Below are positions 1-64,000 of a stretch of 64,000 nt of DNA, one piece after another. The position numbers were made by a program, and so were the translations under genes. Source of the stretch: Hydrolagus affinis (Eukaryota); NCBI GenBank assembly GCA_012026655.1, contig JAAILG010000090.1:1-64000 (forward strand). Direction: 5' to 3'. How positions within the stretch are numbered: position 1 is the stretch's first letter; each line of letters starts with the position of its first letter. Under the pieces are notes generated by a model. It had not been told where the DNA came from. It was given only the letters and a program-made list of their open reading frames with translations, and did not search any database.

Positions 1-137
1 GAAATAAGCGGTGCCGGTCAAGGCGCGGATGTGGGGGAGGAAGGAAAGTTTTTGATCGAACATGATGCCGAGGTTCCTGATTGGCTTCGTGAGGTGGAGA
101 GTGCAGCCTTGGATGTTGAGGCTGGCAGCGCCCGATG
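1..137 (-). mobile_element. L2 LINE ORF2 fragment (runs off window start)
   Basis: Minus strand reads SGAASLNIQGCTLHLTKPIRNLGIMFDQKLSFLPHIRALTGTAYF, the RNLGVxFD..LSF..HI motif of L2 RT C-terminus. Confidence 0.85.
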
Positions 138-2119
138 TGCGCACAAAACATGTCCAACTACCATGACCCACAGGTTGCTGCTAGCATTACTAAGACTATA
201 ATTATTTATTCTGCTTCATCACATGCCATCTATATTTTTATTTAAAAAGAATGAACATATTTTGTTTTATTTACTAATTGTAACATCCTTCTGTTGGGGA
301 TGAAGTTGTTGCAGATTTGAGGACCTCAGGCAGGAATTTCTTTTCATTCTTGTTCAGCCTTCAATGAAAGCATGTACTGAAAGAGCACACTCTTTCCCTC
401 TAAGCATGATTAAACACATTTTTATTGTACAAAGAATATTTTCAAAAATGCTTTATTGAAATATAATACATTATTGAAATACAGTAACTTACACTCTCAG
501 AAAAAGATTGCCAGTTGGTTCATAAAGGACCCTGCCAGCCCATTCATATTAGAACACAGGGAATAGTTAAGTAGATGGGGAAGATAAGGTTATGAACATG
601 GACTATTTTCATACTAAGTCATATTGTGAAAACATTGTTGCAGCTTGCTGGAGAAAGACATCTGACACTTTAAACTAAAAAAGCACATGATTTTCAGACT
701 AGTTCCAAGGATTGGCAAGTCAAATCCATTTCCAACGACACTGTCCCTTGTCACAATGGATGGAGTCACGTACCACATCTCTGTGGACAAATAGAACACT
801 ACATTTGCTGAGAGTCATCTGAAATTCAAGGTCAGTTACTAAATGTCCCACTAGAATTCTGTATCTAGACAGCCAAATCAATATCGAGATCAGGCTCAAG
901 AAGGTTAAACATTTCAGAAACTTGATCCTGAAAATACTACCAGCCCCAATGGCAAACGTGCTTAGATTTTCAACGCTGTGTCTTAGGAACGCTGTGTCTT
1001 AGGAACTGTCTGTTCCCTTGGCTCGTCAGATTTAGTATCCAATCTGAATGGAATATGTCAAACATGCTCATGTGCGAGTAGAAATCAAAGTCAAGTGGTG
1101 AACTGCCAATAAGTATCATTCCTGCTAATAGTGTCCAAGTACAAGAAGATCATTATGACCAAGAAGCAATTAGAACATCTCATATACAACAACCTACTTG
1201 CTGTCTGGCCAATTTGCCTTTAGGACAAATCAGTTCCTTTGTGACTATTTTAATCCCATGGACCAGAGTGGTTGTTTCTTTAAGATTGAAATGCACCCCA
1301 TGGAATGATTCTCTTGGCAACCACCACTCACTCTTCTAAGGTTTTTGATTGATCCCATAATACAGACTGATCCTGAACATTCTCATATTAAGTGAAAGCG
1401 AAACTAGCCATCCAAGCACTTTGACAACCACCAGCAGCTGGTTTGACAGCGGCATTGGTGCTAAATTCTTGGGATTGTGGGTATGCTTGCATTCATAAGA
1501 GTGAAAGACCAAAAATCAATGGAGAGTATTATGTACAGCCAACAAAAGGATGTTTCCATTTCATGCACGTTTACTTACCAATATATTGCCATGATCTTGA
1601 CAGATATATTCATTTTAATTATGCATTGAATCTGTTGATGGCATGACAAGTCTTTGGCCAGCTTGTACAGTGATCTTTAAGTGAGTACTGTGAGTTCCTT
1701 TCCATGCGATTTTAAATTTGTTGGATTTTAAATAAAGCAAAATGGTACATCTGGCATTTATTACAAGCAGTGTTTTTTGCTTCTATATTCAGCAAAAATT
1801 AAATCCAACAGAACCCTTCATTTTATTGTTTTTTTAAAGTTATTTCATCCAAGTAACAATTTTGGAAACTTTCCAGACTCAATAAACATTTCTATTTCAT
1901 TCAAAGTACTCAGACATTTGGTTTAATCTTCATTAAAATCAGAGTATGTGGTTCCTTGGGAACCATTACTTTTTGGTGGCTGAAGAAGAGCACATTTGCT
2001 TTATCAACTGATTTTTTTTTATCATTCTGTGTCTGTGCCTGTAAACCCTACAAACCAAAGCTACAGACAGGGCAGTCCTTAGCTGGACAGGCAGCAGAAA
2101 GCTTGTCAGACAGTGTTCT

Positions 2120-2390
2120 CAAGGTATGCAGTTTTAGCTTGTTAAACTCCAGTAGTACCCCAATGCACAATCTAGGGTCTCCAAGCCTTGGCTGTTTCCC
2201 AAACTGCACCAATACTCTCCCAAATTAGGTTAGCAGGGAGTATCTCTACCGGAAGAGATTGTGCATTCCATTCCAGATACAGGAATTTCCATGTGTAAGT
2301 GGTGTGCATGGCCCTCTCGGTCTGGTTTGAATGCTCAAGTATGGTGATGGGTTTCTGCGTGTGTCAGACACCTGGCTGATTGGAAAAAGA
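2120..2390 (+). repeat. Unclassified interspersed repeat, copy 1 of 4
   Basis: gcagttttagc-tgttaaactccag...gtgcattccattccagata...ggtttgaatgctc-aagtatggtgatgggtttc shared with 17305, 21160 and 61120. Confidence 0.75.
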
Positions 2391-4104
2391 ATATGCAGTG
2401 GTTTTATTTTGTGGTAAAAGATTTCCATGATTAAGGAACTCCTATTTCAATGCGCCTTATACTCATGTTTCAATGTGCCTTGTAATTTTTAATATGATGA
2501 TTCTCCTTTTATTTCTGTTTCTGTATTACTATGGCAATGTTGTCTGCTGGTACTAGTCACTTAGTTACTGGCCAAATTATTTTATAGAATATATATGTAC
2601 TTAAGTTACTTTTGTCCAGCTTCACAAAATCATGGTTGGTCTGGATGAAGAAGGCCCTTCAAGGCCAACCAATCCAGAACACCCACCCACCCTACCTCCC
2701 CCACCCCCTCCCCCACTCTGGTGTGCTGGCCTTTGTCACCTTTCCTGGCAACTTTTTCCGGTCGTTGATTACCCTTCATGTAAAAACCTTCCTAAAATCT
2801 GTTCTGGACGAGTTTGATCACTGATGCTCTTGAGTACTGTTGTTAAGCTATTTATGCATTTGTGCCAGAATCCTTCTGGGATGCACCCCAGAGAATCATG
2901 TGGGAAGATAGGAAATATCACTAATTAATGTTTGAAGGAAACCTGTAGGGCAGTGGTGGCCAACCTTTATGATTGGCTATCAAAACAAATTTCCTTGATT
3001 GAATATTCCTTGATTTATAGAATAAATCAAGAAATATTCTATCAAGAATAACCTAGAAAAGCTACTGATCAAACATGTACTTACCTAGACTAGTCCAAAT
3101 GTTTGGTGTGAGGGGTTTGGGGATAGTGGGGGCTGATGTTTGGGCATTTTGCTGTCCGTGGAAAAGTGAATAGCAACTGAAGCTTTTTTTTTAACTGGCT
3201 GATATATCAGGGTTTCAAAGACCATGTGCTCTGGGGATGATTTGAAAATCTCCTAGAATTTTTTAATGAAACAGATCTTTTAAATGAGCTCAAGCTGTTT
3301 TCTGTGTTTGAGAATGATTCGAATTACTTCACAAATGCTCTTCCTGTTCCAGAATTATATGTTGTATGTTAGGTCATAGTTTGACAGATTAGTTGGCACA
3401 AAATCATTTGATAGCCATTGGGTGGATTTGAATTGGGGTATAGATTGGATTAGTCCAATTCTTGGCGTAAAACTGAGCAAATGACCAATTTCATTAAATC
3501 TCCTGATAGGTCTTTATTACAATAATCTTTATTGGTTTTGCCATATGTAATTACATAATTCAGATAACGATTGCTGAAAGATTACACTTATTTTGAATGT
3601 TTTTGTTACATTGTTGCTCATGTAAATATCCTAGGAATAATTTTTTAAACAAATAACGTTTAGGAGAGATTTTAAATAAAGGTTTTGGAGCACTCTGGAG
3701 ATCTTCCAAGACTTATTTAAGTCATGAGGTAATGTAATTTTGCCTCTTTTTGGTTGTTTGCTTTCCAGTTTCAGCTCTCAGGATTTTTTCTGTTATTTTT
3801 GATCTTGTAACTTTCTTTTGGATGAGCAGGGTCGAGAAAGAAGTTGAATCCTGAATTATTGCAGATCAAAATTCATAATTATTGCTTTTTTCCAAAAAAA
3901 ATTCTGATTCAGTTTACAAAAGGAAGGATAATATTTTTGTGATTTTCATAACAGTCACATAGAAGAATTAGAGCTCCTCAGATACCTTGAGAACTGACAT
4001 TTGTGCTAAATAAAGAAATTTTGGACAGTTAAATAGCTAACATCAAGAATAGGACATGAAAAGCACTATATCAAATGCAAGGATTATTAATACCGTCATC
4101 CCCA

Positions 4105-4250
4105 CCAACAATCCATCTTAAATTGATCATTTACCTTGTGGCTGTTTTGGCATGCTTCTATGTGCACACAAATGTTGCATTGCCTGTGGTAACAGTTACC
4201 ACACTTGACAGTAATTATCTGTGAAGTGTTATCAGATGTTTTGACATCTC
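4105..4250 (+). mobile_element. Degraded Deu-domain SINE 3' part
   Basis: ttgatcatttacc..gctgtttt..tgtgcac..ctgtgaagtg resembles the better preserved SINE at 60515. Confidence 0.5.
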
Positions 4251-4524
4251 ACTATAAAAGTCCTCCAATGGTTGGCAGTGAAAACACTGGATTATATGAA
4301 AAATATTAGGTTTGTCTTTAATGCCCAAGTGGAATATTGTTTAAGCATGTGCAATTGATTCAGAAATGAATGGATTAGCCTGAAGACTTTTGAAGTCCTT
4401 AATTGAAGACACGAGGGGTTCCAAGAAAATATCTAAACGTCTGGTGAAGCATCTTCTAGGCCTTTATGAAAAATAGAAATATCTTGGATTTGAGAGCCCA
4501 CAGGTGGTATAAAATTCCCCCAAA

Positions 4525-5170
4525 GGTTCAGATGAAGAAGGCTGTTTTGGCCCATTTAATCTCATCCTTACTGAATACCTCCCCTACCATCTTCCCATTA
4601 CAACCTCAAACTGTTTCTCTCATCAGCGCCTTGGAATGTCTTCCTGACCCGAAAGTCGCTGTACAAGACTAATTTTGTTGTTGTTATGAGTTACAAAGCC
4701 CTTACCTCAAGTACCCTTCCTGATAACCAGTTCCAGTTGTTAGTTACCCTTTGTGTAAAATAATGTTTCCTGATGTCCTTCCTGAAATAGCTCTTCACAT
4801 TCCTAAACATGTTCAGTGTCTTGCCGACTGGTCTATCTGAGTAGGAGAGTACTGTATTGTTCTGGCTTTCTTTTCTGAACCTTATTTAGCATTTTATATA
4901 CTGTACTCTATAAGTCCCTTTGTGATCTGTTTTCAAGGCTCATATCTAGTTTTTCTTCTCATAGCTCACCCTTTTAACACTGGGAATCATCCTCTTCATT
5001 GGCTGTAGATCCTGGGAATGAATGTACTCATTGTGACAGCTACAACTCTATGCAGTATTTAAGATGTAGCATAATTTGAGTTTAAGCATATTTGATATAG
5101 ATCTGAAGTCAACTGATTTGGCAGTGTAGCCTACCATCCCTTTTGCCTTGTTTATTTGCTGCCTCCTACA
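4525..5170 (-). mobile_element. Degraded CR1 LINE 3' end
   Basis: gaagaaggctgttttggcccattt (reverse of CR1 3' UTR) followed by ccctttgtgtaaaataatgtttcctgatgtcc typical of reversed CR1 ORF2 end. Confidence 0.6.
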
Positions 5171-6710
5171 ATTTGGCTGAGGAAGTGAGCAAAGGATGAG
5201 CTTGTAATTCAATGTAAAGAAGAGAGTTAAAATGACATGTTTGTAGATAGATCTAGATTAGAATGAGTATTTTGCCCTCCTCTTGAAAAAGTTGATGCTG
5301 ACATTGTACCAAGCATAGTGAAGGGGACTGCTTGAAACACATATATTCTGAACATCATTGCCCAAATGATGTAAATATGAGCAGCTTCCTTCATTTGTTT
5401 AACCTTGAGCTTCTTGATGAGACAAAAGGTGGAGGTTTATGCCAGTCAATCTGTCTTGGACAGATTGAAAAAGAACCAATTGTAAATCATGTCACCATCC
5501 ATTTTGAGGGTGATAATTAGAATATGGAATCTAATTGTGATATCTATTGCAGATGTGATCTGATATGCGTTGAAATATAATTGACAAAAGATAGTACTAT
5601 ACTGAATTAACCATATGGAGATTTTGATGGATCCCGTTTACATTAATGTACTGTCAAATGTACTGGATGTCCATTCATTTTTTAAAAAGTAATTATTTGA
5701 AAGTTTATCCATGTATTCAACATTTAAGTAGAGCACTTCACTACTTAATTGACCAGTTCCAATTAAATAGTGGTGTTTTGATGGCCAATATCTATGCTTT
5801 TGTGTTTAAATGCTGAATAAATCTAGTACGAACCACAAAAGGTGTGTGGATCATGCACTTCATCAAATCAATGTTTTAATAGGATATTAGGCTGACAAAT
5901 TCCAATCTGAATGAAGCAACATACATGTTTTTCCTAAAAATGCTATCAGTTTTGAGTTTGTATTCCATTTTCAGAAAAATTCTCCCAGTTAGAGCATATG
6001 TCTGTCATTTATAAATATTGCTTATGTCAGGCATCAAAGTGAGTGGATTAAAAATGAACTGAGATCAAAAGGAAACTGCATCTTCTCATTGAGCAAATGT
6101 CTCATATTTAAATAAAGTCTTGAAATGCTGTTGATGGGATTTAGTTCAGCTCCGTTGTATGCATTATGTTATCACAGGCTTCTTTATAAGTACTGATAGT
6201 CAAATAACTTTTGTACCCAGTGTGATGTTCTGCATATTAATCAGCTGCTCAGCAAAGCTGCAAAGCAACTTTAATCTTCTGTAAGTAACTGATGCAAATG
6301 ATCCTTTTAATTATTAAAACTGCCTCAGTGTCCTTTTGCTTGTATAAATTGACCTGACAGGAATATTCTGTGAACACGAAATCAAACCCCAAGCACTTGA
6401 CCTTGTTCAAACAATTGTAATTCAGTGAGTTTGTAGTCTTTTTGATTCCAGATGGAGCAAAATGTACACCAGTTCTACTCTATCTCTTCTACTACTAGAG
6501 CTGTACAATATTGTCTACTGTAGAAGTATATTTTAGATGGAAGTGGATTTTGGATTGTATTATGATAGAACATATTTAAGAATTTCAAGACCTGAAAAAG
6601 CTGATAGCAGTTATAGTAAATGATATTGTTCCCATGTTATCTCTTCACCTCAATGTAATATTTTTATTTTTGTAGTGATTTTTGTTGTATTTTGTATGTT
6701 TTTGAAACAA

Positions 6711-7243
6711 TACTTGGAAAGGACATTCTCGTCTTATAGGGGGTGCAGCGTAAGTTCACTAGATTGGTTCCTGGGATGAGGGGGTTGACCTCTGAGGATA
6801 GGTTGAGTAAACTAAGCCTATATTCTATAGAATATAGAAGAATTATAGGTGATCTTATAGAAACCTATAAGATTTTTAAGGGGCTTGACAGAGTAGACAG
6901 TGTGAGACTGTTTCCCCTGGTTGGAGAATCTAAAACTGGGGGTCATAGTCTCAAGATTAATGGTCAGCTTTTTCGAACAAAGTTGAGGCACATTTCTTCA
7001 CTCAGATGTTAATGTGTTTATGGAATTCTCTACACCAGGAGGCTGTGGATGCTCAGTCCTTGAACATATTCAAGACTGAGATTGATGGATTCCTAAAGGA
7101 TAGAGGGATTAAGGGATATGGCGACAGGGTGGGTAAATAGAATTAGGTTAGAAGATCAGTCATGATCTTACAAAATGGCGGTGCAGGCTCAATTGGCCAA
7201 ATGGCCTGTTCCTGCTCTTATTTCTTATGTTTTTATGTTCTTA
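6711..7243 (+). mobile_element. CR1 LINE, 5'-truncated, ORF2 C-terminus plus 3' UTR
   Basis: ORF 6743..7012 VQRKFTRLVPGMRGL..RL..L.LYS.E.RR..GDLIETYKI..TGGHSLK; tail aaatggcctgttcctgctcttatttcttatgtttttatgttctt. Confidence 0.92.
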
Positions 7244-8759
7244 AAGGGAAATACATTGTTTGAGAAGCAATGAAAGCAGTGAAAGAAAAGTTGAAATGTA
7301 ACAAATCTGGGATTTTCAGATGTACAACAAATGTTTTTAGAAATATATTCCGGATGCAAGCAAGTTAGATGAAAGGTTAACTTAATTCTGGAAAGTTGAC
7401 CCTCCCCACTGGCTCACTGGATAAATATTTGACGTGATGTAATTTCACTATATAATTTAGAAAGTTACCATATTTAAATCCCTGGGTAAAGTGAGTTGGA
7501 TGGTCTTAGATGGGTAATGCTAGATATACTATGCTAGAGACATTAGCTTCAATGTCATGGTGTTACAGAGGGAACATTTGGTTCTATGCTATTAAGTATT
7601 CCCCAATAGGATATATGACTGTAGTATAAAGTTAAAATGATATTAGGCTTGATTGTAATGCTTCCGAAGTCTCCCGCTGACTTATGGTAAAATATTACTT
7701 AAATTAGTTATTGAAGGACCATTTTCATGATTTGCTGCTTTCTGAGAGACAAGTGATGCAAAATTATTTTGGAGAGGGAAGTGAAAGAATTGGGGATCTG
7801 CATTAGTAGAAATATTTATTTAAGGCCTGAATAATTAATTTATTTTTAGAAGGCAATGGTGGTTAGACTGCTGTGGGTGTATTGCCTCGGTTCCTGGATG
7901 GATGAAGTGATGCGTGTGAAAACAGTATTGAGAATGATAAGTCTAAAGTGAGAATATAGCTATGTGCTAACACCTGAGGGTGACTGAGAGAGGATGCAGC
8001 AAGACATGGCAAGGCAATGGAGGCTCAGGAGTGAGGTGTAATTGGTTGTGTGCAGATACTGTACTCTCAATATGGCTGTATATTGTTTCCCAGAGTATGA
8101 ATATCAGATGTGAAATAAAACCAGATAAGCTAAAAAAAAGTGACAGAATGGACCTAGCAATATCTAAAGAAGTAAAGAAAGAATATGAAAATGTATTGGG
8201 TAAATCTGAATTGAGATCCAAGGGTGGTAATTTCGATTGTTTTCACTTGGGCTTGCAGAAAATGAGCAGGAAAATTTACGTCAGTGAATGTACTTTAAAA
8301 CTGCTAGGAATTGACTTTATAATTCACTGAGAATTTTTGTTAGCTGGAAATACTTGTACAGAAAATATTGTACATCAGCTGAGAGGAAATTGAATTCCAA
8401 ACCATTAAAAATACAAACTAATTAATTTGAAACTAGTTTTGGAGGTGGAAGCATTATTAGTTGAATAAATATAGATGACCAAATGTAATTGCTGACCTAT
8501 GAATGGGAAACAATTTCTAGGTTAATGCAAAAAATGCAAATGTAAAATGCATGAGAAAGTGTTGAAGGATTCAATGAATCCTAAACATTACATTCGCTAC
8601 TGATTTGTTACCAATACAATTCACAGGATTTATCATAGATGTTTGGAAAATCTGCACAATTTACAATCTTTCAAAGTAAATGTTAGTAAAGGTCATATTC
8701 CAGTTGTCATAAAGTATAACAAATTTTGATTGCACCATTGTCTGCAGTTTATCCAAGGA

Positions 8760-9290
8760 GTAGCTGAGTCATACAGAAGGGATCCACATTTGATCCCTGA
8801 TCCAAGTTAGTTGATTTCAGTGGCACTCAGAGTAGGTGCTCAAAGTGTTTTAGTGCCTCTACTCCTGATCATTTTCCAGAAGCCCCTGTTGGAGATGTGC
8901 ATCTGTGGCCATTGCAAGGAAGAATAAGATTAGGTTTGCTTGCTCGTGATCCCTCTGACACCAGATAAGCTTCTAACACTCACTGCCTATATTTGCATAT
9001 GATCAGTAGCCACTGAAGTATGATATAGTAAAAGCCTGTTTATCCGATCAACTGTAACTGCCATATAACCGGCACCTCAAAAAAAGATGCCCATTCGATT
9101 AACTGGAATTTATCCAGCACAATGTTTTTTTTTAAAATTACATTTATTTGTGTGTTTTCGGCCAAATATCCGGCACGCGCTTTAACCGGCATTGGCCAGG
9201 TCACGAGGGTGCCGGATAAACGAGCTTTTACTGTACCATGGTGCAATCAGTGCCCATGGAGCTATACTGCAGCAGAAATAAAAAATAATC
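8760..9290 (+). repeat. Old SINE-like interspersed repeat, interrupted by MITE 9026-9233
   Basis: ctcctgatcattttccagaagcccctgttggagatgtgc...agtagccact aligns loosely with reverse copies at 14755-15090 and 58075-58460. Confidence 0.5.
9026..9233. mobile_element. Tigger/pogo-type MITE
   Basis: TA flanks (9024-25, 9234-35); ends tAGTAAAAGCctGTTTATCCG and CGGATAAACgaGCTTTTACTG are inverted repeats; same family as 24099-24425. Confidence 0.88.
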
Positions 9291-9460
9291 AAACATCACG
9301 AAGGCAGTAGGTGACGTATGTAGTGCTTCTTCCATGTATTGTGCATACGCATTGCACAGGAACTAACTCTCAAAAGTGGTCTGCACTTTGGTCTACATTT
9401 TTCTGCACTTTGCTTTGCCTCAGAGATATTGGACCCAGATGCTCGCACCATAAAGGATTA

Positions 9461-10876
9461 CAGGTAGACCCCGCTTAACGAAGGGGTTAGGGACATCGAA
9501 ACTCCTCGTAAAGCGAGAATTTTGTTAAGCGGGTGGGAGGTCCCTACTGTGTTTCCGTATGTGAAAAAAATCAGTTTTTGACCCAACTGTGCCTAGCGCT
9601 AACATTTGTGGTGTACCAGCGAAGGCATAAGGTAGGTAGAACTGCTATTGAAGGCTGCAATACTTCAATTACAAGATGAAAAGATGAAAGATAAAAGAAT
9701 ACAAGATGAAAATGTTTGTTTTGTTTACCCGAACAGTATTTTATTTCGTAAATTTTTAACACAATGCAGTAACAAAACAAAAGTTCCCGTACTTCTCGTA
9801 ATAAGATGAGATAAGGAGTAGGGAGGAGGACTTTGTTTTAATTGTTGCTGGAGGAGGAGGGGGAGGAGGAGGAGGCTGGAGAATCAGGAGAATCTGGTGA
9901 GAAAGCAATAGGTTCTGTATAATCAACGGACGTACTTGGTACTGGTTCTTTGGACGATGTCAGCTTCAAGAATCTGTCGATAGAAGACTGTCGACAGTTT
10001 TTCTTTTCTTCATACAATTCTTGGTAGCAACAAATAGTTTGCTCGATGCCACGCGCAATCTGAATATTACGATCCATTTCAGGATAGTTGTCTTTGCAAA
10101 TATTATTCGCTTTGTCTATTTTCGAAAGAAAAGCTTTCAAAATGTTCAAACTAAGAATCTTAGGCTCCTCAAATAAATCATCAGCCTCAGCTGTCCGTTC
10201 CTTTATTAAATCCTGAATTTCTTCAGTTGCAAGCTTTCCAGGGGCCGATTTCTCATTTATGGAGATGTAGGTCTTCTCAGGTAACTTCTTCCAATTAAGG
10301 CCTGTTTCATCGAAGTAGAAAATTTGTTACGATTTATAATCTTCTGAGTTTTCTAAGTTCATCTGAATAATGTTCGGCAGCAGCAACATCCGCACCAGCA
10401 GCTTCCCTGCACATCTTGATAGAATGTAGCTTGTATCGCTACTAGCCTTTGCTAGTAGCAAAAGTCTCCGCTGGCTTTATCCGAGTAGCGTCATGTAGTT
10501 GCCTAGCATCCGGCCGCTTAAACTCCACCCATACTGTACGGGCCTTCTCTTGGATTATACTAGCGGAGAGGGGGCAATAGCATTCATTCTGGTCTTCGAT
10601 CCATCTTCATTTCCAACATGATGGACTTTCTTTTCTTCGATGGGTTTGGCGATGTTGCTAATGGGCGTTTAGGTGGCATACTGAAGTAAGTGTATGTAGC
10701 TTCGTCGACTGAGACCGAGCGTGAGTTGCGGGGGCGGCCGGGAGACGAGAAGCACGCGAGATTTAAACTTTTGCTACAGCGAACGCAGCCTTCGCTAAGC
10801 GCATAGGAGGTACAAATGCAAACCCTCGTTATAGTGAAATTTTGGTAACCGGGCGTTCGTAAGCGGGGTCAACCTG
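9461..10876 (-). mobile_element. Internally deleted Tigger (pogo-like Tc1/mariner) DNA transposon with defective transposase
   Basis: TA target duplication (9459-60, 10877-78); TIRs CAGGT(A/T)GACCCCGCTTA(A)CGAA; minus strand WIEDQNECYCPLSASIIQEKAR (CENP-B type HTH), FDETGLNWKKLPEKTYIS (first catalytic D) and CYQELYEEKK..QSSIDRF (C-terminus). Confidence 0.95.
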
Positions 10877-12664
10877 TATTCTATATCTCCCTTTGTGCTG
10901 AATTGCTTTCTTGGATTGTATTCCTTGGTGTGTCCTGTGGGAAATTCAAGAAAGAAAAATATTTATAACTATTTTAGAATGTTTAGAAATTTATATCTTA
11001 TTTAATATCAGTGTGGTTTTGTTTGTAAATAAACTGCCACATTCACATTGATCAATAATTGATATCTTGCTTATGATAATATTTGCAAAGGAACTTGTAA
11101 AATTGTAGAGGCGTATGAACTTTTGAGTGTGGCAACATTCTACAAATGTGAGGGTATCTTGTTTGAAATCAATTAGTTTGAATATTCTAACCACTAAGCT
11201 ACAAGACTGCACTGTCCATTGTACTGTATATGTAAAAAATATTTTGTGAAATCAATTGTGTGTTTACAATGGCAAATGTAGCTCCTATCAGCAGAAATAA
11301 AGGGCATTTTCTTCCATTATTTCACTCAAAATTTTATTCAAGTGGATATTCTCTGTAGGACTGAGATTTTGGGATCTTGCTGAAACATTTATATGCAACA
11401 AAAACTTGGTCTGATGTATTATTTTTCCTGTGACGTCCTAATTGAAATCCTATTAATTTTGTTGCTACCAAAATGAGTTGCTGCAATTTGCTCAGCAGGT
11501 GAGTTCCATCCAGCTTGTTTCTACAGTACAAGAGCCCAGAGGGACTCAAGGCAATGACAGCAGTTTCCCTTTGACAGCAGCATGTCCTTGTTGGTATTGA
11601 TTGGGTTGTTCAGTGGAGTGAGAAACATTGATTTAGTCTTAAACTGGTAGTTATGTGATAATCTTGAAGATGAATGGATGTCAAGCGAGGTATTGGTGGG
11701 ATGAAATCAAATACACTTGGAGTTATTTATCCTTATATGGCAGCAATAACGCATTAGCAGTGCTGAATAGTAGTTGCAGCTGCTGGATTATTGATAGCAT
11801 CATTAAACTGGGCTGGGAATACACAATGTGAGCAACCTGCCTCATGCACAGCAACCATTTGAGCTACTGCAAGTCGACTGCTAGTCTTATAATGTATTGT
11901 ATGTAAAATGAAATTACTGGAAAAATTGTCATCACTGGTGTCAAAATTATTGAAAATCTAACATCTTGTAGGCAGTGGCTAGTCTGTGATTGTTTTATCA
12001 AGATTGATCTTTCTAGATTAATATGTAAAGGAATGTCTTTTAATTGGTATTATCCTCATGTTTTCTTGGCAATATAACAAAGTATCTTGGACTATCCTTT
12101 CCCTTGCTTCCTTCCAGGTCCACCTCAAACCTCTTTGACCGCAACCCCTTTTGGCATCCCCCCAACGTGAATAGCATTAAATAAATGTAAATTTATATTG
12201 TACCCATCAAAACAATGCAATGACTTCATAAAATGAATGCACCCATAGAACATTCTTAAATAAAGTAATGCTGCTAGGTGCACTGTGTAAAACCCAGGAA
12301 AAATCTGAAATATTAAAGCCCTTCCTGACAGAACATCATAATTAAAACTGTAAGCTGATTTTTATGTAATTTTTAGGGTAATAGTTCACAGCAACAATTA
12401 TGGAAGAATGCTGACTTGAACACTTGGGAGAAGAGAATTTATATCAGCTGTTAGTAAAATAACAACAACTTGCACTTATTTTGCACTCTCCAAGCAGGGG
12501 CAGCATCTCAGACATTTCTAGATTAATAAAAGAATTGCAAATTAGGCATGGCTCTAATGGTGCCATGTCTTGAAAAGCCCAGCAAGGACAAGGTATTAAA
12601 AGTGCTTTGAACTAAAGAACTTGTCAGTCAATAGTCACGATTTCTTTGTACTTTTAAATCAAAT

Positions 12665-12885
12665 AACAAAAAGGAAATATTAGAAATGAGCAGAAGGCAA
12701 ATCAGGATCTGAAGGAGAAAGATACTTTAATATTCCAGGCCTGATCTTTCTCGACAACAACAACAACAAAATTACACTGGTATACAACATGAGTTCTGAT
12801 AAACAATCACAACCAAAATGTTAACCAATCTTTCTCTTTCTGATACCAATTGACCTGCTCTGCATTTGTAGCATTTTCTATTTCT
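12665..12885. mobile_element. Palindromic Penelope-derived repeat (two inverted 3' ends)
   Basis: ggaaatattagaaatgagcagaaggcaaatcaggatctgaaggagaaagat pairs imperfectly with atctttctctttctgataccaattgacctgctctgcatttgtagcattttc; family call from recalled shark repeats. Confidence 0.6.
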
Positions 12886-14344
12886 TATTCATGTGTCTGA
12901 CCAGTTTGATTGATTCCCCTTTTGTGGGCATGGTTGTTCCATGTTTTGTTCATTGATCATGCAATTTAATGTGATTGATACTTGTGTTGGCTGGAAGTAA
13001 TAGAGAATCAATTGAACATTGAGGCAGAGAAGTAATGCCAGGGAGGAGAGCTCAGAACATTGATGAAAGGTAATTAACGGGTTTTAGAAGGGAAAGGAAA
13101 GTCCACCAGGACCAGATGTAATGCAACTAGACAGAGTAAAAAGGGAAAAGGAGCTTCATCCAAAAAAATTTCCTGTTTATGATACTATCACATTTGGTTC
13201 TATCAATAGACTAGGATACTTAAATTGTAAGTCTGACATGTGCACGTTTACACTTGGAATAAAATTAGACAATCAGCAGAGAGATGTATATTTTACAAAT
13301 TATCTTTATAAGATACATCTGGCTTATAAGATCAAAAGCATTGTGCCTTGCATACATGAATAGAAAGACTGATATTCATATTCCTTGCCTAGAAATATAA
13401 AGCCACAACCTTCAATAATAGGCTGGTTGGCTATCGGGAGAAAATTACATGGAGAGAATTAATTAGAACATGGTGTGAAAAAATCTTTCTCCAAAATAAA
13501 TGGAGTCACCCAAAATCAATTTGGTGTATTTTTGCATGTATTATGAGTGAAGAGGCATATTCAAGAACATTTATTTGTTGATCTTGCTAGTAGCCATTTC
13601 GACCTTTTCTCAGCTGAGTAGCATGCTGTTTTTCGATTCAATATAACTTTAACACAAATACTTTCCCACTTTTTTATGCTTAATTGACATTTGTTTTATT
13701 CAGTATAAATAGTACCGTATTTATACTCAGAAAAGAATCTGTTGTGCAGGGATATAAATGAGTATTTCTGGTTTTGCAGGTTTCATGTATATTATGCAGG
13801 GCAGTTCTTGCACTGCAATCATGAAGGTAACAACATTTCTGCTGTTAAGTGTAGGAAGCAATTATAATGACCTAACTAGTTAAGAATTCTGAGTGCAGAT
13901 ACTGGAGTAGCCACAGTCCTTTGTGCTGCAGCACATGTAGCTAAATGATGAAAGTAGTTTTCTAACAACTGGTTGTGTGTCCAGTTAGCAGACTCTGATC
14001 AATCAACATGATGCCACTAAGTAATCTATCACCTATTGTATGTTTTTGTGCACAAACCAGAACCATTTGCTTATTGAACTTTGCTTTTAGCTTATTTGAA
14101 TAATCCAAATTTACTTTTCAGAACATTTGTATGTTACTCTACTTTTCTGCTAGTGCTAATTGTTTTTAAAGTAAACTTCCTTATCTTATCAAACTTATCC
14201 CTCCCCACTCCCTGACAGCTTGTTCTCTCTCTAGGGAGGGGAATAGGCTTTTCATGACAATACAAGTTAAGATTCAGCACAAACACAAATAGGGGACTTT
14301 GAATCTGCCACCTATCATTGCTCCCTCAACATATAAATAGAAAT

Positions 14345-14510
14345 GCTTGTGTTTGATATAGTACTTTATCACGTCAAAATGTCTGAAAGTGTTTCACAGA
14401 ATGAATTACTTTGAAGTATACCGACTGTTATGTTGTCAAAAACGGCAGCTAATCTGTGCCATCAAAATCCCACAAATAGCAATGAGATGAATGACCAATT
14501 CATCCATTTG
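14345..14510 (-). mobile_element. Deu-domain SINE 3' part with L2-type tail
   Basis: cttgtgtttgatatagtactt..aaagtgtttcacaga..ggcagctaatctgtgc..cccacaaatagcaatgagatgaatgacc. Confidence 0.8.
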
Positions 14511-14754
14511 ATGCATTTGAGTTGTGTTGGTGCACAAATTGCCAGTTCAATTGCCACTGTACAGCAAATGTAAAAAAAAGTGAATTTGCATTAACAGTAC
14601 TTTGTTACATAGATGGTGCTAAATGTTTGAGATATTAAGATAATTGTATTTGTTTGGATGTAGTTTTTCTAGATAACTTGTCTAATGAATAATTATGACA
14701 GTCTCTTGGCATACTTCACCAGTGGAATTTTATGGGAATTATTTGCATTCCTGT

Positions 14755-15090
14755 CTTTTTTTTGCCAGTTTCTTTCTCCACTTCTCTTGAAGTCAGTGAT
14801 TCACGTGAGATAGTGCTCCATAATAGTTGCCCTCGGTACCCAAGTGGCTACTACTTTTCTGAAAACATCAGTTAATTATGGGGGCTGTTACAACCAATCC
14901 TGAAGTCCACACTTAAGCAAGCACTTTCTAGGAGGAATCACTAAATAAAAATTAGGAGCCTTAACTATGGGTGCCTTTGTTTCCCCATCCTGATCCAGCG
15001 GATGCTGGGATGAATTTTGCAGCGACACTTGTTGCTGTCATCTTAAGTAGCACAGACCAAGAATTGAATATGTGGCTTTCTGGTCTGTTG
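14755..15090 (-). repeat. Old SINE-like repeat (family of 8760 and 58075)
   Basis: gtacccaagtggcta core identical to 58134-58148; shared downstream layout. Confidence 0.55.
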
Positions 15091-15156
15091 GACAACTCTG
15101 TTATATAGAAGGCCATTATATAGAAGGACATTGTATGTAGAAAGCCCTGTTTGCAA

Positions 15157-15158
<2 letters not shown>

Positions 15159-15187
<29 letters not shown>

Positions 15188-15360
15188 GCCTTGGATTTTA
15201 ATATGGTGCTTTTCACGTCTTCTAGGCGTCTCAAAGCTCTTCACGGAATATACTGTAAAGTAAATTGACTGTATATTTGTGGGCAAAACTCAACAGCTAT
15301 TTGCGCACGTCATTGTCCCACAAACAGTCGCAGATTGAAATGACCAAATTATTATTGTTT
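15159..15360 (-). mobile_element. Deu-domain SINE 3' part with (AAT)n tail
   Basis: (AAT)9-10 then ccttggatttt..gcttttcacgtcttctaggcgtctcaaagctcttcac..ttgcgcac..tgtcccacaaaca; reverse complement of 60515-61010. Confidence 0.88.
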
Positions 15361-15404
15361 TCTAGCAATTCTAGCTATAATACAAATTGCAGCTTTATGT
15401 GTGT

Positions 15405-15545
15405 GAACAACAACAAAAATACAATTGTATAGCACCTTTCAGGTCAGAAGGACATCCCAGGACGCTGGACAATCAGTGTTTCAGACTAGAGCTGAGGACG
15501 GGGAGGGTGGAAGGAAAAGTGGTGATTTGGGGTGACCAATGGAAA
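15405..15545 (-). mobile_element. L2 3' tail fragment
   Basis: aacaacaac..ttgtatagcacctttca..ggacatcccaggacgctggaca matches tail of L2 at 46808. Confidence 0.75.
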
Positions 15546-17304
15546 AAGATGAAAAGTGTGAAGAAAAAAGATCACACTTAATTTTTAAAAATTAAGAATC
15601 GGTGTGTGTAATTAACATAGTGACAATTCATACCCTTCACTGTTCAAAATTAAAATTCTTTAAAGCTGATTTGGCATTTCTATTTTTATTGCCCACCAGT
15701 GTATTGCAGGCAGTAGGCTTTTTGTTTGATCTTTTACACCGCAGGGTAATGAACATTTGTCTCAAGTGCACTAAACGCTGAAGAGGATAAAGCCAATTTC
15801 CTGTTATAAATTGCAGAGGTTGTTACTTAAGGAAAATATATTTTTCTCTGTACAATTTGTGTAGAATGCAGCTTATAGTTATAGCAGGTCAGTGTTATTG
15901 GTCATTCTTTATTGCTCTGTTTGTCCACACGTTTAGGATCATATAAGTTTAGGTTATTAATTCATGAATGTTACTGCTGAAAAAATGTCAAGATAGTGCC
16001 ATTGGTGCAAGCTTTTGGCATTGATCAGATGTGCAACTGGGATCTGAGCCTCACGTACAGGAAGCTGCCAAGTAGTTGTGAGGACAAAGACAGAGCAGTA
16101 ATCAATGAAGTGGCTATTAAACCATTTGTGAAGTTCTCCAAAGCAATGTTGAAAAGCAATTAAAGTGGAGGGGGAGGGGTGGGGGAGGAAGGAAACTATT
16201 TATAATTAAAGAAACATTGACAAGCAATTAAGGTTTTTTGGAAGGTGGTAGGTGGATGAAACTATTTCTGGCTACTATTTTTAGTTAGCGTCATTGCATC
16301 TGGAGTTTAGACTTAGTAAAAGCCACAATACCATTTTTAAATTAAATAGATTTTAGTAAATTCAGCAAAGATTCTGAAAGATAATTCTCTCTTTCTGGAA
16401 TGGCAAAAAAATTTTTAACATCTTGTTACTGTGTCATTGAAAATAAATTCATTCAGCGCTATTAGTGTAGTAACTGGGAATGACCAGAGTGATGGTATTT
16501 GCTCAGCAATGCAGAGTGACCTTATCACATCACCCTTCAGAGTAACAATAAATCATGATTTTTGACATAATTGGCTCAGCAAGCATACATTTCATAGTAG
16601 ATGATATATTTGCAAAATGTTGGTGGAAAGATAGAATAACCTTGAAGAGCAAAGGTAAAAGTATATTGAGGGATTTGTGATTACAGTAGAGCCTATATAT
16701 TCCGAGGACCCCTATTTTAATTATGATCTTTTGAGGCATTTCTCATTTATTGTTGCAATGTGATTAGAACAGATTTTATTAGCTGCTCAATCTCGCCTTC
16801 AAGTCTCTTTTCTTTCATTTGAAACAGTTCTTTGGATTTTTCTGACAACTTTTTAAAAATATTAATATTAGATTAAATCACACTTACAGAATTGGGTAGC
16901 TTAGTGGCTTTACTTCTATCAAACCTTGTTTTTAATTCCCCAACAACAACCAGCCCGTTTCTTGTGAAGAACAAGTACATTCTTAATGAGTAGTATAGAA
17001 TATGGTGTCCCGACATCTAGGCCAGCAATCGTGACCAATTTGTGTGCCACAATGTCATGGGACATTTCATAATGAGATGTGTTGCCCACCACAAATCTTG
17101 CAGTGAGTTCCTTGTACCTACCATCTGCTTTGTGAGGGTTGAAACCCACATTAGTTGGATGTTGAATGACCAATCAACCTGTGGGTGTGGGGGTGAGAGA
17201 GGAAATGAGAGAGGTCTCTAAATGTCACTGGGATAAGGGAGTCATCTCAAAGCCCTATCGGGTATGGTGGTCTTAGCTAGACAAACAACAATATCAATGG
17301 CAAG

Positions 17305-17450
17305 CAATGCAGTTTTAGCTGGTTAGACTCCAGAAGTATCCCATCACACATTCTGGGCTCCAATTAAACTATTAGGTGCAGATTGGGAAACCTTGGCTGT
17401 TGGTTTGGATACTCTTGATAGTGGGTTTCCACATGCGTAAGACCCCAAAA
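17305..17450 (+). repeat. Unclassified repeat, copy 2 of 4 (internally deleted)
   Basis: gcagttttagctggttagactccagaagtatccc..cacattctggg..ggtttggatactctt..tgggtttccacatg. Confidence 0.7.
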
Positions 17451-18571
17451 ATATTTGACAAGGGGCATTTCTCTCACTTTCTCTCTAAACTCTTCTCGAT
17501 AATGACCTAGACACTATTCAGAGAGAGGAAGTAGAAGAACCATAAGGAGATGATGACTGTAGTATGATAATATTCAATTTGATTCATTTTGGTAAATTTC
17601 AGGGATGTGAGGAACAAGTTTAGTAACATGCTCAATGAAGATCATTCAAGAATATTATTACGTACAATACAAGAGTATACAGACAAGTTCACTGTAAGTA
17701 AACATTCCTCACTGACCACAGTACTCTTGAATATATTTTACTCTGTGATAAGTAGCAAAGTATGGATTTAATGTATACATTCATATTATATTTGTATATT
17801 TGGCTATGTAGTGAAGTTGTGTTAACCTCACAATAAATTTACATTTTATGGCTGAAATAAAAGTTAGAATTTAAAATTAAGAAGGGAATGAGTTACATAG
17901 TCAATAGTCCAGAGGTAATAGTTCCTTCTTTGGTGAGCTAAATTTAGGCCCCACTCAAACAAGGCAGTACCAATACTGTGATGTAAATGTGCTCATTGCA
18001 ACATTTTTACTGCTATTTGGCTCTTATCCCTGTCAATAGCTTGTAGCTGAAAAGCCCTTGGGATCAAACCAAGTTTCCATCAAAATTGTTATTTGATTTG
18101 TTTCTGTCAGCAAGCATCAAAGTTACATTGGACCCTGTCTCTCTTTGCCACCACCCTACTTCCCTAAAATCATAATATAAAAGGATATATGGTTATGTTT
18201 AATTGTCACTACCAATATAAATATAATGCAACTGAAGGAGATGGGTCCTTAATTTTATATTTAAGCTTGATTATCTTTCAGTTTACAAGAAATTTTAAAA
18301 AGTCGAAAAATTTGAAATTGCAAGCAGTCTGCAACATTTCACTGAGGCCTGATCTGTAAACTCTTAATTCTGGATATCATTAAAAGTTATCCAATGTTTT
18401 GAGTGCTGTAAGGTTAATAGAGGACCAATTTTAAAGTTCTTGAACATAGATGTACAGGAATTTTTCTATAGTTAGGATCCTTTGGAGATCACTGCATTTA
18501 TTCATAAGGATAGTTAATAGTTCTATTTGAAAACAGCTTTTATGTACACAAGTGAAGAAGCACAAATAATG

Positions 18572-18865
18572 CAATAACAACAACAACAACTTGGATTTAT
18601 ATAGTGCCTCCACGCCAGACAGCGTCTCAGAGCGCTTCACAATAACGGATCCCGGGGCTGAGCCAAGGTGAGAGGGAAAAAGGTGACCAAAAGTGCTTTT
18701 TCTTTTTGAAAGGAAAAGACTTTAGGTGCGACCTGAAAATAGGAAAGGAGTGGGCGAGGTAAAGGGAGGGAGCCTCTGGTGTCGTGGCTGAAGTCACGAC
18801 CGCCGACGGTGGAACGGAGGATTCAGGGGACAAGGAGGAGGCCAGACCCATAGAGCGAAGGGAAT
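18572..18865 (-). mobile_element. L2 LINE 3' end
   Basis: (AAC)n tail then cttggatttatatagtgcc..cgtctcagagcgcttcac; minus strand ..SLYLAHSFPIFRSHLKSF like the L2 ORF2 end SLASFKSHLKT. Confidence 0.85.
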
Positions 18866-19459
18866 TCTTTTAAATTTGTTGCAATGAATGCGGAAGTTAA
18901 AATGTGCTCAGTAATAGTATTCATAACCTATTTATACAGCTTTCAATACAAATGATTAGCTGCAAACAACAGATGTATTTCTCAGTCCTATTATCCCTGA
19001 AATAGAATATAAAATATGAATATGAAATCTATATGATTAGATGCTGGCCTTGTACTTCATATTCCTAGTTGTTTCAATCCCTTATGCGTAACTTAAACAT
19101 TCACATTGCTACTGCTCCATGAGGGTGAGATGGTATATCAACGTTACCGCAGGCTCTCCCTTTTATCCATTTATGACTGGGTCAGTAGAAAAGTGCGGAC
19201 TCACTTTTTCCACGGAATTTGCTACAAAGCGGTGCCTGCTACAAATGTGTTATAAGCACTTCCCTCTGCTATACACCTGTACACACAGTGTGCTAGGTCC
19301 CGGGCCTCCGCACTTTTTTCACTAGTAGGAAGGAAAATATGAATATTTCTCTTCTCACTTGTGGATTTTAGTGTATGCTTGATTTGGTGTGCTTTCAGTG
19401 TGGTTTCTTGTTATTTGCATTTATTTGCTTTCTGTGATTTATTTAGCTATCTTTTAAGT

Positions 19460-19575
19460 GCAGTAACACTCTTGCCCCTCAGTCAGAAGATTGCGAGTTC
19501 AAGCACCATGTTGGGATTTAAGCTCCGAATCTAGGTGATTTGATACACCAATACCGTGTTGAGGGAGTTGTGATG
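19460..19575 (+). mobile_element. tRNA-derived SINE head (Deu-SINE type)
   Basis: actcttgcccctcagtcagaagattgcgagttcaagc contains B-box-like GTTCAAG; reverse of head at 54250-54315. Confidence 0.6.
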
Positions 19576-21159
19576 AGGCGCTGAATCATATACAAGGATT
19601 AGTATTATTCAAATCTTTATTTAAATTTAATAATTTTTCACTGGGGAGGAAATAAATGCAGTGCTTAATGTTAGTCCAGGCATATGTTCATTAATGTAGG
19701 TGAAACTACTCAGTGAGACATATAAAGCAGATTTGCATAAGCTAAACTGCAAAAAAGTATTTTTAGCGACTTAATAACATGTACAACAACCAAAGGAGAG
19801 CAGTAGCGACAATACTTCTTATTTCTTCTATTCCTGAGTACATGTTCACTTGATTGCACATCAACTCTATTTTGTTCATATTTTATTTTCCAAATGAGGT
19901 TGTTGGGTATCATTTAATACAACACAAAAATGTAATTCCATCAGTTATATATCTTTACTAGGTATCCTTTTTAGAGTTAATTAGAAAATGTTTGAGATTT
20001 ATTTTATATCAGATTGATTTCTTAAAGGGTCTATGTTAGGTTATGGTGACCTTGGAAAGAGTAATGACAGATCAGTGGAACGGACCATTAATGATTCATT
20101 TAGAATCTTAAGTTTTTCACCTTTTATTTCCAGTTTATCATTGTATTTCTTAGAATCTTATTTTCCTGCATGCTATGCCTCATGTTATTGTGCACAGCGC
20201 AGGAGAGTCTGTAAAGCGGATGAATTGCTTTCTGTCGGAGTATTGTAAGTGTACAGTTCTGTTCAGTTGACAGTAGACACTACAATAATTTTACATTCAA
20301 ACCAAAAATTTGACACCAAAGAAAAGCGAATTGAGTGTTATCTTCCTTTAATGTACTTTTGAAAACAAGAGTGAAAGCCTTAGGGGAATACTTTCAGCCT
20401 ATTAATCTTTCCCTTCAGTTCAGGAAGATATTCCATTTCAATGCCTCTTCTGCTAATATTTTGTGGCTTTCATGCAATCAAGCCTATCTAAAGCACCGAT
20501 TGGCAGGTAGGTTAAGGGAGCTGCACTGGATACCATCAGCTCACACCTGGAACTACATCATTGAAGTGGCTCTTGTCATGATCAAGACCCTAAGTGACAA
20601 GAGCTTTAGAGATGGTCGATATTCAGGGGTTATTCCAAATATAACTTATTTTCCCAGATAAATTCAGAATTTTAAATTCTTAATTTTTTTTGAAAAAAAT
20701 TGTGTGACCAACATACAGTTTTCCTTTAAAGAAAATTGTGGGTCTCATTACATTTGTCTTATATACCTCTTTCAGCTGCACTGGATAACCATTGATAACC
20801 AGAAAAGAAAATAAATGGCTAAGTTCTTGATGGGTACATTTGCAGTATTACCTTTTCTCTCCCATGGCAAAGGGTTTCAAATGTATTCAGTTTAAAAAAA
20901 TGAAAACAGCAACAAACTGGAAACTAAAATCCTATGAAAGGATTCCACTGGGCACGGAAATTGAGTTTGGGCAAATTTTCTTTGTTGATCTCAAGTACTA
21001 AGGAAACAATGTAAACATCTGGAGTGGCCTCTTGAAATCGGAGGACTTGAGAAAAGATATTGGTGGTGTGGACATTATACTATATGAAACATGTTCCTGC
21101 ATAAAACTGACAGTTTTTTTGGGGGGTGGGGTTACCCTTTGGGTGCAGATTGACTTCCT

Positions 21160-21300
21160 CCAGGGAGAATGTGCATATTGAATTTCAGACTGAGGGAAAT
21201 TTATGTGTGTAGTTAGCATGCATAAGTAGAACTCTTTCTGGTCTGGATGCTCTTAAGCATGGTTATGGGTTTCCACATGTATCAGAATCCATCTGACCCC
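21160..21300 (+). repeat. Unclassified repeat, copy 3 of 4
   Basis: gaatgtgcat..tctggtctggatgctcttaagcatggttatgggtttccacatg matches 61225-61335. Confidence 0.7.
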
Positions 21301-23424
21301 TGAAAAGTATAAAACATACTTTTGGATAGCTTTGGGTACGGTTTGTTTTGCATCTTTAAGAATGTTTTAAAAAAATAATGCTAGTTGTTCCAGGATGCAG
21401 GTGGGTGGTGGCTTTTACCAGGTGGGGAAAGTTATTGAGTTGGGTCTGTCCAATAGCCCAGCTCTGAATTCGCTGGACATTATGAGGTAGTTCAAGGCTG
21501 AATCTTGTCAACCCTCCTTGGAAACGTCTGGTTAGTCACAATTGAAAATTCAGTGTACATTTCTTGATTAGTATGGAATTAAGCACAGTTTATCTGAAAC
21601 AACAAGAAAGGAAACATATGAAAGTAAACAAAGAATGGTTCAGTAGATTAAAAAAGCGGCTACAACAACAAATTACATTTGTATAGCGCCGACATCCCAA
21701 GGTGCTTTTAACAATAACGCTTGCATTAATATAGCACCTTTTCAAATGGGATAGCATCTAAGAGCATTGGAGGAGGCAATAAACTTAACAAGGAAGCATG
21801 TTTATGTGAATGAATCACGTTGGAGAAATGCCAGACACATTGAATAGGTTAACAGTTCACTAACTATATCTTTTGCATAGACAATGGCTTTTTAATGTGA
21901 TTTGTTATGTGTTTGGAGTACTTAGTAATAAATAATACACAGGAAGGAACAATGACAGCAGCAGACTCGTATTAATTACAGTTGGACAAATGCATTTATT
22001 TTTCAGGATGCCAGAATTAGAAAGTAACTTGTTTTTGCTAAGTGAGCTGCCAGCCCTAAGTCCAACAGAACTGTCTTTGTCAGGGCAATTGGTATGCGTG
22101 ATTTTATCAAAAGAACAAGGGAAGACAATAGAGAGATAAAATTGGAAAGAGAAAGAGTTGAGGAAAAAAATATTAATATGAACGAAATTGCATAACTGAA
22201 TCCCTTTCATCTTGATCATTACAGGATTTGGAGAAAAGGGAGAATGAAGTGTAATTGTTCTGCAAAACCCTCTGATTGTAAATAGTTACATTAAAGTATT
22301 CAAATATGTGACAACAACTTTAGCTGTGTGGTGTAATCTCCATTTAAATTGCAATATTAGGATTTTAGATTAATTATATAACTCACAATCTGAGGTATTT
22401 CCTGCATCAACAGAATTAGTTAGAATTAAGAATGTTTGTTCTACTGTAATTTAAGGATATGATAAAGGGCATCTCCTTTCTCTAACTTCTTTTACCATTT
22501 CTGGATGGCATAATTCGAAAGTACACATAAGAAATGAGTACTGTATTTTTTTTTCTTTAACTCCATTTTGTCTATTCGATTCAATCCTGGGAGTAAAAAC
22601 AGTCCAGGGATTAAAAAAAAACAAGTAAGTGTGTGTGTGCGTGTTGTGACAGTAATATGATAAATAATCTGACTGAGAGGGTCAGATGCCTAAGACCTTG
22701 AACAGGAATTTTGAACATTTCATCAATATCAATTCAATCTCCAGATTCGTTATTCTCTTGGATCATGCTAAAACATGTGTTGCTTTGTAGTATTCACAAA
22801 TCTAATGATTTCTTCAGCTGTTTTTCCTGGCAGAAGTGTCCTGGCAGAGTGGAATAGATCACAGGCTCCTTGTTACCAAATTATGATTTGACAGGCAGCA
22901 ATACTGTACTATGTGATTTAACCAGCAATAATCTTAGGACAATTCCACTGAATAATAAATGAGAATATGATGGCTTCTATATATTAATATAATTACATGC
23001 TGTATGTAAAATTATGTTTGGCTTTTTAATGATGGAGCAAAACTGCATGAGGATTGTTCTTTAGTACAGATCAGTTATGCACAGAATGCTGACTCTTGGT
23101 GCATTTTTACAATGCTGGAACTATGAACCATAAATAATTTTCAAACATCACTGCTAAAATAAATGTGCAGGTACTTATTGAGCTATTTGTGGGATTAGAA
23201 CAGCTTTCACATTTTCCACAATATTGACTGATTTATATTGACTAAGATGCAGGTTATTGAACGTCCCCTCGAGCAAAATCATTAACTGATATTGCTGTCT
23301 TAGTTTGAATGAAAATTCAGCCACGTTCAATAGCCTCACTGTAAAATTAGAATCTATAACAATCATAAACAGTGAAAACTGTATGGATCTGTTGATGAAA
23401 TTGATGAATTCACTTGCTTTTCCA

Positions 23425-23740
23425 GAGGATTGAGTTCAAGATCCTCAGTTTAAAATCCTTCCCATCCCACCTCTGTGACGTTATCAAACTTACTAACCCA
23501 CCCACTTTCTCTGCTTGGCACTGGCCTGCTTCGTGTCCCAATCCTGCTTGCCCCACCATCAGCGGTAGAGCCTTCAACCTTTCTGCATCTTGAACCGCAT
23601 TCCTGGAGTCCCTTCTCCTCGCCCCATCCCTATCTTCTTCAAAGTCTATCCCAAGATCTTCCATTTTAACCGTCGATTCAATCATCTTTACTCCCCTGCC
23701 ACCCAAGCCTCTCGAGTCCAATACCTAGGTTGAGTCCAAA
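23425..23740 (+). mobile_element. L2 LINE ORF2 3' fragment
   Basis: ttcaagatcctc (FKIL), ccccaccatcagcggtagagccttc (PTISGRAF) and cttcttcaaagtctatcccaagatc, homologous to L2 at 46962-47465. Confidence 0.75.
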
Positions 23741-24098
23741 CCCAATACTGTCCAGCTACTTGGGCATCTTAATAACAAATTGCTTTTACACAGCATCTTT
23801 CACATTGGGGTTTTCAAAATAAATATCTTGACTATTTTGTTCCGAGGAGCTAACAAAAGCACACACTTGGCCACCTCGAGCATTTTGTGTAATTATGTCT
23901 AGTGACCATTTAAGATTAATACTGGAGGCGAGGTGGATCAGTTTCAGCTTTTATGGTAGACTGATTTAATTGTGGTAGTCTGCTTAACTATGTTCTACAG
24001 CACAACCACACTCTAAAATACTGTGCCAAAAAGAACAGTTGAAGCGTTCCACCAGATACTCCAGAGCTGGAGTCTCAAACCCTGTGAGAAACAATATA

Positions 24099-24425
24099 CA
24101 GTAAAAGCTTTGTTATCCGGCACCCTCGGGACCTGACCAGTGCCGGTTAATCAAATATGCCGGATATTCGAACGGCAAGTTGCTGAAAATCCTACACAAA
24201 TAATTAACTTATTTTAAAACATACCATATGAATAATAAACTAAATAATAACAGAATATTGTATGGATACTTATCAATAAAGCATACATCAATAGTACAGT
24301 CAACCCATGCCGAATGCGCACTCGTAAATTCGCGTTCGCATATACTCAAATTTTACTTGTATTGGGAGATACAGGTTGGTTGAGCGTGCCAGTTGGTTGG
24401 TTGCTGGATAACCAAGCTTTTATTG
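24099..24425. mobile_element. Tigger/pogo-type MITE
   Basis: TA flanks; CAGTAAAAGCTTtGTTATCCgGC and GCtGGATAACcAAGCTTTTAtTG inverted ends; first ~70 bp match reverse complement of the right end of 9026-9233. Confidence 0.88.
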
Positions 24426-24912
24426 TAATAGGCTGGAAAGGAAACTTCTTGTAGCTATTTGTTGCTTATCATTTGCAACATTTTTACTGATAATTTTTCA
24501 CGGATACTTAGCACTGTTACTTTGTGATAAGAAGAGCAATGTATCCAATTTACCAATATTTTATTCAGCATTTAGATTTGGCATTGATTTTGCAGAAATG
24601 TTTTTTCTCTCTATTTTTGAATCCCAATGTGGAAGCTGCTTCTAAAACGTAGATCTTAAATTAGCTTGCTCTTTTCTCACAAAGCCATAGCATCAGTGAC
24701 AGTTCCATTGGAGCAACATGTGGATATTCTGTGGACTATGTTTGGATCGTGTGACTCGAATGGTGGTGAAACAGGCTTCGGCTGATGTTTTTCGAGAATA
24801 AGCATTTTCTAGGATGCAGAACCATTTTCTGAAGTTTATTAGAATCTTACACTTGTAGCATAGCAAAAAAAAAAGGAAGCCATTGACTTTCATGTTTTTC
24901 CCCCACTTCTAG

Positions 24913-25021
24913 CCCCGTGCAAATCCCTTCCCAATCTGCAGCTTCTGTTTGGGGACAAAGGAACACAATCGAGAGAAAAAGCCAGAGGATCTCATCTCCT
25001 GTGCAGACTGTGGTAGCAGTG
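24913..25021 (+). CDS. KAT6B: KAT6B coding exon (human exon 4 equivalent), start of PHD finger 1
   Basis: cttctAG acceptor, GTgagt donor, 109 bp, phase 0-1; [36 protein letters not shown](G) matches KAT6A/B PHD1; size matches recalled human exon. Confidence 0.97.
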
Positions 25022-25820
25022 GTGAGTTGAATTATTTATAAATCAGTAGAAATTGTAATTTTTTTTAATCATAAGTCACATTATGATGCTCAGTGGGCAT
25101 TGTACTTTGACCTCGGATTATTTTCTGCAATGTAAAGTGGAACGATTTTGTCACAACTGCAGCTTACACTTTCATATATAATTAAACAATGTAGTTCCAT
25201 GTGAAATAAAATCATCTTATAATTAATTGCATGTTTTTAAACCCTTAAAACCCTTAATTGACTGGAAATCTGGTTAGTTTGGGAGATACACAAAAAGAGG
25301 AGGCAGATGAATCAATAAAATAGCTTTGTACTGCACAGTTGGCACTAGAATGAATCAAGATTCAACTTGGCAGTGTTAAATTGCCCCACTAAGAAATACT
25401 AGGAAACATTCTGCTATATTGTCCCATCTGGCTTTGATGTTGCTGCTGGTCATGCTTCCATACCTACATGATCACATTTCAAAAGGTCCATGTGTTCTAA
25501 TATTGAATTATTATAATATAGCTGAATCCTTACCTAATTTAGCTTATTACAGTTGTCCCAGATACAATACTTTTACCCTAACAAGAAAATACTTTTAATG
25601 TAAAGAATTGACCCTTCTTCAATATTTAATTGCTGTGGGGTTCATTACATATTTCACAATCACATGTCAAAAAAAGCATTTTCGGTTGAATGATTTTTTT
25701 TACATACTACCACAGCATGGACTCAAATGAGTATTTGTAACCTCAGGAAAGCTGTTTTTAATTTAAGGTATAGATGGGAGGGACTGAAGACTCCTTTGTT
25801 TGCCTTCTTTAGTTTAAGAA

Positions 25821-25871
25821 GTCCAGTCTGCCTCTGTCCAGTCTGCCTCTGAGAAGAGGCAGACTGGACAG
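25821..25871. repeat. Perfect 17-bp inverted repeat with tandem-duplicated arm
   Basis: ctgtccagtctgcctct-GAGA-agaggcagactggacag (25834-25871); gtccagtctgcctct occurs twice at 25821-25850. Confidence 0.95.
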
Positions 25872-25972
25872 TCTCAATCTTAATTTTACTGAATATGAGA
25901 CCAAAGGAATAAGTTCTAAAAGTTTCACTAGTTTAGTACATAGTGACACAAAGTAGTAAAGGTGTGTATGTG

Positions 25973-25994
25973 TATATATATATATATATATATA
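25973..25994. repeat. (TA)11 microsatellite
   Basis: Direct reading. Confidence 0.95.
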
Positions 25995-26869
25995 AATAAA
26001 TTTATATATATATTGTTCCATGATTTCTTTCATGGCGCATTCTAGTTAAGAAACCAGAAATATGCTAAGTGGAGGCCAGTTATTCCTTGGAGGGGTGGGG
26101 GAGAAATTCTAAATGCCTCTGCAAGTATTGTTCTTTCATTCTTCTTGGAAAATTCATTAAAAACAATGTTGTCAGAGGTTTGGGGAAGAAATTCTGGCTG
26201 TGAGTGGCCAAAAGAAATAACTATTTGGGAAAACTCCTACCTGGATCCAGGTTTATTTGATTTACTTGGCATTTCAGAGCATCCAGAATTTGATAAACTC
26301 TTAAATTCAGTCTTAACTATGAAAGCTGCTTTCTGCCATTCCTAAAAGAAAGTAAACATAAAACAACTTCAAAATTAAGGCTGTATTCAAAAATTTGTCA
26401 AATTCTGAACTCTACCTACCGTAAATAGATTAAATGTAGACCCAGATGGAATTTCATCCCACATGATTGAAGCAACAAAAACATATCTTTCAAGATGTTT
26501 GCAAGAGTATTACTGTATATCTTTCATTATATAGCCCATTTAATTCTAAATGTTAGAGTACTTACATGCTGAGAAAATGATTCTAAGATTTTTTTTCAGA
26601 ACTTCCATTATATGTAGGTTTCTACTGCTATGTATTTAATTGCGTCATTAGATGAGACCTGTAATGGCTGGAACTAGAAATTGTAAAATGAAATTTTCTA
26701 CGATCAGATAATGACAATAAATGGAAAAGGAAAAGGACCAATAATTTACATTTACAGATGACATTGTCTTTTGAAGTGTTAGCATAGCATCACTGCTACA
26801 TTACCTAATCTTCATCATATTCTTTAGCAAATATTCTTTAATATAGTGAGTTGTATAAGATGCAACAGT

Positions 26870-27098
26870 TTTGACTCCTCTGCTCCACCATTCAGCCTCT
26901 AATCCCCGGAACCCTGGATCTCTTTCCCTCAATCCCTCAACTTGCTCCTTCCTGTTTCAAATCCTGCCAAAAGACCTTCCTTTTTGATCACGCTTATGGT
27001 CATCTCCCCCTTCCTATGGCTTGGGATCAAACTCTGCCACTGTCAAGCGATCCAGGACACTGCCCACGTCATGGGCGCTATATAAATGTGTTATTGTT
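26870..27098 (+). mobile_element. L2 LINE 3' end
   Basis: ttcaaatcctgccaaaagaccttcctttttgatc then tail gtcaagcgatccaggacac..ggcgctatataaatgtgttattgtt. Confidence 0.75.
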
Positions 27099-30000
27099 TT
27101 ATCACTGACAATAGGAATAAAATATCAGTATGATGCACATTAATTTTACTTTTGGCTTTTTGTTTGCTGTTGTTGCTCATAATCAACCAATGAAATTTGA
27201 CTGAATATTATATGTAAGTTTAAATCTAAATTTAAATCTTCTAACTGAAGTTTAAGATTTAATTAGGTAAAATAGTTCTCCAGTAGTCACTGGAGAGGAT
27301 ATCAGGATTTGTGGGCAAGGCTTTACATGACTTTCATGGATTGACTTACATTAGGATTAATGCTGATGCTCTTTCCGCCTCATTAAGATCAAATTATCTT
27401 TAATTAGCTCTGCAGATGTATTTGGTGATGCAGAGCTTTCTGGAAGAATGCTGAAATGTGGAATAATCTACTTAGTCAATGCAAGTGTTCAATGTATGTG
27501 AATCCATTTTACCTGACTTGCAGAACACTGGAGTGTTTTTTCCTATCAGAAATATCAATCTGCATATGTTTTAATCCACTGGGATTCATCACACATCTGT
27601 TATTAGTTATAGAGATATGTACATAAATATCAATGTTATGCAGTGTAATTAACAGATTTATTACTGCCGTTTTTTCAGACATTAGAGTTGCTGTCCATTA
27701 CATGTGTGTGTTTTTTATTTTCAATTGGATCAGTGAAAAAGCCACAGGTATTGTTAATGCAGAATGTTCAAATGCCCTCTTGCGTGTGTTACAAATTTTG
27801 CTACACAGAGTTTTTTTGTTTGCTGTGATCTGGTTTATCATCCTGTGTGCCAAATTAGGAAAATGTGGCCTTTTAAACCACAGGGAAGTTCACCTAATCT
27901 AACTCTTCACAAGTGTTGATTAGAATATAGTTAAATAATGACTCCTTATACAACCAATGTCAAATGGTGTTTCTCTATTTTTGCAGTAGTTACAAACATG
28001 AATTATCTACATAAACCTGAACAATGCACGTACTATTGGAGATTGATTTAACTGCGGCTGAAAACTACTCTTATTATGTAAAGTGTCAAGTCACACTCGT
28101 TTTAGTCAATGGAGTCCACTATGTATTATGCCGAAACCATGAGAAAGTGGAGATGAATTGCAAGTGCTCTTCATTTTTTTTAATCAACAACAATTGCAGA
28201 GGTTTATATTAATTTTATCACTTATTTTCATTGGTCCTTAATTACATAATTAGTACATCTGCAATTGCTCTGTAAGTTTGTGCTAACACAAGGATTCTCT
28301 ATGCAGTAATATATGCACATATACACATATATACTGCATAATAACCCCATGTTGTTTATTCCTTTATATCTGAAATTAACTGTCCTTTTAAATTCCACAT
28401 CACCATCTCTTACATTTCTGTTTTTCTGTCAGCTCTCAAGCTTAATATGCACCACTTTTTTTTGTTCACTGAAGTTGTGATTTTTCTGAACTGTGTATTC
28501 TTTATAAATCATTCATTTTGAATCTGTTGCAATCGAGATAAAGTATAAAGTACTCAATTGAAAATGCATCACCTTTTAGAAATTGCTGCACTTTTTCAGG
28601 AGTGCTTTTCAACATTGTTTTACTGATCTATTTCTGTACTCATATAAGCCAAATACTTTACGGGTAACCATGGTTCCAAGAGGGCATTGCACCAATGTGC
28701 TTCTATGTCGTTATCTGTACAAGCCTTTTGACAAGCACAACAAGAAAATTGGCTCCTTTTATTTATCACACTACCTTACTTTTGTGTATTTTATCTGTCG
28801 CTGACCTGCTTGAATACATAAATGCCTTGACTATTGTGTGCTTTTTGTTCATGAATCAAGCAGATAACAGCATTTTAGAACACTTCCACTCCTATATTTA
28901 AAGTTGGGCTTTCTACCATTTAGTGAAAACTGGCACAATACATAAAGGTACCTTGCATTCAAGTTGATAAGAATGAAACCATTGGGGATGAAAGGAATTG
29001 CACAAAAGAGCTTGTTTGTTTTTATATGCACAGATCTAATTATGAGCCTGTCAATTTATTTCACCTTATGTTTGTAGATTCCAAAGCATTGCGAAAGATA
29101 CAATTGATTAAATTAATTATTAGATATCCACCTCTGAAATTAGGAATGGAATGCAGTGTCCAAGTGTGCATCTAATAACCTTTAACTTATCTTGCAGATT
29201 TACAGATGTTTCAATCAACATATTTTCCTCCTATCCAAGAAAATGCTTTAGAAAATAGGTTAAAAAAAATTCAATCCATTTGTAAATATGAACTTGTCAT
29301 CTTTGAAAATAAAAATGTATTTTATTTCCAATTGAGTCACCACATGAAGTTTTATCCTACTCCTGAGATTTTAAAAATTGCTTTCTTGTTCTTCACAAGA
29401 GTACCTATAAGTACTACAATTAGAGGAATGGTTGTCGTTTTTCTTGTAAGTGCCCTATCACGTGTCTCTTAGTTGGGATCAGGCATTATTGTCAAAAAAA
29501 TTATATATTTTCAGTGCAGTACAGTTTATATAATGCACTTTTGAAACCGACCTTGCAATTTTTGTTTCAATCAATGTTTTATAAATTACTGAGCCACTGG
29601 AAAAAAGTAATAGTTTTGATGATAGTGATACACAAAATGCTGTTATTCCACTTTCCAGATGAATTGTAGTCCTTGCTAAATAGTAAGTCATTGAATATGT
29701 ATTTACAATAGGGGTAGAAATGATTTTATTGTCTGTGTTGAAATGTTGTACTTCAATGCAGTGCACAGTTTGTTTCCTCAATTGGCTTCTAGTATAGACT
29801 TTGGGTTTCTTGCACTTGTCGAGGACCATCAATCTCACTGTGTTGACCCATAATATTCTGAATATTGCTTTCTTTGTGGATCACTTGTGCTGTGGCAGTC
29901 ATGCTTAAGTGTTAAAAAAAAAGCCATACTTAGGATCTCACAGATTGTGAGCAAATTATGTATAGAATTTAAAAAGGGTTGCATTTAATTTCATGAAGGG

Positions 30001-30933
30001 CTCAACATTCTATTTTTTTAAGAAATAAAATGTTTGCCACAAGGCATTTGCAAACAGCCTTGTGATTTTACTTTCCTGGATTTTACAGAGGGCAGAAGTG
30101 AGGCAATGATTATTAATGTCACCATAACAGCTTCTGACAGGTTCTGAATTTACTGTTTGAAATGTAAATCACAAGTTGGTGAGATGACAGCATAATAGCT
30201 TCTTTGAAATATTTTTTAAATTACTTAGCTTTTTCATTTAAAATAACTAGCAATCTATTTCTAAAGCTTGCACTGTTTTAATGAAAAATGTACAGTATTA
30301 AAATAGACATTTCAGTCATTTAGTTAATTGATTCAATTGACATTTTAGGCATTTCTGTCAGTATTTGTCAAATACTTTTCATATTTTTCCTGGCCCTTCT
30401 TCATGTGTGTATGCATCATTCTATCTGCCACTATTGTATCAAGTCTTAGGTAACCATCAATAAAAGAAAACTGCTCTGCATCCTTAGCTGCTCCTGAACA
30501 ACATGTTCAAGACAATAAAAACAATGTCATGAAAGGCAACAGGTTATTTCTGTAATGTAATTATCATTTTGTGCACCATATGCTTCGCTTTTCCTCTCTT
30601 TAATCATACCTATTGGAGCGTGTAGTAGGTTATGGGAAATCTCTGGTTTGCCTGTTGCCACCACACCATAATTCCTTTAGTATTTCTTTGCTCCAAGCAA
30701 CAAACAGAATAAATTTCAAGAGACATCTGTTTTTGTTGTTATTGCACTGGCAGCACCATCTTATGCATGATAGCATGTATTTAAACTGCACACCTGTATT
30801 CTCTTAATGCTTGAGTTGCCTTTTTATTTGTTATTTGAAATTATAAGGTCTATTTTAGGTTTTTCTAAAAACTCAGATAAATTATGAAGTGAAATCTGTT
30901 TTCAAATATATGCACACTGTTAACACGATATAT

Positions 30934-31250
30934 TAATAATAATCCTTGCATTTGATATAGCGCTTTTCACGTCTTGTTGATGCATCAAAGTGCTTCACAG
31001 AATGTACTGTAAATTGAATTGACTGTATCTAAGTGGGTGAAGCGCGGCAGCCAATTGCGCATAGCAGTGTCCCACAAACAGTCGTGGATTGAAATGACCA
31101 TTATTGTTTTCTTTTTGAGGGATTATTATCAGGGATATGGAGTAAGGAAACTTGCCCACGGTTTCGCCCTGCCTGGAATCAAACACATCATGGAATTGAA
31201 TCCAGGTCTCTGGCTTGTAGGGTGAGTGCTCTAACCACTGAGCTACAGGA
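30934..31250 (-). mobile_element. Near full-length tRNA-headed Deu-domain SINE
   Basis: Minus strand head tcctgTAGCTCAGTGGttagagc..ctGGATTCAATTCC (A and B boxes), Deu-like tgtttgtgggacactgctatgcgcaattggctgccgcg, L2-type tail with (TTA)n. Confidence 0.88.
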
Positions 31251-31938
31251 CGCCACAGGACGCCATGATGTCAGCAGAGGCTCAGGATTACTATCAGTAT
31301 TAGGAACCTTGCCTCAATTTGTTCCTCATTAGGCCAGAGACATTGTGTTGATTGAGATCTGATTGTTTATCTTAGACCACAGATCAAACATGGGAAATTA
31401 CTGTTCTCAATGTTTTTGCACCATTCCATCACATTTACCTAGTAGGTCAGAGAAACATTTCTGCTAATATTTATACTTAATTGTGTGTGTGATTTGATCA
31501 TTTCTCCTTTTTGAATACATAGACTGCACTGGCAGAGCAGTCTGAGAACTTGACTCAATATTACAATGTAACTAGTGTTAAGTTGTACGCAACAGTGTCC
31601 AGATAAGCAGCTCTGTGGTGAGGAGGCACCTGGTCCCTGATTGTTGCTTCCTCTGCCGATTTACTGGTGTGAGAAATTAAAGGTTTCCTTAAAAACAATT
31701 TGAGTGCACCTGTAATATTCAGGTTAGGTTGCAGAATGCTAATGAATAGAAAATCTGATCTTTATTGCAGGTAACTCCTCCCATATTTATTCTGTTAAGT
31801 TAAATATCTAGTTCATTGGTAAACTTTCTTTTGTATAAAAAAAAACTGGCAAATCCACCTTGCTTACCATATGTTATTTGTGAGAAAAAACAAATGACCA
31901 GAAAAAACCTTCAACATCAACTATTCTTCTTTTTGAAG

Positions 31939-32054
31939 GGCACCCATCATGTTTAAAATTCTCTTCAGAATTAACAGCCCATGTAAAGACATTAAGATGG
32001 CAATGTATTGAGTGCAAGACTTGCAGTGCCTGTCAAGATCAAGGGAAAAACGCT
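31939..32054 (+). CDS. KAT6B: KAT6B coding exon 5 equivalent, PHD1/PHD2
   Basis: ttttgaAG acceptor, GTgagt donor, 116 bp, phase 1-0; (G)[38 protein letters not shown]. Confidence 0.97.
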
Positions 32055-32063
32055 GTGAGTATT

Positions 32064-32128
32064 TAAGCGCTCTGGGACGCTAACCCCACATGAAGGGCGT
32101 AACATGAATGCAACTTGTTGTTTATTGT
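32064..32128 (+). mobile_element. Isolated L2/SINE 3' tail just after exon 5 donor
   Basis: taagcgctctgggacg..gaagggcg..atgcaacttgttgtt. Confidence 0.7.
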
Positions 32129-32728
32129 TAATCTTTCCTTCCCAACATGGTTATAATTTTCCAAGTAAATTTTCTTGATTACAATCATAAACAATTCTGA
32201 AACACAGATTTTCTTTACATTAAATCTAGAGGTTTCAGGGCAAATTCTTCCCTTTTTCCACACCTATAAAGAACCATGCCCCTAAGTCTGACACCATTTT
32301 CAAATAATTATCGCTGTTGGTCCAGAGAACAAACTGTCAATGCATATTTAAAAGGTACACTATATTTTTCAGATTTTTAAAAATCTCATCCATTTTAGTT
32401 CTTAATACATAATTAGATTACTAGTAAGTGATGGAGTTCACAAAATTGCAGAGAAAATATTGTAATTTCCCTTCCTTTGAATATTTAACCACCAAGTGGT
32501 GCCAGAAGGATTGTGCTCCATGTAGGAAACTGCTCAGATTTAAATATTCCCCTATAAATTCAAATTCACATTTCACTGGTCAATTTTTTTTGTCAACCAC
32601 AGGAGATAGGATAGCATTTTTTGCTCTTGTCATTTTAAACCTCACAGGCATTGAGTGTAAGTAATAATTTGGAAACTTGAATGAATTCATGTGATTTTTG
32701 AAAAAAATCTACTTTCTTTCCTCTCTAG

Positions 32729-32824
<96 letters not shown>

Positions 32825-33193
32825 TGAATGGCTTGATGATTTTAATAGTTAGTCGTTTGGAAATATAGTTGACTATTTGATACATAGTTTCTTTTAATGA
32901 ATCCGTAGAAAAATCAAAACTGATTTGAATTGGGCTATTTGGGATTTATTTGTTTCAGACCATTCAATACCTCTATTAAAATGGCATTTTGCATAAGGTG
33001 ACATAAGTCTTTGGCAGTCAAATGGAAATTCTTCCTAATTTGTCCATGCTTTGTCAAATTTGGTTTCAGGATTTGGAGAATTTTACCTTTACGCAATCCA
33101 AGGATGTTTAATTTGTAGATCAGTCCCTGTAATGTAAATATTGCTGAGAAAGTACTTCCATGAGCAAGCTAATGTCTGTGTTCTTTATGACAG

Positions 33194-33326
33194 GAATGTG
33201 GATCTGTCAAATTTGCAGACCAAAGAAATGGGGAAGGAAGCTACTACACGAAAAAGCTGCACAGATCAAACGCCGTTATGCAAAACCAGTAGGACGCCCC
33301 CAAAACAGACTAAAGCAAAGGACTGT
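33194..33326 (+). CDS. KAT6B: KAT6B coding exon 7 equivalent, end of PHD2 and basic region
   Basis: gacAG acceptor, GTatgt donor, 133 bp, phase 1-2; (G)[43 protein letters not shown](V). Confidence 0.96.
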
Positions 33327-34254
33327 GTATGTTCATCATTTTCTTTTAAACATGGAACACAGATGAAGTAAACTTGCACTACAATATTTAAAGATGTTGG
33401 TACTGTGTTTTGTTTTTGTGCTTTTAAATGCTTCTGTATACTTGTATCTTTTAGATAGATTTCCAGGGAGATGAGACATAGTTTTAAGAAAAAACTGATT
33501 GAAGACAAAATTGAAAAATTAAACTGTCCAATTCATCATTGCGAGCTTCTCATTTTAATGGCATTTCTCCTGGGTCTAATGGAAACATTGTTACTGTAGT
33601 TTGTCGGTCCCCATAGTTTTGACATAATTAGGTTGTGTATTATAATTGAAAATTATTCAAATTTGTCTTTTTTAAGGAGTCTTGAAAGGCAAATGTCAAA
33701 TGTGATGTTTATATAGAAGTATTATTTGATGCCTCAAGTAGAAAAGAACCTTTATGGACATTCTGTTTCACTGTACAATTCTGACATATTTCACCTATTT
33801 TCTCTAGAATATTTCACAATGCATTCTTTTGTCCAGAGGTCAGTATCCACTGTTTCCTTGAATCAATATGATTTGTTACCTCTGTAAACCAATAGTGCTT
33901 TAGCTGGACAAAGTGAACAAGTTTCTCAGCCTTACGATCTTTTGGTCTTAAAACAGATCGTACAGTTAGTTGTCATTTAGCTGGTAACGATCACAGTTTA
34001 GAAATTGCCCTTTCACCTTTCTATTTACCCTAAAGCCCTTAAAATATTAATGTAATTTTTTAATGAGTTTCTTAATATTGCAGACATCGAACAATCAACA
34101 AGAATAATTTCCACTTCTGAACTCCCTCAGCTCCCAAGCTCAGTCCTGGTACCCAATCAGAATTGTCCAGTGCTTTAGGACATTCTCTTTATATGAAAGA
34201 TGTTACATAAGTTATATATAAATTATTTAATAATTATACATAAATTATATTGTA

Positions 34255-34620
34255 TTATGTAGCGCCTTTCAGACAGGGAGAAGGTCTCAAAGTACTTTAC
34301 AAAGACAGTGGGAATTTCAGCTGAGAGGCAGGAGGGGAGTGCTTGAAGGTGCAAAGAAATGTTTTTTTAGACGAGATTTGAAAACAGAAAGAGAGTAAGG
34401 GGGAAGTGGAAGAAAAATAATTTCTGGAGGTGACACGGCATACATAAGGATTTCAACATGGGGGTGGTGAAGTACTGAAAAGAGGTGGGCAATGTTGTTG
34501 AGAGGAAAATGGACTTGATCAGAACCATGAACTGTTGAGAGTCAGACAAAATGCCAGTGTTTTTCACAGGTTCTGGGAGTTGGAATGAGCAACCGAGGAG
34601 ATTGTACAGTCAGTACCTGA
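34255..34620 (-). mobile_element. Degraded L2 3' fragment
   Basis: tagcgcctttcag..gtctcaaagtactttaca tail then purine-rich gagatttgaaaacagaaagagag typical of reversed L2 ORF2 end. Confidence 0.6.
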
Positions 34621-36899
34621 CTATCATTAAACGTGAGATCTAATCTTAAAGCCAAATCAACGTTAACCTCTTTCCAACAATGCCTTTGCCTTCAGTTTGA
34701 TCTGTACATTCCCATTATTCCCCTAAAGACAAGCTCACAGCTCAAACAGAGTAAAGCAGAAGTACACCTTTCTTACCGTTACCTTATTTTTCAGCACATC
34801 TTCGTGGCTTCTTTGATCGTAATAACAGTTATTCAGTTCAGGCACCATTTCCCTTTTGATCTAGTTCAAAATCAAATTCCTAAAGACATACTGCATTGAT
34901 TAGTTCTGCTAAAAGTTAACTATTACAAGTGACTGAAATAAATTGAATACATAAAGAAGCTTTTGCAAATCTGCTAAGTCTTGAAGATCCCTCCTGCCCT
35001 CTCTTTGTTGGACTACAGTTACTACAGAATATTTTTCAGAAAATATTACAGCAAATAGTTGGTATTTGGTTGTACAAAGCAATGCAAGAATACTGTTAGG
35101 TGTGTGATAATATTTGCTGATAATATTTGCGATATGATACTGGTATTTTCACTTCATTTTCATGGGGAATACGATAAAACTTTCACCTGCACAGCTGTCT
35201 GAAAGAAAACTACACCTGCCATTGCCTGGATGCCTTTCACACAAAATCTGTGAAATTTACCCACAATTTCTGCTTTGATTTTGATTTATTCTGAGATTTT
35301 GTTTGCATTCTCAGCTTTCTTCAATGCTTAAATTCTCCCAGTGTATACAAAAACATGCTCTGTGCAGTTTTGTGTGTGTTTTTTTCTCTCTTAGTTATGT
35401 CCTCTATTCTTTTTTTGTTCAACTGAGAGTAAGACTACATGATTTAAATGATTATTTAGTCTCCGACAAAATTGCTTCATGATAGTTGACTAAGTCAACT
35501 TTGATCTTTTTTGGAATGCTTTGATCTATTCAGGTCAAACCCTGACCTCATGAATATGGAGGTTATATATAAGATTCATATCTTGAGCTTCCCCCCCCCC
35601 CCCAAACCATTTGATATTTGATTTTAAAAAATCCAAGAAAGCAAAACTTAATATTATTAAACTGTTGGTACCTAGCAAAACCACCTAAAATCAATGCCAG
35701 CTTCATTCACCCTTGTGGATATCAGTACTCATAAGCATTGATGCCATCCTTGCGTTTATATCACACATTTGTCAAAGAAAAAAATGTTCGGACTATCAAA
35801 TATTCAGCTGTGTTCAGGACCAGGACAAGATTCACACACAGAACTAGATTCTTTACAATGGTGTCATTTAGTTCAGACAACTCAGTCTTATTCTAAATGT
35901 GATATAGATTATAGATTTATAATTTGATGGATTGCAGTCCAGGTGATTTCTAGGAGTTACAAAAGCAATTTTTTGAAATATGCGAAAACACAGCCCCATG
36001 TCAGGTTTGTTCAAGGAGCAACTTACTGGCATTTTGTCTGACTCTCAGCAGTTCCTGGTTCTGATCAAGCCCATTTTCGTCTAAACAACAATTTTGAAGC
36101 TTCAGACCCAGTCCTGAGACTTCAAAATTCTTTGGCAGCACACCTTATTTTTTAGAACTATGTGTCAGATCTTGAGTAGCTGGGTCATTCACATTTTGTC
36201 ACTAAAACCTTATACATAATTGACAAAGATCGTAGTGTATATCTATTCAGACAAGTTCCCAACCACATCAACAACTTGCCAAATCTTACAAATCCCTTGA
36301 AGGTTACATCCTCTTTCATTTTTCTGTTTGTCGCCCTTTTTTTCTCTTCTTCCTCCTCTCTCTCAATTCAGTCAATCATGTCTGAAAATGCTGTCTTGAA
36401 AGCTGAACAAATTATGTATGTATTGTGTTCCCTCCCATCAGTTAAGAATGTTTCTGTATGAGACAGACATTTCACTGAGAATATTGCAATGGTGTGTGAA
36501 CTATCACATAATACTAGGAGAGGGGAACATCAGATTAAATTCATTTCAGTTATTTATTATTCGGAAAACACTTCTTATTGAACCTTGAGGCGATGATGTC
36601 CAAACGAATAACAAGATGACCTGGATACAAGCAAAGAGGAATAATCTTGGCCCTTTTCAGACTTGGAATGCATAGCTTTGTAGCTTCTTCCAAAAAAAAA
36701 CACAATTTATAACTATTATTTGGCAGGTAAGGACAGTGTCTCAGCAGATGTTCTCCACAAACAGGAGGTCCATTCTTGTTATATGTTTGAGGTGTATTGC
36801 ACATAATGTATTGCACATTTATGTGCTCTCCCATATTGATTTTTGCTGTTTGCATGTACCAGAGTTGCTGAAAGAAGCTTAAAACTAATCAACTTTGTT

Positions 36900-37020
36900 T
36901 TGGTGAAAGGTCATACCCAGAACATTAAGCTTTCTTTCTCTTTCAGAATTTGATCGCCCCTTTATGGATTTCCAGCATTTTCTCTTTTTTATGTCAAATT
37001 TATAGCATTCCTACTTTTTG
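36900..37020. mobile_element. Penelope-derived 3' end fragment
   Basis: tgaaaggtcat..aacattaa..tttctctttcaga..atttccagcattttct, same family as right half of 12665-12885. Confidence 0.55.
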
Positions 37021-37862
37021 TTCTTAAATAGAAGACAAAATAGCTGTGTAGAAATTGTATTCTAAGAAAATCACTCATATAATATTGTTCGTAAGTATAT
37101 TTTTACGATTGACTTGTATCAGAATAACTCCCAGTGCTTTAAACATATTGCAATTTAAATTGGTAAAATGGACATGTCAATTATTTTGCTAATACTTTGT
37201 TTCCAGAAAAACAGCACTTGAATAATGAATGTATTGTAAAATTTCTAATGCGGTTAATTGAGAATATGTTGATTTGTTGCATTAAAATTGAATGAAGTGT
37301 GTCACAGTGATGCAGGATATTGAAGTAAATACACAAATACACTGCCACAAAATTGTTGGATGCTGAATTTATACTTGTGAGGTGTCCATATGGGGAATGC
37401 CAGATTGTGAGCCACAACTTTTGGAGGAGGTTCAAAAGAGGAGAGGAACTTCCCTTGAGGGAGGAAATGTTGGAGGGTGAGTCTATCTGTACTACACTCA
37501 CATACCTCCAATTTGCTATACTTAAGGTGGCATTGGAAGCAGATCTATTGCCCTACTCCTTCCAGCAGAGGAAGGTATGCTATACAGGAGAAGCCTAAAA
37601 GACTGAGGAGAAAATAGGTCAAAAAAATGAAAGGAAGAAAAACAAACCAATAAATATATATGAAAATGTACTGAAGGCAGCACTAATATCGAATAGAGAG
37701 ACCATAATGGAAATCAGAACTGCATTTTGTATTTGTATACCAAATGTAATTGAATAATCTAGTTTTTTCTTTCCCCAATAAAGTACTCATTTTGGAAATC
37801 TTCCAAGTAGTATTATGGGCACCTTTATAATTAGTAATGATTTCCTTTGTATTTTTTCACAG

Positions 37863-38764
37863 ATCTGCAGCCAGTGATGAAGGATCCATGACAGTGGACA
37901 CAGGAAGGGGGTCACCTGGTAGGGGTCAAAAGTCTAAAGTCTGTACCACACCTTCATCTGGTCACGCTGTGTCTTTGAAGGACTTGAGCAGCAGATTGAC
38001 TGATACAGACCCAACCCTGGCTGGTGCCACCACTTCCACCTCCATATTCAAAGTTAACAAGAAAACTAAGGGTCTCATTGATGGCCTAACTAAATTTTTT
38101 ACACCCTCACCCGATGGCCGAAAGCCAAGAGGTGAAATAGTAGACATTTCAAAACACTATTGGCAGAAGAAAAAGAGCCCTCTTAAACAATCTGGCACTG
38201 TTAACTCTAGCACATGGGCAACATGTATCACTCAAAAATTAATCCCACTCTATCAATCTTCGCCCACATTCCCTAGTCAGAGCCCCACTTCACACAAATC
38301 CAGCACTTCTACCTCTGCTAACTCCCCCCAAAGTTCTTCCAGCCAGTCAAGTATACCCTCTCTTAGCAGCCTTCCCAACAGCAGCCAGCTAAAGGGACTC
38401 TTTGATGGACTTTCTCATATTTATACCACTCAGGGAAAGCCTCGCAAAAAGGGACTTCCCAATTATGCACCACCTAAGCGTAAGCAACATGGGCCTGAGT
38501 TGTCTCCTAGAACAAAAGCCTGCCCTCGTTTCCGAGAGAAGCAAGGTGATAGAGGTAGTAGCTTTTTGTCCCCAGCCTTTTCCCGTGGCTGGAAGGCTTC
38601 CAGGAGGCACCCTTTTAAATCGGTTGCTTATTTCAGACGAACTTTCCTTGTAAAGCACAAAATATTAGGCAGATTAAAATATAGAGTGACCCCTCAAATG
38701 GGGACCCCCTCACCAGGGAAGGGGAGCTTGGCGCACGGAAGGATTAAACGTGATCAGGACGATG
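37863..38764 (+). CDS. KAT6B: KAT6B large exon 8 equivalent (Ser-rich/basic insert), longest form
   Basis: ttttttcacAG acceptor, GTaagc donor, 902 bp, phase 2-1; lies in ORF 37837..38811; [57 protein letters not shown] is characteristic of KAT6B. Confidence 0.96.
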
Positions 38765-39515
38765 GTAAGCAAAGGTCAAAGCTCCAACCCAACCTTCGTC
38801 CCGTCCAATAAAATTTTACTCTATTTTGTCACATAGGTCTTAGCTTTTCTTTTGTTCCTTCTTCACTTTTGTAGGAAAGCAAACAATAAAAAACATCTTG
38901 TCCCTTTTTCTCATGCTAACTAAATATCTAACATTGTTTTTTCAATAAACTCGTATCACAAATCAAGCGTCTTGTTTTTAATTTGCATCTGTAGTAGCAC
39001 TAGGAAACCGAATGCCTGCATAACCTTGCTTACAGCTTTGTAGAACCGCATGGCCAAGCAACTTCCCATGTTTTTCCTTCACTCTATTGTCCTTTCCCAA
39101 ACGCTAGTTCAGCAAGTGTGATTTGTGATTTTCAGCATCCAGCTTTGGTAACAAGAAATGGCAGATGTTGACAGCTGTGCTAACTTGTAGGTCTTCCTAT
39201 TCTGCACTTTACTCATTTTTTTGCTACATTCCTATCTTTAAAGTGCTTTAAACCTTGCTGGATTTCCAACATCCAAAATGTTGGTTAAAGCTGTTTAATT
39301 GCTCCTGCTTTCACTGCATGTCTTGTTTATTTCTTATGTGATTATTAGCAGTAAGAACTGTTAGATGTAGAATTTGCCAGACCTTAATAATAAAGCATCA
39401 ATGGAAGTTATATGCTTTATTTAGAGCTGTTAGTAGAGCATGTAATTAAATGCATGTGATGTTGGTTTTCTCATGTGCTTGAACATTTATCCTGTGCTGC
39501 TTTGGTGAACAGTAG

Positions 39516-39637
39516 GCAACGAAGAAATGAAAAACATCAAAAAGGAAAGCACAGAGGAACTCGCAGCAAGCCACACAGACAATGTGACAGATGAGGACTT
39601 GGAGATGTTCAAGCAAGCACGGGACCTGTCACTGAAG
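39516..39637 (+). CDS. KAT6B: KAT6B coding exon 9 equivalent (alternative start 39513 via NAGNAG)
   Basis: CAGTAG tandem acceptor, GTgagg donor, 122 bp, phase 1-0; (G)NEEMKNIKKESTEELAASHTDNVTDEDLEMFKQARDLSLK resembles human VTEEDLDVFKQAQELSWE region. Confidence 0.92.
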
Positions 39638-41672
39638 GTGAGGCTTATTGTTTAACCATTTGAAAAAAATATCAGGACTAAACTTATTATTCTGCACATA
39701 TGGATTTTTTCAGCATTGGCTAAAATATTAACCTTTGTACATAATGAATATGTTTGTTACCGTTTTGCCTACTTCATTGCTGTCTCAATCACAGATACGT
39801 CATAATGCTATTAGTCCATGCAAAAATTGTAAGTTTTAACAGTAAATGAAATGCAAACATTTTGGTGCATCTTCTATACTAATAACAAATCTACTTCTAT
39901 CTTCTTCAATTTTCTTCTTATAGTAATAAAACGACAATGTCTGTCTGCGATTCAAGAAGGATCTCAATAACCAATAACCAATTGACATAGAGACATGATT
40001 TATATCTCATCAGTAAGGTGTTGCCTCTGGGAGTGACATGGGCATATTGTTTTCTGAGTTATTTCAGTCTTGCGTTTTTCACTGCAGGTACGCCTGTTGG
40101 CCACTGAGTCAAAGTGGTACTTTGGCATTGTGTGACACAGAACATGCATACATGTAAGCACGCACTGCAATTACACCTGGTGGCTGCGGTGGCTGACTGT
40201 GGCGCTGTGGCATCCTGCATTACAGAGCACTCAAGTAGGAACAAAGCATAGATAAACCTAAGCTGTAACAACAACAAAATAAAATTTTTAAAGCACCTTT
40301 CACGTTGGGAGGACATCCCAGTGGTTACAAATTATACGTTATGTTTATCATTATAAAGATGCCTAAGCGACAATCAAACCTTTCAAGGATAAGTAAAAAT
40401 GCTAGAAAGTAAGTAACAACAAGTAAAATGAAGTTGAAGAACCATTTCCTCCCACAGGAGTCCTCTCAGATGAGTACAGATAAGGATGAAATATCTGTGT
40501 GTATGTAATGTATTCCATATTGGATCCTTTGGTTGCATGGTAGCAGCAACAGGGATAGCTGATTTTATATAAAAATAACTATTTTAAATAATGTGTTAAT
40601 CTGCAATAGAGTTAGTAGTGAACAACAAATACTTTTTGCATTTATGATAACAATTATATAACCTTGAAGACAGGCAGGGAACTCTTAATTTTTGGAAATA
40701 GTTACATTTCAAATGAATGGCAGGCTATACAGTTGCTCATAATGCATAGCTATGGTACATGCCATATATAAGAATTATTCCATTTTATTTTACAGATTGT
40801 GGCAGGAAAATAAAATAATCTATTTTACAGTATATTGTTAGGTTGGAATATATTTATGGGTCAGATAACTTTCCGAATCCCCCTCAGGCTTTGCTTTCAG
40901 ATTGTATGGTGTCATCTGACCTCATGTATGTTGCAGTCTTTTACCAGCTTCCAAGGCAACTTTGTGTTGAACTTGCCAGCCTGCTGTATCTCCTTATGTG
41001 AGTTATGACATTGAAATGAATAGAGGCTTAACTTAACTGTGGAGATGGAATGTAAAAGGAGGACAGTCTAAAATTAGTGCAAATGTATTGCATGGAATTT
41101 TATTTTATTAAAAAGTGGCAGAATTAAAGGATTAACTGCAAGTGTTCACATGGTAATATAAGAACTAAGTAGTTCAAGTAGCTTAAGCTTTGTGTGAAAG
41201 GTTTAAGTGCATTTTAAATTTAGACTAGTGGCTAGCTAACGTCCTTTAACCCAAATAGTCTCTTGTGATATAAATTACATGCACTTAATGGGAAAAGGTT
41301 AAGTTTTTTAAATTGTTATATATGAATTACAGTGTAAAATTATAACTGTATTAATTAAGTCCTCTTTTGCTCAAGCACTCCAGATGTCATTGCATATGAT
41401 CTGTTGTCAAATTTATCCATGAAGAAACCAAGATGTTGTCCAATATAAATAATAATATTATTTTTCCATATTTAGCGTTTGGCTTTCTTTACGTTTGCTC
41501 ACACCAGTAATTTCTGGTGCGAATGTTATAATTATTTGAAATTTGTTGAAAAAACCTTGCAGCAGAATTTACAAATCAAAATTCACAGCTAATAGATGCA
41601 TATAGATGTTACAAAAGAAAGGTGTAAATCTGAGTCAATTTATAATTAAGTGGTAGATAGGTGTCACTAATT

Positions 41673-41800
41673 ACAATAATAATCCTTACATTTGATACAG
41701 CGCTTTTTACATCTTATTGTCGCCTCAAAGCGCTTCACAGAATATACTGTAAAGTGAATTGACCGTATGTTTGTGGGTGAAACGTGGCAGCCAATTGCTA
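41673..41800 (-). mobile_element. Deu-domain SINE 3' part
   Basis: aataataatccttacatttgatacagcgc..ctcaaagcgcttcacagaatatactgtaaagtgaattgac, close to 30934 copy. Confidence 0.88.
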
Positions 41801-41869
41801 TAATAGTAAAGCAGGTGCCATCTTAACTCACTGTCACCTAATGACAGGACTTTGAACTCACACATTTCA

Positions 41870-42150
41870 GGCTGATACTCCATTGCAGTGATGGGGGGTC
41901 TTGCACTGATCTTTAGGTGAGAAGTTAAACCAAGGTCCAGTCAAGTGGACATTAAAGATGCCATAGCACTTTATCCATGAGTTTCTTCTGGCGTTCTGAC
42001 CAACAAATAAAATTGATCATTCATTTCATATCTGTTTGGGATATTGTTGGATCAATTTAGCTGCTCAGATCACCTGCAAAATATGCAAATCATTTTACAG
42101 TATATCCCGTGAACCCTTTGAGATATCCTTCCAGAATGAAAGGTGCTATA
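41870..42150 (+). mobile_element. Older Deu-domain SINE copy
   Basis: ggctgatactccattgcagtg..gttaaaccaaggtcc..gtggacattaaagatgccatagcact..gaaaggtgctatat. Confidence 0.7.
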
Positions 42151-43109
42151 TCTTTTTGCATGTGTCAGACACCTAGATAACCAAACAAAAATGTAAGGAT
42201 TATTATGCGCTACATTGACCACAGACAGGAGTTGAAGAGGTGGAAAACATTATTCAGTAAAAAATTGTTTCCTTCTTGGAAAGAGCACTTCTTCCTTTTG
42301 CGACTCATACTTTTCTAATAACTCTAGGTCCTTTTCTTTAGAGTACGATTTGCTATACTGACCAGGAAAAAAAATGCTAAAATATTGCTTATTAAATCAA
42401 GCAGAATATATTTTGCAATTCAGAGAGTTACAGATGAAGTTCATTAGCTCGTGCCCTTTAGACACAGAATTACTCGGTTACACTGAGTACTTGATTAGCA
42501 CCTGAGATGCGATGATTCTCCATTGAGTAGCAAATTACTTTCAACTTTAAACTAAGGGAGAAGATAAAAAAAAACTTGTTCATTTGAGAGATTAATGAGG
42601 ATGACAAACCATACCTAATAGCTCAGAGCAACATATAATAAATTGACACATGAGGTGGTGTTAGTCAGTATGTTGATTGCCTACAGAGTATCACTGACTG
42701 GAGGCCAGGTGGAAGGCATTGAACTGGCTCATTACACCAAACCCATATCAGTCTGACACTGATGGAAGAACAAGAAACAGGGAATCTGCCTTGATTTTAG
42801 GCCAAGAGTAAAAGGAAAGTAATACTTTGAACGTTACTGAGTCCCACTCTCAACAGCAATCAGAAATAATTCTGTCATATTTTACTATTCCTCAATCAAT
42901 TTGGAGGAGTGCAAAAGAAACGTTGCTATTCATATTGCAGAGCATCTGTGCTACCAGAGATCGTAACATAAAGTATTAAAAGCACATTTGAAACATGTGG
43001 TATCTTTGGATGAAGGGCAAAGTAAGAATGTACTGCCTGTACTTGAATTAATAAATAATCCTTATATTTGGTATAGCATTTTCTTCCAACTTTTTCTGTC
43101 ATTTGTCCT

Positions 43110-43810
43110 CATCTTAAATGGGAAAATTGTGAAAAGTAGAATTTGATATAGAAAAATGTGGTGGTGAGAATTAGGTGTGGATTGATGCTGTAATGGAGTT
43201 CTCATTGGAGTAGATGAATGGAGATCTGGAGGGACAAGTGGGATTACGAGTAGATAAATCTGTTGAAAGGACAAATGAACTTTATGTACAGAGATGTTGA
43301 ATAGAAAAATAAAGAAGTTAGTGCACTGGTTATGTCACAGTTCGAATATTGTGCTCAGGTTTGAGCGACACATTGAAAGGATATTAGTTTTGCCGCATAG
43401 CTTCACAAGGATGATCCTGGAGATTCAAAGATATAATTATGAGGAGAAGCTCCAGAGGCTAAGTGTCTTCCCACTGGAACAGAGAAGGCTGAGGATAATA
43501 TGATAGAGGTGTTTAAATTGATTAAAAGGTTTGAGAGAATTAATCATGAAACACTATTTTCTCTTGTAAGGGAATCGATGACAAGAGGGCATGAATTCCA
43601 GATTGTGATGAGGGAAATAAAAGGAGACGATCTAGAGGACTCCAGAGGGTTGTCAGGATAAGGATTGATTTACCAGGGCTGCCTGTTAGAGCAATCAATT
43701 GGGGGCATGCAGGTGAAATATATTAAAGGGTACATGGAAAGAGGAGGAAATACCAGCACAAAATAATGGGCTGAAAGGCTTCCTACTATGCCATACGTTT
43801 CTCTAGTTCT
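43110..43810 (+). mobile_element. Degraded CR1 LINE 3' end
   Basis: FTRMILEIQRYNYEEKLQRLSVFPLEQRRLR, then MIEVFK, TRGH and tail atgggctgaaaggcttcct. Confidence 0.85.
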
Positions 43811-44299
43811 GTGATGTAAATCTTGTTTGATGTATTTTGGGCAGTTGAGTCATCAGATAAAGCTGGAGGAATCCCAGTTATTTAATGCTTGTTATTTATC
43901 AAAGCCTGTGTCCAGACATTGGAAAATGATTTTCTGACCATTATGGCCTGGACTTTTTCCCAGGTTTGTACATATTTAGGTGACATTGTTCCTGCAGCTG
44001 TTGGGTCTGTTAGCATAAAGCATGCTTTTATGTGCAGTGCCTGATCACTAATAGTTTGTATTCTCCTACTCTAGGTGGATGGTGCCTCAGAGCCAGAGTC
44101 GCGAGGCAACTCACCCATACTCAAAAGGATGATGTTTGACCTCCATGATCCCATGTTCTTAGTTTGCATACCAGTCTTTGATGCTTCAATAGTTTGGGTA
44201 TTTTTATCTACCACGCCTGTACTGCTGTAATTTTAGGCTTTTTCTTGCCCTGTCTGAAGAGGAGAATTTAGGGCAAGGGCAGAAATAGGTGCACACTGC

Positions 44300-45830
44300 A
44301 GAGCAGTTAGCCATGGGGAGCATTTTTCTATCCCGTCATAGCTTCCACTATCCCCAGAAAGGAATCTGCAAGGTATCTCTTGATGGATGGAACATCTTTG
44401 GATCCACCTTGATGCCTTGTCTCTTAAAATTGTAAATGGAAGATGGCTAAGAAACTATATTGAAACGAGTTCTTCGATCGATGGCTATGATGAATGTTTA
44501 CCTGATGATTGACTTTGAAATTATCTCCAAGCCATTGCTGATACTAGTTGATCGAAACACAAAGTCTTGACAACTGAACTGCCATTTGATTAAGCGGCAT
44601 CAGCTACTGAGATTTGAAACACCTCTTGCTGTAAAATGAAGGCATTCTAAAGCGAACATGTGGAGTATTAGTACCAGCCTGAAACTTCTATGCAAAGAAA
44701 ATTATGCTCATAACTGAAAATATCTGTTCTGAAGACTTGTTCCAAAAACACTCTTGCCTCACAGGCCACTGCTGTCCGATTTGATGAGCAAGAGTTCCTC
44801 TGCTTTGCAAGTAAACATATCTTAGCACAGGTTCTCGTGCTACATGTGAATTATCTGACAACTGGCTCTCCGGAGGAGTCAGCTAGATGCTTGAAAGGGG
44901 TGATGAGCCTCCATGTTGAAGGATGTTTCACTTTACTGGTTGGGAAGATTAAATGCAATCTATCAAGGACAAAAATATATTTGAGCCTGAACTACAAAAT
45001 ATACTGTATATTGAGCTTTTTATAGGTGGAGTTTCAGAAAGGTTTGAGTACCAACATTTGGGGTATGTAAGATGTGGCTCTATGCAAACCTCTATGATGG
45101 CTCAAATCCCTTCATGTTCAGGTTGTTCACATCACCTGTTTCTCCCGAATTATTCAGTGTGAACCACCAGTGGAATCCTAATGTTGTCATATGATTATTC
45201 ACAAAGCCACCTATTTGGGGCAGTGGAGATCTTTGAATCTATTACTTCACATTCACTGCAAGCACTAAACTGCAAGTTTTGTTTTCTAACAGCTATTTCC
45301 TCAGCTGGAAGACTTTGTGGACCCTCCCCTTAGATTTCTACAGTCATTTTCTCCAAGGCAAGGGCATGTTCTGAGTTAACTGAGTACTGACTGCTATTGT
45401 GTTCCTTCCTTTCACTGGTTTCTTATAGTCACCAGTGGTCAAAGTCAATAAAGGATTAGTGAAGAGCCCATTAAGGAGAAAAGGTGTTTTTCAAAGTATT
45501 TCTCTTCATTAATCCTTATGAGCTCCCTTACCTTTTCCCTATTAGTTAGCTTTACTAGTTATTGTTCTGATTTCTATTTCTGACCATGTCACTAAAGTCT
45601 TAACTGCTTCAGAAGTACTCCTGACTGGTGTGCAAACTTAGCAACAGAGGATTGTGAGAGGTGCAATGGTATTATCCTTTTCAGTATTCATAAGTTGCCT
45701 CCTACCTCTGGTTGTAGGGCATCATCCACCTAGGGTATAAGAATACAACGGATTAGTGAAGAGGAATACTCTGAAAAGATTCGTTGAAGTACATTTTCCT
45801 TCATGATGTGTTACATCTGACTTCATGCAC
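44300..45830 (+). mobile_element. Highly decayed DIRS-like (tyrosine recombinase) retrotransposon
   Basis: Frameshifted motifs in DIRS order: SPSHC*Y (44524), LPFD*AAS (44579, cf. LPFGLxSAP), QWNPNVVI*LFTKPP (45168, cf. WDLxxVLxxLxxPP), LNCKFCFLTAISSAGRL (45265, cf. LxLKTxFLLAITSARR). Confidence 0.55.
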
Positions 45831-46807
45831 ATCATCAAGTTAGATCATCTCTCAATGGACCCTCAGTGTACTAAATAGGTGAGAATTTTTTCATTGGTAA
45901 ACTGATTTGAGTAGAATATCAGACATTTCTCTACAGGAATTACCTCAGTTTTTTCCAGGGATGCATGGTTTTGATATATACCATTAAGCTCTCTGGGATG
46001 TTGCCCTGCATGAGGAGCACTATATAAATACAAGTTGTTGATGTTGCTTGATTTTCAGACAGCTTAATCTGTTCAGTGGCATGTAACCATTTCAAATGCT
46101 GAAAAGTGAGCAACATCAGCAAGCAATTTCTGAGTGAGAATGGTTTAGCATTTTTTTTCTGTTGGAATATATATCTGTGCAAGCGGTTTCTCCAACAGCA
46201 TTCGGAGAGAGAAGTGATTCACAATGCAAAATTAATGACAGCAAAAATAATTTTAGTAAGTATATAAATAAGTACAACCCTGGAAGCTAAATCAGTTACT
46301 CAATTAATTCCAAAAGAGAGCAACCATATCCTTCAGCTCCTACGTTTTTTTATTCCAGCCGCCGATATTCCAGTATTCCTTCAGAAAGTGAAAAATAGTA
46401 AGGTCATTAATTGTCCTTGGTTTTAAGTTTCAATGGAAACTGTAAATTTGGTTATTCAAACACTCTTTCAGAGAATAATGGAAATTGTGCCATCTGCTCC
46501 ATTTCTTTGGTGCACACCTACTGCAGTTGAACAGGTGGAGCTATTATGCGGGAGGGTATGAGGATTTTAAATTGACTGATCAACATGTCTTTATGAATAT
46601 AAGCTTCACAATTGAAAGGAATTTCCAATATGTAAGTGGATCATGAAGTCCATCATTGCTTCCTTTTGATTTCGTTTTTTTAATCTACTGTTTACAGATT
46701 TGTTTAAAAATCAACTTCAATTGAAAGATGCTTGAAGTATCAAGTGAAGAGTAAACTGAAATCTTGGGGAAATATCCAAATTTAAACTCCAGTCAATGAG
46801 TGTGACT

Positions 46808-47558
46808 TAACAATAAAATGATATTTGTATAGCTCCTTTCAAGTTGGGAGGACGTCCCAAGTCGTTGGACAGTCAATGTTTCGGAACCGAGCTGGGATCG
46901 AGTTGAGGTGGGGGGCGGAAGGAAGTGGTGTGGGGGAAAGGCGAGGGTGACCAATGGCACATTAGAAGAGGAGGGTCTTGAGGTGGGACTTGAAGGAGGC
47001 TAGAGAGGGGGCGAGGAGGAGGGATTGTGGGATGAAATTCCAAAGGTTGGGGGCAGAGTGGCTGAAGGCTTGCCATCCGATGGTGGGTTGGTTGGGTCGA
47101 GGAATATGGGGCAAGCCGGAGCCCGCTAAGCAGAGGGAACCAGCAGTTTGGTAGGGATTTAGAAGGTCGTATAGATAGGGTGGGGCAAGACCATGCAAGG
47201 TTTTGAAGGTGAGGACCAGAATCTTGAATTGAATCGTCTGAGTGACCGGAAGCCAGTGGAGTTGGGCGAGAATGGAGGTGATAGGGTCGCGGAGCCTGGT
47301 GCAGGAGAAGACATGGGCTGCAGAGTTCTGGATAATCTGTAGCCTATGGAGCGAGGAATTGGGGAGGCCAACAAGCAGATCATTGGCATAGTTGAGCCTG
47401 GACATAATGAAGGCATGAATGAGTTTCAGCAGCCTGAGGGGTGAGGTAGTGGCAGAGTCGGGCAATGTTGCGGATGTGAAGGAAGGCAGAGCATGGCATG
47501 GATGTGGAAGAGAAAAGAGTGTTGAGGATCAAACAAGACCCCTAGGTTCCTGACTGGC
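46808..47558 (-). mobile_element. L2 LINE, 5'-truncated, ORF2 C-terminus plus 3' UTR
   Basis: PVRNLGVLFD, AFLHIRNIAR, LIHAFIMSRLNYAN.LLVGLP..LQIIQNSAA..LHWLPV..FKIL..HGLAPPYL; tail ttgggacgtcctcc..aaaggagctatacaaat. Confidence 0.95.
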
Positions 47559-48799
47559 TTAATAGCAGATCTCTAATATATAGTAGGTTTACCTAACTTT
47601 TGTCATGAAAACTGTAAAGGGAAGATCCCATGTTATCAGTCATTGAACAATCCAGGTAAAGAGGAGTTATTATGGATATGATTCTGTCAAGGATCTGTGT
47701 TTTCAAACATTGAAACATTCTTGGTGTCACATTTTAGCATTTCTAAATGTGCGTTCTCCGTTTTATTAAATTCTTTTCATGAGGCTATAGTCTCACAGTT
47801 GAATTGCATTACTCTTTATGATTACTTCTGAGTTCCATTCAGCCTTCAAAGCCATATCCCACAGAACTGTGATATTAACAAGGATACTGATAGCAACCGA
47901 GTAGAATTATCCACAGCTCAGGTATTCATCGTATTGTAGGTGCTTTCTCCCATCTTGTTACCCACCCCCATTCACCCTCCCTCCCCCCCTACTTTTTATA
48001 TGTTCTGTTTACAAAGTAGTAGAGGAGAATTTGGCAGTTTGATAGTTTCCTGTATAATGCAAAGTTTATATGGTAACTGAGCAACCCTCGTAATAATAAG
48101 AAGAATAATCCTTGCATTTGATCTAGTGCTTCATCAAGTCATCAGGATTACACTGTACAAGCAAATGAAGAAGATCTCCAGTGCAAGGCAATGTACCTAT
48201 TTCTCAAGCAAAATGGAAAAGGAGATTGACTAGCTGGAGCTGAGAATTGTACTCTCAGGGAATGTTACAAATGAGAATTTAAGTGATGGGCTGGAAAGAA
48301 AAAAAATGTCTATCTCTACCTCTCAAAAGTAACTCAAGGTCATTGATTTTAAAACACCAGGGGAAAACCACATCTGACAGTTTCCAAGCTAGTTGAATGT
48401 CATCTTGTTGGGAGTATAAATAAGAGAAGTTAACTGGATGGATGCATCTTTTACCTTCCAGGATCTTTTCCCAATATGCACAGAAGTGATATTTCAGAAG
48501 ACAGCTGTTTGATGTGTGCAGATCAGAGAGCTACTGGCAAATAAATAATAAAAATAATATTTCTTGCATTTTATTTAGTGCCTTGTTGCATTTTTGAGAT
48601 GTCTTAGAAAGCGCTTTGCAGAATACTGGGCAAATGGTTCCATTCAGTTAGGGAAACACATTAATTTTATTTCTGCTGCTTTATATATGCAACAATACTC
48701 AGGTAGCTTCATTCATACTTGACCTAAGCGTACAAAGCATCTTCATATTAAAGTGCAGGAGCTTGATGCTACTGCTACTGCAGATAAAGGCAGGTGGTG

Positions 48800-49480
48800 C
48801 ATCTGTGAAACTAATTGGTGTCTTGTGCGTATTTCCGCACAGGGATTGAAGAGTCCACCACAGCAAAAAGATTCAAAACCATAGAAGATCTTACATCTTA
48901 ACTTCCAAAATGTTCTTGACAGTACTTTCTCAGATTGTGACAACTCTATCTTTAGACGACTGGCTACCAATAGGTCACTCAAGATGTTGGTTGTTCTGTT
49001 CACCAAGATGTTAACTGGATTTTATAGTAAAAATCAAAAACATTCTCAACTAACTGTGTGAAAGACTTGTCCTTTGCACAACCTTTGTTCTAAACTATTC
49101 AAGACAAGGTATTGTTACTCTGCAGAGTTTATGTCAAGCTAAATGTGATGGGTAGCTCCTGGGACTGATGACAGCAACTAGATTCTTTTTTGACAAACCA
49201 AACTCTCCTGGGATAGATTTCATAGCGACCTCCCGGACTCAACAGTCATTGAGATTCTTATACAGTAGCCTTCAATAGAATGCCAAATCCCAAGGATTGG
49301 GGGTATATTTATACCCTCTTTCGTCTGGTAGTCCAGAACAATCCAGATTTGAGCAGTCTTTCCCCTGAATACTTATTGTCCAAGAAAATCAACAGTTTGG
49401 GACATACTGACTGAGCATTGATCAACCCTTCCAGAACTCAAATGGACAGAATTCAGTAATACAGATAAGAAGGTTGCTAT
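48800..49480 (+). mobile_element. Second decayed DIRS-like RT/RNase H fragment
   Basis: GLKSPP (cf. GLxSAP), SLDDWL at 48949-48966 (cf. YLDDWL), SAEFM/KLNVM at 49119 (cf. AxHIPGxxNxxAD), IDFIATS at 49213 (cf. IDLFAS). Confidence 0.5.
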
Positions 49481-49544
49481 CACGAAATCCACAAAATCTC
49501 CAATTGATTATTGGGAGGGCAAATGTATCTAGAATTGGTTTGCT

Positions 49545-49790
49545 GCCACTTTGAGTTCATGGTTGATACTCCAGTGCAGCGTTGGGGGTGCATTGTATTC
49601 CAAAAAATGCATTACTTCAGACAAGATAATAAATCAAAGTCCTGTTTACCTGTTGAAATGGATGCTATTGAAGCAATGATATAATTTGAAGAGAGATGAG
49701 TGTTTCTCTTGGTGTCCTGTCTAATAATCCTTTTAAATTGGTTATTCACCCCTTGGTTGTTTATGCAAATTGACTGCCACATTTGAAAGA
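49545..49790 (+). mobile_element. Older Deu-domain SINE copy
   Basis: ggttgatactccagtgcag..tttctcttggtgtcctg..caaattgactgccacattt, similar to 41870. Confidence 0.6.
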
Positions 49791-51974
49791 GTGAAATGTA
49801 GTTAAATGGTGGAGCTACCCTGTCTTAGTTGCTTGGACAGAGCAGTTTTTAAATCAGATATGATTTTGCCAAAAAATGAGTGAGTTTCACTTACCTATCA
49901 GTAAATCACGTTTTTCACTTAACTCAACAATCACCTTGCTGAAGCTTCACTTTTATCACAATGAAAGTATGTCTCACTGTTGCTAATCACTGTTCTTTAG
50001 CTTTCTGCAAAAATAAAACTTAAGTATTTCTCAACTGAGTCAATCTATTATTTTCTATGGGAACAAAACTTCAGATAAAGTGGTCAATGAGTACTGAGTA
50101 GTAAATTCAAAGCTAATCTGTACCGAGGCAAAAATTATCAGGGAAACTTGAAGTTGCCTTCCACTTTGCTGTAGCAGCTTAATGGATCATCCAGTGCTAT
50201 CTAAAAAAACAACTACTGGAGTAAGATGTATGCTTTAATCAAACATAATTGTTTTGATCTGAAAGATCATAATTCTTTAATCATTTATGGCTTAGAGCAT
50301 TTATGTTTTAAGAATCCACTATCAATTTCTGTACTATTTGGTCCGATTCAGATGTGTTGAACAAATAAACAAGAAAGTTATATTAATTACCATTAATGTG
50401 GCCTTACCTGTTCTTTGACAGTAATTCAACCTTAACATGTAAAACTTCTGCCCAGCCTTCTATCTTTTCTTTCAGAACTGTTACTGCTTGGAGTCTTTAA
50501 TTTTAATATTACATTATGTTGCACTGATTATCTTGTTTTCCAATGTATCTGTAAAGTCTTTTCAAGTTGAAAAACTTGTTTAATATTTTATTCAGACTGT
50601 GATCTCAGATTCCTGGTGGGGGAATATTATACAGTATGATCAAAAATGCTAGCACAAGGATTTTCTAATCTAGATGGTAATCTCATGTTTTCAAAGAATA
50701 CAGAAGACCTTATCTGTGGAAGGTGGTTATTATCTGGTAGCTACTTCAGAAGTAGAATAACCGGCAATGGAAGTATGCTTCTGTAGACAAGACTTACATC
50801 ACTGTTTTTTTAAAAAAACATAATGAAACTTGTATGTTGAAATAAACATTTCACATTGTGATATTCGAAATGTTCATTTAGAATAGATTGAGCCCCTCCT
50901 CTTAAGGAAGACAGATTCTACTCTGATTAAATTTGCCTCAACAAGATGGAACTTGCCGAATCTGTTTGTTTCCTCTTGCTGGACCTCAAACTGATATACA
51001 ATCTTCATATTCACACGAGTTTCACTCAAAATGTTGCTGGAAATCATACATTAGAGTGCAGAATTCTTTGGCTAATGTTCAATAATTGAATTCAAATTGT
51101 TGTTGAATGCAATTGACTTTTAGGATTTGCTGCCTTTGGCTCCTCATAGTCTTCTCTATCATTGGACCTCCATTGAGAAGCTTTGTGTATTTCAGTACAG
51201 TGGCATATCTTTGCTTGTGATAGCATCCTTCTGTGAAGACTGAAACCTTGGTTTTAAATCTCCAGAATCTATCTTTGGAAATGTTTGAACATTTTTGACC
51301 CCCTTAGTTTTCAGTAGTAGAGATAGGCAAGTGGTTGGGATCTATTAATACTGGTAGTAATCACAAAAGGATGCCCAAAACGCTTTACATTAATATTCTC
51401 CAGAAATAAAAATTGCAGTTATTCCTGCATGACCTGTTCTCTGGTCAAAATTCTTTGATTTTTTTGGGTTTAGATTTGCTTGTGAAGACTCCAACACAAA
51501 TCAGCACTGATTTAATTTCCCGTTTGTTTTCGGCCATAGCCCCCTCCACAGATGCCAGGTGAGACAAAAGATTAGTGAGGCTGAGCTGCAGGGAATCAGT
51601 TGCTTGAGGTAAGGATTAGTACATTACCCAAATAATTTGCTAGTCCAGTATTTCATTGGAGGTCTAAAGCATCATGGATAGGTTGGCAGACTTCAATTAC
51701 GGTATTTACAGTATTTATATAATTTGAGATGAAGCAGAGAGAATAAGACATCTCATTTTGTATGGAACGTCAATACTAAGTACTCAGGTTTACTATAGCA
51801 ATGAAGGAAATAGAGGAAATGTCCTATCAGTGTGTTTTGAGAACGTTCTTAATCCTCATCCAAGAAGAGCTCAACCTAATATTGGACAGCATTACTTATG
51901 ATGACACTACTAATTCAATTGTCAAGACTTCTTGACTTAAAGATTTATTTTATTTGTTTTTTGTGCTCAACAAA

Positions 51975-52385
51975 GTAAGAGTTGTCAATCCTGGGTACTG
52001 GATTTTGTCATTGAACAAGCCCAGGTCACAACAACTTGCACAATAGCATATACAGAATAAAGATCCTTTTATGCTGTTCCAACAATTTGCCGTAGACTGA
52101 ACTTCAATAGCGAATTGTATCATATATATGCGTTTCCATTTCTCACACCAGTTATCCTAATGGCCTCTTAATGAGGCATTTTATAGGTTTGTGCTGAACT
52201 GTTATTCTTGATGATCCCGCATTCACATAGAAATAATCCAAGATTGTCCAAACTCATTTCCTTACAGCCTTAAGAATCCTTACAGCCATGAAGGGAGGAA
52301 AATCTTATCACATTAGATTGAACTGGATTCAAAGTCAGGATCTTGAGATAAAAGGACAGTGTGCTAGTCTATATTATTATCTGGC
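51975..52385 (-). mobile_element. LF-SINE-like element
   Basis: Minus strand ccttttatctcaagatcctgactttgaatccag..atggctgt..gaaatgagtttgg..ctcattaagaggccattaggat collinear with recalled LF-SINE consensus blocks. Confidence 0.6.
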
Positions 52386-53992
52386 CTGCTGCACAGAGCA
52401 GCCTTTATACCCTAGGAGGCAAATGTGAAGGGCACTTAACACTGTATATGCTGGTCATAAGATTTGTGTATTGGGTAGCATAACATCTATAAGAGCACAT
52501 AAAATTGACCGTTTGTGAAAGCTTGGAAAAATCAGATTCAGCAGTTACCAATTAGATTTCCCTTTGTCTAATGTAGGTTCCAATCATTCAAGAGTTGGTT
52601 GACTGCCTTCGTACACTTCATCTTACCTCAGATCAAGCAGGTAGTTTGTACAGGTATGTACAGGTACAAACTACCAACTTGATTCAGACCCATGTGAAGC
52701 TTACCACCATAACCACAGGGTGGCATGAATTGAGGAAATTAACTGGTGTAATTGTTTTTAGTCCCCCAAATGATAAGAGCATTGAAAGGTATTCTGGTTG
52801 TGGAACACTTCAAAGAGATCCCAAAATAGAGTGGCCAGAGTGGGGGTTGGGCTAGGTCATTGAGAGCATTAGGGAACCTGCTTCTCAGAGTGTTCTTTTT
52901 ATTGACACCGTTGCATATGGTACCATATGTAGCATGTTTCCTAAGATTCAGGAGCAGTGATCTTTAGATCCAACAAAACATTGATATTTCAACTCGTCTC
53001 CCAAAGGCAGAACCACACATTGATTGTTGTCCCACATGAACTCCATGAGACAACTGCAATTTAACCTCGAAGCACAATGGTGAGACTCAACTTAAAAAGA
53101 GGTATGTTACTGCTGGGAATTTTCATTCAGAAAAGAAGTCTGTTAGCAGTGTGGTTGCTGCCAATGCTTTATTCTCCAGAAAAATTACTCACCTTGGAGA
53201 GGAATCCAGTTCACTTAATATATTGTAACTGATTACATGTGTCAATTATAGCACTTTGAGTGAAATTCATAATGAAAGGAGACTTGTATGATTTCACCAT
53301 AAGCAAATTCAGGAGGTATATATGATCAGTGCATTATTAAGAGAGACACATAGCATACACAGGCCAACACTTTTAGGATAAAGAGTACAATCAATCTATT
53401 CAATCTATACAAACTCTATTGTTAAATCTTAAATGGTGAGGTGGTCTCATCAATTTTCGAAAGTTGATTGTTTTGAAGTTTATCACAAGCAATTGCTTCT
53501 AGCTGTTTTATTTGAGAATGCAGAGCCTCTTTGTCTGCAATTACTTAAATGGCTTGATATTTCTTTGTACAGAATTGGTCTCTTTGTTTTTCTGAACCCC
53601 AATTACAGGGATGAGAGAGCACATTGATGCTCATTCCTCGTCCCAAAGTGATTGTAGATTTAAGCTGCATCCTATTACTTTACCAATCTCTAAGAAAGGA
53701 AAATTCTCAGCACTTTATTCCAATTCGCATACCTTTTTTAGGTTACAAGAAATCTCATTTCAGGTCATCCACATTTAAGAATTGAAGAATTTCTTTTGTG
53801 TTGTTAAATGTGTGGTTAAAATCATTTACCACTCCCTTGCATCCAATATCTCCTTACAAAAGAGCAAAATCCAATTATTTGCTCCCTGTAAAGCTGTTTA
53901 CACAACCCATTGGTTGCTTATCCTATCAACCCAGCCAGTATCCTTAACTTTGAGATGGGTTTGATTTGTAATAGCTCATGTTCCACCCATTG

Positions 53993-54315
53993 AAATAGAT
54001 ACCTTTTGATATAGTGCTTTATCACATCTTCAGACATCTCAAAGGACTTCACAGGAATTTTATTGTAATTTTTAAGCAAATGTAGCAGCCGATTTGTGCC
54101 CAGAAGTGTGTTTTCAAATCATGTCATGTAATCTTTAAATCCACCTGAATAGACAGACAGTGCCTTGGGTTAACTTTTCTTCTGAAGGACAGCGCCTCCA
54201 ACAATGCAGCATTGTGTTGGAATAGTGACCTAGACTATGAACTCAGAATCCCAACATAGGATCTGAATAATCAACTTTCTGATTTAGAGGTGAAAGTTCT
54301 ACCATCCGAGTCTGG
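53993..54315 (-). mobile_element. Near full-length older Deu-domain SINE
   Basis: Tail tttgatatagtgcttt..catctcaaagga-cttcacag, body ctttaaatccacctga..gaaggacagcgcctccaacaatgcagca, head actttctgatttagaggtgaaag. Confidence 0.8.
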
Positions 54316-56023
54316 CTGACAAAAGAATGCAGTTTTACACAAAATATATTTGTTTGTGTGGGGGGGTGGCGGGGGCTGACGAGCTGGCTACTTTTATTCC
54401 TACAATATTGTATGTTGTCCATTGAATCTTTCAGGTGAATGTTGGACTGTAGCAAGTAAAGGAGTTTGTCAGATTCTCAATTTCATTATGAAATGTATTC
54501 TTTACAAAGTCTGCAGTTTGGATTCGTTTTTAATTTATGATGGTCTTTTCTATCAATATTTTTCTATTACATTTCAAACTTTTTAAGTACCCAAACTTGA
54601 TGATCCATTATCAATGATTGGTTGTATATTTTCATCAAGGGTGAAAATAATATCAAATTATATAGTACGCAGTGGATTATTTTGTATTTGAAAATCCCAC
54701 CCTGTTACACAATGGCAGCTGGTGACCTTTTTGACAGGAGAGGCAATCTGAGTTTGCCTAACCAAGCTATCTTGTAAAGGGCAATGAGCCTATTTTACAC
54801 ACATAATGTATTGGCCTGTCTCCTGCTGGCCTTGCTTCAACTACTGCTTTGCTCCCATGCCAGTCCTGTCTTGTCTCGCTGCTGCACTCCCCCAAATTCT
54901 AGGTGAAGCAGTGCCTCACCTTATGAACCAGCTCTGCTGATGCATGATGCCGTGCATGATGCCGTGTAATACTACTTTTGATTACAATAGAAATTTATCA
55001 ATGGGCAATATTTGTTGAACCACAGTTCATAAGAGATGGGCAGATTCTTGTTAGAATTTATCTAATTCTGAATTTTGGAAATTCACATTGGATGTGATTC
55101 AAATCAGGAAATTGCAAGCATAAATAAACTGCCCAGTCAACAATATCTAACCTACTGACAACATTTTTAGCATGTTATGTTTGAAGAGTTTTAATTAGTG
55201 TGATATTTACGTAGAAATCTTCAGTTATGGTTGATATTGACATTGTTGTTGGAAATAATGTGTCCTTAGCTTTTACCACATATGCCCAATCAAGCTGACT
55301 GACTGATTGATTGATTTAAAAATGAGTTGTAAATCTACATTTGCACTGATATCTGATTTTTTTTAACAAAAAGAGAGAGACAGATAACATAAAACAGATC
55401 AGGGTGGGGTTCAAAATTTCATTTCAATGAAATTCATTTTATAGAAAATATAGTTCTTCCAGCCAAAAGGGAATGATTGTTATTTTGTTATCTTTGTTTA
55501 CTTCAGAATAGCTCTGTCATCTAATAATAAAGTATAGGTGAAGGTGCCCAGGAACATGCAACTCAATTTTATTTTCTCTTTTGCTGACATAAAGACACAT
55601 TTAATGCATTTTTGTGAAATTTGGATTATAGTACTTCATACTTTAGTGCATTGAGAATGCTTTTTAAGATCAACAATTGATACCACTGATAGAAAATAAC
55701 AGTTAAGCAGCTTTTCCAATTACCGAATTTTCTCTGTCCTGGTTTCAAAGCAATTCCTCTTGTATAAAATTGGAGAGCAAAAAAAAATCAACCTAATTTT
55801 AAATTAACCATTAAAATATACAAGACTTTCAACAAGTAAAAGCGAATGTGTTGATTGTCTGTATGAATGTGGGCATTTTGTTGAAGTGGCTGCATTTGAA
55901 CCTGCTGGTAATAACTGCCTCCTTGAAAACTATGAACTTGGAAAAAAAAACAGCTTGTGTCAAATTCAAATTAGATTTTGAGACTGCAAATTTATTCTGG
56001 GTTCTTTTGCTTTTGATTCATTT

Positions 56024-56043
56024 TCTCTCTCTCTCTCTCTCTC
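56024..56043. repeat. (TC)10 microsatellite in exon 10 polypyrimidine tract
   Basis: Direct reading, ends 17 bp before exon start. Confidence 0.95.
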
Positions 56044-56060
56044 GCTGATTTATTCAACAG

Positions 56061-56176
56061 AAAACTGGAGTTACAAATACTGTTGACCCACTTGCTCGGT
56101 ATCCATCTGTGATTGAATTTGGAAAGTATGAAATCCACACTTGGTATTCTTCACCATATCCACAAGAATATGCAAG
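56061..56176 (+). CDS. KAT6B: KAT6B coding exon 10 equivalent, start of MYST domain
   Basis: ttcaacAG acceptor, GTatca donor, 116 bp, phase 0-2; [38 protein letters not shown](R). Confidence 0.97.
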
Positions 56177-57244
56177 GTATCACTTCATAAATTGTATTTT
56201 TTTTTCATTCTGATCTAGCGTTTCTGTTTTTTGTCTTGAATGTAGTTAGCTGCATTGAGCACAACTTGCACTTGATTAAACAAATTGGTTTATATGCCTT
56301 TCAAATATATTACTATATCCAGATTTTTTTTTAAAAGAAAAGCTTGATGCTGTAATAGGAAGAGAGTAGGATGGGTGTTCGTGAACGATAAGATGAAATT
56401 GGTCAAATTACCTTTTTCATCCAAATCTCTCTTGATCGTGTGATTGACCATTTCAAGTCATATGAGTCTTTAACTGATTTTATGTAATTCAATCGACTTT
56501 CCTCTTTGTGCCTCTTGAGTTTGATTCCAACATTAATTAAAGTGCTGTATCTCTTTTATTTGAAGGCTGCCTTGATCCTAACTGATTGGTCTCATACCAA
56601 CAGCATTATGTGGTCTAATTTGTGATATTTCTTGATAAATGTGTAATTATCAAATCTTTAAAAAGATTCAATATGAAGATTTCATTATTGAATTTCTTAT
56701 ACCATTTTTTTAAAACAAAACTCCCAACTATACCTGACTGTTTTTCATTTAAAAATACATTTACTTCCTAATACATTTGTTGGAAAGCAAGTTCCATGAT
56801 CAGAATTCTCCAAAGCACAGAAAGTACAGTACTGTAGTATCAAATATGGGTAGCAATTAAATTTATAATCACTACACTTTACAGTAAATTCTATGTGAAG
56901 CCCAACATCAAAGGAATGATATCAAATGCAATGATTATTAATCTTATTATTTTGTGTGTCTCATAAAAATACAGATATGCTTCTTGGATCGTCCTCCACA
57001 GTGATTGGAGGAAATACATTGTTATTGTGCTTTAGTGGTCAAAAGAAGTTGCTATTCCATTCAATGTGTTATTTATAGCATGTGAGCTGTATGCCACGTT
57101 GAAACCATGCTGGGTTTTGAATAGTCTAAAACTTGCAGCTTAGCCTGAGGATTGATGTATGGAAAACCTCTAAGAAATAGAGCTACCGAGATGATTATAT
57201 TTTCTCTTATTGCACATCCACTGACAAGATAAGGATGGATTTAA

Positions 57245-57541
<297 letters not shown>

Positions 57542-58074
57542 TAATATGTAATTTGCGTGTTCTAAATAGTTGCACGGCTAGATTTGAGAGACTTTTGCTT
57601 CTCTACAGTTAATGTTTGTACAAACATTATTTTTGTAACTTAAGATAATTATTAATTTTCATCAATTCTGCAACAGATTCACTTTGTACCTTTTGGGAAA
57701 GCAGATTATTTTCTTTCTATTCATGGAGAACTTCTGTAGAAACAAATTTTGCTTTAAAGCTTCCAATTATATAAATCATAACAAGTTTAAGTAGATTTAA
57801 TGACAGCAAATTGGATAATCCTTGATTTGCAGAAATGTTTTTGTCTGTTAATGCAATAGTAGGTACTCAATTTAAACAGTTGTCATGCCATCTTCAGTGA
57901 GGCTTGCAGATTGATGTGCTGCTTCTTTTTAAAGGTTGTCATTGAGACTTTGTATTGTAATTTTCCATGAAATTGAATCGGTCTAGTTTCCCTTCAGATG
58001 ATTGTATTTGTATCCAAGATATTTTTCTTTAAAATTTGGATGTTTTGTGGTGCAATTTTAATATCACATCCAGT

Positions 58075-58460
58075 CATTTTCTGCTAGTTCTCATTTTTTT
58101 TGCTGGGTTCCAGGGATGCCACGATTCCTCCAGTACCCAAGTGGCTATTCTTCATTTGTGAGCTGGCAGTTGTGGGGGGTGGGAGGTGTCAGTGGGTTCT
58201 ACATGAATAGCTCTTAAAAGTCATCACTGCCATGTTCTTACCCACCAACTACAGAAGCACACTATTCTAGGTGACCCATGATTGTTGTGGGTTTTATGGG
58301 TGATTTTTCCACTCTCTCCAGCCTAAATCCTAAATTGTTAAATCCAATGATATTGCTCGAGGTCAAATCAACTTACCAAATACAAATAAAGAAATCAAAC
58401 CCAATATTTATTAGGTTTAATGCTACACCAATTTAACCCTTTACTTACTGTGCCATCTAT
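58075..58460 (-). repeat. Old SINE-like repeat (family of 8760 and 14755)
   Basis: ccagtacccaagtggctattcttcatttgtgagc core. Confidence 0.55.
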
Positions 58461-58498
58461 GAACTATAGCATATATTCAGAAAAATTATACATTGTGA

Positions 58499-58786
<288 letters not shown>

Positions 58787-60514
58787 TGATCTACTTAATT
58801 TATAATTTTGTGCTTTGAGCCTCTATTATGCATGAACAGAAAGTGTCATGCAACTTCTATATATTGATGTGTACTTCCGTAGCAGAACTTTTTTTGTAAC
58901 TTGAGGGTTATCATGTATCCATGCTTAGTATTTTGCATTAAGATTAGAAATGTACAACATGTTGAATATGTACTGAACCAATTTACATGTATCATTACTT
59001 TTCACAATGAATGGAAATAATTTAATTTAGAGCAATTTAATTTTTTTTAGCTCTATTCACTTGAAAACGATAGCACTAAATGTTCTGTTAGGAAATGGTT
59101 TATCTATTTGATTTTTTTTCAGCTGCCTCTTTTTGCTTAACTATGCAATGTGATTAGATTTCTTTCCATTTTACTTGTTAAAAATCATCCACTTGGTATA
59201 GTCAACCCATTTTTTATATTCTGCAGTGTAGGACTTAAAAGTATGCCATTTGGCCCATTTTACATCTAATTATGAGTAGTCCTAGAGGAAGATGGATGAT
59301 TTACTATGCTTCTTAGCCAATTCATAATGGATGGATGAATTCACTCAGCCACAGAACCATCCATTTATTTATGTCAGAGCAACTGCTTTGAGTCAGAAGT
59401 ACAGCTTTCAGAATCAAATGGCAGTATCGTAAAGTGAGCGTGCATTTATATTCAGGTTTTAGCAAACAGAGTCCCTTTTTGCTCTTTGTTTCACCTAGTG
59501 CTGAAATGATCCTGATGCAATCTTTATTTCATAACTACATCCAATTTGTTCAAAAACGTTTCAGCTTGAAATTGCAAGCACATATTCTTACCTGAACCTT
59601 TCAATTGTAGCATATATTGTAGCCCAGTTGTAAAAAGTATTCCGATTATCTATCTGAAATGTCACTTATGAATACATTGCTATATGAATAGACACAAGAG
59701 TTCATTCTTTAAGACCTAATTTTATGTAGCATTATGTAGATAATAAAGAATACAATTGATCTTGGTAAACCTAACTATAATATCTTTGGTGTACCTAGGT
59801 AATGTACACACTCTCACTGAATTCAGATTTTACGTCTTCATTTTTTTGTGGAGATAGCAGTTCAACCCTTCTTAAGCACACAAAGCACCATCCATTTATT
59901 TGTGTCAGAGCATCAGACATAGCAACTTCTGTACATAACCTGATGACTTTCCAGACATCTGTACTTGTGATAATTATATTTTTGTGTTCTTAAATCACTA
60001 TTATATATAAAACCCATTGTGAGTAATCTCTTTCTTATCCTCTGAAGTGTAATTGTTGCTTGCTCACAATGTCAGAGTGTACTTAGTATCAGAAGATGAT
60101 TAAAACATTTGCCCTAGATAGTGCTGGAAGGGAATGTGCTGCACTCACTCACATATTGATAGGTATAGGATCAGCAGCTGCATAACATTATTTGTACCAG
60201 TTTATGTAAAACACCATTATTTACATGGTTTGTGAGAGTGTTGTTTTTTAAACTGATTTTGATTAACATTGTCGGTATTTACACCATTATATCACTTTTG
60301 TTACATTTACATTTTACATTTACATGTTACATATTCAGTTGAATATCAAACCTAGAAGGAGAAACAAATTAACTCTACTTGCTGGCTTCCCTGCTGTACA
60401 GTATAAACTGAGGGTGTTGCCTAAGTGAGGTTCATTTCATTTCAACGTTAGTTTATTTAAATGTGACTTGTGCAGGATTGATACATGATGAACATTAACC
60501 CTTTGTTTGTTGGT

Positions 60515-61010
60515 TGTACAGTCATTTCATTGTTTGTGGGATACTGCTGTGTGCAATTGGCTGCTGTATTTCGCCCACAAAAACACATAGTCAATTCACC
60601 TTACAGTATATTCTGAGAAGCGCTTTGAGACGTCTAGAACAGTGGTTCTCATTCTTTTTCAGTAAGGTACCCTTTGTTAATTTTCAATATTATCGTGTAC
60701 CCCCACCCAACCACATACACAGACACACACCACCCACCCCACTCATTTCACTAGCATTTTATGACCAAGCTTTTCTTATATAACAAAATAACTAGCACAT
60801 ACAAAACGAGGGGAATAACAATTAAATATACAATTTGGAAGGGTATAAAATGCTAAATAAGAGAGCTAAATAAATCAGTGTACCTCCACCTGTTCTCCCT
60901 GGAAGTAATTTTGTACCCCCTGGGGTACATTTACCCCTGGTTGAGAACCACTGGTCTAGAAGACGTGAAAAGCGCTATATCAAATGCAGGGATTATTATC
61001 ATTATTTTTA
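60515..61010 (+). mobile_element. Deu-domain SINE 3' part split by hAT MITE
   Basis: tcattgtttgtgggatactgctgtgtgcaattggctgc..gaagcgctttgagacgtctagaa | gacgtgaaaagcgctatatcaaatgcagggattattat. Confidence 0.9.
60640..60953. mobile_element. hAT-Charlie-type MITE
   Basis: TIRs CAGTGGTTCTCA / TGAGAACCACTG; perfect 8-bp target duplication GTCTAGAA at 60632-60639 and 60954-60961 fitting the Charlie NTCTAGAN preference. Confidence 0.95.
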
Positions 61011-61119
61011 TTTGGAGCAGGGATTCTTCTCACTCATCTATTAATCCTGCAAACCAAAGCCCCAACGGGTAAGATAGTCTCGTAGCAAGACAAACTGAGG
61101 GAAGATGATATTCTCAATG

Positions 61120-61345
61120 GCAAGTTTTGCAGTTTTAGCTGGTTAAACTCCAGCAGTAGCCCAAAGCACATTCTGAGGTACCCAAGCAAGAGAATTAGGT
61201 AAGCAGGGTTCATTTCTGTAGAAAGAATGTGTGCATTCCGTTCCAGACATGGACATTTCCATGTGTAGGTAACAGACATATGTGGAACTCAGTCTGGTTT
61301 GGATAATCTTAAGCATGGTGTTGGGCTTCTGTAGGTGCCAAATCT
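61120..61345 (+). repeat. Unclassified repeat, copy 4 of 4
   Basis: gcagttttagctggttaaactccagcagtagccc..gtgcattccgttccagac..tttccatgtgtag..tctggtttggataatcttaagcatggtg. Confidence 0.75.
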
Positions 61346-63199
61346 CTAGGAGACCAAGAAAAATTGTTGGTTTTAACCAATGTGGATATGTTTACCATAT
61401 GAACCAGCTGTGAAAGCCATTATCAACCAGAAGAAAACACATTCTACTTACCCCTTCTATTGGATTCCCATTCAGTCATCTTCATTGGGTTACCCCCCAC
61501 ACCCAACCCTGGAGTGTTGGTATCTGTTATAATTGCACTATACACAAATTGAGACCTAGTAAAAAAAACATATTTGCTTTTGGCCAGTGCTTTTAAATAA
61601 TTTTGTATAAGTTCATGTCACACGTTATACTTGTAAGATTCTATGTAATGATGCTAAGTCGTGAACCAACCTCAGAGTGCGCTTTCTAGCAACCAGTGAT
61701 CATCACTAATACTTTCCAATATGCAATATCTCCTAAATAAGATGAAATATCAAAAGGCTTTATAGCTGAGGAAATTATTTTGATCTCCTTAATAATTGAG
61801 CATTAGTAGCTCTAGTATTCTTTATTCCACGAAATTTGGCAGCCAAAATCCTTTTTCAGCTGTACAAAATTGCATCAGTCTCACATGAGTTAAAACTTCA
61901 AATGCCATAAGGAAGAAACAAATATTTCATAAAATTAGATTGTCATTTTTACAGCACACAATTTATTAAATCAAGTTGAATCAATCCCCTCTCTTGGCAC
62001 TTCCATCAGTTTTGGCCAGAGATCTGAAAATCCATGTAAACATTGCATAAATTGTAAAGAATCTTAAATTCAGTTTTAATCTGGAAGCTAGCCCGATCTG
62101 AATGGTCCAAATGAAGATTGAGTTTACAACATTTTGATAATCTGTGCTATCTTAAGTGTTAAGGCATGAATGCCACATACTATGTGACAATGTTTCTGTG
62201 GTTCCACACTTTTAAAAAAATCAGTACATGTCTATTTTTCCACCAAATACAGACTAATTAAGTGATGTATGTAAACTTTACTCTGAAGTATTCCTTTACA
62301 AATCATTGTTGATCATTACAAAGTAAAAAGTGTTGGACACTTTGCTGGTTACCTTGCTTAATCGCCTGTTGTCATGGTCCTTCAAATCTATTTATTTTTA
62401 AATAAAAAGATTTTGCTAAGTTAGGTCACATTGCCATGCAGTTAGCCACTGCGGTGGCTTGCCTGGAGGAGTGTTAGAGGGACAAAGATCCTTAGAGACA
62501 TTCTCATTGATAGTTGGGTTTTAAATTTGATGAATGAAAAACGCTACATCTAAAGGTAAGTAATCTGTCCTTTCACTGAATGGTATAAGTGTAATGGAAA
62601 GTCTGACGATTTTACATGATATTTATTGCTGGTAGCGACCAAATAAATTAAAGTTCAATTAATGCAGCAACCTACTCCTATTAATTTCCTTGCTGTGCAT
62701 TGAGCACATATAAGCTTTTCCATTGTGCTAAGTTATACTACTTACTACATTTGTATTTTAGAATTGTTTTTTCATGGATAATACAATATTTACAGGTGAA
62801 TCCTTTTTGTTTACAATCTTAAATGAATCCAGTTGATAGCTGGATGTTATAATTTCATATTCTGTTTGGTATAAAAGCTAACCCCATTGCGCACATTTAA
62901 ATGTGTTAAACTACATGCGAATCTTTCACCCGAGGCTGGTGCACACTACTCATTTCTCAGGAAACAGTGTTTCCGTTATTATATTGAAAAATTACAACCC
63001 CAAAATATGGTCTGGATAAAGCCTTGCACAATAACAATTTATCAAAGAGTCGAGATGGCAAGTTGGGTTTTATTGAGAACGATAGCAAAGGTTTGTCATA
63101 TATCATTGTTATTAACCATTGGTGTTTGCCTAGATTAGTGTGACATTTTACAAGGACAGTGGTAGGTGATGTATGCTGTCTGCATCAGCAGCGCACTGA

Positions 63200-63481
<282 letters not shown>

Positions 63482-63804
63482 TAAAATTTGGAGTGAGTAC
63501 ATTTTCTTCAAAGTATTTTCTCGTTGTAGAGGAAAGAAAAAAATCACTAGAAAATAATTTATTGCTTCTAATGTAGATTCCTCCCTATAATACAATGGGT
63601 AGGAATCATGTCCTGCTGTACTAGGCAGTTTGAGTAACTTCTGTGACTTTAGGGAGGGAGAGAGACATCCATGTTTCAGAGTTTAACATGAACTGCCTGA
63701 ACCTGGGAAGCAGGACAAAGTGTGTCTGAGGTATTTTACTTAAGCAAGAATTTCTCACCCTTAATGATGACGAATGTAATGATGATTTTTGATTTTCTGT
63801 ATCT

Positions 63805-64000
63805 TGGGAGCGATCTGCATAGAGGTCGGAAGGTTGGAGGAGCTGGCGGGAGACGTGGAACAGATTGAAGGCCTTAATGACCCAATCCGTTGGGAGGAGG
63901 TGGACTCCGCACTGGCTTGCTAATAGCAAGGCAGCAGGTGTGGACAGCATTATTGCTGAGTTCCTAAAAGCTGTGAGGGGACGGATTGATGACGGTGAGG
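63805..64000 (+). mobile_element. Non-LTR retrotransposon RT N-terminal fragment (runs off window end)
   Basis: GC-rich block reading GLNDPIRWEEVDSALA / NSKAAGVDSIIAEFLK with a frameshift, the EVxxAL..KAxGxDxIxxExLK motif of LINE RTs; clade not assignable. Confidence 0.8.

What the first reader, a model, noticed from the sequence alone, without database searches (positions are those of the whole stretch)
37863..38764. Duplicated KGL(I/F)DGL peptide motif in exon 8 with nested donors that could select 0, 1 or 2 copies
Seen: within low-complexity sequence, exon 8 has two similar blocks, [12 protein letters not shown] (38068-38103) and [12 protein letters not shown] (38392-38427), each followed by G(R)KPR. 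Three phase-1 GT sites (exon ends 37918 CTG|GTAGGG, 38224 CAT|GTATCA, 38764 ATG|GTAAGC) all splice in frame to exon 9 and would keep zero, one or two copies. Established (recalled): human KAT6B has three isoforms from alternative donors at the equivalent positions. Inference: splicing may tune the valency of a short amphipathic interaction motif, conserved across jawed vertebrates; I do not know of a described ligand for it.
Basis: partly seen in the sequence, partly recalled or inferred. Interest (0 to 1): 0.7.

Follow-up and report, generated by a model that had tools for sequence, protein, structure and literature searches.

The report
Ancient splice-switched motif pair in KAT6B
The histone-modifying enzyme KAT6B carries two short related peptide motifs, kept from rotifers and molluscs to mammals, in a predicted floppy segment that annotated short forms of the enzyme lack; they likely dock a partner not yet known, and in this chimaera-type fish splicing likely keeps both or none, because the middle splice site looks decayed.

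Summary
The motifs, coordinates and frames are right. The gene is KAT6B of a chimaera (92% to Callorhinchus). The first and last donors are the two strongest of 39 GT sites in the exon, and Callorhinchus long and short models differ by the expected 282-283 residues. The middle donor has lost its -1 G here (Cys where relatives have Gly) and is probably weak or dead, so 0/1/2 fits sharks, coelacanth and amniotes better than this animal. The two motifs are the best-conserved part of the exon. They are not a vertebrate duplication: a distinct A and B pair occurs in annelid, mollusc, crinoid, chelicerate and rotifer KAT6. In 5 of 5 molluscs compared, short annotated forms drop the motif segment. 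KAT6A is a fixed middle-donor, A-only form. The G(R)KPR tail is not conserved. No ligand was found; junction reads could not be seen. The three isoforms are known (recalled); I found no description of the motif pair in ten literature searches. The scan's earlier notes had nothing on it.

The parts
37863..38764 (+). KAT6B long exon ('exon 8'), 300 codons of predicted disordered linker between the double PHD finger and the MYST domain
   Evidence: pLDDT under 50 over the matching human region 340-686
37916..37924 (+). Proximal donor CTG|GTAGGG (exon end 37918): short form, no motif
   Evidence: strongest U1 pairing of 39 GT sites; Callorhinchus X2/X3, shark, frog, rodent short models join here
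38068..38130 (+). Motif [13 protein letters not shown] (38068-38103) plus [10 protein letters not shown] tail
   Evidence: invariant G70 L71 D73 G74 L75 F79 T80 P81 R86 in 31 aligned proteins
38222..38230 (+). Middle donor CAT|GTATCA (exon end 38224): would keep A only; -1 G lost here, likely weak or unused
   Evidence: same position and phase as the KAT6A exon end
38314..38370 (+). Conserved serine array with S/T every third residue (SxxS), just before motif B
   Evidence: six in-register columns S/T in 35-36 of 36 gnathostome long forms; cluster-only shuffle p 0.019
38386..38481 (+). Motif [15 protein letters not shown] (38386-38427) plus basic tail and PNYAPPKR
   Evidence: invariant K177 L179 F180 D181 G182 L183 S184 H185 R194
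38653..38694 (+). Third conserved, basic segment [14 protein letters not shown], long form only
   Evidence: conservation 0.83 and 0.71 in its two 10-residue blocks
38762..38770 (+). Distal donor ATG|GTAAGC (exon end 38764): long form, A+B
   Evidence: second strongest of 39 GT sites; Callorhinchus X1
38765..38850 (+). Conserved start of the intron, with AATAAA at 38807 overlapping the read-through stop
   Evidence: translations match mammalian read-through proteins P0013, P0413 in two different frames
39510..39637 (+). Exon 9 with tandem CAG/TAG acceptors (exon starts 39513 or 39516)
   Evidence: one-residue variants in Callorhinchus X2/X3

Best explanation
This exon of KAT6B encodes a predicted disordered linker holding two ancient, distinct short motifs (A and B) that likely fold as short amphipathic helices on an accessory chromatin partner, and alternative 5' splice sites likely decide whether the enzyme carries them. 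Shown by sequence: the motifs, their conservation across bilaterians, the donors and the frames. Shown by database models, not by reads of this species: long (A+B), middle (A) and short (none) proteins. Inferred: in this chimaera the choice is mainly short versus long, because the middle donor lacks both -1 G and +5 G; KAT6A arose by fixing the middle-donor form; the partner lies outside the enzyme's own reader domains, since a nematode KAT6 keeps A without PHD or winged-helix domains. My odds for the partner: a Polycomb PRC1-type or other co-purifying chromatin complex about 0.3, the nucleosome surface 0.15, the enzyme's own MYST domain or BRPF1 0.1, casein kinase 1 0.08, PCNA 0.04, something else the rest.
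For: Top 22 of 289 twelve-residue windows of the exon overlap A or B in 35 orthologues (0.91-0.98 against a mean of 0.68). Motif pattern in 30 of 150 distant MYST relatives, two copies in 7, 0 hits in shuffled copies; both copies in Owenia, Batillaria, Anneissia, Tachypleus, Brachionus and Centruroides. Linker pLDDT under 50 with short helices at both motifs. Callorhinchus short models lack 282-283 residues, as the outer donors predict; middle forms in Heterodontus, Latimeria, bat, rat. Short forms also come from sequencing-run assemblies (P0412, P0393-P0396, P0305, P0308). Long/short pairs in 5 of 5 molluscs compared lose 222-369 residues with the motifs. KAT6A exon of this genome ends 49 residues after motif A in phase 1, against 50 for the middle donor. 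Brugia KAT6 has A but no PHD or WH Pfam hit. KAT6A co-precipitates PRC1 (PMC9881136 section 30; PCGF1, BMI1, PCGF6 in the table of PMC12366150).
Against: No binding partner is mapped to either motif in anything I read. All isoform evidence is from gene models or assemblies of other species. The exon 7 donor of this window also scores weakly (-1.9), so a weak U1 score alone does not kill the middle donor; its T could also be an allele or an assembly error. Three of three non-mollusc invertebrate isoform pairs compared (Tachypleus, Anneissia, Owenia) keep both motifs, so the splice switch may not be general and may have arisen twice. Many lineages keep only one motif (insects B; nematode, mite, tunicate, KAT6A A). 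PRC1 co-purification is not mapped to this region and may go through chromatin.
Confidence: 0.6

Rival explanations
1. Valency ladder as first proposed: A and B are interchangeable copies for one ligand, and all three donors work in this species to give 0, 1 or 2 copies.
For: A and B share L-x-D-G-L-x-x-aromatic pair and an Arg downstream; insects keep B alone and KAT6A, nematode and tunicate A alone, as if one can stand in for the other; one metagenome protein has up to four diverged copies (P0186); three forms exist in sharks, coelacanth and amniotes.
Against: A (KFFTP, then RKSR-type tail) and B (QLK..LFDGLSH, then PxY) keep separate invariant residues from annelids to mammals; the middle donor here has lost -1 G and has Asp in place of Gly in 10 teleost rows.
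Confidence: 0.2
2. Kinase-anchoring module working like the PERIOD casein-kinase-1-binding domain: two helices hold CK1 while it phosphorylates the SxxS array between them; splicing removes anchor and sites.
For: Same layout: two conserved helices in disorder with a serine array between (PER layout: 10.1101/2025.02.01.636007 passages; FASP inside CK1BD: abstract start of 10.1101/2022.06.24.497549). SxxS register conserved in 35-36 of 36. The PER helix of this genome reads CLESVIR then YL, a similar hydrophobic/acidic spacing (by eye only).
Against: No casein kinase among the 334 entries of a KAT6A N-terminus IP-MS table (the file was cut, but this sheet lies in the held part). The long array is absent from the linkers of annelid, molluscs, crinoid, horseshoe crab and rotifer (10 of 12 invertebrate rows; present in the two scorpion-type rows). 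No sequence homology to PER was shown.
Confidence: 0.08
3. The motifs act within the enzyme or on the nucleosome: they fold back on the MYST domain or grip the nucleosome surface with their arginine tails, and the donors mainly set linker length between reader and catalytic domain.
For: An Arg after the helix is at least 90% conserved; reviews call this region only the 'basic domain' (PMC10078767 passages); a HAT-inhibitory role of the linker in the short human form is recalled from Champagne et al. 1999 (not read).
Against: The monomer model docks neither motif (pLDDT blocks 30-41), although its MYST domain is incomplete, so the test is weak. Linker length alone would not need invariant hydrophobic residues.
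Confidence: 0.2
4. PCNA-interacting (PIP-like) boxes linking KAT6 to replication.
For: L-x-x-F-F spacing matches PIP positions 4, 7, 8 (consensus recalled); Brugia reads QDSLTRFF, a full consensus.
Against: Gln is rare at that position elsewhere; a PIP box does not explain invariant L-x-D-G; in flies Elg1 binds Br140, not Enok (PMC4888840 passages); PCNA is not in the KAT6A IP-MS table.
Confidence: 0.04

Closest known systems
Human KAT6B (MORF) three splice isoforms of 2073, 1890 and 1781 residues (recalled from UniProt and Champagne et al. 1999; not read here)
   Same: Same exon, same outer donors and a GT at the same middle position; human long form versus bat middle form differs by residues 482-664, rodent short forms by 373-662.
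   Different: The middle donor has lost -1 G in this species; I found no paper that ties the isoforms to motif content.
KAT6A (MOZ) 'basic domain'
   Same: Carries motif A; its exon ends at the position and phase of the KAT6B middle donor.
   Different: No motif B and no GT at the proximal-donor position in this genome's copy.
Alternatively spliced disordered segments that carry short linear motifs (general class; recalled)
   Same: Disordered, in-frame, conserved motif islands, removed by splicing.
   Different: Here the pair is bilaterian-wide and a matching long/short choice appears in mollusc models; the ligand is unknown.
PERIOD CK1-binding domain (SYQ and LT helices around the FASP serines)
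   Same: Two short conserved helices about 100 residues apart with an SxxS array between them.
   Different: No homology shown; array mostly vertebrate; CK1 absent from a KAT6A interactome table.

Membership tests
KAT6B (MORF) orthologue | Best matches are KAT6B; double PHD exons upstream and MYST exons downstream | tested here: met
   the paralogue KAT6A lies on another contig
KAT6B three-donor isoform system | Proximal and distal donors strong, in frame, at orthologous positions | tested here: met
KAT6B three-donor isoform system | Middle donor with AG|GT-type context (Thr-Gly in the long protein) | tested here: not met
   window reads CAT|GT, Thr-Cys; U1 -1.3 against -7.2 kcal/mol with G
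KAT6B three-donor isoform system | Junction reads from each donor in this species | not testable with these tools
   no usable RNA data for this species
Short linear motif in a disordered region | Conservation island above disordered flanks | tested here: met
Short linear motif in a disordered region | Recurs in unrelated proteins | tested here: not met
   degenerate pattern finds only the three KAT6 copies in this genome, 6 hits for the reversed control; no Pfam, PDB or Atlas match; narrow tests
Short linear motif in a disordered region | Binds a defined domain | not testable with these tools
   needs a binding screen
PERIOD-type CK1-binding domain | Two helices flanking a conserved SxxS array | tested here: inconclusive
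   met in gnathostomes, array lacking in 10 of 12 invertebrate rows
PERIOD-type CK1-binding domain | Stable binding to CK1 | not testable with these tools
   needs an assay; CK1 not listed in one KAT6A IP-MS table
PIP box | Q-x-x-hydrophobic-x-x-aromatic-aromatic (recalled consensus) | tested here: not met
   Gln at position 1 in 1 of the 47 motif copies listed (Brugia)
DCAF7-binding helix | Regular expressions 3 and 5 of 10.64898/2026.05.13.724911 | tested here: not met
   compared by eye with the expressions
PP4 FxxP motif | Invariant Phe three residues before Pro (recalled) | tested here: not met
   FFTP in most A copies, but YFTP in Pomacea and no Pro in most B copies

The most novel reading that the evidence does not exclude
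KAT6 enzymes have carried, since before the split of protostomes and deuterostomes, an undescribed two-motif docking module for one specific partner (for example the link to PRC1 seen in flies and humans), together with a splice switch that removes it; vertebrates graded the switch with a middle donor, KAT6A froze the middle state, and this chimaera lineage reverted to all-or-none. Short KAT6B would then be a partner-free enzyme, and most biochemistry done with the short clone would have missed the interaction.
Probability: 0.25. Interest if true: 0.75.

Novelty: new member of a known kind. Interest (0 to 1): 0.48.

Why it matters
KAT6A and KAT6B are developmental-disorder genes and cancer drug targets, and their linker is treated as a featureless 'basic domain'. 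Two 12-residue motifs that are nearly invariant across bilaterians, one shared by both paralogues and one confined to the longest KAT6B form, give exact baits and exact point mutants for finding how KAT6 meets partners outside its core complex, and a reason to treat the KAT6B isoforms as different enzymes. The isoforms themselves are known, so the surprise is moderate.

Tried and rejected
RNA evidence: no RNA holder listed among 17 runs; a 204-base stretch around the middle donor laid 0 reads or contigs in the 4 runs tried: no evidence either way, so donor use and the T at 38224 stay open. Complex folding of a CK1 kinase domain (P0557 1-294) with exon residues 60-206: no answer, score 0.00 twice, alignments not used, disordered partners untested by that tool; not evidence. 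PCNA, nucleosome, PRC1 and MYST pairings were not folded (one job only). Hairpin over the distal donor (GGAGCTT with AAGCTCC): appears in the 101-base fold but z = 0.42 and 0.12; folds around the other donors z = -0.67 and -1.10: not supported. Recent DNA duplication: 74% over 35 bases only, and the pair is ancient. A and B binding each other: not seen in the monomer model, and each occurs alone in some lineages. Pfam, PDB (sequence and profile) and ESM Atlas gave nothing usable. DCAF7, PP4, WDR5 (WIN-like ARGE in KAT6A but PRGE here) and HCF1 (SHIY) patterns fail on conservation; the last two consensus patterns are recalled. A further strong in-frame GT at 38131 would also keep A, but no fetched protein among those classified joins there. 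Literature: ten searches; the peptide-string search gave 3 unrelated papers (one checked, Ubl7). Two clinical papers that may describe the isoforms were not held. The interactome table S4 of PMC9881136 lay beyond the held part of its supplement; bioRxiv supplements are closed; subscription papers, including the original MORF paper, are not searched, so a prior description cannot be excluded. Earlier scan notes: 8 returned, none relevant.

Full report
Identity. The open frame 37831-38811 holds a 300-codon exon whose best match is Callorhinchus milii KAT6B isoform X1 at 92%. That protein maps to ten exons in the window: double-PHD exons before, MYST exons after. The window is therefore KAT6B of a chimaera other than Callorhinchus (inference from identity). 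The paralogue KAT6A lies on another contig (L002).

Observation. Both peptide blocks, the three GT sites and their phase are as written. Exon 9 has a tandem CAG/TAG acceptor; all joins are open and keep none, A, or A+B. The A/B likeness exceeds shuffles (0 of 1000 global, 3 of 1000 local). The G(R)KPR tail is particular to this sequence.

Donors. Of 39 GT sites in the exon 21 are phase 1, so phase alone says little. By U1 pairing energy 37918 and 38764 rank first and second (-8.2, -8.0), while 38224 scores -1.3. Callorhinchus RefSeq X2 and X3 lack 282 and 283 residues, which fits the outer donors and the tandem acceptor; shark, frog, newt and rodent short models join at the same place; Heterodontus, Latimeria, bat and rat models use the middle position; for Callorhinchus the only middle form seen is a truncated UniRef model with a second odd gap. 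Of the 120 hits listed from 402, P0042 and P0057-P0121 have A only and a linker about 180 residues shorter. At the middle donor, long proteins of Callorhinchus, catshark, coelacanth, amniotes, sturgeon and tarpon read Gly; the window reads Cys; ten teleost rows read Asp. Gly implies G|GT, so this lineage or individual has lost the -1 G; with G the site would score -7.2. Donors without +5 G usually need -1 G (recalled). Against over-reading: the exon 7 donor also scores only -1.9 by this crude measure, and no reads of this species were seen.

KAT6A. Its motif-A exon ends 49 residues after the motif's first Leu, in phase 1, against 50 for the KAT6B middle donor, with similar residues (STWPT in shark KAT6A, STWAT here). 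No B copy was found elsewhere in the genome by protein or pattern. The simplest reading (inference) is that the middle donor is older than the KAT6A/KAT6B split and that KAT6A fixed it.

Motif conservation. In 35 hand-picked long forms from jawed vertebrates the top 22 of 289 windows overlap A or B. Among 150 distant relatives (many are not KAT6 and were not sorted) a motif pattern hit 30, twice in 7, and never in shuffled copies. Named carriers of both: Owenia, Batillaria, Anneissia, Tachypleus, Brachionus, Mya, Saccostrea, Haliotis, Pomacea, Pinctada, Centruroides. A only: Brugia, Dinothrombium, Phallusia, Aplysia; B only: Anthonomus and three unnamed insect-like proteins. A is [K]GL[IV]DGL[ST][KR]FFTP followed by a basic tail; B is [11 protein letters not shown][LI][FY] followed by R-x-R and P-x-Y; each class has its own invariant residues in a 31-protein alignment chosen for having both. 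So the duplication happened early in bilaterian history and the copies have stayed different. Brugia keeps A with MYST alone.

Splicing outside vertebrates. Motif-less invertebrate entries are mostly RefSeq isoforms X2-X5. In all 5 molluscs where I had a long and a short entry, the short one lacks 222-369 residues that include the motifs and resumes shortly before the helix preceding MYST, as in vertebrates. In Mya and Saccostrea the long-only part begins with Gly and resumes at Asp, as a phase-1 read-through donor would give (inference; no DNA seen). Two oyster-like short forms come from sequencing-run assemblies. The three other invertebrate pairs kept both motifs. One origin or two is open.

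Structure. An AlphaFold2 model of the human N-terminal 915-residue form with 36 aligned sequences leaves residues 340-686 under pLDDT 50 and draws short helices at 439-442 (A) and 539-551 (B). No Pfam, PDB or Atlas match exists. Asp followed by Gly, Ser, Ala, Pro or Asn looks like a helix cap before a hydrophobic face (inference).

Partner. Nothing read maps a ligand here. Passages of reviews name only a 'basic domain' (PMC10078767) or do not discuss isoforms (PMC9454415, PMC9873972, PMC12678635, PMC8580094). KAT6A co-precipitates PRC1, PAF1 and NSL members, and a PRC1 link is reported for fly Enok (PMC9881136, passages and section 30). A KAT6A N-terminus IP-MS table of 334 entries lists NURF, SIN3A, PCGF1, BMI1 and PCGF6 but no casein kinase or PCNA; I saw about 70 rows plus term searches (PMC12366150). 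A conserved SxxS array precedes B in vertebrates, which recalls the PERIOD CK1-binding domain (10.1101/2025.02.01.636007, passages); the array is missing in most invertebrates. Elg1 binds Br140, not Enok (PMC4888840, passages). Other papers opened gave nothing relevant: PMC9943641, PMC4306483, PMC10297931, PMC11910099, 10.1101/2025.02.03.636246 (passages), 10.64898/2026.05.13.724911 (abstract, most of section 5).

Mechanism, step by step. Shown: two conserved motif classes in the linker; two strong in-frame donors flanking them. Shown in other species' models: three protein forms. Inferred: helical docking on an accessory chromatin partner; all-or-none choice in this species; KAT6A as the frozen middle form. 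Confidence in this whole reading 0.6.

Verdict. Real feature; isoforms already known (recalled); the ancient A/B pair, its removal in mollusc short forms, the KAT6A correspondence and the decayed middle donor were not found in ten searches of open literature. New member of a known kind (spliced motif-bearing disordered segment); interest 0.48.

Noticed in passing
window 38765-38850: The first 85 bases of the intron are conserved with mammals but not in one reading frame: [12 protein letters not shown] and CHIGLS here match read-through proteins P0013 and P0413 from sequencing-run assemblies that are spliced upstream and run past the distal donor. AATAAA at 38807 overlaps the read-through stop. 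Possible splicing element or intronic polyadenylation giving a MYST-less KAT6B.
   Followed up: partly
window 39510-39515: Tandem CAG/TAG acceptor of exon 9; one-residue variants are seen in Callorhinchus, catshark, coelacanth and sturgeon models.
   Followed up: partly
window 37924-37937 and 38774-38787: A similar 14-base block (GGTCAAA core, 79%) follows both strong donors within ten bases; may be chance.
   Followed up: no
window 38653-38694: Conserved alternating basic/hydrophobic segment (GRLKYRV) in the long form only; resembles recalled ET-domain-binding peptides; untested.
   Followed up: no
window 38314-38370: Conserved SxxS serine array, a candidate processive phosphorylation cluster primed at Ser-Pro.
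   Followed up: partly
L002:353-455: The KAT6A exon can read through its donor in frame to a stronger phase-1 donor (CAG|GTAGGG) 34 codons on; a Hemiscyllium KAT6A model (P0390) also reads through, starting GTALTSLTP like the KAT6B long form, without motif B.
   Followed up: partly
window 33241-33243 region (exon 7): The window reads KKWGRK where Callorhinchus has KKRGRK, and motif-flanking HYW where most vertebrates have HYR; Arg-to-Trp changes at conserved basic sites, possibly CpG mutations or assembly errors.
   Followed up: no
P0300, P0310, P0313, P0316, P0317, P0132, P0135, P0206: Molluscs, annelid and rotifer share a third conserved basic helix between A and B (AASRLxKRSK type) where vertebrates have the serine array.
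   Followed up: no
P0159, P0162, P0163: Insect-type proteins lacking A have a conserved WGFAAAA segment upstream of B.
   Followed up: no
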